Shown: positions 1-64,000 of the stretch, in pieces
Position numbering within the stretch: position 1 is the first letter of the stretch
Layout of the letters: the number at the start of each line of letters is the position of its first letter
Assembly (NCBI GenBank): GCA_946965045.2
Contig: OX337231.1
Location: 1,426,001-1,490,000 of the forward strand
Length of the DNA stretch: 64,000 bases
Origin: Epithemia pelagica
Lineage: Eukaryota; Protista; Bacillariophyta
Direction of reading: 5' to 3'
Program-made: the position numbers and the translations under genes
Notes under the pieces: generated by a model
Databases searched by the model: none
Seen by the model: the letters and a program-made list of their open reading frames with translations, nothing else
What the model was told of the DNA's origin: nothing

Positions 1-707
1 ACCGGAGAATCGGGGGATTTGAGTTTGGGTGCAATCTGTGATGTCTGAGTCCCGAATGATCCAACACGAGTCAGCCTCCGGGTCCTCAAAATGAGACGTC
101 GTGGTTGTTTGGGGGTTTCAACAACGTGGATCAATCCAAAACAGGCTCACGAGGATCGACAATGAGGCTCTCACCAGTCAATTGCGGCGGAAGAGACCAC
201 ACGAGAGATCAACAGCAACAATTCAACGCATCAAAAGTCTAGACTTTGTTTCGTTTGCAACTTCAGGAACGCAATCGGTGTGGTTTGATACCTTTATTTT
301 TTTATGGAACAAATTAACACGCAACAAGATGATGCGAGAAAGCAAGTGAAAAAGACGCGACGAGAGTCCAGCTGTTGGACGTGTCGCAGATCTCGGAGTG
401 CATGCGCACTTGAAGTAAATCATTCGCATCTTGGGCGATTTTTCACTATACATTGAAAAGTAGAACAAAGATTTATTGGCACAGCGATCATATTGTACAC
501 AATAACGTATAGTGAATGGATAGTATGAAGCAGGAAGTACTTGAGCCTTAACACTAATCGACGTTGCTGTCGTCACCATTTTTCTGACATCTGGGTGACG
601 TCGGCATGGAAAATGGAAAATGGAAAATCGAGTTGACCTCTTTCGTCTTTATGACACAATCTATCTACCATCTACCATAGAAGCCACACCTTCAGGCAAT
701 CAACACA

Positions 708-1358
708 ATGCGTATCGCAGGTTTTACCGCTGTCGCCTTGTCCTTGGGATATGCTGCGGCATTTTCCGTCCCATCCCCGGCATCAAGCTCCAAGAATGCC
801 GCGTCCGCTCTCCAAATGGGATTGTTTGACGGTTTCCTTGGACAAGGATCCGGCAAAGATCAATTGGACGAACAATGGGAAGCCCAGCAAGAGATCCTGA
901 AAACCCGACGCAAACCACGTGAAGAGCGAGATGCATACTTCCGTAAGGTTCAAGAACAGCGTATGGATGCATCGCAGAAACAGAAGGACATGTGGTCATG
1001 GCAAACCAAAAAGTATGGCAAGGGTGAAGATCCAATCAACGAATGGCGCAAACAGCGTGAAAAGGGAACCATCTCGGACCTGGACAACCAATACGGAGAC
1101 CCGAAGAAAGTTGGAGGTATTCCTCTTCCAATGGCGTCTTTTGGTGTCGGCGGAGAGTTTGGCGTTGGTGGAAAATTTGACAATGGAGGACGATTTGATC
1201 TTCGTTTGCCGTATGCGGAACAAGGATATGTTGACGATGATGCTGACGTAATGGGGAAAATGGCTTCGTTCTTTGGTGGAAACAAGAAGAAAGAGAACAA
1301 ACCTGCTCCCACAGAGGAGAAAGAACCAGAGAAGAAGAAAGGGGGCTGGCCCTGGTAA
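708..1358 (+). CDS. Plastid-targeted protein of unknown function (216 aa)
   Basis: Single ORF with hydrophobic signal peptide ending AAA-F, a Ser/Ala-rich transit peptide (…SALQM), then a charged Gly-rich mature part. Confidence 0.75.
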   Translation: MRIAGFTAVALSLGYAAAFSVPSPASSSKNAASALQMGLFDGFLGQGSGKDQLDEQWEAQQEILKTRRKPREERDAYFRKVQEQRMDASQKQKDMWSWQTKKYGKGEDPINEWRKQREKGTISDLDNQYGDPKKVGGIPLPMASFGVGGEFGVGGKFDNGGRFDLRLPYAEQGYVDDDADVMGKMASFFGGNKKKENKPAPTEEKEPEKKKGGWPW

Positions 1359-1412
1359 ATAAATTTTGACTGGGCTCCCAATTGGAAAGATGCGTTGGTG
1401 ACGGGGCAGCTA

Positions 1413-2633
1413 TCACCGTTTCCGTTTGCTTCTGGTCTGCCTCTCGTTTTTTGTAGAATCTGAGGGTATTTCTGCGGTTGATCGCTTCCGGCTCTTGGTA
1501 TTCGCTGGTTGATCAGAAGGTTTAGCACTAGACGAAGACGATGATTTGGTTTTCCAGTTTTTGTCCCGATCAAATACTAGCGTGGTATCGTCCGAGTCTT
1601 TTTCCACAAAACGGTATCCTTCGTCCTGGAAATCTCGAACTTGTTGTAAGGTCGTCGCTTGAATGCGGGCTATATAGCGTGTCATGAGTCCCCTCGCTCG
1701 TTTGGCATAAATGGTGACAACGCGGCCTTGTTCCTGGAAAATGACTTTGACAAAGGTTGCCGGAGCACCTGAGTTGGAAGGTAAAAATTGAGTGGAATCG
1801 ACAGCAGACGAGTATTCATCACTTGCCAGATTCAATAGTATACCCTTTGTGACGGATCCTTGTCCCGGGGACACGCATGTGTCAGGCTCTGCCAATTCTT
1901 CCAGTAGCTGATTCGTCACTGGCGTTCTCCAATATTCGGCAAGTTTGGTCGGTTCTTGTCCTTTCGCTAATGCCTTGGACTTGCTCTTTGTTTCATCTTT
2001 TCCATCCTTGTCAGCAAGCAAACGGAGACCTTTTGTTCCCATTTCGAGACGGTAGGGTTGGATCACATCCAAAGGACGAAGCAATCCGTAAACAGGATCG
2101 ACAATACGGAGACTCTTTTGTAGCCACTCAAACTCATCCGAATTGCAGGTCGACGCTTGCAAACCCTGATACGCTGCACCGGAAAAGCAGAGGATACATG
2201 GTTTTGCATCTTCTTCGTCTGGATCGCCATCCTCTTGGGAAGTTTTCTCCTGTGCTCCATGTTCTCCATAGTAGTCCAGATCAAATTCGTCCCAATAGGC
2301 CTTTGATTTCGATCCCAGGGCTTTGGAGATTCCCAGTAGCTTCATGAGCTCACTTTCTGTCTTGTTCTTCATGGTACGTGCAATGGTCCGTGTTTTGGAT
2401 GCATGACGACACGACAGGGGTTGGGTCGGTGTCTTGTGTGGCAACGACTTGGCCTGCGTGGTGCCAAGAGGCGACAAATCCATTGTTTTGGCCGGGGACA
2501 AAATCATCATAATCTTGCACTTCTCCTCCTCATTCTCGGCATTACTGCTGCTGCGGTCGGCCACAGATTCTCCGGAATCCTCCTCCTTGTGGCTGCGATC
2601 CTTCAATGGGACTTTGCGCCGACGAAACGACAT
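1413..2633 (-). CDS. yaaA: Peroxide-stress protein YaaA (UPF0246/DUF328)
   Basis: Family motifs ILSPAKTMD, FSGAAYQGL, YGLLRPLDVIQPYRLEMGTK, LNLASDEYS, YAKRARGLMTRY. First ATG is at 2633; basic NLS-like tails at both ends. Confidence 0.9.
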   Translation of the reverse strand: MSFRRRKVPLKDRSHKEEDSGESVADRSSSNAENEEEKCKIMMILSPAKTMDLSPLGTTQAKSLPHKTPTQPLSCRHASKTRTIARTMKNKTESELMKLLGISKALGSKSKAYWDEFDLDYYGEHGAQEKTSQEDGDPDEEDAKPCILCFSGAAYQGLQASTCNSDEFEWLQKSLRIVDPVYGLLRPLDVIQPYRLEMGTKGLRLLADKDGKDETKSKSKALAKGQEPTKLAEYWRTPVTNQLLEELAEPDTCVSPGQGSVTKGILLNLASDEYSSAVDSTQFLPSNSGAPATFVKVIFQEQGRVVTIYAKRARGLMTRYIARIQATTLQQVRDFQDEGYRFVEKDSDDTTLVFDRDKNWKTKSSSSSSAKPSDQPANTKSRKRSTAEIPSDSTKNERQTRSKRKR

Positions 2634-3043
2634 GATCAATGAGATCTTTGGTAAGGTTACGCCCCTTCAACCACGTAACGCGTACTCCTAGCATTACGCG
2701 GTAGAGGACGACTGAGTTTCGTAATGGGTAGACTACCTATGATAGGTGGCAGTACACTATAGATAGTCATAGAACCTCGACGATGAGCTCCTGCTTCCGA
2801 AGTGGAACGGATCGCTCGAAAATCTTTCCGTATCCTCGAAAACTTCCACCGGAAAGTCTTTGCGAGAAATGGTTTCGGTACGTAGTTGCAGTCATCTCAC
2901 AGCTGAAGGATTGGATTGAACTTGATTTAGTCTCCTACCAGCCTCTGGTTGTGACGGCTCTTTTTCGGCCGAACTCTCATCCCTTCCGCAGCACCGAACA
3001 AACGTGCTAACCCTGCAGCGAAGACACCCAAGAAGATCCAACA

Positions 3044-4590
3044 ATGGCGGACAAGAATCAATCCCCAGCGCAGATTGGGTCCAAACGAAACATTGAGGGT
3101 CTTGCGGCTCCTTCTCCGCGGACATTTTCGTCTCGTGGACGTCGTTTTCTGGACGCAATCCTGGTGGAACCGCAGTCGTTAGCGGCGACGCATCCTGAGC
3201 TGTGCTTCCTATTCCGAAGGATTCCCCATCCGGCGATCGGGGACACCACGGTCGATATCATCATTCGCGAAGCGGATTGGAATTTTTGGAAGGCATGCAT
3301 TGCCGAGTTGGAGGATCCCGACCCCCAGAAAATACGCAAGCGCGTGGCGGTGATCGGGTCCCCGGGGGTCGGCAAGTCAACGACGGCTCTCTTTCTCATC
3401 CGACGCCTCTTGGAGATGACGAAAACTGTCGTTTATAGAATGAAAGGAACTGCCGGGAATTATGTCATATTCAACCCTCATAATGGTAGTAACTCGCCGG
3501 TGGTGACAGAGGTACCAGGAGCCACGCCCGAGACAGGGATTCCTCCTCTCAAGAACAGGGAGACGTACTTCATTATCGACCCTGGCGTCACAACAACAAA
3601 CTGCAACCCAGATCCAAATGTCAAGGCCAAAGTTCTGATCGTTGCGTCACCTGATGAGCGTCATTGGGGTGGGAACACATTCCCTAAAGACCAGCCAGGT
3701 TGGCCGGGAGGTTTGTACTGGTATTTTCCACCCTGGTCTCTGTAAGAGCTACAGTCAGCAGGAAGCCTACTGTTGCCCCCCATCGCATCTGATCAGATTC
3801 AGCACATGTTTTCTATTTTCGGAGGAATCCCTAGACAGGTTTTCAGGCCGGCATATTCCAAACAGAATAGCAAAGTACTTAAAACGAAGGTCGAAGCTCT
3901 GTCGGAGACGCACGCAAGAAACCTTGTCTCGGGCCGCTTCAACGTTCACGCAAATTTTGGAGCAGATCAAACGCACGGTGGCATAGCAATTTTCACACCG
4001 ACTGATGATTATGAAGATTTTGTTGTATCCCTCGCGTCGGTCTCTGTTGGAAATTGGGTACGATCGTACTTTTGGGGCGCTATCTGGGCCGACCTCGCCT
4101 TGTATCTGACTCCTACTGCTTGGCAATTGCTTGAAAGCTACTCAATGGAGGCCATGATGAGGACCAACCAATACACTGCACGCCATTGTGTGGGCAAATC
4201 AGACAAACTCTATGTGCAGACCTTTGCACTGGAGTTTGGAGGTTGTACTTCAAAATCATTTCAATATGAGTGTTCGCCAGCTGTGAAGGATGGCAGCGAC
4301 AATGTGCTATTTTTCTCCTCGAATCGACAGCATCGCTGTACGACATGATCTTCAAGAGAGATTCAACATTTTACGCCATCCAAGTGACAATTGGTCGAAA
4401 CCACGATGCCACGCAGGCACAAATTGAAGAGCTCGCACAACTACTGCAGATCGGACACGGTGGACGAGAGCTGAAACTCATTTATGCCGTGCACGAAGCC
4501 CTATTTGACGGGTTTGCGACTAATATAGTGCAGCCAAAGAGTCCACCTGGGGTATCAATCTATCATTTGTCTTTGCGCCAAAGTCTATAG
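3044..4590 (+). pseudogene. Crinkler/RHS-type P-loop NTPase plus PD-(D/E)XK-like nuclease pseudogene
   Basis: Walker A VIGSPGVGKST. Conserved PPWSL[E]EL is broken by an in-frame TAA at 3743-3745, and the reading continues in the same frame (FGGIPR). A 1-nt deletion near 4334 splits H[P]LYDMIFK…YAIQVTIGRNH. Confidence 0.75.
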
Positions 4591-4799
4591 TGCACTTTAA
4601 TAAGCTGTTGGTGAAGTTACTACAACACGCATCACCAGGATGGTGTCTGTCAAGTCGCTCGGAGCAATCATACCGGTACCAGTACACACCGACACCGACA
4701 ATATTCAACCATCCGTTGTGGACTGGTTGGGCTGTTTTCGTCGCATGGTCGGGATATTCCTACTAAGGTCTACGTAAGTGAACTTCTTTACATGGCTAA

Positions 4800-5215
4800 A
4801 TCCCGTTACTGATCGATCCGAGGTCGCCCGAGCCGCATTCCATCACGTGGATTACGGAGTTCAATGAAGCGTCCGTCGAACTCGCTTTCAACAATGTGGA
4901 GGAGGAAGGGACGAAGGCGCACCCCCACATTGTGTACGTCAACCAATCATGTCCGGAACGCACCGTAAAGTTTGACGTTCAGCTGGTCCACGACATGGAG
5001 CATCCTTGTGCTCCAATGCTGGTCATCACATTCGATTGAAGGTTCCCCCGATGGACATCAACAAGTATACGATGACCGTCCCCTCCCCGATTTCCTTCAT
5101 GGCCACGTCCTCCTTTTCCAGACTCCCTGGACCGACTACTGGAAGGCAGATACCGATCATTGCTGCAGCGGCAAAATCAAGGACCATTGTGTTGACGACA
5201 AGCAATCGCAAATTG
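4800..5215 (+). pseudogene. Two unidentified protein-like fragments at the start of the mosaic
   Basis: Stop-free protein-like stretches PLLIDPRSPEPHSITWITEFNEA…VKFDVQLVHDMEH (about 4800-5000) and VYDDRPLPDFLHGHVLLFQTPWTDYWKAD (about 5020-5215), with no start context. Confidence 0.3.
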
Positions 5216-5216
5216 A

Positions 5217-5798
5217 GACGGGACGCTGGCCAACCTCTTGACAATTATGAGCCGGCACGAGGAGTTGCCACTGATTGGTTACATTCCCATGGGTTCAGGT
5301 AATGGAGTAGGATCTGTAGTGGGATGTGGTCAGTTTTCTTTCTTTCGACCGACGGCGGCGACGCGAGAAACAGTTTCTCGATGTACTAGAGGCCTTGCAC
5401 GAAATTGGTCATGCAACGAAGATCTCGACGACATTGATGTTGTGGACCTGCCCATGATACAAGTGACGTTGACGGAAATGACTTATGGTACACCCATGAA
5501 TGAGCTGTGTTTCTTTGCCGGCGTGGGCTTTGACTCGATGATGTTGGACGATTTTCGCCAGATCAAGGCGTGGTCGCGCCGAACCGGGGTCTTGAAGAAT
5601 ATCTTGTCGTCCGTGGCGGGTTATTGCGTCGCTCTCGTAGTTCGGACCCTGCCCCAAGCTGTGTTATGTGGACAGCATCTTGTGAAAGTAAAGGTCACAT
5701 CGAATGATTCCGAGTGCGTTTGGATCGATCATCGACGAGGAGATGTTATGAGAAAGTGTGGCAGTGGTACCCTATTTGAGGGCGTTACCGGTATCCTG
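5217..5798 (+). pseudogene. Internal fragment of a diacylglycerol kinase (DAGK/YegS)-family gene
   Basis: Begins mid-motif at DGTL (from GGDGT), contains GYIPMGSGNG and FFAGVGFDS, and ends abruptly at FEGVTGIL. Both termini are missing. Confidence 0.75.
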
Positions 5799-5829
5799 GA
5801 GATCCAGTGCTCAGGTCCGAGACGTATCA

Positions 5830-5975
5830 TGAGTCTGGCCTGTGGACAGATCCAAAGGCGCATACAGCGAGGGTCCATCGTCCTTGACAAGAAGTGGTTC
5901 GTAGTAGGTCTTGCGCCAAAAATCCTTCTTGGCAGGAGGTACCACTACAAGTTTATTGTCATCAGCCACACGCCC
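5830..5975 (-). pseudogene. N-terminal fragment of a DUF1349 (Ree1/ConA-like) protein
   Basis: Minus-strand translation KLVVVPPAKKDFWRKTYYEPLLVKDDGPSLY matches the DFWxxTyY motif of DUF1349; truncated shortly afterwards. Confidence 0.55.
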
Positions 5976-6124
5976 AGCTCCATCGCATCCCTCCCGGCCA
6001 CTGCCGGTGTCCCTCCAGCCATCAGATCGACAGCACCAATTGAGGAAGCCGAGGTTTCCTTGAAAGCCAAGAAATTAAAGTCTTCTCGGAACCTTCACTC
6101 ATGGTATCGCGAACTGGGGTGAAA

Positions 6125-6234
6125 TACATCGCCGGATTTGTCTTCGGCCAGGGTGCGCGTTTTACTCACCGCCAGCACGGCGATACGCACCGGCACAAAG
6201 TCGCGGGTTTCGTCTATGGCTCATTTCGTCTCCT
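6125..6234 (-). pseudogene. moaB: Bacterial moaB (Moco biosynthesis protein B) 5' fragment with Shine-Dalgarno site
   Basis: AGGAG at 6234-6230, 5-nt spacer, ATG at 6224, a frameshift, then IDETRDFVPVRIAVLAVSKTRTLAEDKSGD, which resembles the alphaproteobacterial MoaB N-terminus. Hand-counted GC is about 61% over 6121-6300. Confidence 0.75.
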
Positions 6235-6303
6235 GCAGTGCGGCCCTTCTTGGAGGCGGCACGAGTTGAGCGTCTCGCCCGAGACTGGGTGCGGCATTGA
6301 CAA

Positions 6304-6487
6304 TCTGGAAATAATCAAGCGGGTGGAAGACTTGAAAATGAGTGCAACTACGATTTTCCTCCAAGATGAAGAGAAAAGACCCATCGCTCGATCTGTTCTT
6401 CGAGAGATGCCCAACGGACACATCCGAGTTGAGGCAACCTTTGGGCTACCCAATTTTGGTAAAGAAAGTGACTCAGACCAACATTGA
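6304..6487 (+). pseudogene. Orphan 3' end of an unidentified gene
   Basis: LEIIKRVEDLKMSATTIFLQDEEKRPIARSVLREMPNGHIRVEATFGLP…stop, followed by AT-rich UTR-like DNA; no native 5' part. Confidence 0.35.
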
Positions 6488-6699
6488 CAAGAACGAGGAT
6501 TGAAAAGTATACATACGGATCCACTAAGTAATATTTAACGTTATGCTATGGTTAGGCATGAAAGTTCGAAGATAAACGGGTATCCTCGACAGAAGCGAAG
6601 ATACTATGTAATATTCTTGGCGGCAAAAGTGCTCTCCATGTGAACACTTTGTCGCGAAGAGGGATCATCACACTCCAGCAGGAGAGATCAAAAAGCAGG

Positions 6700-7797
6700 T
6701 CAATCATCGGCAACATCTAGTTCATCAGCTTGGTCATTTTCTTTCTTGTCCTTTTTCCATAGTTCAATTATGTCGCCATCCTTCATACCCAGTGCCAAAG
6801 GAGTATCTTCAGGAGAAATCACTTTACCATGAAACCTCATGCCTATGGAAGAAGATGGAATTTCGATTTGTGCGGCTGCACCTGCTAGGAGGGGCTTGAT
6901 TTTCTTGGCCTTCGCGAACAAGAAGACGTACTCTGTAGCAGATCCAGCCAAAATGGCTTTGATGGTTATTTTTTTAGGCGGTGTTCCCGGTTCTTCTTCT
7001 TGTTTCGCATTTTCAGGCGTAGTTCCACGTGTCTCTTCTGGTGTAACAGGGACCTCTTCTGTTTGGGAGTTTTGTTGCGGCGTAGCGGGTGCTTCTGTTT
7101 TGGGTTGACAACGAGCTTGAGTCGGCGAGATATGATTTAACCAGAGATCCTCGTCATACGCTTCTCCAAACTTTTCCTTTAATGCCGTTCGGGTGGCGTC
7201 ATCTCTCTGCTTTTGCTTGTTTTCATCTGCGTACAGCTCTAATTCTCGAGATCGACCGATGAAATGACCACAGAGAAAAAGGCAATCGTGAATATAATTT
7301 GTAGTGTCCAGAATGTGTTCTTGCCACATGCGGTCCACATCCACACTGCACGGATAAAATTTCTCTGTGATATCGCAATCATCATCCAAGTTCTCGGAAA
7401 CTTTGTCTTCTACAAGAGACAAGTACTGTCTGTATCCACTCAAAACACGTCTTGCGTAGGCCTCATTCCACTTGTATTTCTTCATACAGCTCATGACAAG
7501 TGGTGTGGCTCCTTGTCCTTTTCCATTCTTCAAGCAGCTGAAAAAACTGAGATCCACCATCCACCAAAAATCTCGAATCAGATACGGAGTGGTACGATGA
7601 GGCAATGAAATGTGTACACGATCGTCAGACCCGAGTTGATGATCTGCTGTTGTCGAAGAAAAGGGGTCCACCTGGATGATTGATCCCTCACTAGCATCTC
7701 CATTTGGGGTTCCAATCCGACGCCTTTTGTTCGAGTCCACCGAAACCACCGCTGCCTCGGGCTGCGGCTGGTCGTGAGAGATATCTCCCAATGACAT
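6700..7797 (-). CDS. GRDP-like (DUF1399-like) domain protein with C-terminal SUMO-like (Rad60-SLD) domain
   Basis: W…A…Y..YL.L…P..VD.MW.EH…T.NY..DC motif. The C-terminus MRFHGKVISPEDTPLALGMKDGDIIE is SUMO/ubiquitin-like. First ATG is at 7797. Confidence 0.7.
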   Translation of the reverse strand: MSLGDISHDQPQPEAAVVSVDSNKRRRIGTPNGDASEGSIIQVDPFSSTTADHQLGSDDRVHISLPHRTTPYLIRDFWWMVDLSFFSCLKNGKGQGATPLVMSCMKKYKWNEAYARRVLSGYRQYLSLVEDKVSENLDDDCDITEKFYPCSVDVDRMWQEHILDTTNYIHDCLFLCGHFIGRSRELELYADENKQKQRDDATRTALKEKFGEAYDEDLWLNHISPTQARCQPKTEAPATPQQNSQTEEVPVTPEETRGTTPENAKQEEEPGTPPKKITIKAILAGSATEYVFLFAKAKKIKPLLAGAAAQIEIPSSSIGMRFHGKVISPEDTPLALGMKDGDIIELWKKDKKENDQADELDVADD

Positions 7798-8303
7798 TTT
7801 GGTTGCTCCAACGTCCAATCTATGAGTTCCGAAAGCTCTTCCTGTACCCGTTTGTTCTCAAGGAGAATGCCGCTTTGTTGACAATGGAGGATGTCACTTG
7901 AATGAGCTGTCTGTGCAAACAGTGCGAACAGGATTTCAGATTTTTCCGCGTTGGGCGATCCAGGGAATCCAGAGTCGGCGATATGCTCCTAAGCGGTGAC
8001 GTCAAAAATAAATAGTAAAATCTTTCGGCAAGTTTTCATTCAAAAATGGGTATGGGACGCTCAGAGTGAATTGTAGTCCCCAAGCCCAAAGAGCCCATTT
8101 CGGCTCCAGCTCCAACTCCATCCCAGGGAGTGTCGCTGTTCCCAGTTCAGATCCCGGTGCAATACCATATCGCAGTCATATTGTCTATGCGCGGACAGAC
8201 GGCCGCACATAGATTATGTCACGACATGAATCTCCCACCATCGCCGCACAACCGCACACACGTCTGTATTGTGGTCGCAGTACAACTTTATTGGCGGGTC
8301 AAA

Positions 8304-9605
8304 ATGATGACAGTGCCCAAGATGAATCGGCTTCACCGCTTGTCCTTGCTATGCGCGGCAGTGATGCTTGTCGTCGTTGCAACCATGGTAGAGCCAATCC
8401 GTGCACAAGAGGAGGGGTCATCGATTCCTCCTCAAACTGGGGATAATACTGTAAAGTCGGAAGCCCCACCTGGCACTGCAAGCGACGACCAACAAGAAGA
8501 AACACCCCAAAGACCAAAGGAAGTGATTGAAGATAACTTTGATGCAAGCAATCGAAACTGGGGTTCCTATTACGACCCTAAAAATATTTTTTGTGGCGAG
8601 TATGACTGCTACAAGATTTTGGGATTCGACTATGATTCATTTGGCAAAAGCCCTCCCGACACCAAACTAATCACCAAACGCTACCGAAAGCTGTCGCGTG
8701 AATGGCATCCTGATAAATCCAAGCACAAAGATGCTAAGGAGCGATTTGTCAAGATTGCCCGTGCCTATGAAGTCCTGACAGATGTTGAAGTAAGGAAAGA
8801 GTATGACTCGATGAGGTTTAATCAAGAAGCCTACTTTGCCAAGTATGGAACATCCGTCTTGTGGTCCTACGCCCCTAAATCAGATCTTACCATGGTGGTC
8901 TTATTGATCTTCACGATAGCCAATATCGTTTCATGGTTTTCACAACAACATCGGTGGCAGATGGTGGCCAATCGTCTCATCAAGGCAGCTGTGGAGGACT
9001 GGACTACGGCACAAGGAGGAAGTCCCGAAAGTAAAGATTTAAGAGAGCGCGCTCTTTCTATCCTCTATGAGAAAAATGAGAAGAACGGAGATTCCAGCAA
9101 CGTCAACAACACGTCAACCGAATCGAACGCCAATAGCAAGAAATCGAAAAAGGAAAAGCAGAAAGGCTCCAAGAAAGTGTCTGGAAGGGAGAAAAAGAAA
9201 ATGGAAGAAGAAGCATTGTTCCCTGTAGTAAAAGCGTTGGTGAATGAAATGCATGACTTTGGGGGTGGTTTCCACAAGCCAACATGGCGTGATTTGCTGA
9301 TTGTAACCCTTGCGAAAGCTCCCTTTGGAATAACTGCTGCCGTTTTCTGGAACATGAAGTACTATATTCGACGACTCCAGAAACTGGAGCTTAATAAAGA
9401 AGAACGGCAGGTTTTGACGAAACGTGCAGTGGGTCCTGTGATTTGGGATACCAAGTCAGATGAGGAACGAGAGGAAATGATGAAACGAGACCTTTGGGTC
9501 CTCTCAAACTTGGCTGAATGGGAAGAAGAGCAAGAAGTCAAGAACCTGAGCTCTGCTGAACAAAAGCAGTACGCAAAACTGAAGAAGAAAGGTAAACTGG
9601 AGTAG
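8304..9605 (+). CDS. DNAJC25: ER-type J-domain co-chaperone, DNAJC25-like
   Basis: Signal peptide from ATG 8304; FCGEYDCYKILG…WHPDK J-domain followed by a transmembrane segment. Confidence 0.8.
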   Translation: MMTVPKMNRLHRLSLLCAAVMLVVVATMVEPIRAQEEGSSIPPQTGDNTVKSEAPPGTASDDQQEETPQRPKEVIEDNFDASNRNWGSYYDPKNIFCGEYDCYKILGFDYDSFGKSPPDTKLITKRYRKLSREWHPDKSKHKDAKERFVKIARAYEVLTDVEVRKEYDSMRFNQEAYFAKYGTSVLWSYAPKSDLTMVVLLIFTIANIVSWFSQQHRWQMVANRLIKAAVEDWTTAQGGSPESKDLRERALSILYEKNEKNGDSSNVNNTSTESNANSKKSKKEKQKGSKKVSGREKKKMEEEALFPVVKALVNEMHDFGGGFHKPTWRDLLIVTLAKAPFGITAAVFWNMKYYIRRLQKLELNKEERQVLTKRAVGPVIWDTKSDEEREEMMKRDLWVLSNLAEWEEEQEVKNLSSAEQKQYAKLKKKGKLE

Positions 9606-9929
9606 ATTCTCTTACCCTTTCGGTCAAGCAGGAGAGACTAAGTAATGGAAATGTTTAACGTAGGAGAAAATGTTGCAGTAACAAGGGAAACTTTCCTTAT
9701 CATTGTACGTTCCTTATCATGGCATCCCTACAAAATTCCCATTCATTTGCATTGGGCTCTTTAGTAATTTGGTGTTACGTCTATGACAAATGAAATCGTT
9801 GTTCTTTTGCTACGGCTACCTGCTGAGTGGTACAGCTTGCCCTCGTCGTGCCCATCACAGATCAGATCGCGGTATTTTCATCTTGTTTATGACAACGAAA
9901 GCCAGGGGACGCATTCATCTGCCACCGTG

Positions 9930-10523
9930 CTACCTTCGCACATCCATATTCAGATCACCCAAATCTATTTGCCCTCCTTTGATCGAAGAAGATCCAGTCG
10001 CCGAGTATTTGGCTAGATTCTCTTGTCCAACTGGAACCTGCGAGAACGCAATTAAACCAACGAGCGCCAGGGCCGCAAATCCCAGTTTGATAAAGTCTCC
10101 TGCTCCAAGGCCAGAGTCTTCGTCCATAATGTTGGCATCCAGCAATTCTTTTTCGGAAAGAATGACTTGTCGATCGACAAAGATCTTGTCTTGTTGCGAC
10201 GGAGATATGGTTGTAAAGGAAGAAGCAGTTGTTTCAGTGGACGGTACCTCGACTTCGTCCGTGGAAGTGGAGACTTCATCCTCTGTTTGCTCTTCTTTTA
10301 ATTTGCGAAGTTGTTCTTCCAAACGAGCAATTTCGTCGTCGCGTTCCGTGCTTCGTAACCGTGTGGCTGTGGCACTCGGATTGAGGTTCTTCCCATGGTG
10401 CTCAGCGACCACAGCAGCATGTGATGCCGGAACCGTAAAGGCCATTGATGGGTTTACAAAGCATAGAGCCACCACACTGACAGCTGAAAGCAGGAACATT
10501 GATCTACTGGTCGTCATGATCAT
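9930..10523 (-). CDS. Plastid-targeted small membrane protein of unknown function (197 aa)
   Basis: Signal peptide ending SMA-F, short coiled coil (EIARLEEQLRKLK) and one C-terminal hydrophobic helix. Confidence 0.7.
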   Translation of the reverse strand: MIMTTSRSMFLLSAVSVVALCFVNPSMAFTVPASHAAVVAEHHGKNLNPSATATRLRSTERDDEIARLEEQLRKLKEEQTEDEVSTSTDEVEVPSTETTASSFTTISPSQQDKIFVDRQVILSEKELLDANIMDEDSGLGAGDFIKLGFAALALVGLIAFSQVPVGQENLAKYSATGSSSIKGGQIDLGDLNMDVRR

Positions 10524-10683
10524 TGTCTAAGGTCTAAGATCGACAGTTCGATGAGTTTGGCACGCGTACGTGTTGGCGGAATCAAACGCGACCGCGTGAT
10601 TTTGGTCGCGTCGAAATCAGCTTCCACGTGGAAGGTGAGGTGAGAGTTTGACCTTTGACCATTGATTTTGACACCTCTTAACG

Positions 10684-11901
10684 ATGACGGTTCGATCCAA
10701 TCTTTCCGGCATCAGGCGACTGCTTCCATGCCTTATCTGGATTCTCTTCTGCAATAGCGGGTCATCATGGCCCACCTTGAGTTTGAGACAAGGATTCGTC
10801 GAGACCTATTTCTCGAAAAAGGGGTCACGTTCGTTCGTCGAAAGTCGGGTTGCGTTGCATGCTGCCAAGAACAAAAGAAAAAAGACATCAGGTGGTGGTG
10901 GAGGCGGAGGAGGATTCGGTCAAACGACCGTGAAACAGAAAGCCCCAACCAAGAAGCAAATTCTAAAACGGGTTGAAGAGGTATATGGTGGAACATCACC
11001 AGAGCACATTGCCCGTTCGACACAAGAAAAGATCCAAATGAAAATCCGAGAACAACCCGCTCCGATACAAATGGCCTTGCAACTCTACCAGCAATTACAG
11101 CAATGGGAATCACATATTGGTCAACTGACAGTATTGCAACAAGCTCAACTGGAGCCAGCCGCCATTGAAGGAGCGAACCGTGCAAGACAAGAGCTAGATC
11201 GCTTGTACAAGGAACACAGTCCAGTCATATCATGCGACCAAGATCTGCACAATTTACTGCAAAAATATACATGGGATGCATCGGCAGATGCCAAAGTAGC
11301 CCGCTCTATGATCGGTGATATGAATTCGGCAACGGAAGAATGCATACAACATGCATGCCGACTCGTAGCGGATGCTATCACTTTCGAAGATGGCTGTGAA
11401 GACGCCGAAAGCCGTTTGTGTTTGGACGTTGGATGTGGGTTTGGCGTTTTGGTCCCATTTTTTGTCAAGGCTGGAATCCCTTCAGCGAACATTCATGGAG
11501 TCGACTTGAGTTCGGAAATGATTCGAAATGCTCGAGAACAACATCCGACGTGCACGTTCACGGCATGTGACTTTTTGAACGATTATGAGACACCAACCTT
11601 GTTTCATGCCATTGTCTTTTGCTCTTCGTTGCATGATTTACCAGATGTAGCGGACGCTTTGACCAAAGCTACTTCCTTGTTGACAGATGGAGGACGAATG
11701 GTCATTGTGCATCCACAGGGAGCATCACATGTACAGCAACAGCAGAGATCCAATCCTGTTTTAGTAAAGCGAGGCTTACCGGATACAAAAGAGCTTCAAG
11801 CTCTTCCAAACCTCAAGTTGACAGTCGAGCCATCATTCGAGGCTGGCACCGAATACCTCGCCGTTCTCGAAAAAGTGGAAAGTCAAGGAGATAACATATA
11901 G
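10684..11901 (+). CDS. Class I SAM-dependent methyltransferase with N-terminal targeting peptide
   Basis: Motif I CLDVGCGFG, GVDLSSEMI, and FHAIVFCSSLHD. Confidence 0.85.
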   Translation: MTVRSNLSGIRRLLPCLIWILFCNSGSSWPTLSLRQGFVETYFSKKGSRSFVESRVALHAAKNKRKKTSGGGGGGGGFGQTTVKQKAPTKKQILKRVEEVYGGTSPEHIARSTQEKIQMKIREQPAPIQMALQLYQQLQQWESHIGQLTVLQQAQLEPAAIEGANRARQELDRLYKEHSPVISCDQDLHNLLQKYTWDASADAKVARSMIGDMNSATEECIQHACRLVADAITFEDGCEDAESRLCLDVGCGFGVLVPFFVKAGIPSANIHGVDLSSEMIRNAREQHPTCTFTACDFLNDYETPTLFHAIVFCSSLHDLPDVADALTKATSLLTDGGRMVIVHPQGASHVQQQQRSNPVLVKRGLPDTKELQALPNLKLTVEPSFEAGTEYLAVLEKVESQGDNI

Positions 11902-11928
11902 CCACCTCTTTTGAGATGCTTCAAATAC

Positions 11929-13799
11929 TCAAACGATGCTGTCGTCCATGTCTTCGTCATCATCAAAGATATCCAGAGTGTCGTCAAAGTCATCGATGGA
12001 TTCCCACTCATTGTCGTGTTCAAAGAGATGCAAAATGTCTCGACGACGGTCTTCACCATCGGTCCAACGAACAAAGTCCATTGCCAAACTGTACGCGTTC
12101 ATCTCATCATCATCATCTTCCTCGCGTGTCAGAACCTGTTCCCGCAGCCACGCAACCACTTTCGTCCGTCCAAAGGCAACCGCATGCGTCAACTGGACGA
12201 CAAACGAAAAACGGATGAATATGACAAATAGGTTTCCTACATCGTTGTATGACAAAAATTTGGCAGGTGGTCACGTACCGGAGTGTTGTCACCGTGATTT
12301 GGCATACTGAAATCCACACCGACCGTGTCGTACAAGTACTGGCAAACCGCCAAATCTCCTCCACTCGCGGCCCAATGAGCCACGGAACATCCGTTCCGAT
12401 TGACGTGATCGGTCGAAGCGCGATGGCGAACCAATAACTTTACCGTCTCCAAGGTACCCGACCAAGCCGCCCACATGAGTGCCGAATTGCCATCCTTGGT
12501 CAACGTATTGACGTATTCTTTTCGTTGCCGTGTCGGGACTTGGTCCAAAAGAAACCGACACACATGAACATGACCACCGCAACCAAAGGCGCGAGCCTTG
12601 GCACCTGCTGCCGCCCAGTGCAGAGCCGTGGCACCATCGCGCAAAGTGCGAGTGTCAAACACATGGAGGGAAGATCTCTTTGGTACGTGGCTTTGTTTCG
12701 TTGTCGGTTGATTTCCATGTTCGAGAAGTATTGGAATGGCATCCAAATGTCCCGTTCCCGCCGCCCAATGAAGAAGTGACACGCCGCGATGATCATACTG
12801 CCAAGGATTCGCACCATGCTGTATGAGTAAAGCAATCATGGTAGATGCTGTCATGTTAATATACTGGAGCGGCCATGTATTGTTGGGTTGGACCAGTTCA
12901 TTTCTTGCTGCTGCCATCAAGCCACGACCGAACAAAGCATCAAAGGCTTCAATTTGTTTTACCGTGATCGTGGTAGACTCCTTTCGACGAAGCATATCTG
13001 GACCTGTAGCTCGATGCCAAGACTGACAAAGTGCTGCAAACATTTTTGGTTTTCGTACTGCTCGTAAAAAGTCATTCCACTTGGATGGATCGCTCACCAA
13101 CTCATATCCATGTGTGAGATTGGCGTACACCAAGAATGCATGTCTCGGCGCCAAGACTCGTTCGAGGCGAGCTCCAAAGTATTGTGGTGGCAAAATGGAG
13201 AGCGTCGTGTTCGAATGCAGGGAAGTCTTGGTTATCGTGGATGTTGAATCGGTGATGCTTCTTTCACAGTGAAGAGTTTCTCGCAAGAATCGAAGCTTTG
13301 GATGCAGTTGACGAGGCACGGACAAGGTCAAAAGTGGTGGAAAACTCTGGTTCATGACTAGTACCTGGTCTTTTGTGTATCCAGCGTATTCCTGGAGATA
13401 CGTCATGGGGTCCATTGATTGAATGGATTTTGGAATGTCATGTCGATAGAGATGTTTGAACACATGATTTAGTCGACGAGCTGGTCGAGGAGCGTCCACT
13501 CGTTGATCATAGGGACGAACTCGACCATTGCTGTCCGTGACATTTACGTTTAGGCTGTCCTGGATCGAAATCTCCGAATCAATGCTCAGAGAGAACAAAG
13601 TAACTGGAGAAATGCTGACTTGTTTGTCGATCCGTGGTCGATGGCTGGCATCGACATGGATATGTTGTCGTGAAAAACTTGTTCTGAAGTAAGGACAGTT
13701 GCTGAAGCTCCACGCACTTGTATTGAGGGAGAACCATATCAAAAGAACGAGCTGTTGCTTCTGCAGAAGAAAACAAAGTCCAAGAGAGGAGCTTGTCAT
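11929..13799 (-). CDS. mTERF-like plus ankyrin-repeat protein, probably plastid-targeted (594 aa, 1 intron)
   Basis: Exons 13799-12279 and 12192-11929 (86-nt GTACGT…CAG intron) restore the ankyrin motif NTP|LTHAVAFG. Several LHWAA repeats; mTERF-like FPPLLTLSV…PKLRFL and PQYFGARLE…PRHAFL. Confidence 0.8.
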
Positions 13800-13807
13800 G
13801 TTGCAAT

Positions 13808-13808
<1 letters not shown>

Positions 13809-13840
<32 letters not shown>
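13809..13840. repeat. (CT)16 microsatellite
   Basis: Perfect dinucleotide run about 10 nt upstream of the ATG at 13799. Confidence 0.95.
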
Positions 13841-13841
<1 letters not shown>

Positions 13842-14383
13842 AGAAGATGAGGGAAGATGAGTGATAACCTTATGTTGATGGCATCTCTGCCTATCACATT
13901 GATGCCGATCGATGGCTGAAAGACATCAGCTGATTTACCGCCTTTCGGTCGCTTATTAGTCCCAAGAATCGAAGTAGTCCCGCGCTTTTTTGTTGATCCC
14001 CCTCTTGTACAATGGATACAATGGAGTTGACAATGTACAAGAAGGTTGCGTTCTTACCTTCCAGTTTCACGATGTCATCGAACTCCAACTCTTTCATGGG
14101 TGGCGAAGGGTTGGGGGTTTCGACGAGGCCTACAATACCAGATGGATAGTTGGACTTGAATTCGTCCTGTCAAAGACAAAAACACAGCTAGGTAGGAGTA
14201 GGTAGTTTTACACTTTGCAATGTTAAGTGCGGTATGTTAAAAGCCCAATGTCCCTTACAACATATAAGTTTCAAATCAGGATTGAGCTGCTATATCCATC
14301 ATATCCATACCTACCCTACCTGAGATATTTTTTCTCCGTCATCAACCATGTAGATTGGACTAGTCTTTTCGCACGACGCCTTT

Positions 14384-15310
14384 TCATGGATTTCGTGAAA
14401 TCTTTTGGCTGGAACGTCCTTCCATTTCCTGTTTGACAGGAGCTAGTGGCACGGGCGCCGCATGGTTGTGCAAGTGTGTCGCTTGTTGGGCCGTCATGCA
14501 GCCCATGGCAATGAGTTTGACCGACTGGATGCCACGCCATAGAATCATTCCAATTTGCCAACAAGCACGGGCCGCTCGGCCACCTTCGCCACTGCATTCC
14601 TGTGCACCTTGGCTTTCGGGAGCGCAGCAACCGACCAAACAGGATGCACAGGACAGACAAAAGGCACACCCACAACAGGCTCGCATGATCTGACCAAAAC
14701 AGTCGGTACACTTGTTGACACGAATTTCGGTAGGATCTTGGCCCAAACCATATTCTTCCCGTACCAACCGACGTGTCACATTGTGAGCACAACAGACACT
14801 GTAAAGCCCTCCCAGACAGCACACTTCGAGACACAAAAAGGCCTCAGGACACTTGTCTTCTCCATAGGTGCCCGATCGAATCGTAATGGGCGCACCTGGA
14901 CAGGCCCGAGCACAACATTGTGGACCGTCGTGGAATCCTTGCCACAGTTTGTATCGAGTCATATCTCCATGCAACGCTTGGCGACGAGCAACCCATTGGC
15001 CGCAGCAGGGACACATTGTGGCAAAGCAACACATGGCTGGATTGCGGACGGGTGTTTGTAACATGGCCACATCCCATCCACCACCAGAACCCTGAGGTTG
15101 TTCCGAATTTTGCGGTTCGGCGGCAAAGCAAAAGACTATGGGAAAGGCCAAGGGACTCCCAAAACACCAAATGAGATCGGCACAATACTCAATCGGGCCG
15201 GCTGTGCATTCCAAACAGTCGGCACACACACTAAAACAGGGATCCAATCCACATCCTCCCGTCCAACAATCGCAACAAATGTTGCTGACACAATCCTGTC
15301 CGGCGTTCAT
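14384..15310 (-). CDS. PLAC8/Plant-Cadmium-Resistance-like Cys-rich protein
   Basis: W…CCFATMCPCC (CCXXXXCPC) motif and CC…TRRLVREEYGL, typical of PLAC8. Extremely Cys-rich; first ATG at 15310. Confidence 0.75.
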   Translation of the reverse strand: MNAGQDCVSNICCDCWTGGCGLDPCFSVCADCLECTAGPIEYCADLIWCFGSPLAFPIVFCFAAEPQNSEQPQGSGGGWDVAMLQTPVRNPAMCCFATMCPCCGQWVARRQALHGDMTRYKLWQGFHDGPQCCARACPGAPITIRSGTYGEDKCPEAFLCLEVCCLGGLYSVCCAHNVTRRLVREEYGLGQDPTEIRVNKCTDCFGQIMRACCGCAFCLSCASCLVGCCAPESQGAQECSGEGGRAARACWQIGMILWRGIQSVKLIAMGCMTAQQATHLHNHAAPVPLAPVKQEMEGRSSQKISRNP

Positions 15311-15555
15311 TGTGAAATCAATGTAGGTCGACTTCAAGGATTTCGGGTGCTTCTGGATACAACCAAACGATTGTTGTTCCGAAAGCCAATTGGCAATTTG
15401 GAACGATTGATTTTCCTGTCTCCAATAAAAAAGGACGGGTCAAGTCGAAAAAGTGAGGGGATAGAAAATGACCGGTCACATCAAGACCAAAAGACCCTTC
15501 TAAATTTAAATTTAACTTTTGAACACTTTCCTAACCGATGACCGTTATTTAAAAA

Positions 15556-18500
15556 ATGGAGCACAATCGAGCAATCCAGATTCTGATGGATCTTCGCTCA
15601 TTCTATCCATCATCCTCTCATCTCTTTGTTGTTGTTGAGGCCATGGTGGTCTCCACCGCTCTTTCGGCTGTGATTGCCAGTACTTTACAACTTCTTCGCT
15701 TGTCCGTGGATTTAATTCAAATTGCATCCTCGCCTCCACCGTCGTCGTCTGCAACACAAGGTGGCAGCAGAGGTCCGTCCTCCGAAGGCGATGCCAAGAG
15801 CCAACCACCGAACGAATCTGCTACGACCGATCCAAAGATTCCCAACTATGGAAGTGTCCATCCTAGTAGTGACAGCCACGAAACCAAGCCGTTGCTTTCC
15901 GGTGATGAAGAAAATGCCCTGACGACCAATACGGCATTGAATGAATCGGACCCATCCAATCGCAGCACCACACAACGTCGATTTCGATTGTTCCTGGCGG
16001 CTTGGCTGGTAGCCGCTGTGGTGTTTGTTGTTACGATTGTGGTTTCGAAACACAGTTCGTCATCCTCCACACAACAAGGCTCTTTTGATGTCGTCTACCC
16101 TTCGTCCTTGGTGATTGCTACCATTCTTGTGATGATGGTAGAGATTGCTTGTCACTTTTTGGATGCCGAGAGACTTCATTACGGTGCCTTCCGACGCCTT
16201 CTACGCCTAACGGCTCTTTTGGTATTGTGGTGCACCTTTTTGACGCACCTTCTTCATTTCGAGTCCTCCGCGTCGCGACCAAACCGGTGGTCTTTTAACG
16301 CAAGGAACGTACTGCTTGTGGATGTTACTTTTCTTGTGGTCTTGGCCGTCGCCGATGGGTGGGTGACCAATACGCATCCTACACCGGCTCGACGTGAGTC
16401 ACTGGACCAAGCCGCACATCAACCTACCTTGTCTCGAGCCGCTCTCCTCCAACTTGTCAAACCATATGTCTGGCCCGATGCCACGAGTGAAACTGCCTTG
16501 TGGAATCGAGTGCGGGCCATTGCCACGTGGGTATGCGTCATTTGCAGCAAGGCGTGCAGTTTACTTACTCCCCTGTTGTTGGGTCAAGCTTCGACGGCCT
16601 TGGCGCATCAAGACTATGGTGGCACGATTCGTTTGGTGATTTTGTACAGTGCCATTTCCTGGTTGGGATCCACCTTCAAGGAAGGACAATTTTTGTTTTA
16701 TCTCAAAGTTGGACAAGCAGCCTTTGTTCAACTGTCGGAAGCCTCCTTTGATCACTTGCATCACTTGTCGTTGGACTGGCATTTGCGGAAAAAACTGGGA
16801 GAAGTCCTTCGAAGTGTCGATCGAGGCATTGCCGCGTGTGATACGTAAGTGAATCTGTTGCTAGTTGCGAGACACGGGCTTGTTGACGAATCTATACATG
16901 TACTCATCTTTTTTCTCTCTGTTTCTGATATCGATGTTATAGACTCATGAAATATCTCTTTTTACGACTTGTACCGGCATTGACGGAATGCCTTTTGGTG
17001 ACCATTATTTTTGCCACCTACTTCAAGTACTTTCCATTGGCAGTGACTGTGTTTTACTTCGTTTTTGTCTACATTGTCTGGACGATTCTGGTAACTCTCT
17101 GGCGGAAAAAGTTCCGGAAAGCTCTGGTCAAGCATGACAATGGTAAGAATGGGAATGGTTTCTTTTGTCTGTGCGCAAAATAGCGCTAATTTTTTTGACT
17201 ATTCCACAGAGTGGCACGATTTGTTCACGGACAGCATGATCAATTTTGAAACAGTCAAACACTTTACCGCGGAGAACTACGAACTTGGTCGTTTCCGCAA
17301 CGCCGTGAATCGTTATCAAATGGGATCTGTTCATGTACAAGGATCCTTGTCCTTTCTGAATGTTTCGCAAAAGCTGCTCTTTCAAACATGCATGGCCACC
17401 TCCCTTTCATTGGCAGTTTGGGGTATCGAACAGCGGATTTCGTGTTGTACCGAAACTGTGGGCTGTGAATCTGCCTTGTCCGATTGCTGTCGAAATGTAT
17501 CGAGCAATATATGCCCAGGAATGGAGGTGGGAGATTTTGTGGCCGTTCTCACCTATTTGGTCAATCTCTTTGCTCCCTTGGACTTTTTGGGAACGGTGTA
17601 CAATGCTGTTGTCATGGCCATGATTGATTTAGCCAGTCTTTCGGAGCTGCTGGCAGAGAATCCAGACGTTGTGGATGCGGAAGATGCTGTGGAGCTCCCA
17701 CTTGCCAATCGACTCGATCCTGATACGGCTGTGGAATTTGACAATGTGTTCTTTCGTTACCCCACGCAACCCGAGAACAAGGGCTTGCAGGGAGTATCAT
17801 TCAAAATGAAGCGGGGGACGACAACCGCAATTGTGGGTCCGACAGGTGAGTTTTATTCCATACACTTGTTCTTGGATTGTTCTAGATTTTTTCTCAAAGC
17901 AAGAGTTGGTCATGCACAGGTGCGGGAAAGACAACCATTAGCCGATTGCTGTTTCGGTTTTATGATGTATTGGGCGGATCGGTCAAGATCAATGGCACAG
18001 ATGTTCGTTCTATGACGCAAAAATCTCTTCGAGGTGCCATTGGTGTTGTCCCTCAGACTGCCAGTATGTTTAACGACACTATTCGATCCAATCTGTTGTA
18101 CGGGCGTAGAGACGCCACGGAGGCGGAACTGATTCAAGCTGCCAAGGATGCCCAGCTCCTCGACTTTATTGGATCGTTGGATGAGGGATGGGATACGATT
18201 GTAGGCGATCGTGGGTTGAAACTTTCTGGTACGTGCATCACCTTGTGTTCCCTTTCTTAGAGTTGTTTTGTATTCTTATCTTTGTGCTCATTAATTTTAT
18301 TTTGGAAAGGTGGTGAAAAGCAACGAGCTGCCATTGCTCGTTGTCTTCTGAAAGACCCTCCGTTTGTCCTTCTGGACGAAGCAACAAGTGCATTGTAAGT
18401 CGTTGGGGCCTACCTCCGAAAGGCACAATGTTTCGCACCTAATATTTCTGCTTTTTCTCTCAGAGATACGTTGACTGAAAGTTCTGTCCAAGAGGCACTG

Positions 18501-18698
18501 GACAGGCTCGGCAAACAAAGGACTGTTTTGGTTATAGCCCATCGACTCACAACGGTTCGCAATGCGGATAAGATTATCGTATTGAAAGACGGAGTTGTCG
18601 CCGAAGAGGGAACTCATGATGAGTTGTTGTCCTTGAACCGTATCTACGCTGACATGTGGAACGTTCAAAGAAAAGATTCCAGACAATCCGCAGCGTAG
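15556..18698 (+). CDS. HMT1: ABCB half-transporter, HMT1/ABCB6 type (917 aa, 5 introns)
   Basis: Exons 15556-16844, 16943-17142, 17210-17845, 17920-18228, 18310-18394 and 18464-18698 sum to 2754 nt. They rebuild GPTG|AGKTT, LS|GGEKQR and DEATSAL|D. Also [21 protein letters not shown] and a hydrophobic N-terminal extension. Confidence 0.9.
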
Positions 18699-18768
18699 CT
18701 AGCAAACTCAAGCTCTATGGATAGTTCATAAGTGGATTAACATTAAGCAGTGGGCGTCGCTAATATTA

Positions 18769-19801
18769 TCAAGGGTCTTCAAACCGCTCAACGGATTCAA
18801 GCTGCACTTCCTCTGATTCCATCATCTCGAGTCCCAGCGCTCCTTCAGATATCATGTTGACACCAATATCCGCAGCAGCTCCTGCAGGGAGTTCTTCGTC
18901 AATATCCTGTTCCCATTCTTCTTCCTCTTCTTCGTCCCATTCTTCTTCTTCCTCTTCATCCTCCGATTCTTCCTCATTGTCTTCCCACTCGTCCTCGTCC
19001 CATTCTTCTTCCTCTTCATCCCAATCTTCGTCCCATGCAACCATATCCTCGATCAATGGTTCGGGGTGGGGACCTTCGGGTGGAGGGGGTGGAGGAGGAA
19101 ACTTGCCAGGATGGGGGAAGGGTGGCTCTTCTTCCTGTAGAATCCCTGGAGGAGGTGGAGGGGGAGGAGGACCCTCACCCACGGGAGGTTCAGGGCGAGG
19201 GGGAGGAGGAGGAGGCGGGAAAGGTCCCCCATCTTCAGGTGGGACGCCTGGGGGTGGAGGGGGAGGAGGAGGTCCTTCATGCCACTCATCGTGATGATGA
19301 GGTCCATGATGATGGTCTCCTTTGTGGGACTGGTAAGACAATAACATGAGGTTAGTGGACTAGAAATTGAAAAAAAAAAGTTTTTTAAGCCATCGCTGTT
19401 CAATCTCATCATGAAACACTTACATGATCGCCATGGTGGTGGTGCCAGTCTCCGTCATGATGACTGTCGTGATCATGATGGTGATGCCCATCGTGGCTGT
19501 CGTGGTGATGCCCCTTGTGACTGTTGTGATCATGATGGTGATGCTCATCATGGTCGCCATGATGATGGTGGCAAGGCTTCTTGTCATGGCTTGATCGAAG
19601 GAAAAGCGAGTTTCCAGAATGCCCTTGGAAGTTTTCCGTCATGAGCAAAATCAACAAAAATACAATCGTAGTTACCCCGACAACGGCCGGCAAAGCGCAC
19701 CATCGGCTCCTGCGACGATCGGACTCCACCGTCACTGCCTCCGCCAACACTGGAGACTTCCCAGTGTCCTTGGTCGGGACAGCTTCATACTGTTTCGTCA
19801 T
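18769..19801 (-). CDS. Type II membrane protein with His-rich, Pro-rich and Asp/Glu-Trp-rich extracytosolic blocks (312 aa, 1 intron)
   Basis: Exons 19801-19424 and 19329-18769 (94-nt GTAAGT…CAG intron, phase 0). One TM helix, about 36 His in about 73 residues, poly-Pro runs, then WDEDWDEEEEEW. Confidence 0.8.
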
Positions 19802-21102
19802 GGTTTTACTTGTTTCTCCTATGATAGAAAGCAAAACAATAAGGTAAACGAAAGAAGGTTCATCATGCTGCTCTCGACCCAGAACTCTAACTCACATCAC
19901 TCCCTATCAGGACGAAAGTGTAATCGATTCGGAGCCCCAACCACAGCGCGCATTGTTCTATGAATGAACGCTGAGGAATCTGAGAAAGCAAGACTGATCT
20001 CCTTAATTCCTATCTTCTGAGTACTTTTATCAGAACAATACTCAGAATAAAGTTCTTGCCTTTTTCGCTAGGACGTGCAAATGATCGTGCGAAAAAAGTC
20101 GCCGGTCGTGCAAATATGTTTTTATGCGACTAAGAAGCGACATCCTCACTTTGGAATACATCTCAACTCTCAACGGCTCTAAAACCAAGGAAGGGCCGAA
20201 AGGAAAACATACACATCCTGTTTCGACGACGTACTTGCTCTTGGGAGTCGCAGTAGGGATGATCTTGGGTTCCGTACCACCTATATCGACATTGTCTTTG
20301 GAGATGCATGGGCGAAATTGATAGATATGAAGCAGTCATGAGCAAGGATTGAAAGTGATCAGGAACACGATCCAATCACCTTTGGGATGTCATGAGCCAG
20401 GATTGGAAATTGGAAGCGGTCAGGACCACGATCCAGGCAACTTTGAGTGGTGATAAGCAACCGAAAGTAAGCCGCAATTCATTACAAGTAGTTCCGATGG
20501 TTGCGACTTACGACAAGACGGTGAATCCAACTGAACTTCGAACATCGAAACAGAATGCAAAACCCTGACTCTCCGCTCATAATGACACGTTTGCTTTTGG
20601 TTTGATGCAAACTACAGCGTGAGTTCGGGTGCCAGGATTAATATCAAGACTTTCAATATATCAGTACGAGTACTCACTAGTCTACTCACCCAGTGAAAGT
20701 AATTGTGATTGGGCATGAAAGCGTGTCGGCTTGCTCGCAAGTAGGATTGATGATGCCTTAAAAATTCAATCCAAGACAGATATGATTCAAAAACTGTACA
20801 TTTCGCATATATGGAGTACATTTCGATTGTCCCCATCACGCCAGCCTACCGTAGATTCCCCCACTCCATAGTAATACTTATGGTCCTCGCTATTTTTGAA
20901 CGCCACTCACTGAGGTTTTGAAGTCAAACTGCGCGTATGCGGTCATGTGTATCAAATCGAGGTCTCCTTCCACAATTTGAACGAGAGACGCCTTGTGTAC
21001 TTCTGAATCTCGTCTCTCGATATTCGAGATATATCTTATAAACTTGGATCGAGGAGACTTTGTACGAGCAACAAACCCATGGTCCGTAATCTCCACGCGA
21101 CA

Positions 21103-23343
21103 ATGAACGTCCTGAGACTGCTTGCGATTGCGGAACTTTGTGCCGTGGCACTTGGGCAGACTCCAACAGCGTCTCCCACCCAAGCGATCCTATCCTCAAA
21201 CCCTTCGGTCACGCCGAGTCAGGCCCCGATAGCTCCCACGCATCAACCGAGCTCAGTGCCTTCCTCTACACCCACTGTTGGGCCGACAACCACCATGGTT
21301 CCCTCCGACAGGCCCACGGTGTCGCCGTCAACCAGTCCCAGTTTCCAACCCACAGTTCCACCGTCACAAGAGCCTAGTTCTACTCCGTCGCAAATGCCGA
21401 CTAGCCCTCCTACTTCATCGTCGATGCCATCCGCGTCGCCGTCAAGTATGCCTACCATGTCTCCCTCAATCTCAAGCCCACCAAGCACCAACCCGACCAG
21501 TATGCCTTCTTCCTCCAGTCAGCCATCTGGTGTGCCATCAACTACGCCTTCTGCTATCCCAACTACGACGCCCTCTATTTCATCCCGTAAGTTGATCAAA
21601 ATGCCAGACTGCCTCTCTTTTGCGTTTAAGGACATTCTCTCACATGCATTTCTGCTGTAAGAACCCACGGTATCGGCGAACCCGACGAGTGAACCATCAG
21701 TCAGTCCTTCTCAGTTTCCCAGTGCTCTGCCATCCGCAATGCCCTCGCCTGATTCAGGTGTTTCTGGAATCATTAGGGAGAGCGGAAAACAACCCTTTGA
21801 TGAGTTTCTTGTGACAATTTTTGTCGGTCCCATGCAATTGCGTGGAAGGAAACTTTCGTCAATCGGGGTGCAGTCGCAGGCAGTTATTCTTTTCACCTTT
21901 GAAGAGCATATTCGGGAAATTGTCCCTCATCTTCGTGAAGTGGAACTACGCATTACAACCGTTCAAGAGGTTACAATGCCTGATGGAACTGTTGCAACAA
22001 CCGAAGCAGTCAATGGAGAAGTTCTCCTTGACGTGGGCGTGACCATGCCACGGGAGCAAATCGACATTGATGTTCAGAGCGCATTTCAAGGTCAAAATTT
22101 AACCATCTTGATGGGGGACCTACTACTGTCTGGCGACAAAGTTTTGGAAAACATAAATGATATTGACTTTGGTATTCCTCCGGGTTTGGCACTGTTTGCT
22201 GGTCCTCAGGGAAACAGTGATGACGAAGATGATGAGCTTTTCAATGAACTCCTTCCTCAGGCTATTATCCTTTTGGGAATGACAGTGGTTTTTCTTTCTG
22301 GTCTGGTATTCTTTCTCTTTGTGGCCCGTCGCGCTCGTCAAAACCGAACATTATCCTCAATCGAGGCAACCAAGCATGCTGAAACGAATTATCCGAACCA
22401 TGACGTCCCACAAAACATTGCATCTGGAGATGGAGTGCACGGAGGCACGATTTCCGAGCTTGCTGCTGAAAGCTTGGACGGGAGCGTCTCTGACCTAGCT
22501 TCCTTGTACTCATATCGGGATCAGTCCCTGCTGGCCAATCATACGCTCGACAACACTCCAGACGAGACGGGTTCCTATGCCCCGTCCTACTGCTTCAGCA
22601 CGATAGAGGTAGATGAACAAAGCAGAACTTCCGGAGCCGGAAGGTCTCTCCGTGATACTTCAAAATCCAACAGCTTACAGCCGAAGACAGACCCAGCGAC
22701 GCTCTACGGTTTTGACGACAATGGTTCTTTTGCAAGTGAGAAGAGCAACAGTCGTAGACCTCGCCGCCGTACGAAAGCATCGCGCCCTTCGAGGTCCGGG
22801 CAACTCACATCAATCAACAAAAGAACAAAGGCACCATCAAGAGGAGCCAAATCATCCGTCAAAGTACACTCCCTTGCATCCCATAGCTTCCACATGTCTG
22901 GACCAGGTGGCAATGAGAGTGATGCTGATACTGACAGTTCTCAATCTCGTGACGTTTTGTCTCAAGTTATGGAGGCATCAGAAACGAGTTCACGCGACGA
23001 ATCCGCAGGGTCAGCAAATGGTCACCAAAATGAAAAGGCCAACAAAGATCATCAATATAATCTCATGGCACAGTTGGATGGGGAAAACAGCGACGATGAC
23101 GAAGAAAGCTTATTCATGGGACCATCTGCTGCCTTTGTTGCCAGGTCAGGAACGGTTAATCCACTGAGAATCGACCTTGGACCTCTCGCAGACCCTGACG
23201 AATCCCGTCGACATGAAAGCTCTGAACTGGATACAGACGATGACGATAATTTGAGAAATGAATCGACTTTCAATTCTTTGAACACATCTGTTGTCAGTTC
23301 TGCAGATGAAGAGGAACACTCTCAAAAGGTTACAATTGTTTGA
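21103..23343 (+). CDS. Type I membrane protein with PT/PS-rich stalk, SEA-like domain and Ser-rich tail (721 aa, 1 intron)
   Basis: Exons 21103-21586 and 21662-23343 join in frame. Signal peptide, P-S/T repeats, RGRKL motif, TM AIILLGMTVVFLSGLVFFLFV. Confidence 0.75.
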
Positions 23344-23636
23344 GTCAATCCTGAAAGAGATTTACAGGCTTCATTCCCATCATCATCAACTATACGCATA
23401 CACCTTCCACGACATCCTATGAGCTATGAGACCTTCGCATCTCGCATCTTCCCGAGGTTCTTGGCCCAGTTCTTGCTCAAAGATCCTGTACAACTTCATA
23501 TTTTAAGACATCTACTCCATGTTTTCCAGTTTCCAGTCATTACCTAGTAGGTAATTCAAAGTGAAATCCTCTTTATTGAAAATTGATAACCTAATGAACA
23601 TGTTTGAAGCTACTCTTAATCCATGAAATGTCTCAA

Positions 23637-25816
23637 CTATGAAATGGGGGGAATTTTGTTCTCGCCACTGTCCTCAGATGTGTCGTCAGGTAGCCCAGCA
23701 ATTGCCGCATCGTTTCCCTCATCTTCCTGAAACCGTCTTTTGCCATAGTATACAGCCGACTCCGTAACATCATTGCTTCGTTGACCTGTTGCGTTTGGCT
23801 GAACCGTGCTGACAAACTTTCCAAACTCGGGTATGTCTTGATCGCTGAATAGCGCATTTGAATCGTCATTGAATGGATTGAACTCAAATTGTGCATCGTC
23901 ATGGAAATAAATGCTTCTTTCCTTATCTTCAGAAATTGCGGCACCGTTCAATCTTTGAATATCGTCTTGTTCCGATGTCGTCTCAACGGGTGATACAAGA
24001 TTATCACCAGTTAAGTCAATGGTTCGAAACTGCTCATCGCTGAAAGCACCTTCCAGATCATGCTTTCCCCGTGCTCCCAAGCGACCAGGAGAACTACCGT
24101 CCTCATCGCCGTCGGAGTAAACGCTATTGAGAGGCGATTCAACATGGGGAGCGAACATCTTAAACTTCTGAGATCTTTTCCTCAAATAGAACACCACAAC
24201 AACAGCCATTACGACAAAGACGAAGCAAACAATGATCACAACTACAATCAGAACTGAGATACCACCAGAGTCTCCATCGGAACCATCTTGCCCTGAGGAA
24301 GGGGGGAGAGGAGAGGCGTTGTCCGGATCGTACTCTCGGATCATTCTGATTGGAATCTCTTTGTTGTTCAACCATTCAATGAGCTCAGCAAGGTTGTTAC
24401 CCTTGAAGAAATTGGCCACAACTTGCTGCAGAGTCTCTTTTGTGAAAGAAGCCATGTCCTCTCTCGAGCCTTGGAGCTCAAAGTCCACTGTGATTTCAAA
24501 AATGTTTAAGAAGAACTGTGAGTCACCTTCTTCCGTAGATTGTCCCTCGTTTGTGTTTTCTACAAAGGTCAAGGTAAGCTTGTAAGTTCTCAGAAGGAAT
24601 CCAACATTCTTCGCGAGGTAGGGAGTGAGCAGAAACTGCGTTTGCTTGAAGAACTCTTTCTCAACATCTACCAGGTCGATCTCACCAACTGTTTCATAGG
24701 CAATAGGGTCCGATTGTATCTGTCTCTGCAAGATTGGCGGTTGTACTGGCGCTGCTACAATGGTTGGTGCAGGAGTTGGGTCAGGTTCAATTTCCACTAC
24801 CGTTTTCGGAGGATTCAGTATTGAAATGTCGAACGTTGGGTAAGTGGGCTCCGTCCAGGTCGGAGCTGCAACTGGAGAGAACCAATTTCCAAAGGCTTGC
24901 TGGTCAGAGCCAGGTAATAATGAAGGAGATGGTGATAGAGTTGGCGTAGGCTCGGTCGGGCTGGTAACTGGGGCTTTTGCAGGCGTGGCGGTAGGGAGCG
25001 AGATGTGGGAACCAAACGGCTCGTATCCTGGAATGTTTGGGGCTGGTAATACGAATGGTATCAAAGGTGTTAGCTCGCGTCAATTCAGAACCAATTCTGA
25101 AACAATGTCAACTTACGTGTATCCCATGGACCCATAATGGTAGTTATTAACGGATTGCCGTCGCTATCGAATGTCGTTTTGGCGAGGGCAATGTTTGGCT
25201 CTTGGTGATTAACAGTATAACTGTTGTCGTGACTCCATGGATTCTGAACTCTGGGATCGTTTTGGCCTCTTCGGCCATTGGTGTTTTGTCCTCTGACGGC
25301 TCCATATGGGTTTTGCCTTGTGTTGTGGTTTCCATAGTTTGTTGTCCTGCTTTGTGCCCAAGAAATTGCTTGGTTGTTTTGTGCTGTGGACCCTCCAAAT
25401 GTGCGTTGACCTCTTGTGTCTTCGTACGGTTTCTTTCTCGATTGTTCCACATAGGTTCGTTGATCCGTTCTTCCAGGACTAATCCTCTGTAACCATGGGT
25501 GTTCATATGAAGCGCTGTTGCTAATCGCCGCATTTCCTCCAAAGCCTGAAAAAGCTCCTGAATTCCCGCCAAAGCCTGAAAAATCTGTCGCTGAAGACCT
25601 TGTATTCTCATAACTTTGTTGGTCTCGATTGTACTCATTGCTGAAATAGTCGTTCCATAACGTCCTTTGTTTGCCTTTCACATTTGCAGAGACAAAAGAC
25701 GGACCATGTCCTTCCGCCTCTCTTAGACTCCCATCCACGGTGTCACCAAGGAAGAACAACGCGAGGGTCAAGCCTGTAAGGGCGGCCCCAATCATCTTTT
25801 TGATTCCGCTTCCCAT
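23637..25816 (-). CDS. Type I membrane protein with RXL propeptide, N/Q-rich region, PT-rich stalk and SEA-like domain (701 aa, 1 intron)
   Basis: Exons 25816-25117 and 25042-23637 (74-nt intron with GCTAAC branch site) join in frame. Signal peptide, QRTL, TM ISVLIVVVIIVCFVFVVMAVVVVFYL. Confidence 0.7.
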
Positions 25817-25976
25817 GGTTAGGACCTTCATTTGCTCTTTGGAAACACATCTCAAGAGTCGCAAAAAGAAAAAAATGTTCAACGCATGTCATTGCTTGCT
25901 TTCGCCCGTTGAAACAAGAAAATCCATAAGAACAAAGCAATTCCGGTTTTCAGTGGCGGACGACTGAACCGGAAAA

Positions 25977-26026
25977 GTACGAGGAAGCTATGTTGTTAAT
26001 TGTACGAGGAAGCTATATTGTTAATT
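25977..26026. repeat. 25-bp tandem duplication
   Basis: GTACGAGGAAGCTATRTTGTTAATT twice, with 1 mismatch. Confidence 0.9.
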
Positions 26027-26377
26027 GTAAATCGTAAAACTATCACAGTCGGCGAATATCTTGATCCAGCAGGTGCTGTTGGGCAAACACCGAAACAACA
26101 ACTATACTATGGCACTGTGGAAAACAAGAATACTGGAAGATAGGGAGCTTGCTTGACTTCTTTTGACAAACATGTTCAGTGAGATCGTATTGTACTCATT
26201 CGGGGGCTGCATGACAGTCAGGTTTCCACAAGACAAAAAAACCGTGGCGTATCCATGATTCCCAGCTTTTGTAGAGGAGGAAGATAAAGATGGGATAACT
26301 GCTGTGGATATTGGATCTTGGAACTCCTTTACTCTCTCTAGCTTCCGTGCTTAGGAGTAGAGAGAGAAGAAAAGATA

Positions 26378-26963
26378 CAAGCTGGTTCACGTTGCGCAGT
26401 GCATGAGTATATTAGTGTAGAAGACTGTACTGGAAAAAAATCGTACATAAAATTCTATAGTGATTTTCCGCAGCACAGCACCCATGACAATGACAATGAC
26501 AATGGGACGGCCGATGTTTGGGCAAATACGATGCCATTCATGGCCGCAAGCACAAGAACTGCTGCAACTAATAGACGAAGTAGGTTAAATTTGTTTTTAT
26601 GGGCACAGCTAAGGAGATGGAGAATGATTGTCCACGATGCTCAGCAGTGGAAATACGTTCACTCCTTGTGGAGACTGAACTACAGGTCGAAATGCGCGAC
26701 ACCCCTATGATTTCCTACTACTTTCATATCTACCCTATCGATTAGGTTCGGTGGTGCTTCGCATTTCGCCCGCGGATTGGCCATTGTCGCATGAAGCGGT
26801 CACTTGTGGTTATTGCATTTTGCATTTTACGATATGTGCGCGACAAAATGTGAGGAGCATGAAAAAGTAACTGGTTCGAAACGCTGGGGTACTGTAGGCT
26901 AAAGTGTAGTATACAATTTCCCACTCTGAAAAACTCATGCACTTCGCAACGTGAACCAGCTTG
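26378..26963. mobile_element. 586-bp MITE with TA target-site duplication (Tc1/mariner-superfamily-like)
   Basis: TIR CAAGCTGGTTCACGTTGCG(C/A)AGTGCATGAGT at both ends (1 mismatch); TA at 26376-77 and 26964-65; no transposase. Confidence 0.85.
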
Positions 26964-27371
26964 TAGTTTGGCTATGAGAATCTATCTATTGTGTATCTTG
27001 TCTCTTGTCTACCTCTCCTGCGCCAAGATGCCGCACCGGTGCGACACTGCAAGCATCTCCGTATCCCGCCAGGGGTCACTATAGTCCGACAAGTACTACT
27101 GTAAGTCTAAAAGTATAGATTTTGTTGTTGTTGTGCAATATGGAATTTTGGGCGAGATTGGTTCCACTAACGCACCATCGTATTGTAGTGTACCTATAGA
27201 ACAACATGTGGGGTGGGGGGACAAGCATCCTGGTCACGCCATCCCCCAAATTTTGATTTTGTCCTTTCACCTCAACCAACAAAGGTCATCAATCCATTTA
27301 TTGTCGTGGTCGATTGATGAACGACTTTGATATGCCAACAGCAAGCCTCAGCAACGTCTTGCGATGAACCA

Positions 27372-28673
27372 ATGGCGAACGAAGTATCAGTAGGACAATC
27401 CGTCGAGGATCAAAAGTCGGTTCTCAAAATATGTGAGGATCTCAAGTCGAATAAAGAAAATTTCACCGATCTTGAAATAGACGGTGAGCTTCTTCAGCTT
27501 GACGCCACGGCGCTCTCTCTTCTTTTTGAGTCTCTGAAAGAGAATCGGACAATATCGAGGCTAGGATTCTCAAGTGTAACGTTTTCCAGCTCTCTGGTCC
27601 AAGAACTTGTCAATGTTTTGAAAACTATGCGGCATGTCAATGAGATTCTGTTTGAGGAAGTTGATGACACTAACGCTTGTCTTCCCGAACTTCTCGCTGT
27701 CGCTTTAATGTACAACAAGTCAATATCTAGTCTTACGATGAGGGGATGCTGGACGGAATCTCCCCTTTCGTCTTTTTCGGTGAGCACCTTGATGAACTCT
27801 GCTCACAGTCTTTCCGAGTTTCACTTTAGTCACAACCGTATTGATTGCCACTGCGCCGCTGCACTGGCAATGGCATTCAAGCGCAACAAGTCACTGAAAG
27901 TTCTTGACCTTACTGGAAGCTCCATGGAATGCGATGCGATCCAACAACTTTGCTATGGCTTGAGTGAGAACAGATGCATACAAAGTCTTGTACTAGATTT
28001 CAATGCCTTCCAAGAAGAGGGTGTCAGGGCATTGTCCCGAATGCTGAAAGTAAACCAAGGGATCACAGAGCTTCACCTATTCGGAAATAATATATCTCCT
28101 AAAGGTGCCATGGCTGTTGCAGACGCTCTTGCCGTCAATACTGTTCTGAGCTCTCTGATACTGTCCTTTAACCGGATTGGAAACAAAGGGCTTGCCGCCA
28201 TCTCAGATGCGTTGACAGTTAATACAAGTCTCAGAAAGATTTGGCTACCATCAAACGGAATAGGTTGCGAAGGGGTCAAGTACATGGCGCGTAAACTTCG
28301 TGACATGCGTGGTCTCAAGAGCCTACATGTTGGTTTGTTGCTAGACGAATGCTCGGTGGACGACATTGCTGGAGAGCTAAAATACAATAACTCATTGGAA
28401 GAGCTACATTTTGAACAACCTTGCTTTCTGGAAGAAGAAGAGCCAGCTCTGTCTTCGTCTCTGATTGAGTTCTATCTTCGCATGAACCGCAAAGGACGAC
28501 AGCATATTCGATGCAAGAAAATACCACCTTCGCTGTGGCCTTACATCCTCGCTAAAAAAGCTGAGAGATCAAGTGAAGCAGAAACACCCGATATTTTGTT
28601 CTTCTTGCTCCGAGAAAACCCAGAAGTTCTTGATCAACGAGGTGCGTGGGCAAGGACAAGGACATCACCATGA
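27372..28673 (+). CDS. RNI-like leucine-rich repeat protein
   Basis: Repeats of LxxLxLxxNxIGxxGxxxLxxxL; C-terminal YLRMNRKGR…LWPYIL…LFFLLRE cap. Confidence 0.85.
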   Translation: MANEVSVGQSVEDQKSVLKICEDLKSNKENFTDLEIDGELLQLDATALSLLFESLKENRTISRLGFSSVTFSSSLVQELVNVLKTMRHVNEILFEEVDDTNACLPELLAVALMYNKSISSLTMRGCWTESPLSSFSVSTLMNSAHSLSEFHFSHNRIDCHCAAALAMAFKRNKSLKVLDLTGSSMECDAIQQLCYGLSENRCIQSLVLDFNAFQEEGVRALSRMLKVNQGITELHLFGNNISPKGAMAVADALAVNTVLSSLILSFNRIGNKGLAAISDALTVNTSLRKIWLPSNGIGCEGVKYMARKLRDMRGLKSLHVGLLLDECSVDDIAGELKYNNSLEELHFEQPCFLEEEEPALSSSLIEFYLRMNRKGRQHIRCKKIPPSLWPYILAKKAERSSEAETPDILFFLLRENPEVLDQRGAWARTRTSP

Positions 28674-28761
28674 TCCTCCAGTAAAAGGGAATGAAACTAT
28701 GTTTTGGGGCATTAAGTAGTTGTAGCGTAGATATCGAGAATCGACTGTACTTTATTCTTCG

Positions 28762-29265
28762 TTAGTCATTAGGGAGTTGTAGATTAAAGCAACATGCAGC
28801 GTTCTTTCTCCAATCTTTAGTTTTTCTTGTTTCAAAATGAAAATTCCAATGATGCGTTAACGTGGAGATCACAGATTCAGGGAATCTTTGTTTCCGATAT
28901 AAGAGCACAACAGGTCGGAATGCAGGGGAAGGCGTCTGCGTCCTTTCCTTCAAGTCATTCATTTCGACAAATGGGTTCGTCGCACTGGAACTCTTGGGGT
29001 CTTGATCGGGTCCACTTTTTGACGTATGCCACTGTTGTGTCGTCATGGAGACGAGGGACGTCCTGAGCCCATACACTTCTTCTTGCCGGAACGTTAAAGC
29101 ATTGACCGGAGGAACATGGATACCTTGGGCACCTCTTTTTTTACTTGTAGGAACACGGCGTGCTCCAAAGATGGAAACAAAGGGAGTGAAAGGACTGAAT
29201 AGAGCTTGAGTATCGGGCGCTAGTGCCGCTAGCAACAATGCCCAAAACAAACAAAGATTCTTCAT
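28762..29265 (-). CDS. Possible small secreted protein (167 aa)
   Basis: ATG followed by a clean signal peptide (MKNLCLFWALLLAALAPDTQA); no recognisable domain. Confidence 0.35.
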   Translation of the reverse strand: MKNLCLFWALLLAALAPDTQALFSPFTPFVSIFGARRVPTSKKRGAQGIHVPPVNALTFRQEEVYGLRTSLVSMTTQQWHTSKSGPDQDPKSSSATNPFVEMNDLKERTQTPSPAFRPVVLLYRKQRFPESVISTLTHHWNFHFETRKTKDWRKNAACCFNLQLPND

Positions 29266-29829
29266 GACTTCTCTTATTTTGCTTCGTCCTCAATTGCTTT
29301 TGGTTTGACCGCTGATTTGTGAGAATGTTGCAAAGATGGTGAACGGTTAACAGGGACATCTTGTTACACTAGGGCTACTTGGTCTCTTCAAATTAGGAAT
29401 ACCCATGTCAAATCATGACACCCAATCAATGGTATCTTTTGCCACGATGGTACACTCTATCGCTCCAGAGTTTTCATTGTATATTTCCTACTGCTATTTC
29501 TAGATCAGAAGATCGATGGGAAAGGATGCCAATGAGTCATCCGCAGGGCACTCCAGTCACATCGAGGCTATTCGATGGACGCAATCCGGAACTTCCTTGA
29601 TAGTCTATTCAATGCAGCAACAGGCAATAAGGCCATCAATGAAAGATACTTCAAACAGTAGCTGACTCAGACTAGTGCCGCCTGAGCGACAGTTAGTGGA
29701 GTGCCTGTGTCTATCTAGGCAGAGACAAGACCTCATTGGATTCAACCAGTACAAGTGCCGATCACGGCGGGAGCAACAGGTATAAAAAGGGGTTAACCTC
29801 TGAGAATAGTTTGTTACAAGTGACGGCGA

Positions 29830-31260
29830 TTAGTCGTCACCATTGTCTTCAGACGAAGAAATCTCATCCAGCTCTACCAAGGCTGAGTTATTGGACGGTA
29901 TCTGAATGAATGTCACTCCTTCCTCGACGGATATTTGGTGTTGTTCGTCACGAGCCGTTCTAGTCGGAGTCAATTCCATCATTTGGTCGGAACCATCATC
30001 TTTATTTCGCCTGGAGCGCTTTTTCTTTCGATCTTTACGATTTCGTTTGCTTCGGCGCTCCCTTGAGTTTTCTCTTGTGTCGGATTCAGATTCTTCTGAT
30101 TCCGAATTATCCGCAGAAGCAAAAAACAACCGATTCCAGTTCCATGAAACAGTTCGTCCGCTGATACGACCTTTGGCAACAGCCATGATGAAGAGTGCTA
30201 GTGCGACCACAATCAATAGGGTCACTACCGAAATGGATTCTGTTTCATTCGCGTCCCCAGCGTAATCAGTTTCCATTTCCTTTGTCAGCTCTTCCTCTTC
30301 GTAGTGCTTGTAATACATCTCCACTAACGCATCCGCCAGAACGCCACCTATTTCGATCATACTGTCGCCATGACCAAAATAATGGAAATGTCTGTCCAAG
30401 TGTTTTTCTTTGCCATGGATGAAGGGAGCCGTTTTAACACACTTTGTGAATTCGTTGGCATCACAAACTTGTTTCTGTGCACTGCGAATGGGAGATTCAA
30501 AGAAATAATGACCGGGATCATTCCCGCCAGCACCTGCCTGGGCCAAAACAATGGGAAGATGAGGCCGTTTCAGCGCCTTGCGGAAGTCAGGAATAAGATG
30601 CTTCAAGTTGTCGTAATAGGACTCGAACCACTTTTTTCTGACAACGTCCGAGTAGGCATGCCACCAAATGATCCCAACCAATTGTGTTCGATGCTTCTCA
30701 TACTCTGGACCCAAGACGTCTCTGACATGCTTGAGTGCATACTTGAGATTTCTCAACGTGTGCGTCCATGTGAATCCCAAAGTCTTGTGCCCAGGTCTCG
30801 ATGGTGATCTCCAATCGTCGTACAGAGTCTTTTGGGGGAATCCTGCTTTTACCAGGATCACCGGTTCGTCAAAGACGTTCCCCAAAACATAACCCACTTC
30901 TACTTCTGGACCAAATAAACCTTTTTTAGCCCCATAATCGTGCATATTGAGGGGACCAATATGCCATGGTTTGTGTCGTTGTCTTTCATAGAAAACGAAC
31001 ACGTCGTCGCGAGTCATCCATTCGGAATGGTTCTCCTGCGAACGCAAATGATGAAATCGTCCCAATGTCTTGTTGTCGGCGTTGTCCATGAACGAAGCCA
31101 AATGCGATAGCTGTGCATATCCCGCCACATTGTCATCGCCTGCGAGCAAAACAACACGCAACACTTTGTGGTTGTCCAACCAAATGTCGAATGAAAATGG
31201 GATGAGGAAGCAGCCCGCCAGGAGCAATCCTCCCAGAAGCAGAGGAATGAAGCGGTTCAT
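29830..31260 (-). CDS. SASA (sialate O-acetylesterase/DUF303, SGNH-like) family membrane protein lacking the canonical catalytic Ser
   Basis: VVLLAGDDNVAG in place of ILAGQSN; FGPEVEVG, LVKAG, GIIWWHAYSD, LPIVL, HFHY. N-terminal anchor and C-terminal TM. Confidence 0.75.
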   Translation of the reverse strand: MNRFIPLLLGGLLLAGCFLIPFSFDIWLDNHKVLRVVLLAGDDNVAGYAQLSHLASFMDNADNKTLGRFHHLRSQENHSEWMTRDDVFVFYERQRHKPWHIGPLNMHDYGAKKGLFGPEVEVGYVLGNVFDEPVILVKAGFPQKTLYDDWRSPSRPGHKTLGFTWTHTLRNLKYALKHVRDVLGPEYEKHRTQLVGIIWWHAYSDVVRKKWFESYYDNLKHLIPDFRKALKRPHLPIVLAQAGAGGNDPGHYFFESPIRSAQKQVCDANEFTKCVKTAPFIHGKEKHLDRHFHYFGHGDSMIEIGGVLADALVEMYYKHYEEEELTKEMETDYAGDANETESISVVTLLIVVALALFIMAVAKGRISGRTVSWNWNRLFFASADNSESEESESDTRENSRERRSKRNRKDRKKKRSRRNKDDGSDQMMELTPTRTARDEQHQISVEEGVTFIQIPSNNSALVELDEISSSEDNGDD

Positions 31261-32203
31261 TTTGCAGCCTGGTTTGTTGTTTCAAAGATGGGATCGAGTA
31301 AAGGTGTTGTTGTGCACCAGCGTTCCCTAGTTTGTGTAATGCAATCGATATGGATCTTCAAGAAGTCTACACACCATAGGACACCATACAGGTGCAACAA
31401 CAAGACAAGTCATGTCGGCAAGAAAAAGTGAGAATGACTCTGGGAGTTGAGAGGGCCTATCTCTACGAGGCACTTGGCACTGCAAGTCTTCTGGGCCCTG
31501 TGCTCGGATGGCGTGCGCTTCCCGCGCTCCAGCTAGCTTCAGGAGTCGCGGAAAGCAGTCCGTACGTCGATGGTCGCTTTCCACATCGTTGTTGCCATTT
31601 TTCTATTGCTGAAGAGGTTGATGTAATTGCTTTCATCATGGTAAGTGTGTTGCTAAGTCTCATGGGGCACCTTCTTGGTAGTATGTACTTTACAAGTAGC
31701 CAGATGTGCTCCAAAATGTGCTGCAGTTTCCGTATCTGGAGTACTTGAAAAGTAAATGCTACCAGTAAGCAGGCTCCCGATCATTGCCTCCTCCTTGTGA
31801 TCTCCGAATTTCACAAATTCCGCTCTTACCTTTGCTTACGCTTGGGATGGAACCGAATGGCTCAATCTACTCCATAGCCCCATTCCTGTTCTGAGGCAGC
31901 CTTATCTCTTTTGACCTGTATGGAAGAATGTGCATGCGTGCAAAAGGACGGAAACAGTGTCGTGCATTGCTTGAAGACACCAGGGGAAGACGATGAATGT
32001 AAAGCACAACGAAATGCCTACTTCATGTGCAAACACTCCCAATTGAACATGAGAACACGTATTCGGGGAGTGCGAACGTACTGACAATCTTCAAGATACA
32101 GAAACGAGATCTATTATACTTAGCAACACAGCCCCCAGCTTTCTTTTGTGGAGTGATCCAGTCTTGATCGAGGCAGAACTAACTGCTCGGTACGCAGCAA
32201 GGT

Positions 32204-33836
32204 TTATGCATCCAATCCTTCCGCTTCCCACAAGTCTGGAAAAAACCTCCAAGTTAGACAGTTCAATCTTCACTCTAGCACCAGCATTCACGATTCTAAT
32301 GTTATACGTACCTTGTAGAATATCCACCATTTGCGGAAGGGGCACATTCATGGGAAACCGTGTAGGAACCTGATTGTTGGGATTGTTGCTACTTTTGACC
32401 GAAGATAGAAAAATGATATCAATGATTTCGTCCACGTCCAGCGTAGTTGCCCCCGGTTTGGGTGGAGGTGGCACCTCCTCATAATTCTTCCGTTGCGGTG
32501 ATGATGTTTGATCCCTGCTTAACCATTGCTTTCGAGACTCTTCCCACATTCTTAATCCTTCATTCACCCAATCATCATGGCTAGCGTTTGTTGGGTTTTC
32601 TTCATTGTCTGTTTTAGCTTGGGCTTTAGGTGGAGGTTTCGATGTGGCTGTGTCTGGATCCTTCAGAGATGTGCCCTTGTCAGTTGATGGGAGCGATGCA
32701 GAAGGTGGAGGCTTCTTCTGTCTAGTCATGGCTGTATCCATAGTTAAAATGGTGTCATCTAAATCAACCACATTTGATACGACCGCCGTTGGGGCTGGCT
32801 TCAATATTGCTGTGTCCTTTGTCATTATGGTATCATCCAAATCAACCAGACCCGTTGCTTGTTCATTGGACGCTGATACAGTTGGGTTTGATGGTCTTGA
32901 GATGGCGGTATCATGGGTTACCATTGTATCATTAAGACCCTCCGTTCCAGTCGGTTTTAGCATCCTCGGTAGATCCAATGTTGTGTCGAGCGTTCCGATG
33001 GTAACATCTAGATCAACTGGACCATGACCACTAGATTCTGGAACATTCGATGCAGATACAGAGGGTTTTTGCGACAATGGTGTTTGATCCATATTGTACG
33101 ATGAACTTTGCTGACATTGGCTTTGTTTCAGGTCCATCGCAACGAGATGCTCCGCTCTATAACCGTGAACAGAATGTATGTAGCTTGGCGCAGTGTCTTT
33201 CTCGTCGTTTGCGTTGAGTTCGTCCTGGTCGAAAACAGCTCCTCTATGCCGTATTCTTTCCTCCTTGTTATCCATATCCTTGAAGATTTCTTGTTGAATT
33301 GAGTCAGATTTCACAGCCATGTCACCGTTCTCGTCTTGGCGTTTCTGGCCGTCGTCATGGGCAGTGTATTCGTCGACTTTCTCATCCCCTACAGAGCCCC
33401 GAACGACACTGGAAGATCCAAAATTCCCACCCAGGACTATTTTTTGAAGTGTTTCGGAGGACATGTCGACATTTGCGCTTTCGTCGTCTCCATTCTCTTT
33501 GTCTGGGTGTTGTTTGTCTGCCCGAGCTGACGACATACTGTGATCGTTTGTCAGTTCTTCTTGAGTCTGTTCTTCGTGCTGGAAGTTCTCTAATGGCTCA
33601 CTCGCAACCCCCACTTCTTGTCCCGGTTTGGACCAGTCTGGACCAGAATTTATTTGGTCGGTCGTCTCCCTTTTTGTGCCATCACCATTCGCCGTACCGG
33701 GCCGTACCGCTGTATTACTTCTTTCTTCGGCCGCTTGATGCTCTTCCAAGGAATCTGCACGATTGTACAGTGGGGTAGGTCCAGTCGTTGCTGTGTTTGT
33801 TGAACTTGTGGATGGTGAATTTGGTGCGGCTTCCAT
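32204..33836 (-). CDS. DUF4050 (Gag1-like clamp) domain protein (518 aa, 1 intron)
   Basis: Exons 33836-32312 and 32235-32204 give WVNEGLRMWEESRKQW…RFPMNVPLPQMVDILQ|DLWEAEGLDA. Confidence 0.8.
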
Positions 33837-34109
33837 GATTTCCACTCCTCCGAGTCCTCTCTAGAGCATCATCGTCGGTGGCAAAACGGCTTCTTGTTTT
33901 CTTCGAAGTGGTCGTCGTGTGTCGTGCAAAACTTCCGTGTCGCGCGTTCTGTGGTCTGGGCTCTACTAGGGCTGCTACCTCTATCGTTGTTAGTTGCTAG
34001 CGATGGGCTCTTTGAGATTGAGATGGGTCTAAAGACTACCGAGTATAGTTCATCGCACATTTTGATTCGTTTCATTAGAAAAGCAGCAACGCTACTGTTA
34101 AGAATGTAT

Positions 34110-36790
34110 CTATTTGGCCATTAACAATGCAGGTTGTTTCGCGGCGGCCATTTTCTCGATAGCATGCCACTTCTCGTTCAAGGCATCCAACTTCTTTTTC
34201 GCTTCCTCTTCTTCCCGGAAGTGCGCAGCCGTGCACTTGTCATAGAGAGTCAAGTCGTACTCCATGTACATCTTCAGTACATTTTGGGCCAATCCTTCCA
34301 CAGTCGCATTCCAGTGCCCGGAGGAATTCTTGTACAGCGGTCCGTAGATAATCGGAAGAACAGTCTGTGCGTTCAGTCGCGATAAGCATCCAGAGTTTAC
34401 CAAATGCTCATTATTCCATAAAAATAGGGCTCGCTCCACAACTTGAAAGTGATCCGAATCGAGACAACGCGCCAAGTTCGTAAAGAGCATTGTGCTGACT
34501 TGGGCCAGCTGATCAGCACCGAGAAGCTCCAGAATTTCTTCCAGTTCATTCAAAAACATGACCTGTTTACCACTACAACTCCATGGCCAGCATTTGAAGA
34601 AGCCATTGAGAATTGGAGTTGCCGTGTCAGCATCTTTCTCCACGTATTGAATGATACAATACGACAACTGTTGGTGGTAAAGCGCCACACATTTGGGCTT
34701 GTGCAAGGGAATGAGCGCTCTCACCAAAAACTGTAAATGCTCTTTCTTGAGTGGAATTGCAAAACCATTAATGATGGAGCCCAGAATTTCGAGCAACTCC
34801 CCAATTCCATTGTGACGCTCGGTTTCATAAACAAATCGATAAAAGACGTTGGAAATGGCTCTCCGAATAAAGGATCTGTGCGACATGAATTTCCCGTAGA
34901 TACGGTGAAGAATCGTTTTGAGGTAGTCACGTTCGCGAGGGTCCTCACTGTCAAAGAGTTCCACGAGTTGAAGACAGAACTTTTGATCCACATACTTCTT
35001 CGCCGCCTTGGCGTTCACTTCCGAGCTCACAATGAATCGAAGGAAAAACTCATAGGCAACCTGGAGATGGGGCCATGCAGGTTCCAAGACGGGCTCATCT
35101 TCTTCCGGATCAAAATCATCCGTAGCAGGAGGTAACGCGCGGCAGACATTCGCAGATACCATTGCCATCAAGTCCCCCATGACGGATTCGGTGAAAATCT
35201 TTTGGCCCGCAGGTGTGTTTACATAATCCACAAGCTCCAAAAGAGTTTGACGTTTCATGTCTTTTCCCCGTTTATCAGCTGTTGGATCGTCAAACGAAAA
35301 GATAACACTACAAAGTTTCAGTTTGTGCACAAACAGTTCTTCGCGTTTGGTAGGTGGTGCATCGCGAAGTGCTGGCAGGTCTTTCAAGGCGGATCGGTCC
35401 GCACCCGGTGTTTTGACCTGAACTCTCTCCAAGTCGGCTCCTCCAACATGACCACCATGTTTCTTTTCAGGTGTACTCTGTACCTTCTTCGAAAGAGCGG
35501 CAGCAGCAGAAGGGGCAAGGGACATGGAAGCATTGGCTCTAGGAGCCCGACGTTTTTGGTCCGCCTGAGCAGCCGCAGCAGTGTCGGAATCCACCTGCAA
35601 AAAACAACTAGTAGGTGAGTATCATTCCAGTCAACTTGACTACAAAACAGACAGTCCCCAAACACACCAGAACACTTGGTCTCAGGTCATCTTGGTGGAG
35701 TGGAAGCATTCGCGTTAAACGAGGTGTCAATCGATCTCTTCTCCTCGTTCGAAACTTTTGTGCACACGCTTTGTCATCCAGCGGCAAGTGGTATTTGGTG
35801 GTGGTCAATGCCTTTGGTCGAGGCGACAGCCACTCCAACATCAAAGGTATGATTCCTCTGTCACAGACATTGCGAACAGGTTCTGGAAGATACGATGAGC
35901 GAGGAATCTTTTGGGGCGCTTCACTTTGACAGGGTTGGTTGGTCGGTACAGTCGTTTCGACGACATCGTCCGAAGAAGTGTCTAAATCCAGCATGCACAT
36001 CCACGACGATGTAACGTAACACGGTCCATTCAAATCGTCATTCAACGCTGACGCATCTTGAAACTCGGGAAGATACGGGATCTCGTTCTCTTCCCCTTCT
36101 CCTGGAGAGGAAAACGGTGGCGAAGATAGTTCTGGAGAACCATTCGAGGAGCCATTCGAGCCAGTAGATTGCGATGGAGACTCGGGCATGGACATGGTGA
36201 CAAACGATGATGTATACCAAAACCCAGGATCCAGTGGAGCATCCACTTCGTACTCCACTTCGACCAACATCGTGCCGGACCCTTCCCGTGTTTACCTACG
36301 GTCCCACGAACATCCACAAGACAGAGACGCGCTGATTGCGTGGATTGCCCATGGGAACTTGCACCGAGGTGCAATCTCTCTCACCCCGCACGACGGAGAC
36401 GAACGAGTCCACGAATTTTCGCACTACATAGCGCGAACACAAATTTGCAACGAGCGCGCCCGCAATAAATGGCCAATACGCCAACGAATATAGTCCCGGC
36501 AAAAACGAGTCACGATGGAATTTGGAATCCACGGAAATCGACGTAACGAAACGAGAAAACGAACGACGACCATGAAAGGAGGTACCGTTGTCCACCTTGT
36601 TTGCTTCCTTCGTCCGTTCTTGACGTAATCCTCGAATCATGATCGCGAATTTGCAATCCATGGAACGACTCAACGAAAAAGGACCAACCAACAAAAGAAC
36701 AAACGAACAGGATGACCATGTCCGGACGGATTGTTGGGGACCCACCTTGTTTGCTTGCTTCTTTCCTCCTTTACGTAACCCTCGAATCAT
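34110..36790 (-). CDS. PPP2R5: PP2A regulatory subunit B'/B56; main exon 35594-34110, first exon ambiguous
   Basis: EEDEPVLEPAWPHLQVAYEFF, LFDSEDPRERDYLKTILHRIYGKF, HFQVVERALFLWNN. Acceptor TTTTTTGCAG at 35595 with a CTCAC branch site. Candidate first exons 36790-36746, 36640-36596 and 36270-35668. Confidence 0.85.
36545..36790. repeat. Imperfect 150-bp-period tandem duplication containing the candidate first exon
   Basis: CCACCTTGTTTGCTT…CTCGAATCAT at 36592-36640 and 36742-36790, with similar adjacent sequence. Confidence 0.85.
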
Positions 36791-37174
36791 TTTGATGATT
36801 GCAGATTGATTGGATTGACTCGAAAGATGGAAATGGAAGGTAGGAAGATGGAGCTGAAACGATCGCCGCTGTACTCTGTTGTTATGTCTCTGTCCTCTTT
36901 GTCTTTACACTCCAAAGCTCCTCCACGGTGTGCGGTGCACAGCGCGATGGTATGGGGAGTGGGAGTGGGGCCCGGGTTTTCGCGATAAGTCTAGAGTAGA
37001 TAGTACAGAAGGGTGCACAGGAGCCCTGTACTGTTTTATCGACAGTAATACGGGACTCAATCAATCACATCTATCGTTCAAACCTTACCCTGATAACATG
37101 AGACTACTCCTACTCCTAACTTACTCCTACTCCCCTAATCTCATCAAGGACAGGGAACTTCTACATACCATCTC

Positions 37175-38458
37175 TCATGAGATCGCCATGGCCATTCCAC
37201 GGAGTAGGAACACGGTTCCAATCAGTGACGTCGTTATGGTGACCAAGAGGACCGGTATTAGATCAAACGCATAACCAGTCGCTACTTGGAACTGGATGGG
37301 TCCCTGGATTGCCGAAACAAAGGATTGTTGCTTCCAAAGCAACGTGCCTTCTACATTTTGGAATTCCTCCGCCACTGCTACAACCGCCGGTGAAAGAAGG
37401 GTAATCCATGGAGGTGAATCCGTCTCGGTCTGGAGGGGCTCGGGATAGCGAATGTGCAACAAGGTATCCCAGTGAAACCGCCATTCGTCTCCCATATCGT
37501 TCGGATACACGTAGGTTCCTTGAACTCGGTAGAGGATTGTATGCGATGGACTCACAAAGGATGGCTCCTCCTGGTCGATCACAATGTGGGGATGAGTCAT
37601 CAAGTCAATGGTTGTGGTGGCATCTTGTTTGTCACCAACTTGGAAGGCATCTTCCACGTTAATAAACAATCCTGAGGGAATGTGTACCACAATCCAAATG
37701 GAAAACTTGGTACTTGATGCGTTGCGGAAATTCACTGGAACGGGTAGTAGCATGCGGAGTTCATGGTGGAGTCTCCGATGCATGCCACCCTCCTCTGATA
37801 GGACCGACGTGACATTGACATGGAAACGGGGTTCTTGCTCCGCCTCACTGGAATTCATTTTGCCACGGAATGTCAGGGACTGACTTCCTGGTAATGAATC
37901 TATCAAATCATAGGACGACAGGAAGCGTTCCAGCAGAGGTGTTGGGGTGGTGCCAGTAGTGTTGGTGTCGATCCAAACTCCGGTTCGTCCTTCCTCATCC
38001 CACACCAAGTATCTCCACACCATGGAAGGCGAAACCACGGAAGAAGGAGATCTTGATGTATCAAAAAGTTCGGTAACAAATAGTAGACTCGGTAGTATCC
38101 AATGGCTCGCTTCATCCAGTGTGAGGTCGGGGAGACGGGTGCTGGCCATCTGGTCGCGACATGTACCATGTGCGTCGTCATTTTGTAAAGGCAGTTGGTG
38201 TCGAGTATTCCAGTATTCCAAAGCGTGATGAATTGCATTGCAGCACTGTTCTCCTGGATTTTCCGATGAAAGGGTTCCATTCGACTCGGGCGATAGTAAA
38301 AAGCACTGGAATTGAAGGATTGTCGATCGAGTGGTTTGCCAGGACGATGCCATGAGCACAACATCACCATTTTCTATCCCATCTCGTCCTTCCAGGGATG
38401 CCCATTGGGCATTTCCCAAAATGGATGCGAAGACAAGGGAAAGCCACAGACAACGCAT
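37175..38458 (-). CDS. PIGX: GPI mannosyltransferase I subunit PIG-X/PBN1
   Basis: Signal peptide; GGMHRRL, HIPSGLFINVED, IDQEEPSFVS, LHIRYP; C-terminal TM. Confidence 0.7.
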   Translation of the reverse strand: MRCLWLSLVFASILGNAQWASLEGRDGIENGDVVLMASSWQTTRSTILQFQCFLLSPESNGTLSSENPGEQCCNAIHHALEYWNTRHQLPLQNDDAHGTCRDQMASTRLPDLTLDEASHWILPSLLFVTELFDTSRSPSSVVSPSMVWRYLVWDEEGRTGVWIDTNTTGTTPTPLLERFLSSYDLIDSLPGSQSLTFRGKMNSSEAEQEPRFHVNVTSVLSEEGGMHRRLHHELRMLLPVPVNFRNASSTKFSIWIVVHIPSGLFINVEDAFQVGDKQDATTTIDLMTHPHIVIDQEEPSFVSPSHTILYRVQGTYVYPNDMGDEWRFHWDTLLHIRYPEPLQTETDSPPWITLLSPAVVAVAEEFQNVEGTLLWKQQSFVSAIQGPIQFQVATGYAFDLIPVLLVTITTSLIGTVFLLRGMAMAIS

Positions 38459-39081
38459 CTGGTTTGCAGGATCTCATACCACAAAAGATCTCGCATAGGT
38501 AGCCTTGAAACATTTATTTCGAACCTTCTGCCCCTCCCATTGATGTGCCACCGGTCGCGTGTGCCCGCCCCGATCCCCCGAATATTTGGCTCGGCCTTCT
38601 CTTCTTTTGTCCAACCGACTCTTGCAAACTACACGACTGACCACTATGGTGCAAACCCGTATACACTCCATCGTTTGCACTTTTTCAAATGTATGTGACT
38701 TCTTGGACAGAACGGATTCGATACGGATGGGAATCGGATGATTTAGTTAAGCCTACACGACAATTGGACAGTAACAGACAAATAAGTCCGATACTACCGG
38801 TAAACTACGGTTATCCAGGATCTCTCCGACAACTTTTTCTCACAAAAAGACCGATCCACAATCAAAATCAAGCTCTGGCATCAGCAAAACGCAATTTTGC
38901 TGATTGCTGCTGCAAGACAGTTTGTGCTCGTAGGTTGTAGGATTGGGGCTAATCATTCATACGTTGAACGAACGGAGGAGGGCTGCTAGAGCTTCATTAA
39001 TACGGGGGTGTTTGGCACGTTGATACCGAAAAAGAAAATTGGAGGAACTTGTTCCTGGAGCTTCATTGACCCAACAACAGC

Positions 39082-41607
39082 ATGTTTCCTTTCCGTCCAT
39101 TCCTTTTCTCCATTGTGAGTCTGTTGCTCCTCCTGTTGGCATCATCCGTCACGGCCAATGTTGGCCAAGCGCCGGATCGCAACGGTGTTCCCAAGACGGT
39201 CAAGATCACAATTCCAACCGAGATCCCTGAAGGATACGTGAGCTATGATATTCCCCCCATTAGCGTTCAGTTTCGATCGGTCAATACGCTCTCTGGAGAT
39301 CCTGAGAAGGATGCCGCACAACTGCAGTCGGAATTGGCAAACCCACTCAAGAACGTTGTCGGCTTGTTCATCAAAGACAGCTTTGAAATCGAAATCGCCA
39401 AACTGTTAAAGAACGAGGCCGATACGACACCCCCATTGATCTTTGATTTTGTGTCGCTGGATTTTCAAGTTACCATTCGACATCAATTTATTCACGATGC
39501 CCAACGTCGTCGCCTCAACTCTCCAGGAGATGGAGGTATGTGGTACTTGGACTTTTATTCGGACTTTGTGGGGCGCGCTTACTTCATTCAGCCGGAAGAT
39601 GGAGACGCAGGTGGTAGCCTTCTTCCCACCCATGATTACATGCATGATTTGATGTTGGGATGGATCAATCATTATGTTGCTGATACTAGCGACATTGTGG
39701 CTTCCTTTGAGAACAGCAATACACCGCTTTTGGCCAACATTGAATCCCTGAAAATCACGACGGATACAACGGCACCCTATCCTCCAAATGGCAGCCACAA
39801 CAACAACAGCGGAGAAGAGGATTCCGAGTCGGCGCGTAGCAAGTGGGGTCGCGTCATTTTTGCATCCCTGGTGGTCTTTTGTTGCGTGGCACTGGTTGTA
39901 GTCGGGGCCTTGTTGTTCCGATATTCCCTGCCGTATATTGTCCCATACTTTCAAGACCACTCCATTGATGCTACACACAACAAGGGCCCACTAGCAACTG
40001 TGTTCCCCATTCATCATTATCGAAACAGAAGCACCGCGGAAACGCATCAGGATAAAACCATTTCGCCGAATAGGGGATGCGATGGAGACGTTGAGCCTGG
40101 TAGGAATGACCCCTTACCTGGAAGACGAGGGGATGCCGACGAAGAAATGATTATTCGGCAGCAAAACGATCAGTGGCTCAAAGAGAACCGACCGGATCTC
40201 TATGAAGCTGTGCAAAGGTCCACAACCTCTTCAGCTGGCTCGAATCATGCGCATCCATTTGACGAACAAGGGAACAGTCACTCCTCCAGCAAAAAGCGAA
40301 ACTCACAGCCAATGCAGTTCTTGCTTGGAGGGTTGTTCAAGATGCGCAAAGGAAATCCAACCCAAGAAGTCTTACCCCAAAGCAGCGAAGAATTTAGAAT
40401 TTCAGACGACCATGACCTACAAGCATCATTCTCAGAAGGATTGGGTCCCATGGAAGGTGGAGCTCCCAACTGGTGGAACATGGTTGTTCAAGGTCTCACC
40501 GGGAGCAGACTGGCCTGTGAAGAGGACCCATCCAACTACAATTTCGCGTTCCAAGATTTTCCACGACACGACGGAACACCCTGCTTGATTTACAGTGAAA
40601 ATGGAGATGGCTCATCTCAGGTAGTGCGTACTGAAAATGGCACCGCCGACATGTCTCGTCCACTTTCACCCTCGGATCCTCTCAGTAACGATGAATTCAA
40701 GCGAGTTTTGTCTTTGAACGGTGCTGATGATGCCTTCAGTCTTGACGAAAAGCTGGAGGAGGAGGAGTTTGAGGACGAGATTATCATTAGTTCGCCTCTT
40801 CCGAAATCCCAACAGTTTACCGATAAGTTGGAGCGCTTGGTTGCCATGCGCCTTCGGCATTACGAACGTCAAAATTTGTTGGAGAAACACAAAAAGACGC
40901 GCGAACAACGTGAACAAGAAGAGTCTCGCCAACGCGTGCAAGAAGAATCGCGCCAGCGTGAATTAAAGCTTCGACGTCACGAGATGGAATTGGACATGAA
41001 TGAAATTGAAGGCCGATTAGCGCCCCGTTCCATTGCCCGAAGGGATCGGCAGACTTCTGGCGGAACCATGCCCTCGTCTAATTCTCCCACAGATGCACCT
41101 AGAGGGGACCCAATGCGCCAATCGTCTGCTCCGACAATGGAGGTTCGAAAATCACACCGCATAACGGCCAGTGATCCAGACTTTTGCAGCATTTCTTCCA
41201 TTAGCTCCAACGGAAGCTTTTCTTTGAGTGAACGTCCACAGGGGAAGAGGATTCCAGCTCATATTCCTACAACGTCGAGAAAATCGGACAGTCATCTGAA
41301 TAGTCGGACCTCAGTTCCTCGCCACGACTCTGGCAGAATGACCACCATTGATACCTCACCACCAGCAGAGTCGTTGCGTGATGTCATTTACCCCACGCCC
41401 ACTGCTGTGGCATCGAAACATCTACAAAAGTCCAAAATCGGCCGACAACGAAGTCACCGTCGGTGTTCGTCTTATGGAACAGATTCCGCCGACGTGATCA
41501 AAAAGTCACCGTCGGTCGATTGTTTGGATGATAGTCGGAGACGAATTTCCAGTGGGAGGGAAGATGTCATGACATTTGGAATTGCAGCATACACGGATTT
41601 TGTATGA
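39082..41607 (+). CDS. Type I membrane protein with SEA-like ectodomain and long low-complexity cytoplasmic tail (841 aa)
   Basis: Signal peptide, QRRRL motif, TM VIFASLVVFCCVALVVVGALLF, coiled-coil and Ser-rich tail. Confidence 0.75.
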   Translation: MFPFRPFLFSIVSLLLLLLASSVTANVGQAPDRNGVPKTVKITIPTEIPEGYVSYDIPPISVQFRSVNTLSGDPEKDAAQLQSELANPLKNVVGLFIKDSFEIEIAKLLKNEADTTPPLIFDFVSLDFQVTIRHQFIHDAQRRRLNSPGDGGMWYLDFYSDFVGRAYFIQPEDGDAGGSLLPTHDYMHDLMLGWINHYVADTSDIVASFENSNTPLLANIESLKITTDTTAPYPPNGSHNNNSGEEDSESARSKWGRVIFASLVVFCCVALVVVGALLFRYSLPYIVPYFQDHSIDATHNKGPLATVFPIHHYRNRSTAETHQDKTISPNRGCDGDVEPGRNDPLPGRRGDADEEMIIRQQNDQWLKENRPDLYEAVQRSTTSSAGSNHAHPFDEQGNSHSSSKKRNSQPMQFLLGGLFKMRKGNPTQEVLPQSSEEFRISDDHDLQASFSEGLGPMEGGAPNWWNMVVQGLTGSRLACEEDPSNYNFAFQDFPRHDGTPCLIYSENGDGSSQVVRTENGTADMSRPLSPSDPLSNDEFKRVLSLNGADDAFSLDEKLEEEEFEDEIIISSPLPKSQQFTDKLERLVAMRLRHYERQNLLEKHKKTREQREQEESRQRVQEESRQRELKLRRHEMELDMNEIEGRLAPRSIARRDRQTSGGTMPSSNSPTDAPRGDPMRQSSAPTMEVRKSHRITASDPDFCSISSISSNGSFSLSERPQGKRIPAHIPTTSRKSDSHLNSRTSVPRHDSGRMTTIDTSPPAESLRDVIYPTPTAVASKHLQKSKIGRQRSHRRCSSYGTDSADVIKKSPSVDCLDDSRRRISSGREDVMTFGIAAYTDFV

Positions 41608-41821
41608 AACGATCCGTGAAAGTGTAGTTTTTCGTGCATACAAAACTTACATCTATTAGTAGACAGTATTACATCATTATTCATTGGATTCAGAATATAA
41701 CTGACGGTTCCAGGACCTCGAATGACTGGGAATCGAGCAGAAAAATACAAATGACCCAGTGGCCGGAAGCACTGGGAGGCAACGTTAACCAGGATAGAAG
41801 TTTCCAGGTACTATGCTTCTC

Positions 41822-43117
41822 CTAGAATGAACATAATGTCATGGCAGGATCCGAATCGGACGAACATTGCGAATCCTCGTCTGGATCCTGTGGTCGGTGA
41901 TTGTGCTCCTCCTCTTGCCTTTGCTTATGGTTCATAAAGCGCGTAAATCTCTGGGCCCATTCTTCATCCTCGAGAGCTGCGCTGCCAAAGTCATCATGGC
42001 GGCGAGGAACGCTCGGTTCCAAATCACCCACATGGTGGTGACCCACATTGTACGATAGGGAATACAGACTCTGACCAAAGGAGCTGACCGTATCGGCATC
42101 TCCCAGTCCTATCCGTATATGACCATTTTCGACCATGTCATAGCTGGTGCTGTCTTCACTCAAGGCCGTGGATTGGGAGTCATTGGTCATGTTTTGGGAT
42201 TGCTTGTCGGTTTTCCCACCGCGTCGTTGCTTTTGTCTATGGACCATCCATTCACGTTTCTTCTTTCGTGATTCCCTCATGACGGTCCGTACTTGACAAG
42301 CTCCAAAAATGACACAGATTCCAGTTGCCGTGAGGAAAAAGGCAACGCCAATGGCAACGTAAAACAGGTAGTCTTCTTGTTCCTTGACAAACGAAGACTC
42401 GCTTTTGTTTGTCGTAGTACCCTTCTTCTCGAGTAGTGTGGGTGCATCCTCCACAGTCACTTGGACTTGCTCCACTACTCGAAGAAGCAATGGATCGTGA
42501 TCATGGTACCAAGGCAACAGACGGTCAATGCGATCTTCAAAGGCAAAACGGAGAGTCGTTTGAATAATGGTTTCAATGCGTTGAACTTCCTTTTGTGAAA
42601 CCTCATGCTGTTGATTGGTCACGTCCGTAACAAAGGTTACATACCCTTGAATGGAGACCAAAATCAAAGAGGTTGGAATGGATTGGAGATTTGGATTGCT
42701 TTCGGTTCCTTGAAAGGCTCGATCAAAGCGGTCAAATGTGATTTGCACCGAATCAAACCGTTCCTCATTTTCCTTGCGAAAGAGGGAGTCAATTTCTTGA
42801 AAGGAAAGCTCGAGGTAGGAACTCGTTGCCAATTGTAGTTTTCGTTGGAGGTCCTTCACGTCCAAATCATCGTCCAACACCGAAAGCTTGACCAAGAATT
42901 GAGGAAGCGGGTACACGTGGACCGAAGAAATCACCACAGTGGTGGTGGCATTGGTGGACAGTGTCGTTGGCGTCTTGTCGACAGCAGTCGTTTCGTTGGC
43001 CAATTGTCGCTCGTGGCTCACTGCACTGCCCAACACGGGGACGGTGCTTCGAGGGGAAAGCCACAGTGCAACCAATAGGACGAGCCGGTATAATTGAAGG
43101 CTCTTGTTGGTATACAT
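41822..43117 (-). CDS. Type I membrane protein with RXL propeptide and SEA-like ectodomain (431 aa)
   Basis: Signal peptide, HERQL, LPQFLVKL…YLELSF…F domain, TM YLFYVAIGVAFFLTATGICVIFGA. Confidence 0.75.
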   Translation of the reverse strand: MYTNKSLQLYRLVLLVALWLSPRSTVPVLGSAVSHERQLANETTAVDKTPTTLSTNATTTVVISSVHVYPLPQFLVKLSVLDDDLDVKDLQRKLQLATSSYLELSFQEIDSLFRKENEERFDSVQITFDRFDRAFQGTESNPNLQSIPTSLILVSIQGYVTFVTDVTNQQHEVSQKEVQRIETIIQTTLRFAFEDRIDRLLPWYHDHDPLLLRVVEQVQVTVEDAPTLLEKKGTTTNKSESSFVKEQEDYLFYVAIGVAFFLTATGICVIFGACQVRTVMRESRKKKREWMVHRQKQRRGGKTDKQSQNMTNDSQSTALSEDSTSYDMVENGHIRIGLGDADTVSSFGQSLYSLSYNVGHHHVGDLEPSVPRRHDDFGSAALEDEEWAQRFTRFMNHKQRQEEEHNHRPQDPDEDSQCSSDSDPAMTLCSF

Positions 43118-43892
43118 TACTTCTCTAGTCTAGAAGCCGCTTGAAAGACGAGAAATTGCAAAAAGTAGGAGAACAAGCCAAGGGAACGGACCCTTTGTCA
43201 AGGATGATTCGCAATCAATCAAAATGGTTGTTCTTGCAACTTGCAACAGATCTCTGTGACCGAGAATGTGGAGGCGTTGGTCACGGATGGACCTGAAGAT
43301 GGATGGATGATACCGAATAGTGTGTGTGTGTCCAATAAATGAGGCTTCGCGCAGCCTCATTTTTTCAAATCCAGTTCCGTCGGCGGGAGAATTCAAGACA
43401 AAAAAAGTGTTACAAACACTGCGATTAGGAAGTTTGAAGCCCCTCCGGTGCGGCATGCGTGAGCGCAGGCCCATCTTTAAGTCAATGATCATGATTTGAT
43501 AGAAGATGTATGATTAAGCCCCGGAAAATGACAAGACTTGCGCAAGTTTGGGGGACTGAGTGCGTCTCAAGTACATTTCAAGGGAAGCCCACCCTCGAAA
43601 AAACAAACAACAATCCCCACTTGAAATCAAACAATGCGATCACACGACTACCTTGTGCATCCGGGACCATGGACATGGTCTTTCAAGATACTCGTAAACA
43701 TACAACAGTCCAGATTTTATAACGCCTACCTAGGTAGTTTACTTCCGAGGGGTGAATACAATGCAGGAGATCCCTTCCTCCTTTCGCACCTCCGTCACTG
43801 CTCCATCGGCACAGAGTGGCGAAAGACTTGAAGGAACGTAGAATTTGCGGAGGCTGCTGGAGAGCACGATATCAAACTCATTTATAAAATAG

Positions 43893-44630
43893 CTAATCTA
43901 ACTTGTCGTGCAATTCATGCATTCGTGATGTCATCTGTGCCTTCAGGGCGTCATCTTTGCAAGTGTTGACGTCCTTGCTCAACTGTTCCAACTCATGTAA
44001 CGTGGCCGTACGGGTAAATCCCTTTCTCATTTCGTCCAATTCGTCTCGAGAACAACGCCGTTTCCTTCCGTGTAATTGATCGTGGGCAAAAAGCCTCTTC
44101 CTCTCGTCCAATTCCGCTTGTAACTTTTCCCGCTCTTCTTCCAGTCGCTTTCTCTCTTCTTTTCGCCTCTCTCTCTCTTGTCGTCGCTCTTGTCGTCGGT
44201 CCAAGATTTGTTCCATTCTCTGCAGGAACTCGTCTTGTTGCTGCATGACTTGTTCTCCTCGCTGCTTTAGCTCTTCTGGTGGAAGGTTTTTCTGTTCGTT
44301 TTGCAGATTTTGCTTGGCACGTCGCACCTTTTGCTCTTCTTCTCGCCACTCTCGTTGTTCTTTTCGCCACTGCTTTTGCTCTTGCTGCCACTCTGTTTCG
44401 TCCAGCATCATTTCTTCCACGGATTGAATATAGGTGGCAATCTTGGTTGTTTCCTCCTGTCGTGACCTGCCCTTGCGTTCCATCCATACAAGGACAAGCT
44501 TCATTAGGTTCAGGGACATGAGCCTGCTACGTGAATCATCGTCTTCTAGTTCCTGTTCGTAATCGAACGACATGTCACTGTCGTTATCCTCGTCGTAATC
44601 GAACGGCATCATGGTGGATGTGGATGGCAT
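43893..44630 (-). CDS. E/Q/R-rich coiled-coil protein of unknown function
   Basis: Open frame from ATG 44630 (245 aa); WQQEQKQWRKEQREWREEEQK helical repeats. Confidence 0.45.
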   Translation of the reverse strand: MPSTSTMMPFDYDEDNDSDMSFDYEQELEDDDSRSRLMSLNLMKLVLVWMERKGRSRQEETTKIATYIQSVEEMMLDETEWQQEQKQWRKEQREWREEEQKVRRAKQNLQNEQKNLPPEELKQRGEQVMQQQDEFLQRMEQILDRRQERRQERERRKEERKRLEEEREKLQAELDERKRLFAHDQLHGRKRRCSRDELDEMRKGFTRTATLHELEQLSKDVNTCKDDALKAQMTSRMHELHDKLD

Positions 44631-44914
44631 GATGGCTCTGTTTGGCGGGGATCTTTCTTTTGGCCGCCATGATTTCTGCAGATTTGCAGACGCGCAGGAT
44701 CTGTGATTTTCAAAATCACGCGGGGATAGATTTTTTGTGACACCGAATACGAGATGGACCGCGCGCACCGCGCAGTTCACATCTTTCTCACACAAAACCT
44801 GGAATCCGATGACGTCAGAGAAACTGATCCATCAACTACTCTTCTCTCTGCAAAAGATCAATGGATGCTGTCAAAGATCATACTTGGAACGCAGTCCAAG
44901 AGTGTCGAACAACC

Positions 44915-45844
44915 ATGAAAATCCAATCGACCGTCTGGCTCGTCGGCCTTCTCTTACGTCCCTTTGTTGCACATGGTGCCTTTACGGGTGTGACAACAAC
45001 TGCTCCGTTTGTGAACCATCGGCAGATCGATGTGCAATCACCTCGTCGTCCTTCCCATGATCGCGTCTCGCGCCATCGTCACGTGTTGTTCATGGGATGG
45101 GGTCCGGATCCCATTTGGTCTACGGCTACCGTCCAATCGAACAGCAATGCCTGTGCCTCGGGAAATTCCGTGGCCATCCAGGTTCAGGTTTCGCCAGAAA
45201 CTGCGGCAGACTTTAAGATTCCGGGCCAATATGTGCAAGTTCGTCTGGATGAAGAAACCAAACCCTTGTTCCTTGCCATTGCATCGGCGCCCGAACCAGA
45301 AAATCCCGTTTTTGAGTTCTTGATCAAGAAAACAGACAACAATGACTGGATGACCGAGGTTGACCCCGATACCTCCATCGAAGTATCACAAGTCCTCGGC
45401 AATGGATTCAAGTTGGAAGAAAATTTGGATGGCTTCAAATTTGATTTCCCGACGCAAAACGTGCTCTTGTTCGCCGCAGGATCTGGTCTTGCCCCCATCA
45501 AATCGGCCATTGAAAGCGATCAGCTCAACGTTGAACCTCAACCTGGAGGCCGCTCATGTCGTCTGTATTATGGTGAGCGTGATGAGAAGGATTTGTGCTA
45601 TGTCGAAAAGTTTGCCCAATGGGAAAAGGCTGGCTATCAGGTGGTCCCTGTCTTGTCACAACCGGACGAGTCGTCTTGGCAAGGGCGCTCGGGATACATC
45701 CAAAATGCCCTGGAAGAAGACGGGATTGCCGTTCCTCGCAACTCCGGAGCACTGCTGTGTGGGATGAAAGGCATGACCGAGTCTGTCAAAGATTTGTTAA
45801 CAAAGGCGGGTGTTTTTGAAGGAAGAATCCTGTTCAACTTTTGA
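44915..45844 (+). CDS. Plastid-targeted FNR-like FAD/NAD(P)-binding oxidoreductase (FNRL/pKIWI502-like)
   Basis: Presequence ending AHGA-F; PGQYVQV, LFAAGSGLAPIKS, LYYG, ALLCGMKGM, terminal NF. Confidence 0.85.
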   Translation: MKIQSTVWLVGLLLRPFVAHGAFTGVTTTAPFVNHRQIDVQSPRRPSHDRVSRHRHVLFMGWGPDPIWSTATVQSNSNACASGNSVAIQVQVSPETAADFKIPGQYVQVRLDEETKPLFLAIASAPEPENPVFEFLIKKTDNNDWMTEVDPDTSIEVSQVLGNGFKLEENLDGFKFDFPTQNVLLFAAGSGLAPIKSAIESDQLNVEPQPGGRSCRLYYGERDEKDLCYVEKFAQWEKAGYQVVPVLSQPDESSWQGRSGYIQNALEEDGIAVPRNSGALLCGMKGMTESVKDLLTKAGVFEGRILFNF

Positions 45845-46291
45845 GCGGAAACAATGAAACCAATATTTGTTGGTACTCTCACCTACTATAATCGAGAAAT
45901 TTATGCTAGCAAAACCCTTTCATCTTACTTCTTTTCCCCTAAACTTTTTGACGTCTTTGGCCTTGGCCTCGGCCCTTCACCATTGCTGGAAGATGAATCA
46001 TCCACGATTCATAGACCAGTAGTGAAGAAGAGCAGTTCAAGAAGGACAAAGATGACAACAGACATCGCAGCTTGGACAGGATGCCTTGGCCAATAAATAA
46101 GGGGAAAGCCAAACATGCGATGTTTCATGTAGGGACTACTTCTACTGCTACAAATGATTACTGGATGTAAGTCGAAAATTATGAGGCTTATATGGGCTAA
46201 ATCGCCAACAAAATTGTTCGTCAACTGTGGACAACATTCTGACAAAGAATTGTCTAACAGAGCATGAACGTCCTTCTTTCTATTCTCTCTT

Positions 46292-49009
46292 CTAGAAAAC
46301 AAGCATTGACTCCGATTCATGGCCGAGTGCTTCCAGATTGGGCCGACATCCTTCATTCAGCATCCCAGGCGGACCGCACATGATGGTGTAGACATCGGTG
46401 CTTGGTTCGAAAAGATGCTTCTCAAACAAAGCCTTGTTCACCAACCCAGTGGAATAGTTCCAGTCGGAAGACCATTTATTGCTGAGGATATAATGGACCT
46501 TGAACCTTTCCGGAAAGTTCTGGGCCCATTGATCCAATGTATCGCGCATCAACAAATCCCCTTCCTCTTTACACGCAAAAATGAGAGATATTAGAGTCTT
46601 GTCCTGTCCATTGCGGAGGATTTCTTGAGCCACCTGGAAGCAACACGTGATGCCAGTTCCTCCAGCGAGCATATTAAACTTTTTCACCGAGCGCTCCTGT
46701 CCCTTGATCAGAAACTTGCCATTTCCAGCGTACTCGATACTACCTGCCGGACCACGAATATCCAAATGGTCACCTTCCTGCAAGCTGTCCAGGTATTGAG
46801 ACATTTTCCCTCCCTTCGGAAACTTGTCGTTGGGTCTGTAGGCCTTGATAAGAAACTTTACACTACCGCGGTCATGGTTTGATGATATGGGCGTGTACTG
46901 TCGAGCGACGGGCTCGCCATCAATTGTCGCCGAAACAAATACGTGTTTCCCTGTCGGCAATCCAAGAATGTGGTCCTTGGAAGGCAAAGCAAAATCGAGA
47001 ATAAAGGAATCACGGCTGACAACTGTTTTGGCTTGAAGACGCAACGAAATCTTCTTGTTGGGATGTAAGGCAAGCTTGTTCCCCGCATTATCTACTAGCT
47101 CGCATGGTAGCTCTTTGTCAGGCACAGATTGCGCGTCAAGATTGCCGATGTAATACTTTTCCAGTAGTTTCACTGCACTCGTCGAATGAATGGCGAACAA
47201 CTCCTCAGTGCAGTCAGCACCCGCATTGATCACAATGGATGCTACACCACCTGGATGAAGGTCAAGATATTCGGTGCAATCATAAACTTTATTCTTGACA
47301 ATGATCCAACACGATCCTTCCGAGTTGTGTTGCTGCACTTCGGAATATGTTACCATTTTGGTGTTGAGAGATGGTGTGGTCGGAGTTGCTAGAACGCTTT
47401 CCTCCTTCTTATCTTGAGGAGTAGTGATAAGGGGTCCGAACCCAGCAGATACGGGTTTGTCCGCAGTTCTGGTCATCCATCCTCCTTTTTGCTGACCTGG
47501 TTGAGTTGGATGTTCAAATCGGTAGACTTGTTCACCGGACGAAAGATGTTCGGTGTGAACTTTGACTTTGAAAATGGGATTGTTTCCCATACCCATGAGA
47601 TTCCAAGTTGGTTGTTCTGGCTGAAGATTGTTGGAATCATCAAACGCGCGGCACCAAATTTCTTTGCATTCCGCAAGCTCGCTCATGGGAACACTGTAGG
47701 CAAACCATATCCAACACCAGTACATACCGTAATCCGTGGGTCGTTCCTTGCGATCAATTTTCGCCAAATGCCAATGAAGACCACAATCGGTGGACACCTC
47801 CACTCGAGAAATAAATCTCCCACCTCCGGTGTATGCATACCCTGCCACTTCATAGGACTCCGTGCTCACTATGGAAAGGGTTTCGTTGTGGTTGGGTTGC
47901 GTAAGCGCTGAGTTGATGTTGAGCTCGTTGAAGATATATTCCGGCTTGTACCACCACTGGCCTTTGAGTGATTCCTCCATGAAAACATGGGGAGGTAATA
48001 TTCGGTTATCGTAATAATGATAATGATTCATGGTCTCGTGTGGGATCACATTGATCTTTTTCAACCATTTGATCATTCTTCCTCCAATGTAACCAGGGAT
48101 AATCAGTCGAACAGGGAAACCGTGATCTGGTTGCAACCGTTCTCCATTGGCCTCGTATGCAATAATAATGTCATAGGCTGGATTCATGGCGCGAGCAAGT
48201 GGGACGCTCGTTCCATACTTGACACTCTTTCCCCAAGGTTCTTCCTTGAAAGGTCCGACTCCCACTTTGTTTGGCAAATCTTCGTAACCGATGAATTCCA
48301 CATGTTTCCCTCCCATTCGTCGATCCTTGACTCCTGCCATTTGCAATAAATCACGAAGGAGGACACCCTTCCACACGTTGGTGCTCACACCGGCCGGTCC
48401 CCAGTTGAAACCCATGGTTTGCCGAACCATGTTTTGTTCTTTTCGTCGATTTCCTGCACAAACCAATGTCACGGGCAATTCACGAGCAGGCATGGCGGCG
48501 ATTTGATCCATGGAAAGCTCTAGTGGAATCGGAACCAGGGGTCCACCAATCAACACAGTATGATCTTCCCATGTTAAGCGAGGGCAAGCACCGTGGTTCC
48601 GTACGTAGTGCAAGGACGCCGGGGTGATAAATTTGTATTGATTCAAGACACTGAGCGGCGGTTCCACATTGAAAGGGTGCTTTCCAGTTAAACGAACTAG
48701 CCTTCCATCACGAGGAACCCATTCATCCGGTGTTCCAACATCTCGTACGTCCGGTGGGCAGTCGAACTGAGTCTTGGCATTTTCGATCACTGAAGCATCT
48801 GGTGTGGATCCTTCACGACCCTCGTTTTCAACCGTCAAGAATGGGATTGGGATTGCTTTGGGGTAGGGTCCGTAGAGTTCCATACAGGATGGTTCATCGC
48901 TTTCGGAAACATCCGAAAACGTTTTTTGGCTATCGTCCTCGGTGGCTTCCATCGAGCTCGTTTGAGTCATGATGGTGGCTATGGAGAGCTCTCTCTGTTT
49001 GGGAACCAT
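46292..49009 (-). CDS. NR: Assimilatory NAD(P)H nitrate reductase, intronless (905 aa)
   Basis: Moco domain (YVRNHG, LVCAGNRRKE), dimerisation domain, cytochrome b5 (HPGG), FAD domain (RQYTPIS), NAD domain (AGGTGIT, MCGPP). ATG at 49009. Confidence 0.97.
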   Translation of the reverse strand: MVPKQRELSIATIMTQTSSMEATEDDSQKTFSDVSESDEPSCMELYGPYPKAIPIPFLTVENEGREGSTPDASVIENAKTQFDCPPDVRDVGTPDEWVPRDGRLVRLTGKHPFNVEPPLSVLNQYKFITPASLHYVRNHGACPRLTWEDHTVLIGGPLVPIPLELSMDQIAAMPARELPVTLVCAGNRRKEQNMVRQTMGFNWGPAGVSTNVWKGVLLRDLLQMAGVKDRRMGGKHVEFIGYEDLPNKVGVGPFKEEPWGKSVKYGTSVPLARAMNPAYDIIIAYEANGERLQPDHGFPVRLIIPGYIGGRMIKWLKKINVIPHETMNHYHYYDNRILPPHVFMEESLKGQWWYKPEYIFNELNINSALTQPNHNETLSIVSTESYEVAGYAYTGGGRFISRVEVSTDCGLHWHLAKIDRKERPTDYGMYWCWIWFAYSVPMSELAECKEIWCRAFDDSNNLQPEQPTWNLMGMGNNPIFKVKVHTEHLSSGEQVYRFEHPTQPGQQKGGWMTRTADKPVSAGFGPLITTPQDKKEESVLATPTTPSLNTKMVTYSEVQQHNSEGSCWIIVKNKVYDCTEYLDLHPGGVASIVINAGADCTEELFAIHSTSAVKLLEKYYIGNLDAQSVPDKELPCELVDNAGNKLALHPNKKISLRLQAKTVVSRDSFILDFALPSKDHILGLPTGKHVFVSATIDGEPVARQYTPISSNHDRGSVKFLIKAYRPNDKFPKGGKMSQYLDSLQEGDHLDIRGPAGSIEYAGNGKFLIKGQERSVKKFNMLAGGTGITCCFQVAQEILRNGQDKTLISLIFACKEEGDLLMRDTLDQWAQNFPERFKVHYILSNKWSSDWNYSTGLVNKALFEKHLFEPSTDVYTIMCGPPGMLNEGCRPNLEALGHESESMLVF

Positions 49010-50206
49010 GGTGATGTGATGGACTGAAATCAAACAAATCTACCTTAGACTGTTTGGAATTGTTGAAGAACGCGGATGTTCTGATCACGACGAAGAGTCT
49101 AAGAATGACTAATGCAACTATGTACGAAGGTTGCTCGAAGCAACTTTGTGACCACGTCTTCTCATCCTTCCTTTTTCGCTCTCGAAAACGCTACGTTGCC
49201 AAGCGAAGAGATACAGGCCGCAACCCGCAAGGTGGTTCCGGATCACAGTTTCTGGAGAACATGCCGATCCCAAAAAGAGGGATGGAAGATGGCAGCAAAT
49301 CCTCCGGAAGAAGTTTCACAAGGGGAATCATGAATCATGCGAGGGTGGAGTGTGCAATAGACTTGGACAGATAGCTAGGCACTGCCACAGGAAACTATGA
49401 CTCGAGCTGTTTTTCATGATGTACTACCAATCACGATTATACAGAAATCCAATGTTTTTGTGTATCAATCTTTATAAAATAAGAACTCTGAGATTTGAAA
49501 TTACGGCCGTCCCGACTCCCTCTATCTTAGATGCCAAATCAAATTACCAGCTTGAGCTTCCGCCGGAAGTTGAAGTCCGCTGGGCTTGGGGGGAGGACGC
49601 GAGACGCGAGACAACATACCCCCTAGCGGAAAGGAGAGTCCCGCTTGTGAATGGGTAGATACATTCGGAATCCACTCAGGAATCACTCAACCAGGACTCA
49701 CCAATCCGCTACGGAGTAGAGACAACAAACAAGGGAGTACAATATCGGTAGAGTAGCTACCCCACCAAACACCACCCAAACCCCAAACCCAATAGCCCCC
49801 CAACAGCCATCATCTCACATCTCAGCATTCAGCATACTCGTAGAGCATAGACACCTATTAACCCCAAGAATACTGGTCGTACTAAGGAGTATCCTACATA
49901 CTCCTAACTTCTAATTTCTAATTTTGGCACTTTGGACACAATACAAGCTGGCTTCGCGCCTCACATACCTAGTGTATTACAGTACAAAAATTGTGTACAA
50001 ATTTTGTAATTACTCCCTTTTCTTTGGTACATATCATTTGATAGTAATCTAGCGGTGCGGACGCGTTGAGGTTTTCCTGTTCCTCACATAATTTCGTGAT
50101 GATAAACGAAAACAAAAACAAATGCAACCGCTTCCGGTCACCATAGCCGTCACATGCCGCTGGTACGTGATGTAAAGCGCCAGATCTATAGCATAGGTAT
50201 AACATA

Positions 50207-52125
50207 CTCCCTCCGGCTCTTTTTTATCGCACGAATTTTTTTTCTAAAAATCAGTCGCATAAACACCCGTCGTAGGACCTGGTACATTTCTACAGGAGGA
50301 TGGCCGGCTCATTCGGAGTCGAATTTTAGAGATGAACATACCCTGTGACACGTGCCACAAAATCTATCCATTCCTTCAATCTTCACTCCTCAACGGTTCA
50401 GCAATCTCCCTCCACCAAAAATAACCACGAATAGCAGCAGCAACAACAACGCAATACACAATGATCTATCCTATGGGTACAATCATTGGCCGTAGCCCCT
50501 AGTTGCCTCCTTGCTCAATTGGAGGTCAACCAGGTATTCTGTAGGACTAATAGGATTAGTTTCTACTCTTGCAGATTGCTGCTTGTAGGGCTGGAGAGAG
50601 CGTCTGTGACTTGCAGCACATGGGGAAGCTCCCCCCTTCTCTCCATGCCCTGTTTGTTCATATGTGGAATCTTGTAGTCATTCCCTCCTTCCTGTTCAAT
50701 TATTTGATTGAAACAGGACTGGAGGGTAAGCCATGTGTGGTTCAGTTTCTGTCTAGGGTATGAAGCAAAGGCAGACTGCACCGACTCAATCAGTTGCCCT
50801 TCACTCGACCCAACAATCAAACTATGACTCTGGATTGCACGAAAGAAACCCAGGTCACAGATATTTGTATCAGGACTGTTTGCAGCTTGGGTGAAAAACT
50901 CAGCCTTGACTCCCAACTCCTCCATGGCCCTCAGAAATTCAACAAAGTAGATGTCCCCTTCTTGAATGTGACTTTTTGCTCCGTCCTGCTGAATCCTCAG
51001 GGTCCTTCTGTTCCTGTCAGCTTCTGGCCATTTCTCCAATATAGCTGGCATGAGACATTCCATTAGTAGATCCCTGTAGACATCCCTAGTGATAGAAGTG
51101 TTCTTCCACACAAGGGTCCCTCTCTGCCTGTTCACGCTGTTTCGCTGTGCTGGAACCCACTCACCAACTGACCAAATGCCAAGTTTTCCATCCCACCACT
51201 GATTCAGTGCTGTAACAAAGCGAGGACGAGCAACTGCACACAAGAACATCACTTTGGTGATGTGGCTTTTGTGTTTGCAGGTTCTCAGGGGGTCATTTTC
51301 ATCGTCTGTCAACAGGAAGCGCTGTCCATCCCTTGAAACATGGAACCATTTTTCATCCACATGTATCATATCCATCATGTCTTGGTACTCACCGGGTTTC
51401 TGGGGATTGATGAATGAAGTTGCCATTAGGTATCTTGCCAGTTTGTTGGTTTCTGTCAGGTATGGCTTCAAAGCACTGGTGTGTGATCGAAGAGTGCCTT
51501 TCTTGATCCATCGCTGCACCGTGGATTTTGCCACACCCAGAACGGCGGAGAGTTGATTCTGAGATCGACGCATCATGAGGGGGATGGATTTAACCGTTTC
51601 CCTAACCGTAGGAGAAGAAGAAATACGAAATCGTCCGCGCAAGCTTGTCCCAGATGAAATTTCGGGCGAATGAATTACGCCCTCGGCACGTGTGCGCTCG
51701 GCACGCTTCCACAATCTACTTATGGTGGAGGGGTGCACATCAAACATTTTGGCGACGGATGTAAGAGCACCTCTAGGCAAGGACCCATTCTGGCAAGAAG
51801 CCATGAGAATGGAAATCGCACGCCCACGGTCTTCTGACCGTAACTCCTTGTACTTTGCACCCCTGCGGGCCTGCCCTGAAGGTGGCATGGCTTGGGTGGG
51901 CCTGGGGGTCAAGAACCGGTACGCAAAAGTCTGTCTTTGTCAATTTTCCTGTTTTAGTTGCCCACAACTCTCCAGGAATGAGAGATCGAACATACAAATT
52001 ATACATCGAAATGTAGGTCTTGTAAAGAGCTTTCGATCTATATAATTTTTAGCGCCAACGGGCTGGCGCTCGAGACGTTATGTCATTTTTCAAAACTTCG
52101 TGCGATAAAAAAGAGCCGGAGGGAG
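50207..52125 (-). mobile_element. Intact autonomous mariner-like element (plant DD39D/Stowaway-related)
   Basis: Perfect 29-bp TIR CTCCCTCCGGCTCTTTTTTATCGCACGAA, TA TSD on both sides, uninterrupted transposase ORF. Confidence 0.95.
50563..51912 (-). CDS. Mariner-like DDD transposase (449 aa)
   Basis: N-terminal HTHs; IHVDEKWF, IQQDGAKSH, QAANSPDTNICDLGFF; SHITKVMFLCAVARPR. Confidence 0.95.
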   Translation of the reverse strand: MTPRPTQAMPPSGQARRGAKYKELRSEDRGRAISILMASCQNGSLPRGALTSVAKMFDVHPSTISRLWKRAERTRAEGVIHSPEISSGTSLRGRFRISSSPTVRETVKSIPLMMRRSQNQLSAVLGVAKSTVQRWIKKGTLRSHTSALKPYLTETNKLARYLMATSFINPQKPGEYQDMMDMIHVDEKWFHVSRDGQRFLLTDDENDPLRTCKHKSHITKVMFLCAVARPRFVTALNQWWDGKLGIWSVGEWVPAQRNSVNRQRGTLVWKNTSITRDVYRDLLMECLMPAILEKWPEADRNRRTLRIQQDGAKSHIQEGDIYFVEFLRAMEELGVKAEFFTQAANSPDTNICDLGFFRAIQSHSLIVGSSEGQLIESVQSAFASYPRQKLNHTWLTLQSCFNQIIEQEGGNDYKIPHMNKQGMERRGELPHVLQVTDALSSPTSSNLQE

Positions 52126-52210
52126 TAAACAGATTATCCAAAAACATCACGTACGCGGTGCCTGTATCTCGGGAAATAGCAGTGCTTCACGTTGTGCACT
52201 GTTCTGTGGT

Positions 52211-52316
52211 CGCCTCGTCCGCTGCCTCGTTTGTCTCCCCGGCTGTGTGAGAAGCTCTCGCCTCGTCCGCTGCCTCGTTTGTCCCCCCGGCTGTGTGAGA
52301 GACTGTAGCCTCGTCC
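52211..52316. repeat. 48-bp tandem repeat, about 2.2 copies
   Basis: CGCCTCGTCCGCTGCCTCGTTTGTC(T/C)CCCCGGCTGTGTGAGA… at 52211 and 52259; encodes a 16-aa repeat (ASHTAGETNEAADEA) on the minus strand. Confidence 0.9.
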
Positions 52317-53626
52317 TCAACGCAGCACTTGACTGTATGACAACCAATTTCCCAAACCAGGATCTCTTCTTCACAATGTAGTCCACCTTATACCTATTAG
52401 AACGATTAGTAACATCAGCTCTTACGTTTACATCCCTAGTAGAGATTCGCACACATGCCTGGCCTGGAGATTGGAGATGAAACAGTCTGCCTAGGATACG
52501 CAGGCAGTTTGGAAGGAATCATAAATGAACAGTACTATACGAATGATAATCCGCTACCAACCAGGAACACGAACTACCGCAATCAAAACCCCAAACTCTA
52601 GGAGTAGTACTCGGTAGGTTGTTGCTGTTGGTTGCATGGTGGTGATTGGATGCTTGAGGAGAATAATGGGGCTTGTTCTTTTTCAAAGAGGAGACTGCCA
52701 ACCCACTGTGTCCAGCCAGGCCGGTACGAAAGTTGATGGTGTAATTAAAGGACGAAATGGGCTGCAGGACCGGCGCCAGTGTGCTGGTCGTACTTCCTGG
52801 TGTCGCATTGACTCGTCCCGAAATGGTCGTTCCCGAGGAGTGGATGGTTTGGTTGGGAGTTGTGGATTGTGGATGAGACTGCGTTTGTCGATTGTTCGGC
52901 TGTTTGGGAAGAAGAATACCACTGATCGTTTGGTGATTGGTACCATTGCTGGTTCGGGGAAAGGGAAGAAACAAGTCTCGCATTACAGGATCCGTGCTTT
53001 GCGATATCAATCCGGTCGACAACAAGTTGGTTCCACATCCAAAGGAGACATCCACTTGATCATTGTCCACCACGGGCGTTTGTCTTGTATTTGGAATTGG
53101 CTGCATGAGAGTGTGATTATCATCACTGTCGCGATGTGGTTCCAGGTCCGAGTTGTCAATGGTCTTGGGGATATCGGGTGTCACTTGATGGTGGGGGCAA
53201 GACCCATAATGATCATGCCTCCAATCGACGTGGTGGGATGCATTCGATTGGGTGCCGTCGGTGTCCGCAACAATGGCTGAATCCCAGCTGCGTCGGTGGA
53301 GTTTGGGGAACAGGGGCCGCTTGTGTATCGGTCGGGTCCGCACTCGACAATCGACGTGAGCGCCAAGCGCGGTGACTCATGGTCCTGGTTTGAACGGCAT
53401 CGTTTCCCCAAATTTGCCGTCGTCATGGTCGATAAGCAAAGGGGCATAGATGATTACTATCATTGTGTATGTATAAAATTGTCACTTTAGTATTTGTACT
53501 GTAATACACTAGGCAGGTCGCTCGTGAAGCCAGCTTGTAGATTCTCCTCCAAAAGACGTAGGAGTAATATATAATATCCTACCAGATTTGCCGCTCTTCT
53601 TTAATCCTTAGACTTCCACGCCGCGT

Positions 53627-53665
53627 TGTTGTTGGCAAACAACAAACAACAAACAACAAACAACA
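53627..53665. repeat. (AAACAAC)n simple repeat
   Basis: About five 7-bp units immediately before the insertion TA at 53666. Confidence 0.85.
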
Positions 53666-53667
53666 TA

Positions 53668-54387
53668 CTCCCTCCGGCCTTTTTTTATCGCACGAAGTTG
53701 AGAAAAATGACATAACGTCTCGAGCGTCAGCCCGTTCGCGCTAAAAATTATATAGATCGAAAGCTTATTACTAGACTCAAATTTCCATGTATAATTTATA
53801 TGTTCCATCTCACAATCCTGGAGAGCTACATGGAACTAAAAGAGGCTAAAAACGCAATCCAAACTTTGGCGTACCGGTTCTGGCCCCCCAGGCGCACCCA
53901 AGGGATGGCACCCTCTAACTAGGCCCGCGAGGGGGTAAAGTACAAACAATTGCTGGCTAATGACTGTGGACGTTCTATAGACATTCATCTATCCTTCCCC
54001 ATCTGAATGGCACCTTGCCAGAGGTGTTTTGTCTTTCGTCGCCAAAATTTTTGGAGTTCATCGATCCATCATAAGTAGGCTATGAGAGTGCGCAGAGCAA
54101 CTCGCACGCGGTGGACTTAATTAACTCCCCCGAAATTTCATCCAACGCACGTGCGCGTGGTCGATTCCTATGTGTTCTTCGACTGCTGTTACAGAAGCGG
54201 TTAAAAGTGTCACGCGATAGAAGGATAGTTAGGTTGTGGCGCGTGTCACATTGAATGTTCATCTCTAAAATTCGACTCCGAATGAGCCGGCCATCCTCCT
54301 GTAGAAATGTACCAGGTCCTACGACGGGTGTTTATGCGACTGATTTTTAGAAAAATAGATCGTGCGATAAAAAAAGGCCGGAGGGAG
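53668..54387 (+). mobile_element. 720-bp internal-deletion derivative of the mariner family, opposite orientation
   Basis: 28-bp TIR CTCCCTCCGGCCTTTTTTTATCGCACGA and TA TSDs. Ends match both ends of 50207-52125; a degenerate transposase 5' end is retained (VKYKQL…SPEISS…VKSV). Confidence 0.92.
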
Positions 54388-54451
54388 TAGGAGTATTATT
54401 ATGCGTCCACCAAGAAGACATAGATCAAGTGACAAGTTCTACTATCTACTA

Positions 54452-55294
54452 GTGTCTATTCTACCCCGGTACTCATATGAGGACAAATCCTCATATGAGT
54501 ACACTTTCAAAAGAAGAATATCAAATCAATCATGTACTCCTAAGTGGTTTTTAAGTTCAGATTCGTAATCTCCATACTTGAAAACGTACCCCCTGATGTT
54601 CTCATGCTTTAATTGTGATGAGTAGTGACGATACAGTATCAAAAACAGAATTCATCCATGTTGGAGCGATGGTGATTTTCTAAACTGAGTGTTTGGAGGG
54701 GATAAAACAGAAGACAATCAACCTGATGAGTGTTATTATCCCTAGTGATGATGACCAGTTGTCCTTTGCCTGATTGAGGCATCAGATTGAGAGAATTCAG
54801 CCAAAACAAGCCTCCATCACCACAGAGGAAAATTCTGAGACCGTAACAGCATTCGACACCAATACAGGGTCAAATGCGGCGTCTGAGCCTCCTGCACCCC
54901 AACAGTTCATGTACAGGAAGCACAGACACCTTCAGGGAACCAGGAAAGTGCAGTGGGAGACTCAAATCCGCCAATGTCTGTGAAGACAGTTGAACTCCCT
55001 CGACAAAATGGTTGGATTTGCCCTACATAAACTGGATGGATGCATTTTCCAACACACGTAGTGTCTTGCCACATAAACATAGAACATAATGGTTGATTGT
55101 GGTCTATTACTTTTCTATTTTAGTTGTTCATTTTTTTGGTAGAACGGCAGATTCCCATGGTTGGGTTACATTTTTTGTCGATAGCTTCGTACAAAAGCTA
55201 CTGTGGTCTACGTAGATATGATTTTAGTAGGATTGTCCTCATATGAGGACAAGCGCTGTCCTCATATGAGGACAAACCGGGGTAGAATAGACAC
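54452..55294. mobile_element. 843-bp non-autonomous TIR element with palindromic subterminal motifs
   Basis: TIR GTGTCTATTCTACCCCGGT, flanked by TA (or CTAG). Four CTCATATGAG-centred palindromes, two next to each TIR. Confidence 0.85.
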
Positions 55295-55296
55295 TA

Positions 55297-55880
55297 GGGC
55301 AAGGATGCTACTGTGACGGCGTCACAAATCCATTTCGTCACCTGACATGACGAAAAACGGGCCATGTCACGTCAGCCCATCGGCCCCTGACATGACGGTG
55401 ACGAAAAAAGATATTCGTAGAAACTTCGCCGAAGTTCTTTGATAGCGATCAGATACGGCGAGAGAAGCTCAAAAACACTTTAAAAAGTGAAACATGGAGG
55501 CACACATCAATGAAGGTGCACCATCAATCCCTACAGACTTGGTAGTGGTGATGACCTTGACAGATGAAGATGACGACGCAGGTGCCGGCGGTGCCGGTGC
55601 TGGTACTGCTGCTGCTGACGAAGACTACTAACCTGACCCGGCAGACGACGACGAGGAAGAAGAGGAGGGAAATAGAAACCAGGGCATCGATGACAGAGTA
55701 GAAGAAGAAAGTTTACCACCTTTTCCAATTACTACCATGTTGCTTTCTGTCTGCATTGTGTATCCCAGTTCGGCGAGGGGGTGACGACATTTCGTCTAGT
55801 TCGTCAGCAGTTCGTCATTCGTCAAACTCGTCACGTCAGGCCGAGGGTCGGTGACGCGACGGACTTGCAAACTTGACTAG
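55297..55880. mobile_element. Probable non-autonomous DNA transposon with TGACG subterminal arrays; exact ends unresolved
   Basis: 7 TGACG/CGTCA in 55314-55403 and 7 in 55782-55856; internal acidic coding remnant with a stop; only weak terminal complementarity. Confidence 0.5.
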
Positions 55881-55889
55881 GGAGTGTAA

Positions 55890-56648
55890 GGCTATCTCCA
55901 CCCGGGGCCGCTACAAAGGTCCAAAAACCGCTATCGAACTCCACCATCTCCTCTAACCGCTAAACAGCTCCGCTATCCGCTATTTTTGCCGCTATTTGGG
56001 GCCCCGCATAGCGGCAAAAATAGCGGATAATCGCGGAGCAGAATATAACCGTCGGCATAAATAAATTAGCGTCTGCTGCCAACAGTATCTCTCGTGTCGA
56101 AAACATGGCAATGGCACGTATTGATTGTGACAATCGCTTACCATCTCTTTTTCCATTGTTGTGTTCCCTACTTCCTACAATGGGACAAAAACTTTGCACA
56201 GCAAGATGATTCGAGGATCAGTGATCGGAAGGAATGCAACAATCAAACAAATGCATCATTCAAACTATTGATGAGTTCGATTATCATTGGACAGGGAATG
56301 GGACGATTGGACAGCAACCTACAACCTACATCTACATTGGCCATGAACAACAACATGATTCATCATGACAGTCAACAATGCAGAGGGAAAACAACGAGTC
56401 CTCCATCTTTGGTTTATGCTTTGTGCTCTCGTTGATTGTCTTGTTTGAATTCCGCAACTTCCGCGGCCGCACCCCTTTTTAACCGAAACGAGAGAGGGCA
56501 TATGCGCAATGCGTACGCGCAGCGGCGTTCTTTTAACGGAGATCGTGGAGTTTATTTCCCTTTGGCTCCGCTAATCCGCTATCCGGATAGCGAGGCCAAT
56601 CAGAAAGCCCCAATACGTCAGCATAGCGGCGCTCGGGTGGAGATAGCC
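55890..56648. mobile_element. 759-bp PIF/Harbinger (Tourist-like) MITE
   Basis: Perfect 15-bp TIR GGCTATCTCCACCCG, TAA TSD at 55887-89 and 56649-51, about ten subterminal CCGCTA/TAGCGG copies. Confidence 0.9.
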
Positions 56649-59310
56649 TAACTCTTGCTACCTACTACTACTACCTACTACTCCTAACTCCAGAAACAGA
56701 AATAATAATGAACTACTCCAACGATGAACTTCGGATTTTGGCTACTCTGAATCCGAACCGAGTCCGAAGTAGAGACTTTGCACGAATAGAGAGACTTGAC
56801 ATGATTTTCATGCCATCACCCTCTATAAAAGCTTTTCGGGTTGTTCTTGTACGTTGGCTAGTTGTACGTGGGACAATCGGATGTGACGTTTGCGGTTTGC
56901 GGTGCGCTGAACGCTGACTGATGATCCCGGAATTCTCATTTGGGTGGAGAAGGAGCGAGAAGCAATAATAATGTGAAGCGCGAACTCTGCAAACTTGGCG
57001 TAGTCTAATGCTTCGCGGTCATCTTCTTTTCGCTTCTTTCTTCCTTCTTCCTTACCCATCATCATCGATCTCATCTTACTCTAGGTAGAGATTTCATGAA
57101 TGCTCACACTACGTGCCTAGATAGAGGTAGTCGCTAGTTTTGTCCTGCACGGGAATGCCCCTTTGCCCCTTTTCACCTCTAGGCACATATGCACACATAC
57201 TCCAAGTATTCTACCTAGGTTTATCATCCATCATCTTAATACAAACACGTGCACCCACACTATCCTGCATTTCCTGTATGATCATATTAGGGACGGTTTT
57301 GGGCTGCAGCGATCGGGCGATAGCAACACTGGTGAGCTGAAGTCGCAACAGAAGCTACCTAGGTAGAACAACAGCACGCAAATAGGGTTTGAGAAAGGGA
57401 TCTTACAAACTGACAAAGGATGAAATAATCGAGAAAGGACAACTGACGTGGGAGAGAAGGAACCGCAGCACGGTCGGGTGCGACGGCGAGAAAGCCTCGA
57501 CGTCCCGTTGATCTGTATTAGTTTGACATAAGGCATTCGCAAAAATCAAGGTTTCGATTTTCAATGTTTCCATAAGAAAATGAATCCAAGAAGGTTGGAC
57601 TTCATCGCTTTCTACAGAGTCGATCTTTTGACTAATCTCGTGCTTCGTGAAGCATGGGTTTCTTTCAGATGCCTTAGGAATCATGCCAAACATCTCCAAC
57701 AACGTCATAGCAAAAAGGAACATATTCATCTCCTCGCTTGCCTCAAAATCTCGATCGAATCTTGTGATGCCTACTCGAGTTGGATCCCCAACCCTGACAG
57801 CAGCTCTGTAATTTCCCAAATAGCACGCATGCTCGAAATGGAAAATAGTAGATGGCTAGCCTTGTAGAGAACCTTTTCGAATCGAAGCAATATTTCAACA
57901 TGTAACGGGATATTTTGCTAAGATAGTGAATCAGATAGCGTCACTTGATAAAATGCCACATGGAAAGACCACAGATCTGGTTGCAGAACGAAATGCCGTA
58001 TCATCATCACGGCTGCAGAAGGCGTTAAATTGCATTGATGGGCAAATCGCGGAAAGTATGCTTGGGTTGGTGCTTTTTCTGGACGTTTGAATGCAGATAA
58101 ATCTGACGCACTTTGTTGAGGACCGACGCTCTGCTGTGGCGGTGATTGCTTTTGTGGAGAGCAAGTGCGATCCAGGGCTCATTTGAATCTTTGGTTTGTC
58201 GTAGACGGTCACCTGATCTCACGGAATCTACGCGTCAGGCTCTTGTATCTTCCATTTTCGTTCCATTCTTGTAAATCTGAATGACGGTGTAGGACGAGTT
58301 GCATAAGCATGACGCGGGATGGATGAGATGATTGTGAAATGATATATTTGACGACTCAATGTGATGTCGCGAGAAACAGAAAAACACCACGAACCCGCTG
58401 TTCCTTCGGGGGTGCTCCTAAAATCAAGGGATCATGTGCACATGACCCTTCAGGTAAAGGACAGATGGCTTCCGTGCCACTTCCATTAGGTGTAGTTCAG
58501 GTCCACTCAGGCAGCAGGGCTGCATCGCAATGACTCAAACCATTCACATTTGCTTCCTTTATCTTCGTTTTCAAATAGTCATTCGATGAAATTCGTATTT
58601 TGAATGTTTTGGGGTCGTTATCAAGGTCACCAACAAAGAACTTGTTCCAATTGTGGCTGTAATACTGTCGAGGCCACGGAATGTTTTTATCTCATGGAAA
58701 TGGGATTGTTCGACAAATTCGAGTTGGGTGCAAGAATCCAATAGGGCGCAGCGAACAAATCTTCAATAGTGGTTCCATCAGAGCTATTCAGATTCTCCAA
58801 AATGATTCCGTTCCCGTCGAAAATGTAGACTACGGTACTGATGTCCGCCATGGTCGTCTGATGCATCCTCTGGAGGGCCGTGGGGCGTGGGGGCCATTGA
58901 GGGGGTGGCATGTTAGGGGTCTTAAAAGGGATTGCGAGAGGTAGCCCCTCTTTCGTTTTTGGGATTTGGGACACGAGCAAGCACAAGCACGGGAGCAACC
59001 CCAAGCGAAAAGATTCTTTGGCTGTCTTTTCTCCATCCATTTTCGTTTCGAGCGAGTTCGCTTACCGAGTCCCTTCTTTACAGAGATATCTTTGTCAATA
59101 CGATCCAAGAAAAACTCTTGCAGGAACAACACCAGCAACACAAAAGCAAGTGTGTCTCCCTTTTTCACGGAACGCCCTCATCAGAACGCACTGGTAATCT
59201 TCCGACACGGGCACAAGAGAGAATCCTTTTCTGCTGGTTTGTGGTTGTGTTCTCGTCTGTTCGTTTGTTGCCATTGCACCCGTTTGTAACGTACCAAACC
59301 ACACTGCAAC

Positions 59311-60552
59311 ATGACCTTTGTTCCCTACAAAGTCGATCATCAAGTGCAAAACGCGGCCAAAACACTTGGATTTTCGAAAAAGAAGGTGAATTTCAAGTTT
59401 GGGTTTGCCAGTCTCCCAGCCATTGAAGAAGGCAAGGCCGGTGCGGGTTGTCGAGGAAGTGAACATGAAGTGGTCTTTATTTGGAGTTTGAAATCGGGCA
59501 AACGACAATTGATGGTGGACGGCAAAGACGTCCATTTTTCGGAGTCGGGCCAAAATGGCTGGATGAATGATCGATCGTGGCAACATTCCTTTGTCCTCAA
59601 CGACAATGCCACTGGAGAACGGTACAATATTCATTTCATTTCCCAACCTCCCCGACCCGAAATTCATGATGCGCACCCGTTTGATTTGCGTGTCAATGGA
59701 GTCAGTTATTTCAAATTCAATGAAATTTGGAAGTTGGGTTCCGCGCAAATGATGGTGCGAGGCGGCGAACGGAGTGCGGGCAGTTCAGGTCGTCGATACC
59801 GTCAGGCACCACCACCCGATCAAGGTTTGTCGGCCGAAGAAGAACGCCAAATTGCCCATGCCAAATTGGAATCTCTCCGCGATTTGGCCAAACATCAAGA
59901 TCAGCCTCCGGCACCACCAACGAATGGAGGAGATGCCTCTCTCATTTCCTTTGATGCTCCACCTCCCAGCCAAGTTGTGGTACCCTCCTCGATGCCACCC
60001 CAGCAGCAGCAGCCGTCCCTCAATGCCTTTGCAGCTCCGGCTCCCAGTCCCTATGCCGGGGCTGCTACTACGGTTGCCTATGGAGCACCCCCGCCACCCG
60101 CCGCCGCATATGGTGGACAACCCGCTTACAATGCCTTTGCCCCTGCGCCTGTGGCAGCCACGGCAACAACAACAACGACGCAATTGACTTCGTACACAGG
60201 ACCGCCAGCGCCCTATGGAGGAGGTGTCGCAGCTCCGGCACCCATGCCGTCGTATACGGTTCCACCTCCCGTGGCAGCAGCACCCTACGGGGCCCCCCAG
60301 CAGCAACAGCCCTATGCGGCCCAAACTCCCACCTATGCTGGGAGTGGTGGTGGTATGGCGGACAATCCGTTTGCGTCCCCCGGTGGACAAACGGAATACA
60401 GTTATGGTTCGGCACCCTCCTTTGCTCGTCCTCCGCCCGCTGCGGCGGCGGCTCCTGCACCTGGCTATCCTCCGCAACCCTCATATGGCATGCCACCTCA
60501 ACAGCAACAATCACCACCTCCCTATGGTACTCCCTATGCGCAACAACAATAG
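59311..60552 (+). CDS. FAIM-like beta-sandwich protein with UIM-like helix and Pro/Gln/Tyr-rich tail (413 aa)
   Basis: HEVVFIWSLKSGKRQLMVDGKDVH resembles the FAIM HxIxFxHxxxSGKRxxxVDG motif; EEERQIAHAKLESL; LISFD; DNPF. Confidence 0.6.
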   Translation: MTFVPYKVDHQVQNAAKTLGFSKKKVNFKFGFASLPAIEEGKAGAGCRGSEHEVVFIWSLKSGKRQLMVDGKDVHFSESGQNGWMNDRSWQHSFVLNDNATGERYNIHFISQPPRPEIHDAHPFDLRVNGVSYFKFNEIWKLGSAQMMVRGGERSAGSSGRRYRQAPPPDQGLSAEEERQIAHAKLESLRDLAKHQDQPPAPPTNGGDASLISFDAPPPSQVVVPSSMPPQQQQPSLNAFAAPAPSPYAGAATTVAYGAPPPPAAAYGGQPAYNAFAPAPVAATATTTTTQLTSYTGPPAPYGGGVAAPAPMPSYTVPPPVAAAPYGAPQQQQPYAAQTPTYAGSGGGMADNPFASPGGQTEYSYGSAPSFARPPPAAAAAPAPGYPPQPSYGMPPQQQQSPPPYGTPYAQQQ

Positions 60553-60592
60553 ACAAGTTGTGAGCTGCACGACAAGTCGTGACTCTGGAGTA

Positions 60593-60613
60593 TGTGTGTG
60601 TGTTTGTGTGTGT
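60593..60613. repeat. Imperfect (TG)n microsatellite in 3' UTR
   Basis: TGTGTGTGTGTTTGTGTGTGT. Confidence 0.8.
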
Positions 60614-61055
60614 CTGATGAGGGAAATGAATTTTAAATGTGTGCAACGAGAAGAGAACAATACGCGTATTACATTTGATAGTGAACAAGAAATAAAATAA
60701 AATGGATCATGCTGCTGCAAGCCGTACCTGAATGAATGACACCTTGCCCTAGTAGAGATCGCGGATATATGTAACAAGTCAATGTATTCTACTCGAAATC
60801 TTCCATGTGTGATGGGGATCTTGTTGAAGCGGCTCGCAGGCATCTTTCGTGGCCACATATCTTGCTTGTGCTTCTCACAAACGCTGTGGAGATAGAGCAT
60901 CTGGAAGTGTGATAGAGTACATGAATGAATGGATTAGGCTACAGGTAGGAGACAGAGGTGGACAATAAGGCTGATAATATGATGATTATCTACATCGTAT
61001 ATTGTGACATCCATTTGGAAATCAAACAGGAAGGAAAGATATTATAACTTGTCAT

Positions 61056-63155
61056 CTATTCATTGGGTGGTTCTCCGCGGCTGACGCGATCCAATTCTTC
61101 TTGCATTTGGACGCCCGCCATGGTTCGTTGTTCCAAACATAAGCCAACACTTTCAAAATAATCCAACACTTCATCTTCCGTCGGTCGACCCGGTTCTTCC
61201 AAGAGTCGATCAAAATCTCGAAGGGTATCCATTTCAATTCGAAGCGTTTCCATGATGGCATCTACATGTGCCTTGTGTGCTTTGAGGAGACGGATCGCAA
61301 TCACCATGTGCTCCGGTGGTGGGACCGCCGAAGGAGAGGCTGGAAGTGCGGCAACCACCGCAGCCATGGGAGCCGCCGAATCGGTAGAACCACCACTCTT
61401 GCTGTTACTGCTGCTGTTGTTGTTATTGGGGACTTTGGGAGGTTTCACGGTTTTGGCACCATTGGGTCCCCTTTCAGCACCAACCGGTGTGTCGTCATCA
61501 TGATCATTGGCACTGAAAGAAGACATTCGCAACCGTTGTTGAATCAAAACCGAGTTGCGGCTGCGTCGCTGAGACAACTCGGCCATATTGGCATTGTTGT
61601 TATTGACCGTTGCCGAAGTATTCACTGCGTTGGACGATCTCGGGGGCAGACTCGATTTGGATTCCATCGATGTGTCCACTGCCGATGACGGTTTACTGGG
61701 GGTCGATTTGCGGTCACTGCTTCCTTGCATTGTTTCGCGAAGTGCAGGGACTCCCAAATCAGCTGGAAAGGCAGTGGGTGACGACGCAGCCTCTTCCGCT
61801 CCATCTCCCGACAAGGTGGCATGCGGAATCAGCATGTCGTCAGATGCCTGTTCGGGCGTGATACCAATGCCGGACTTTTCCGTTGGAATGGGGCTCACTG
61901 GATCCTCCAGGGGAGACGGTACAGTGTCCGTGGACGTATTGACCGGCGCCCCTGCACCTTTGGGTGTTCCTGGAATACTAATGGTCATAGCAGTGCCACC
62001 GTGGTTGTTGGTGCTGTTATCGGGGCGTCGCGACATTAGATCTGCTCTGCGCATGGGAGGAGCCGAGAGTCCAGCGGGCTTTCTTCCTACCGAGGAGGAA
62101 GACGAATAATGTCCAGCACCGCCATTGACACTTCCCCCAGAAGAGGTTGGTGGAAGTGTGAGAGGCGAACTTCTCCGTCCTAGAGCAATGTGAGAAGGAA
62201 TCTGACTGCTGTGAGGGTCCGTTCGAGGGGAAGGCATGGCTCGTCGAGGTGTATGACTGCCCACCGAAGCACCACTGGAACCCATTCTTCGACTTCCTCC
62301 ACCGCCACGAATGTCGCTGTTGTAACTGATCCGACTCATAATAGACAACTCTTCCGTGTCTGGATTATGGCCTTGACCTAGATTGTGCAGCCATCTCGAG
62401 AGTTTTGGATCCTTCGCCGGCAGTCCATCTGGATCATTCATGAGATTGTCATAAATCATGGGTTGCATCCGCTGCATAATTTCCAATGCGGCCTTAATGT
62501 TGGTTCGAACCGAAGGCGAGGGATCTCGCAAACTAGAAATGAGACATTTTCCAACTTGCATCCATATTTCATCGGTCAAGTATCCTTCATCGGTCCAGCA
62601 TTGTAAGGCGTGCCCCAAATACAAGGCACAGGCATCTCGAACTGTTCGACTCTTGTCAATCTTGAGTCGTTCCATCCACAGTGGCATGACCATTTTGCAG
62701 GGGACTTCGGGTATAGCTTCCATCACCATATACTGGACAGCTTGTCGAATCACTTGAACCGTCTGTGCATGAACAGAAAGGACTGTAGGCATCAAGTCTT
62801 TGAACAGATAACGAGCATCGGCTTGGCATCGTGAAAAGAGAGCCAAGAGAGAGCCGCAGGTTCGCTTGACGACGGTGGACCGTGGATCTTTCAAAAGTTC
62901 CGATAAAGGATTCGCCAAATGACGCAATGTGGGAGGATTGTTGTACCAGATTGGTGATGGTCCCGAGTAGTAATCACTTCCTTCCGGAATTTGTTTAATC
63001 AGATTTTCAAACGCCGTAGCTCGTTTCTGCCAAGCGCCCGAGGGAGTATTATCAATGACTTTGACAAACTCCGCAATCGGACCATCATCTACCCGTGATC
63101 CATGGCGAGGAGATGATCCACCCGTCCTTACTCGGGAAGACGAGTACACCGACAT
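61056..63155 (-). CDS. CLASP N-terminal (TOG/HEAT) domain protein with Ser/Pro-rich linker and C-terminal coiled coil
   Basis: WQKRATAFENL, LSELLKDPRSTVVKRTC, RTVRDACALYL, LRDPSPSVR; ATG at 63155. Confidence 0.75.
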   Translation of the reverse strand: MSVYSSSRVRTGGSSPRHGSRVDDGPIAEFVKVIDNTPSGAWQKRATAFENLIKQIPEGSDYYSGPSPIWYNNPPTLRHLANPLSELLKDPRSTVVKRTCGSLLALFSRCQADARYLFKDLMPTVLSVHAQTVQVIRQAVQYMVMEAIPEVPCKMVMPLWMERLKIDKSRTVRDACALYLGHALQCWTDEGYLTDEIWMQVGKCLISSLRDPSPSVRTNIKAALEIMQRMQPMIYDNLMNDPDGLPAKDPKLSRWLHNLGQGHNPDTEELSIMSRISYNSDIRGGGGSRRMGSSGASVGSHTPRRAMPSPRTDPHSSQIPSHIALGRRSSPLTLPPTSSGGSVNGGAGHYSSSSSVGRKPAGLSAPPMRRADLMSRRPDNSTNNHGGTAMTISIPGTPKGAGAPVNTSTDTVPSPLEDPVSPIPTEKSGIGITPEQASDDMLIPHATLSGDGAEEAASSPTAFPADLGVPALRETMQGSSDRKSTPSKPSSAVDTSMESKSSLPPRSSNAVNTSATVNNNNANMAELSQRRSRNSVLIQQRLRMSSFSANDHDDDTPVGAERGPNGAKTVKPPKVPNNNNSSSNSKSGGSTDSAAPMAAVVAALPASPSAVPPPEHMVIAIRLLKAHKAHVDAIMETLRIEMDTLRDFDRLLEEPGRPTEDEVLDYFESVGLCLEQRTMAGVQMQEELDRVSRGEPPNE

Positions 63156-63835
63156 TGTCACTCAATATTAGCCGAGATCTGAGGCTCTTTGGCCGACTAA
63201 AGTCTGGGTTTTGATGGAGCAGAGCCTGATTTTGCTTCCGATTTCTGGATTTCTTCGCCAATTAATTCACCAAAGTCTTATCCCTGGAATACCAACAGCC
63301 TTCCAGAGTCCTGTCGACAAGGGGCGCTTTGGTGGTTGGTTGAGAAGCGTACCCAGTGTGCGGAGAGATGCTCGACTCCTTGTGGTTGTTGTGGTTGTCC
63401 TTGGTGGAGACTTGGCCGTCGTCGTGAGAGTTAGTGAGGTGCGCCGGTTGGATGATAGTCATCGGCGATCCGATAAGGACAACAAAGAGAGAGAGGGGGC
63501 AATCTACTTTTTACACGCCACGCCACACTCTCGTTGTGATTCGGACGACGGACATACGATCCCCCTTCAAAGGTCGCAAAGCCCACCCCATGAAACGAAA
63601 AGGGGGGGCCAACAAAGATCTTCCAATCTCTCTCCAACCATTGCAAATCGCAAACCCGAAAGTTGTCAATCGCAAAACAGAGTCTACGTTCTCCTCTGGA
63701 AGTATCTATTGCTCCTATCCGATCCGCGCAACAAGGGTATCTCTCGCACGGACGTATTATCACTGTCCAAAAGGTGGATTTCACGAGAATTTCTGGGGAC
63801 ACGAGAGAAAACTAAATTCTGTACATCACACTATC

Positions 63836-64000
63836 ATGGAGGCTTCCACATCCAAACCGCCGGCCACCACAACTGCTTCGGCTTCCTTTCTGAAGAGCAG
63901 TGACAATGCTTCGGATCGGATTGTCACGACAACGATGCAAAAGGGGTTTGAGAATATATTGATTCAAACGGGAACGGGTCTGGTATTGGGATTCTTGGCC
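63836..64000 (+). CDS. MIC10: MICOS subunit MIC10-like, 5' part truncated by the window end
   Basis: ATG at 63836, open to the window end: …QKGFENILIQTGTGLVLGFLA, matching the GxGxxxG first TM of Mic10. Confidence 0.55.
   Translation, partial: MEASTSKPPATTTASASFLKSSDNASDRIVTTTMQKGFENILIQTGTGLVLGFLA

Follow-up and report, generated by a model that had tools for sequence, protein, structure and literature searches.

Here we show that about 1.9 kb on contig 4 of the diatom Epithemia pelagica forms a mosaic of at least five unrelated gene fragments lying on both strands, and that this mosaic looks like DNA without a function, left over from breakage and repair. Five of the pieces could be identified by family, profile and similarity searches; one of them, the start of a bacterial moaB gene, is certainly foreign, of Rhodobacterales type and accompanied by its leader. 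We put the odds at about even (probability near 0.5) that the mosaic arose by decay in place, in which deletions and end joining whittled away resident genes that stood next to one another, and a scrap of bacterial DNA was taken in as filler.

Location and composition of the mosaic

The window, i.e. the whole stretch of DNA analysed here (64,000 nucleotides), corresponds to positions 1,426,001-1,490,000 of contig 4 in an assembly of 60.5 Mb and 23 contigs. The features relevant to this study are given below, numbered from the first letter of the window, together with the evidence used.

1413-2639, minus strand: YaaA-type gene, intact flank
3059-4587, plus strand: P-loop NTPase pseudogene of full length (RHSP/STAND-like family); Pfam P-loop matches, paralogue alignment
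4591-4802, no strand assigned: piece A, with a 45-codon ORF at 4640-4777
4803-5000, plus strand: piece B, interior fragment of a multi-copy, repeat-borne ORF family; hmmsearch, tblastn
5001-5216, no strand assigned: piece C, open in several frames; its sole match in the own genome is itself
5217-5798, plus strand: interior fragment of a DAGK-like kinase; Pfam DAGK_cat E 2e-4, diatom homologues
5796-5807, no strand assigned: tail-to-tail DAGK/DUF1349 junction within the near-palindrome CTGGA-GA-TCCAG, of which 5799-5800 (2 nt) belong to neither piece
6074-5801, minus strand: N-terminal fragment of a DUF1349 protein; Pfam E 3e-5, diatom proteins
6075-6125, no strand assigned: 51 nt separating the moaB break from the N-terminal end of DUF1349; sequence reading
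6236-6126, minus strand: moaB start, alphaproteobacterial type; TIGR02667, PDB, protein and DNA searches
6251-6340, plus strand: piece G, 30 residues of an unnamed 377-aa ORF type; tblastx, own-genome search
6488-6699, no strand assigned: A+T-richer spacer (GC 0.42) before the Rad60-SLD gene
6700-7818, minus strand: gene with a Rad60-SLD/ubiquitin-like C-terminus, intact, convergent
8130-9605, plus strand: DnaJ gene, intact flank

The P-loop pseudogene lies directly upstream of the mosaic. It carries an in-frame stop at 3743-3745 and a frameshift near 4321-4336, and intact paralogues (open frames of 511-635 aa) are colinear with it to the last residue. The flanks of the mosaic are unique and continuous, and a separately named 338-kb ENA contig, probably derived from the same reads, is identical over 16 kb. 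No RNA family was detected by Rfam anywhere in the window.

Six-frame reading and family scans assign the five identified pieces to unrelated families in mixed orientation, in agreement with a preliminary description of this DNA that had proposed a patchwork of five or more gene fragments. The same description had named contiguity within one known gene or element as a case that would overturn it; this is not what was found, the five pieces belonging to unrelated families. At the DNA level the mosaic occurs once in 60.5 Mb, save for a 59-nt match of the DUF1349 piece at 83% identity. Lesion density is similar across the region, with two lesions in the 1.5-kb P-loop pseudogene, one in the DUF1349 piece and one in the moaB piece.

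The DAGK-like kinase piece

The kinase piece opens exactly with the DGT of GGDGT and breaks off at GVTGIL, as the preliminary description had read it, and corresponds to approximately residues 155-367 of orthologues of 487-494 aa. A TGA stop directly precedes DGT, and diatom homologues go on after GVTGIL with AAGTSPFYGGG... whereas the window sequence does not. The match to PF00781 (DAGK_cat) covers positions 65-104 of 125 with 21.2 bits, under the 23.6 cut-off, and the piece falls short of a complete DAGK_cat domain followed by the conserved C-terminal region. The query used recovered the conserved C-terminal 119 aa neither in the window nor anywhere in the genome, and the N-terminal part was likewise not found in either with the queries used. 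Introns were considered as an explanation of piece boundaries and rejected for both ends of the kinase piece, because the queries used found the missing parts nowhere in the genome.

Throughout its 194 codons the piece contains no stop, and 21 of 21 invariant alignment columns are kept, which together point to recent loss of a working gene. It is equally distant (45-50% identity) from all sampled diatom orthologues, which belong to a family of 450-550-aa proteins found across diatoms (e.g. Seminavis, Mayamaea, Cylindrotheca, Ditylum, and Discostella). When the fragment itself and a 330-aa homologue were used as queries against the 60.5 Mb, each matched this locus only; within the queries used, there is thus no functional copy elsewhere, as is characteristic of a unitary pseudogene. 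The locus apparently records the loss in E. pelagica of a DAGK-like kinase whose family is present in other diatom genera.

The DUF1349 piece

The proposed N-terminal DUF1349 piece on the minus strand was recovered both by Pfam and by its similarity to diatom DUF1349 proteins, to which it is 57-62% identical over 66-72 aa. Its PF07081 match extends over positions 12-47 of 179 with 24.1 bits against a cut-off of 32.4, i.e. far less than the full domain. The piece aligns almost from the first residue of the diatom proteins and is cut after EHWI. No in-frame start is available, a stop preceding it directly and the nearest ATG (6103-6101, minus strand) being out of frame. Relative to both own paralogues, it has suffered a frameshifting internal deletion of 53 nt at about 5843-5852. 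These two paralogues are 55% and 36% identical to it, compared with 57-62% over a longer span for other diatoms. The 51 nt at 6075-6125 may be the DUF1349 leader.

The near-palindrome CTGGA-GA-TCCAG coincides with the junction at which the kinase and DUF1349 pieces meet; palindromes of such a size are about as common as chance predicts. Junctions are blunt or have 2 nt.

The bacterial moaB piece

The moaB piece spans approximately 111 nt and comprises a Shine-Dalgarno GGAG (6233-6230), five bases, an ATG (6224-6222), and about 34 codons. The preliminary call of a bacterial moaB 5' piece on the minus strand is borne out by the match to positions 1-28 of TIGR02667 (E 1.9e-6), and MoaB chains from the PDB can be aligned to this same section. 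With only these 28 of 163 positions of the moaB_proteo model matched, and 27.6 bits against a cut-off of 222, the piece amounts to the 5' part of a gene rather than a gene. Codon 3 has lost 2 nt, and the SDTR motif has K where D is conserved. A search of 1.84 billion representative proteins gave 151 matches at E<=1e-3; the nine inspected have MoaB-type N-termini, except P0042, a repeat protein of 526 aa unlike MoaB. The assembly has three MoCF_biosynth loci (PF00994), none of which resembles the piece, and an own-genome protein search returned only the piece itself.

Among the best 80 loci kept from a pattern search across 185,579 species genomes, the closest came from Rhodobacteraceae, Paracoccaceae and Sphingomonas-type genomes, with protein identity of 78-85% over 32-33 aa and DNA identity of at most 81% over approximately 91-100 nt. 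No closer DNA relative was present in 401 sampled genomes of Rhodobacterales, the order of the best match. The DNA alignment reaches past the ATG into the leader, as expected of raw bacterial DNA but not of a domesticated gene. When the whole of 4591-6700 was searched against 151 sampled Rhodobacterales genomes, only 6123-6238 clearly matched; four further matches (29-32 nt, E 0.003-0.007) look like chance. Foreign DNA in the mosaic, as suspected in the preliminary description, is accordingly supported by a bacterial moaB start with its ribosome-binding site.

An origin of the moaB piece from the endosymbiont was rejected, its best relatives being alphaproteobacteria. Neither this nor any other piece matched E. 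coli genomes or plasmids, which makes contamination from a cloning host or vector unlikely.

Pieces A, B, C and G

Among the coding-like pieces to which the preliminary description had given no name, piece B has now been placed in a repeat-borne ORF family, whereas pieces A and C are without identifiable relatives. Piece B matches positions 244-306 of 539 (hmmsearch, E 9e-11) in a profile built from five own-genome copies of the family, and tblastn in the own genome gives E 3e-6 to 1e-5. Loci of this family are 98-99.8% identical over 2.5-3.2 kb and lie on repeats on several chromosomes; the nearest own-genome relatives of piece B itself are 35-48% identical to it. Piece A gave no Pfam, profile or tblastn match; it may belong to the P-loop pseudogene as its 3' trailer. 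Piece C was considered as an N-terminal remnant of the kinase or as a continuation of the piece-B family, and both were set aside, since the corresponding profiles scored below significance.

The fragment described earlier as the 3' end of an orphan gene proved correct in part: 30 of its residues (piece G) have a relative, but the match is interior, to aa 151-180 of a 377-aa ORF on contig 2 (pairwise E 1e-9, genome-wide E 2.2e-5). The frame stays open to a stop at 6485-6487 with no similarity beyond 6340. Nearest own-genome relatives of piece G are 41-43% identical to it, and neither Pfam nor Atlas provided a name for the 377-aa family.

Source copies, terminal repeats and foldbacks

Had the pieces been captured recently as copies, as was suggested from their mostly open frames, intact parents would be expected elsewhere in the same genome. 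With the queries used, own-genome searches found no parent copy of any of the four eukaryote-type pieces (B, DAGK, DUF1349, and G), and a recent capture of host-like copies is therefore not supported. Such own relatives as exist are only 35-55% identical, and this low identity, or their absence, indicates that the host-like pieces are not recent copies of genes elsewhere in the genome. The sources at high identity by which a mosaic insertion is recognised were not found, the queries used having given none in the own genome and the genomes sampled at most 81% identity for moaB. The stop-free state of the pieces, on which the earlier suggestion leaned, holds for the kinase piece but fails for the DUF1349 and moaB pieces with their respective deletions.

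The absence of terminal inverted repeats and LTRs was confirmed: no flanking inverted or direct terminal repeats above chance were found around the mosaic, the best flanking pair being 15 nt at 80%. Combined with its single copy, this speaks against the earlier proposal of capture by an unrecognised element. The short foldbacks reported at several junctions are present, but do not mark them. Hairpins of the three cited kinds number 24, 7, and 5 versus 22, 7-8, and 3-5 expected from shuffles and the rest of the window, and foldbacks were consequently rejected as junction signatures.

Proposed origin by decay in place

We infer a former neighbourhood of genes, the resealing of deletions by end joining, and the filler status of the bacterial piece. 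A repeat-borne ORF (+), a DAGK-like kinase (+), a DUF1349 gene (-), and a gene of the 377-aa type (+) would once have stood side by side, and at least four deletions, each resealed by end joining, would have taken away the ends of the genes along with the intervening spacers. A deletion between the two plus-strand genes could have produced the junction of B/C to DAGK, one across two convergent 3' ends the tail-to-tail junction of DAGK and DUF1349, and one across a divergent promoter region the head-to-head junction of DUF1349 and G. At the latter, about 111 bp of raw alphaproteobacterial DNA would have been caught as filler; alternatively, the moaB piece could be what is left of a longer insert of bacterial DNA. 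The orientation pattern (+/+, tail-to-tail, head-to-head) needs no inversion.

Decay in place explains the absent parents, the functional-looking conserved residues of the kinase, the retention of the DUF1349 N-terminus, and the dead gene upstream. Given that the P-loop gene is dead as well, the whole 3.4 kb can be seen as a small gene graveyard. The bacterial piece is isolated, short, and carries an untranslated leader, an observation in keeping with this origin. Against it, decay in place calls for at least four separate deletions within about 2 kb and for five neighbouring genes that were all dispensable, and it leaves pieces A and C outside the explanation. No relative with an intact gene order was found among other-diatom loci carrying DAGK or DUF1349; the neighbours at five such loci have nothing in common with this locus or with each other. 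Synteny between Epithemia clementina and E. pelagica has been reported to be lacking (PMC12377750). One-step mosaic insertions, too, have the look of abutting pieces of 100-600 bp, and NUDTs in E. clementina are made up of 8-42 fragments each (PMC12377750).

Alternative explanations

The preliminary description had proposed serial capture at a break, of which the break-and-rejoin origin is supported; serial capture itself is possible but not required, every junction being also obtainable by plain deletions between neighbours (+,+,-,+). In its one-step or serial form, capture would mean that a break between the P-loop and Rad60-SLD genes was repaired by end joining, with unlinked fragments stitched in at random orientation; these would derive from a shattered part of the diatom's own genome or from a foreign diatom, and bacterial DNA would have joined them. 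This fits the short, abutting pieces with their mixed orientation, the 2-nt junction, and the certainly foreign origin of at least one piece (the Rhodobacterales-type moaB with its leader), and it has a counterpart in the inserts of endosymbiont DNA in E. clementina, which are themselves mosaics of 8-42 fragments (PMC12377750). Yet a source copy was found for none of the four host-like pieces, so that four parents must have been lost later or the DNA must come from an unsampled foreign diatom, and the kinase piece shows no preference for any of the sampled diatom orthologues, from all of which it differs to the same extent (45-50% identity). We hold capture, whether in one step or in series, to be a tentative alternative, and regard with similar doubt its single-event form, in which the diatom nucleus joined gene pieces of its own or of another diatom with DNA of a phycosphere bacterium of Rhodobacterales type.

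Three further readings are improbable even when pooled. That the pieces are exons of a working, possibly chimeric gene or genes, e.g. ORF 5238-6122 or ORF 6101-6487, is very unlikely. ORF 5238-6122 (294 codons) does remain open for about 108 codons past the kinase piece, is listed by a gene caller as a 291-aa protein in an ENA assembly, and includes a kinase piece with all invariant residues; its extension, however, is DUF1349 read antisense, the listing comes from an ORF-style caller and not from RNA evidence, and the adjoining pieces lie on opposite strands and contain frameshifts. Such a kinase would also be without its N-terminal part through the GG of GGDGT and without its C-terminal 119 aa, neither of which was found by genome search. 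That the patchwork is an artefact, through a mis-join or a chimeric molecule in the assembly or library, is harder still to credit: pieces of 100-600 bp are far below long-read length, and assembler mis-joins do not yield patchworks of this kind. Unique and continuous flanks argue against it too, as does the identity of the 338-kb ENA contig over 16 kb, albeit with the caveat that this contig probably stems from the same reads. Least probable of all is cargo of a gene-fragment-collecting transposon (Pack-MULE-like or Helitron-like). Mixed gene fragments are typical of such cargo and the family of piece B is carried on repeats, but the mosaic occurs once in 60.5 Mb, its terminal repeats are not above chance, and the cargo is without parents.

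Comparison with known systems

The locus adds one more case to kinds of events already known. With nuclear inserts of mitochondrial, plastid or endosymbiont type (NUMTs, NUPTs, and NUDTs; PMC12377750) it shares short fragments, non-adjacent sources, mixed orientation, and the lack of transposon ends. Those inserts are unexpressed and decaying, a state to which that of the mosaic is likened here from its sequence. Nuclear inserts of endosymbiont DNA in E. clementina, with 8-42 fragments each (PMC12377750), likewise place bacterial-type DNA inside a diatom chromosome. In contrast to them, the mosaic contains a single bacterial piece, which at approximately 111 bp is under the 500-bp cut-off of that study (PMC12377750) and is alphaproteobacterial instead of derived from the cyanobacterial endosymbiont; its other pieces are of eukaryote type without a surviving source, and no sampled donor exceeds 81% identity, versus 98.4% for NUDTs (PMC12377750).

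Unitary pseudogenes and deletional decay in compact genomes offer parallels in the lack of an intact copy elsewhere, the truncations and frameshifts, and the pseudogene upstream, although here four to five adjacent genes are left as abutting stumps within 1.9 kb, with foreign filler among them. What the mosaic has in common with the filler DNA of end joining is a short foreign fragment exactly between two truncated genes and junctions that are blunt or of 2 nt, while the source of the filler piece is a bacterium of free-living type and the joining event would be known here through the DNA it left behind. Pack-MULE and Helitron carriers are similar in being patchworks of unrelated gene fragments, and differ in that the mosaic has no terminal repeats, target-site duplication, second copy, or parent genes.

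Implications

A public collection has ORF 5238-6122 among its predicted proteins; the ORF is a spurious chimera and should not be annotated as a kinase. Diatoms possess unusually many genes of bacterial origin, and the step by which such DNA enters is rarely seen. A short piece of raw bacterial DNA, complete with ribosome-binding site, at the junction of truncated host genes ties the uptake of foreign DNA to break repair. If the mosaic did arise in a single repair event, it would be a direct footprint of environmental bacterial DNA entering diatom chromosomes as end-joining filler, before selection.

Predicted protein and relatives of the mosaic pieces

For the window ORF 5238-6122 (+), a public collection lists a predicted protein of 291 aa, P0001 (ENA contig ctg1256l). 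This ORF is chimeric, combining the kinase fragment (window 5217-5798, +) with the antisense of the DUF1349 piece. The DAGK-like kinase family is diatom-wide: named genomes from several further genera carry it as proteins of 450-550 aa. No intact copy was found anywhere in the Epithemia pelagica assembly (G000) with the queries used, an absence that may reflect lineage-specific loss. Elsewhere in this assembly, a DUF1349-like segment (locus L006, C7:1424951-1425178) is enclosed by a 1356-aa open frame and, given this position, may form part of a fusion protein.

Features upstream of the mosaic and related to its pieces B and G

Window 3059-4587, +: full-length P-loop NTPase family (RHSP/STAND-like) pseudogene
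G000 C2:2038852-2041947 (locus L020), ORF 910-2043, -: 377-aa ORF
G000 C17:3.08 Mb, C9:2.31 Mb, C5:3.80 Mb, C2:3.07 Mb and C3:1.82 Mb (loci L014-L018), plus further loci: multi-copy ORF family, 485-629 aa

The P-loop pseudogene carries one in-frame stop and one frameshift, and paralogues with long open frames (367-635 aa) occur at no fewer than eight loci on other chromosomes. The 377-aa ORF, the sole relative of piece G (window 6251-6340, +), belongs to a family without a name and has no relatives in Pfam or Atlas.

Piece B (window 4803-5000, +) is an interior fragment of the multi-copy family, for which Pfam returned no match. Since these ORFs are carried on near-identical repeats (98-99.8% identity across 2.5-3.2 kb) on many chromosomes, the family probably represents either a mobile element that is unclassified or a gene that has been spreading recently.

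Follow-up and report, generated by a model that had tools for sequence, protein, structure and literature searches.

On its minus strand, around position 6200, the 64-kb window (the whole stretch of Epithemia pelagica DNA that was analyzed) carries the beginning of a moaB gene together with a Shine-Dalgarno-like site. Read in this direction, an AGGAG motif (6234-6230) is followed by a spacer of 5 nt (ACGAA), an ATG codon (6224-6222), an AGC codon (6221-6219) and an extra C (6218), which is exactly the arrangement that had been written down in the initial annotation. The moaB-like frame at 6217-6128 encodes precisely the 30 residues quoted there. In total the frame comprises 30-31 codons (6217-6125), and after 6128 the minus-strand frame continues through 10 unrelated codons before a stop is reached. 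The segment is conspicuous by its base composition. GC content is 59.8% in the coding part (6128-6224), 65% in the 66 nt upstream of it (6225-6290) and 62% for 6128-6290 as a whole, as compared to 47.8% for the entire window, in which just 0.8% of segments of 163 nt reach so high a value. These values are in line with the local GC content of about 61%, above the flanks, that had been noted earlier. The features of the locus are compiled in Table 1.

Table 1. Features identified at the moaB locus and in its surroundings (positions refer to the window).
Feature	Position	Strand	Basis
DAG/lipid-kinase internal fragment, diatom-type, from 'DGT' motif to 'GVTGIL'	5217..5798	+	relatives including Mayamaea, Seminavis and Cylindrotheca
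DUF1349-family fragment	5850..5960	-	Pfam PF07081, E 1.8e-5, profile positions 13-47 of 179
Spacer between the moaB and DUF1349 fragments	5970..6124	.	no Pfam/tblastn match; 70% GC patch at ~5960-6020
moaB 5' end: start codon and first ~34 codons	6125..6224	-	tblastn, NCBIfam, pattern relatives; Rhodobacteraceae-like
GC-rich stretch directly upstream of the ATG, putative donor upstream DNA	6225..6295	-	composition and layout
Open frame on the far side of the moaB fragment, stop at 6485-6487	6296..6487	+	no significant match

Several searches converge on the identity of the coding part. Comparison of the 30 residues with plasmids and chromids (tblastn, 7.3 Gb) returned 41 records, and moaB is annotated beneath the best matches, which are the moaB N-termini of Sphingomonas (76.7%, E 7e-7), Azospirillum, Sinorhizobium and Ruegeria. 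In NCBIfam, the peptide aligns with model positions 1-25 of TIGR02667 (moaB_proteo; E 9e-6), the equivalog for proteobacterial MoaB. When the full-length MoaB of the closest relative, the Rhodobacteraceae MAG L027, was compared with the 64-kb window by tblastn, a single match was obtained, placing residues 4-35 on 6217-6122 (87.5% over 32 residues, E 7e-13), while the other 145 residues of this protein matched nowhere in the window. The sole matches of the peptide in the PDB were to E. coli MoaB and were weak (E 0.16-0.18); gephyrin or Cnx1 chains were not among them.

The relatives were further delimited by a codon-degenerate DNA pattern covering the variable lead-in I-D-E-T-R-x-F-V-P-V-R-I-A-V, which was run on 185,579 reference species. 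It was present in 37 genomes, all 37 of them Alphaproteobacteria (Rhodobacterales, Sphingomonadales, Hyphomicrobium, Rhizomicrobium and Caulobacterales); as the reference collection consists of prokaryotes only, this uniform result shows affinity and leaves room for a eukaryotic intermediate. L027 shares 28 of the 30 residues with the fragment, with a DNA identity of only 76%, and both have Ala16, which is rare (2 of the 37 relatives). The metagenome contig L041 is as close to the fragment as L027. The start codon of the fragment is at the same place as the starts of the bacterial genes, and the conserved motifs R-I-A-V-L-x-V-S-x-T-R and S-G-D are kept. A near-identical donor was not detected in the ~185k reference genomes, in the collection of metagenomes or in the runs of the organism itself, the best DNA identity being 76-80%, and at the DNA level 6100-6320 had no match in plasmids and E. 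coli genomes. Thus, 6125-6224 is the 5' end of an alphaproteobacterial moaB gene, and to judge from sequence similarity the donor would belong to the class Alphaproteobacteria and probably to the family Rhodobacteraceae. The initial annotation had proposed a bacterial moaB start of alphaproteobacterial type, and tblastn, NCBIfam and the 37 of 37 alphaproteobacterial pattern relatives agree with this proposal. It had also expected best hits in Alphaproteobacteria, as found here, and had named eukaryotic Cnx1/gephyrin G-domains as the competing outcome; instead, the PDB search led to E. coli MoaB and the NCBIfam search to the proteobacterial equivalog.

What is present amounts to ~19% of the gene (34 of ~180 codons); the remaining ~81% are absent and similarity to MoaB stops abruptly at ~6125. 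With 25.4 bits the peptide fell short of the full-length cut-off of TIGR02667 (222.4), and a Pfam match (PF00994, MoCF_biosynth) was not obtained for the fragment. The closest relatives begin with M-S-R-I-D-E (ATGAGCCGG ATC GAC), where the window has ATGAGCC ATA GAC. Measured against them, the frame is broken in codon 3, where 2 nt are deleted (at 6218); if the donor gene had an M-x-I-D-E start, as in Sphingomonas, the frameshift would instead correspond to a 1-nt insertion. In addition, the Asp residue of the S-D-T-R motif (Asp19), a position that the search pattern left unconstrained and that is Asp in 37 of 37 relatives, reads Lys (AAA) in the fragment. Both lesions that had been reported, the frameshift after codon 2 and the exchange of the conserved Asp for Lys, are therefore real.

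Of the 24 nucleotide differences between the fragment and L027, 17 fall in synonymous codons, indicating that the 24% divergence in DNA accumulated mostly while the gene was under purifying selection in bacteria; only a few changes may date from after the transfer. With four fifths of the gene missing, the frame broken in codon 3, the Asp lost and prokaryotic signals in place, the fragment is predicted to have no function. As it never comprised more than ~19% of the gene, it was dead on arrival. The earlier assignment as non-functional is well founded on the stub, the broken frame and the replaced invariant Asp. The earlier description as 'decaying' is right in that the lesions exist, but it adds little, since a stub of ~100 nt could never have worked.

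The stretch preceding the ATG was considered separately. AGGAG lies 5 nt before the ATG, the right distance for a Shine-Dalgarno-like site, and an upstream open frame ends in a TGA (6223-6221) that overlaps the start codon as ATGA. The same ATGA overlap joins a family-4 uracil-DNA glycosylase (UDG) gene to moaB in L027, L007 and L041. Assignment of 6225-6295 to the tail of such a UDG gene was considered, one frame reading L-S-M-P-H-P-V-S where the bacteria have L-P-M-T-H-P-A-Y, but is unsupported: an nhmmer profile built from eight bacterial UDG tails misses the stretch, UDG protein gave no match to it by tblastn, and when it was aligned locally with 38 upstream regions of bacteria, the scores did not rise above shuffles after multiple testing. 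The 65% GC, the Shine-Dalgarno-like site and the ATGA overlap nevertheless make a bacterial origin of 6225-6295 likely. For the embedded ribosome-binding site that had been claimed, this means that motif, spacing and composition fit, but that with three negative homology tests of the upstream stretch it has to be regarded as a putative element.

Evidence for integration came from Logan contigs, i.e. independent k-mer assemblies, of four runs representing three samples, which were aligned to 4300-7300; all four runs are from one study and some of them are probably the data behind the assembly. Two contigs each extend without interruption over all 3 kb, and in two further runs the moaB fragment and both junctions are contained within single contigs. 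Neither joints nor loose ends occur at the fragment in the contigs of the four runs, and contig depth over the fragment equals the depth of the flanks. In these contigs the fragment is flanked on both sides by host DNA, and the diatom-type kinase fragment is part of the flank. Single-nucleotide polymorphisms within the fragment, relative to the window and between contigs, are located at 6137 (Lys27/Asn), 6200 (Asp6/Glu) and 6276. Since these differ between haplotype contigs, the insertion is present on more than one haplotype and is older than the divergence of the haplotypes. Other contigs of the four runs matching the fragment at ≥90% were not found, which speaks against the culture containing a donor bacterium and the genome a second, near-identical copy. 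Hence, the moaB fragment is truly integrated in the nuclear DNA of the diatom, on more than one haplotype.

Genuine integration rather than contamination had been postulated on the basis of the lesions, and equal read depth over fragment and flanks had been suggested as a check; contigs of four runs that span both junctions, with polymorphisms inside the fragment and equal depths, now bear this out. The further idea of a transfer caught at an early stage is correct insofar as the DNA is raw and unused, whereas 'early' applies only in a relative sense, as the event predates the divergence of the haplotypes and the best DNA identity to a donor is 76-80%.

At positions 5992 and 6200, all four public runs differ from the base in the window, which therefore represents, at these positions, a haplotype or consensus absent from those contigs. 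The contigs of short-read run X1 break at 5124-5222 and at 6638-6667, with a loose end of 24 nt at 6667, suggesting a heterozygous structure or the edge of a repeat on either side of the patchwork described below.

The moaB fragment lies outside any working gene and forms part of a patchwork (4630-6490), three tiles of which were recognized as pieces of genes unrelated to one another. One recognizable neighbor is the internal part of a lipid kinase, whose relatives with organism names include diatoms (Table 1). When five full-length relatives of the kinase were used as tblastn queries, the N-terminal ~110-150 and the C-terminal ~120 residues were found nowhere in the window. That the moaB fragment might be intronic within an intact lipid-kinase gene was considered and rejected, because only the internal part of the kinase is present and 6296-6487 does not encode its C-terminus. 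The 194 codons of the kinase fragment are unbroken and the frame remains open to 6122, accounting for a gene call (5247-6122) with a 291-aa protein product, P0001. As the frame is intact even though both ends of the enzyme are missing, fragmentation of the kinase is probably recent, or else the frame was kept by chance.

Between kinase and moaB fragments lies a piece of a DUF1349 gene, which by tblastn matches DUF1349 genes only, at ≤47% identity. The best of these are bacterial, and by sequence a host as well as a foreign source may be considered for this piece. For 5970-6124 and 6296-6487, neither Pfam nor tblastn nor atlas searches gave a match. Terminal inverted or long direct repeats are absent around the block 4630-6490, and further pieces from the neighborhood of moaB were not detected when 4300-6800 was compared with all 41 bacterial loci by tblastx. 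Of the horizontal-transfer event that had been inferred at the outset, the integrated alphaproteobacterial piece is confirmed, but it is not a lone insertion, being one tile of a patchwork of fragments.

We consider it likely that a short piece of an alphaproteobacterial chromosome became fixed in the diatom nucleus, probably as filler in break repair by end joining, and that it is non-functional there. According to this model, the donor piece would have spanned the boundary of moaB with an upstream gene, would have included the first ~34 moaB codons and would have come from a Rhodobacteraceae-like alphaproteobacterium. Loose fragments, including one or more from bacteria and one or more of diatom type, would then have been ligated by end joining as filler at a chromosome break. 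[quoted passage not shown] Direct transfer from the bacterium would be the route in this model; searches yielded no donor with more than 80% DNA identity by which it, or its date, could be demonstrated. Rhodobacteraceae are well-known and common associates of diatoms, and diatom cultures are often xenic. A donor from this family is therefore plausible.

Alternatively, the fragment could be a secondary copy of sequence at another site of this nuclear genome, either a larger raw bacterial insert or a moaB gene of bacterial type that had become domesticated. At least one neighboring fragment is of diatom type, so the patchwork did draw on nuclear or eukaryotic DNA. We nonetheless regard a secondary copy as unlikely, given that the contigs of the four runs provide no other match at ≥90% and that the bacterial gene-junction layout and a GC content of 62-65% are kept, also upstream of the ATG, unlike in a domesticated gene. 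Less probable still is a capture of the moaB piece by a Pack-MULE- or Helitron-like element spanning 4630-6490. Such elements typically hold several unrelated gene fragments in mixed orientation, as seen here, but the block has neither the terminal inverted or long direct repeats nor a transposase or helicase domain, and it represents a single locus in the four runs, with nothing that would fit two places.

A bacterial read or contaminant mis-joined into the assembly would be conceivable in view of the often xenic cultures with Rhodobacteraceae and the common study behind the runs, but is very improbable: in the k-mer assemblies of the four runs, contigs read through both junctions at identical positions, polymorphisms lie inside the fragment and depth equals that of the flanks, and a bacterial piece of 100-170 nt with a broken frame does not resemble contamination. 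Finally, the G-domains of Cnx1 and gephyrin have a similar beta-strand and an 'LAED.SG'-like motif and the piece is only 30 residues long, but chance similarity or a fragment of the diatom's own G-domain can practically be dismissed in the face of the E-value of the L027 match within the window, the NCBIfam match to the first 25 positions of a proteobacterial equivalog, a PDB result confined to E. coli MoaB, and a match that begins with the start codon of the bacterial genes and extends over the lineage-specific I-D-E-T-R lead-in.

Putative filler DNA of bacterial origin invites comparison with the NUDTs of E. clementina, which consist of 8-42 rearranged fragments and are decaying and unexpressed (PMC12377750). 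The moaB fragment resembles these integrations and NUMT/NUPT mosaics in being non-functional, truncated prokaryote-type DNA in a nucleus that has kept the base composition of the donor and bears lesions, and further in its junction-spanning read support and its arrangement in multiple fragments of mixed orientation. It differs from NUDTs in the donor, which is a high-GC alphaproteobacterium here and a low-GC cyanobacterial endosymbiont there, in its size (~0.1-0.17 kb versus a minimum of 500 bp), in its identity of 76-80% to the nearest relatives as compared to 98.4% to the source, and in the eukaryotic gene fragments among its neighboring tiles. No diazoplast transfers were found in E. pelagica, a marine species with a 60-Mb genome of 48.19% GC (E. 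clementina: 44.3% GC), in the same study, which queried cyanobacterial genomes only and dropped matches below 500 bp (PMC12377750). With these queries and this minimum length, the moaB fragment could not have been seen there. In base composition the window (47.8% GC) is closer to E. pelagica than to E. clementina.

With proteobacterial MoaB proteins (TIGR02667; E. coli 1mkz/1r2k) the fragment has the first ~34 codons, the position of the start and the conserved motifs in common, whereas it differs from them in representing 19% of the gene, in the frameshift and in the replacement of the invariant Asp. It shares bacterial ancestry of a nuclear sequence with the functional bacterium-to-diatom transfers of Vancaester et al. 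2020, as these are cited in PMC12377750. Those transfers are described there as intact, expressed and host-adapted genes, in contrast to the unadapted stub with prokaryotic signals found here. Our survey of the literature, which was of incomplete coverage, retrieved no papers on bacterial scraps of non-endosymbiont origin in diatom nuclei.

In kind, the moaB fragment is an ordinary object, i.e. a non-functional scrap of lateral DNA of a known class and not a gene in the making. Taken alone it does not matter to the cell; it is valuable as evidence, and the interest lies in the aggregate phenomenon. It indicates that very short DNA from free-living or associated bacteria, beyond endosymbionts, reaches the diatom nucleus and persists there, and that such pieces land in composite patchworks, where they are missed by screens that require intact genes or homology of ≥500 bp. 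Tentatively, one may go further and imagine that uptake of loose DNA from bacteria around the diatom, possibly also from other eukaryotes, is routine and that the scraps are stitched in at chromosome breaks. If this were true, the genome would be peppered with foreign tiles of less than 500 bp that standard screens for horizontal gene transfer and NUDTs miss by design, and the moaB stub would mark a general and ongoing route of DNA uptake and not a one-off. Genome-wide counts of such tiles would directly estimate the input rate of raw foreign DNA behind the rare functional transfers.

Elsewhere in the window, the GC-rich islands at 18769-19347 (minus strand) and 59311-60552 (plus strand) were considered as bacterial and rejected, as they represent Pro/Ala/Glu-rich low-complexity eukaryotic coding sequence. 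Closer to the patchwork, three consecutive ORFs in different frames occupy 3044-4590 on the plus strand, with a P-loop NTPase at the start (weak DUF87/RHSP/nSTAND matches); possibly, they belong to a single gene, either broken or with introns, that immediately precedes the patchwork. From the other side, an ORF of 372 aa (6700-7818, minus strand) converges on the patchwork and has a C-terminal SUMO-like (Rad60-SLD/ubiquitin) domain that scores just under the Pfam cut-offs. It is followed by a long ORF on the plus strand (8130-9605), in which a J-domain-like motif (…REWHPDK…) was recognized by eye only.

Follow-up and report, generated by a model that had tools for sequence, protein, structure and literature searches.

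The question raised by the locus at 14384–19801 of the 64,000-nt window (the whole stretch of DNA analysed, in which all positions are counted) is whether three neighbouring genes, a Cys-rich gene 1 on the minus strand, a six-exon ABCB half-transporter gene on the plus strand and a His-rich gene 3 on the minus strand, belong together as a heavy-metal module or simply lie side by side. The preliminary description had taken them for a co-regulated, operon-like detoxification cluster. That these are three real, adjacent genes was confirmed from open reading frames, splice sites and orientations, and the features of the locus are as follows.

14384–15310, minus strand: gene 1, one uninterrupted exon of 308 aa running from an ATG at 15310 to the stop codon 14384–14386
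15311–15555, no strand: divergent spacer separating gene 1 from the ABC gene, reaching 15642 should the second ATG be the ABC start
15556–16844, plus strand: ABC exon 1, N-terminal extension and start of the core transmembrane domain (PF00664 match)
16943–17142, plus strand: ABC exon 2, within the transmembrane domain; peptides across its splice junctions agree with P0303, the orthologue in E. clementina
17210–17845, plus strand: ABC exon 3, in which the transmembrane domain ends and the nucleotide-binding domain begins, as far as the first half of Walker A
17920–18228, plus strand: ABC exon 4, from the remaining half of Walker A to where the signature motif begins
18310–18394, plus strand: ABC exon 5, signature motif and Walker B
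18464–18698, plus strand: ABC exon 6, D-loop, H-loop, C-terminus and stop
18769–19329, minus strand: gene 3 exon B, remainder of the His tract, poly-Pro blocks, Trp-punctuated Asp/Glu block and stop
19424–19801, minus strand: gene 3 exon A, N-terminus ending RRRSR, transmembrane helix and first part of the His tract

The ABC gene diverges from gene 1 (head-to-head) and converges on gene 3 (tail-to-tail). The gap of 245 bp between the ATGs of the divergent pair was verified, as was that of 70 bp between the stops of the ABC gene and gene 3, the former becoming 332 bp with the second ABC ATG at 15643, which is the start used by orthologues. Because the genes are divergent and convergent no single transcript is possible, and gene 3 and the ABC gene have no promoter in common since they converge with 70 bp between their stops, so that three transcripts take the place of the operon-like, co-regulated cluster first proposed. 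We think it probable that the locus, part of a compact genome, comprises three separate transcription units with an HMT-1/ABCB6-type gene in the middle, their adjacency being most simply a matter of synteny in the Epithemia lineage and not a metal module maintained by selection. Close spacing is ordinary in this window, where adjacent ORFs lie 150–600 bp apart.

All introns of the ABC gene are GT-AG. They interrupt Walker A, the signature motif and the stretch between Walker B and the D-loop, and at each of these junctions the spliced reading is correct, leaving the catalytic motifs, H-loop included, intact. The exons match one transmembrane domain (PF00664) and one nucleotide-binding domain (PF00005), and hydropathy places five hydrophobic helices (residues 21–47, 141–169, 176–204, 215–233 and 247–271) before the core, helix 1 being followed by a long loop of low complexity. 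This five-helix extension is kept in homologues of 830–900 aa from diatoms, oomycetes and dinoflagellates; the N-terminal exon as a whole is about 55% identical to that of the E. clementina orthologue. When exons 1 and 3 were compared with the PDB, matches fell solely within the Atm1/ABCB7/HMT1/ABCB6 group, the best for exon 3 being AtATM3, NaAtm1 and ABCB6.

AtATM3 heads the list for exon 3 alone, and some orthologues carry the JGI label "ABC-type transport system involved in Fe-S cluster assembly"; both would suit a mitochondrial exporter of the ATM1/ABCB7 type, acting on Fe-S or glutathione-polysulfide substrates rather than as a heavy-metal pump. We regard this as highly improbable. Bit scores were compared with ABCB6, NaAtm1, AtATM3, ABCB7 and yeast Atm1 as references, and P0303, the E. 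clementina orthologue of the window type, scored 416, 403, 399, 360 and 353 bits respectively, so that at full length ABCB6 leads ABCB7 and Atm1 by about 55–60 bits although NaAtm1 and AtATM3 trail it by only 13–17 bits. A far better ATM1/ABCB7 orthologue is present as a separate 838-aa ORF on contig C18 of the same genome (AtATM3 582, ABCB7 542 and ABCB6 357 bits), and the window gene is the single HMT-type gene that the genome has. Because of this C18 orthologue, the five-helix hydrophobic extension standing in place of a presequence and the higher score of ABCB6 than of ABCB7 or Atm1, the window transporter is not taken to be ATM1; sequence comparison places it in the HMT-1/ABCB6 type, as the preliminary description had proposed. 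Source annotations of orthologues read "subfamily B, heavy metal transporter" or "ABCB6".

The likeness to S. pombe Hmt1, C. elegans HMT-1 and human ABCB6 lies in the half-transporter plan with an N-terminal extension, in membership of the Atm1/ABCB7/HMT1/ABCB6 group with intact catalytic motifs and in the presence of phytochelatin-synthase genes in the genome (three loci, all elsewhere). It differs from ABCB6 in the long low-complexity loop after helix 1 and in an extension for which neither phmmer nor a 15-sequence profile detected any similarity to TMD0 of ABCB6, the alignments beginning only at ABCB6 residue 228 or 279. N-terminal extensions of HMT-1/ABCB6 half-transporters are poorly conserved between lineages. 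If it acts as its relatives do, the protein, with its five-helix extension, six-helix core and nucleotide-binding domain, would most likely form a homodimer in an endomembrane (vacuole or endolysosome) and may pump thiol–metal conjugates, such as Cd and similar metals bound to glutathione or phytochelatin, out of the cytosol. ABCB6 binds Cd:GSH/PC2 (PMC11143254), and the defining trait of HMTs is a hydrophobic extension of about five helices at the N-terminus (PMC2944878). Among the three genes the ABC half-transporter alone is recognisable as a metal gene.

Gene 1 is indeed rich in cysteine (39 Cys in 308 aa, 12.7%) and carries the exact motif CCFATMCPC reported earlier, at residues 94–102, where CC-x4-CPC occurs once and is followed by GQ. 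The PLAC8/PCR identity that had been read from this motif found no support on comparison. With E allowed to reach 10, Pfam PLAC8 (PF04749) matched neither gene 1 nor any of 20 homologues nor a C18 paralogue of 27% identity (E 2e-17); run over the whole genome, the same HMM matched 11 other loci and not gene 1; and when hhalign was used to compare the gene 1 family with the PLAC8 proteins that this genome encodes, the probability was 0.1–0.4% (E 0.16–0.52). The motif looked for in PLAC8/PCR proteins is CCXXXXCPC or CLXXXXCPC; the exact CCXXXXCPC is found in 11 of 65 family members, limited to the closest relatives, and CC-x4-C-x-PC in 36 of the 65. As gene 1 fails the HMM and profile–profile tests and the exact motif is rare in its family, the PLAC8/PCR assignment is not supported. 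Gene 1 belongs instead to an unannotated family of Cys-rich helical proteins found across diatoms: its 113 homologues (E down to 1e-175) include none with a Pfam domain, and its AlphaFold2 model is all-helical (pLDDT 87, pTM 0.80), with no specific structural match in the PDB or BFVD and no PLAC8 chain among the matches.

With plant PCR/PLAC8 proteins gene 1 has in common the exact CC-x4-CPC, its Cys richness and hydrophobic segments. It is, however, 308 aa long against about 100 aa for the PLAC8 domain, its family consensus is CC-x4-C-x-PCGQW, in a register different from that of the PLAC8 CCXXXXCPC, and the best local alignment, itself non-significant, sets the gene 1 motif against the C-terminal and not the N-terminal Cys motif of diatom PLAC8 proteins. 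Genuine PLAC8 genes number at least 10 elsewhere in the genome, and in all seven of the genome's PLAC8 proteins that were aligned CCXXXXCPC is absent from the N-terminal Cys segment. In a protein-language-model search the clusters nearest to gene 1 were auto-named PLAC8 (score 0.90), which we treat as a lead only; a remote relationship to PLAC8 is possible from these neighbours, and as far as the sequences themselves can be compared the resemblance appears limited to the short Cys motif.

Gene 3 has an intron of 94 nt, or of 64 nt with an alternative in-frame acceptor (exon B then beginning at 19359). The His-rich tract previously noted holds up at about 35 His in about 68 residues, crossing the intron, and the acidic block is likewise real, the 192 residues of exon B comprising 46 Pro, 63 Asp plus Glu and 7 Trp; what has to be given up is a polytopic membrane protein, since hydrophobicity is confined to a single helix at residues 32–59. 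By the positive-inside rule gene 3 is predicted to be a type II single-pass protein with a short cytosolic N-terminus and a luminal or extracellular tail. Pfam matches stayed below threshold (NicO, E 0.013 and 15 bits against a cut-off of 27.7; Zip, E 0.12) and cover the His tract only, reflecting the composition of His-loops. A ZIP or NicO transporter was therefore rejected, on these sub-threshold matches and on a single helix where a polytopic core would be needed. No relatives of gene 3 were found in a search limited by length, and exon B had no sequence match in the PDB.

Dense HxH and HHHH runs interspersed with Asp and Gly are shared with the cytosolic loops of ZIP, CDF and NicO transporters, with histidine-rich glycoprotein and with bacterial Hpn-like proteins, and by analogy pH-dependent binding of Zn, Ni, Cu or Cd is to be expected of the tract. 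Unlike the His-rich transporter loops it sits in a single-pass protein without a transporter core, and no counterpart is known for the poly-Pro and Trp-punctuated acidic blocks that follow. The tail, first His-rich, next Pro-rich and finally acidic, would be expected to bind metal ions chemically on the luminal or extracellular side.

How unusual such compositions are was gauged from 142 long open frames in a 264-kb sample of the genome. Two of them reached 8% Cys or more, namely gene 1 and one apparently non-coding frame, and none of the 142 held 15 or more His in 73 residues. Runs of His codons occur genome-wide at dozens of loci, mostly microsatellites, and show no enrichment over a reversed-pattern control. 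Metal-ligand-rich neighbours thus stand on both sides of the genome's only HMT-type gene. On naive independence a two-sided coincidence of this kind is unlikely, with the reservation that it was noticed post hoc within a very large scan; the composition of the neighbours is a suggestive hint of a metal link, and a functional module is unproven.

It is this placement that would speak for a three-gene, co-regulated detoxification module made up of a PCR-like Cd/Zn exporter or chelator, a vacuolar pump for phytochelatin–metal complexes and a luminal His buffer. The side on which the His-rich tail is predicted to lie is also that to which the pump would deliver metal, the features of gene 1 are PLAC8-like to the protein language model, and E. 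clementina keeps gene 1 and the ABC gene adjacent. We nevertheless consider such a module distinctly unlikely, given the negative outcome for gene 1 in every HMM and profile test for PLAC8, a CCXXXXCPC that is not kept across the gene 1 family, a convergent gene 3 that cannot share a promoter with the pump and a gene 1/ABC linkage that is lost outside Epithemia. Of the detoxification cluster as originally conceived, the metal-type transporter is retained, and the PLAC8 identity of gene 1 and the operon-like linkage are not.

The linkage itself was compared across species for the gene 1/ABC pair. In E. clementina the two genes are adjacent (ACA910_022421 and ACA910_022420). Their homologues are on different contigs in Cyclotella cryptica (HJC23_011437 and HJC23_002338) and unlinked in Stephanocyclus (ACHAWX_001300 and ACHAWX_007646), and no ABCB gene was seen beside the gene 1 homologue in the 3.6–10 kb of upstream flank on the environmental contigs L018, L031 and L033/L035/L037. 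Linkage is thus seen within Epithemia only; the two Thalassiosirales species and the environmental diatom contigs lack it, an outcome that goes against linkage conserved among related diatoms. The trio resembles eukaryotic gene clusters and bidirectional gene pairs in being tightly spaced and in having a divergent pair that persists in a second species of the genus; here, however, the linkage does not extend beyond the genus and the third gene is convergent.

A more restricted coupling, confined to the divergent pair, would have gene 1 and the transporter co-expressed from a bidirectional promoter, gene 1 serving for example as a partner of the pump or a cargo adaptor and gene 3 being a bystander. 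This we judge unlikely, if less so than the three-gene module. The spacer at 15311–15555 is a possible bidirectional promoter, the head-to-head genes are only 245–332 bp apart, their adjacency persists in E. clementina despite substantial sequence divergence, and both families are found across diatoms. Short divergent spacers are, however, normal in the window, and no shared motif was identified in this one, in which the metazoan-type MRE core (TGCRCNC) is lacking on both strands. The pair is moreover split in C. cryptica, Stephanocyclus and the environmental contigs, and therefore any coupling is not ancestral.

Set against lineage-specific synteny, which we continue to prefer, there is also the idea of a young metal-sequestration module of the Epithemia lineage, in which an HMT-1-type pump would have been joined by a Cys-rich membrane protein of a diatom-specific family and a newly arisen type II protein; we give this little credence. 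Were it true, the His-rich, Pro-rich and acidic tail of gene 3 would buffer metal in the lumen filled by the pump. The genes flanking the trio (DnaJ, methyltransferase, ankyrin and LRR) are unrelated to it.

Three genes occupy positions 14384-19801 of the window:

14384-15310, minus strand: gene 1, a single exon encoding a Cys-rich protein of 308 aa.
Start at ATG 15556 or ATG 15643, plus strand: the ABC gene, an HMT-1/ABCB6-type half-transporter gene, six exons with canonical GT-AG introns of 67-98 nt.
19801-19424 and 19329 or 19359-18769, minus strand: gene 3, two exons encoding a His-rich membrane protein of about 312 aa.

The exon and ORF readings agree with the preliminary description of this region apart from the topology of gene 3. 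The ABC gene is divergent from gene 1 and converges on gene 3, an arrangement that rules out a single transcript, so that the operon-like cluster proposed previously is not upheld; the module is unproven and deep synteny is absent. Because there are two candidate ABC start codons the spacer between gene 1 and the ABC gene is either 245 or 332 bp, orthologues of the ABC gene starting at the position equivalent to ATG 15643, while the stop codons of gene 3 and the ABC gene are 70 bp apart. Such spacing is ordinary in the window, where neighbouring ORFs are separated by 150-600 bp, and unrelated genes flank the locus (SUMO-like, DnaJ, methyltransferase, ankyrin, LRR and unknowns). A promoter common to gene 1 and the ABC gene is possible; the metazoan MRE core is absent from the divergent spacer, and functional coupling of this pair only is in our view rather unlikely.

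The assembly searched was a 60.5-Mb diatom assembly of 23 contigs, the window being 1426001-1490000 of contig C4. For the ABC gene and gene 3 each exon was searched separately, P0303, the full-length Epithemia clementina orthologue, standing in for the whole transporter (the closest named orthologues of the window genes are from this species); the junction peptides of the ABC gene are those of P0303 residue for residue at the Walker A, signature motif and Walker B/D-loop. Pfam matches of the exons are PF00664 and PF00005, and in a PDB search with exons 1 and 3 only the Atm1/ABCB7/HMT1/ABCB6 group came ahead of generic ABCB proteins. Upstream of the first core helix, exon 1 specifies five hydrophobic helices, and exhaustive phmmer searching found this N-terminal extension to be common to homologues of 830-900 aa, those bearing it coming from diatoms, oomycetes (Peronospora) and one dinoflagellate. 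HMTs are half-transporters set apart by a hydrophobic extension at the N-terminus (PMC2944878). The ABC gene shares this organization with ABCB6, although neither phmmer nor profile comparison detected similarity of the extension sequence to the ABCB6 TMD0. P0303 gave bit scores of 416 with ABCB6, 403 with NaAtm1, 399 with AtATM3, 360 with ABCB7 and 353 with yeast Atm1, and it should be noted that the ABCB6 lead is small. Just one exon 3-like locus was found elsewhere in the genome:

Contig C18 of the genome (G000), 1503836-1507024 (extracted locus L012, 406-2922, minus strand): intron-less ORF of 838 aa, ATM1/ABCB7/ATM3 orthologue.

This ORF scored 582 bits with AtATM3 and 542 with ABCB7 as against 357 with ABCB6, and is clearly the true mitochondrial ATM1/ABCB7/ATM3 orthologue of the genome. 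About 150-190 of its N-terminal residues fall outside the alignment with solved structures. As the P0303 score pattern is the opposite, the refuting condition named previously, grouping of the transporter with mitochondrial ATM1, is not borne out. The earlier assignment to the HMT1/ABCB6 type is borne out by the best P0303 score and the separate ATM1 orthologue, and sequence comparison clearly identifies the ABC gene, though with a small ABCB6 lead, as a single-copy member of this type distinct from ATM1. It is an ordinary representative of a known type, already annotated in other diatom genomes: some homologues are labelled ‘subfamily B, heavy metal transporter’ by JGI, or ‘ABCB6’ by NCBI (Fistulifera). 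A literature search returned no paper on a diatom HMT1/ABCB6 or PLAC8 gene. In Nitzschia sp. Nitz4, scaffold217 carries two HMT-type ABC paralogues separated by about 4 kb (13984-17003 and 21347-24329), so that tandem duplication of the HMT-type transporter has occurred in some diatoms.

Diatoms contribute heavily to trace-metal cycling, and their sequestration of phytochelatin-bound metals is poorly defined. Phytochelatin synthase (PF05023) is found at three unlinked loci in this genome, so the pathway for the presumed substrate of the transporter exists, and for the vacuolar step of phytochelatin-metal sequestration in diatoms the ABC gene offers a useful candidate. In the central cavity of human ABCB6, Cd is bound through two GSH or PC2 molecules (PMC11143254), and by analogy the ABC gene product may act in the same way.

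Gene 1 had been read as a PLAC8/PCR protein on account of its single CCFATMCPC motif (residues 94-102) within a sequence containing 39 Cys (12.7%), a reading that the searches do not support. A Pfam scan at E values up to 10 found no PLAC8 match in the gene 1 protein, 20 homologues or the paralogue described below; gene 1 was not among the 11 loci found with the PLAC8 HMM genome-wide (eight above the cut-off alone and a ninth with neighbouring matches added); and hhalign in three set-ups, comparing 21 or 66 sequences of the gene 1 family with 7-9 genuine PLAC8 proteins, gave probabilities of 0.1-0.4%. The resemblance to PLAC8/PCR in CCXXXXCPC is exact only in the members nearest to the window protein (11 of 65), the family consensus being P-x3-CC-x4-C-x-PCGQW-x2-R. 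Two weak leads, neither of them a test, would be compatible with a remote PLAC8 link. Firstly, in a language-model feature search the nearest clusters were auto-named PLAC8 (0.90, below recognition level). Secondly, in gene 1 the CC motif is followed by CC-x3-C-PGAPITI (window 14880-14960, residues ~118-144), genuine PLAC8 C-termini (loci L002 and L003) have CC-x3-G-x2-PGAPITV or near variants, and hhalign pairs the CC motif and PGAPITI with the C-terminal Cys motif and PGAPITV of PLAC8, albeit non-significantly (E 0.35). This might hint at an origin of the gene 1 family in the C-terminal half of the PLAC8 proteins of diatoms. Other parts of the genome hold at least ten genuine PLAC8-domain genes (L001-L010; contigs C1, C3, C4 and C6-C9), and several of their products share a conserved diatom-type tail, RHT-x2-YETYP-x2-CC-x-TG-x4-AP-x-IV, beyond the Pfam domain. 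The UniRef name of P0080, the Cyclotella homologue of gene 1, is ‘phospholipid scramblase’; this was also rejected, there being no Scramblase match at E = 10 in 21 members.

Gene 1 has 113 homologues (E down to 1e-175), none with a Pfam domain. They are spread over both pennate and centric diatoms, among them Nitzschia, Fragilaria, Cyclotella, Entomoneis and Amphora, and gene 1 belongs to a real, well conserved Cys-rich family across diatoms that lacks a Pfam model. Two homologues in Nitzschia inconspicua are IV203_015548 and IV203_004268. One paralogue was found:

Contig C18, 24012-27404 (extracted locus L014, 1318-1989, minus strand): gene 1 paralogue of 224 aa, 27% identity, E 2e-17.

This genome therefore carries at least two subfamilies of the gene 1 family. 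The paralogue lacks the first ~80 residues and likewise has no Pfam match. The AlphaFold2 model of gene 1 is confident and all-helical (pLDDT 87, pTM 0.80), and the predicted fold has no specific structural match in PDB or BFVD: Foldseek found nothing at E below 2 in either, and VIA-align wide returned only generic long-helix bundles (Z at most 9.1, below the meaningful level for helical proteins).

For synteny the analysis used locus tags, the lengths of contigs and a single metagenome scan. In E. clementina the ABC and gene 1 orthologues have consecutive tags (ACA910_022420 and ACA910_022421) on the same contig of 476 kb, whereas they lie on separate contigs in Cyclotella cryptica (HJC23_011437 vs HJC23_002338) and Stephanocyclus meneghinianus (ACHAWX_001300 vs ACHAWX_007646). 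The gene 1 profile found 24 metagenome loci, including at least four independent contigs with 3.6-10 kb on the expected ABC side, and tblastn detected no ABC exon or gene 3 homologue in them; the genes on that side were WW-domain, E2, Tudor, Hint and ABC-2. The wider linkage across related diatoms expected of the proposed module was thus not found, and as far as can be seen the gene 1/ABC linkage is confined to the genus Epithemia. This agrees with the prediction of plain recent synteny, and three independent genes with genus-level synteny is the reading we consider probable.

Gene 3 encodes, in order, a short N-terminus ending RRRSR, one hydrophobic helix, a His tract (~35 His per ~68 residues) that spans the intron, poly-Pro blocks and a Trp-punctuated Asp/Glu block. 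The His-rich membrane protein described previously is therefore present, although it is single-pass and not polytopic. Pfam signals were confined to compositional matches below threshold, with the His loops of NicO and Zip. There was no usable match in the protein atlas, none in PDB and no paralogue in the genome; a word-indexed search with exon A was blank, which says little because its range was restricted to proteins of about 70-220 aa. From its chemistry the tail would be expected to bind Zn, Ni, Cu or Cd, with a dependence on pH, and by the positive-inside rule it should lie on the luminal or outer face.

The unusual composition of both neighbours counts against the plain-synteny reading. 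In a 264 kb sample (ten contigs plus the window) two of 142 long open frames, gene 1 being one, reached 8% Cys, and none had a dense His tract; genome-wide, the count of His-codon runs gave no clean frequency because microsatellites dominate it and it was not above the control. A metal-ligand-rich neighbour on each side of a single HMT-type gene is an unlikely coincidence, albeit one noticed after the fact. A true three-gene metal module would account for Cys-rich and His-rich neighbours flanking the only HMT-type gene of the genome, but with gene 1 failing the PLAC8 membership tests and deep synteny lacking it is improbable. The preliminary observation is confirmed and its interpretation partly supported, and the composition of the neighbours may be reason to look at their expression beside that of the pump. 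Should they respond to metals with it, the three would make up a young functional gene neighbourhood of a sort rarely seen in a diatom; if not, the case shows that motif-level reading (CCXXXXCPC, His runs) over-calls function. Directly downstream of gene 3 (21079-23343, plus strand) is a mucin-like ORF rich in Pro, Ser and Thr whose start resembles a signal peptide; after a gap of 79 bp comes a 534-aa ORF without a Pfam match, and the two may be exons of a single gene for a secreted or cell-surface protein.
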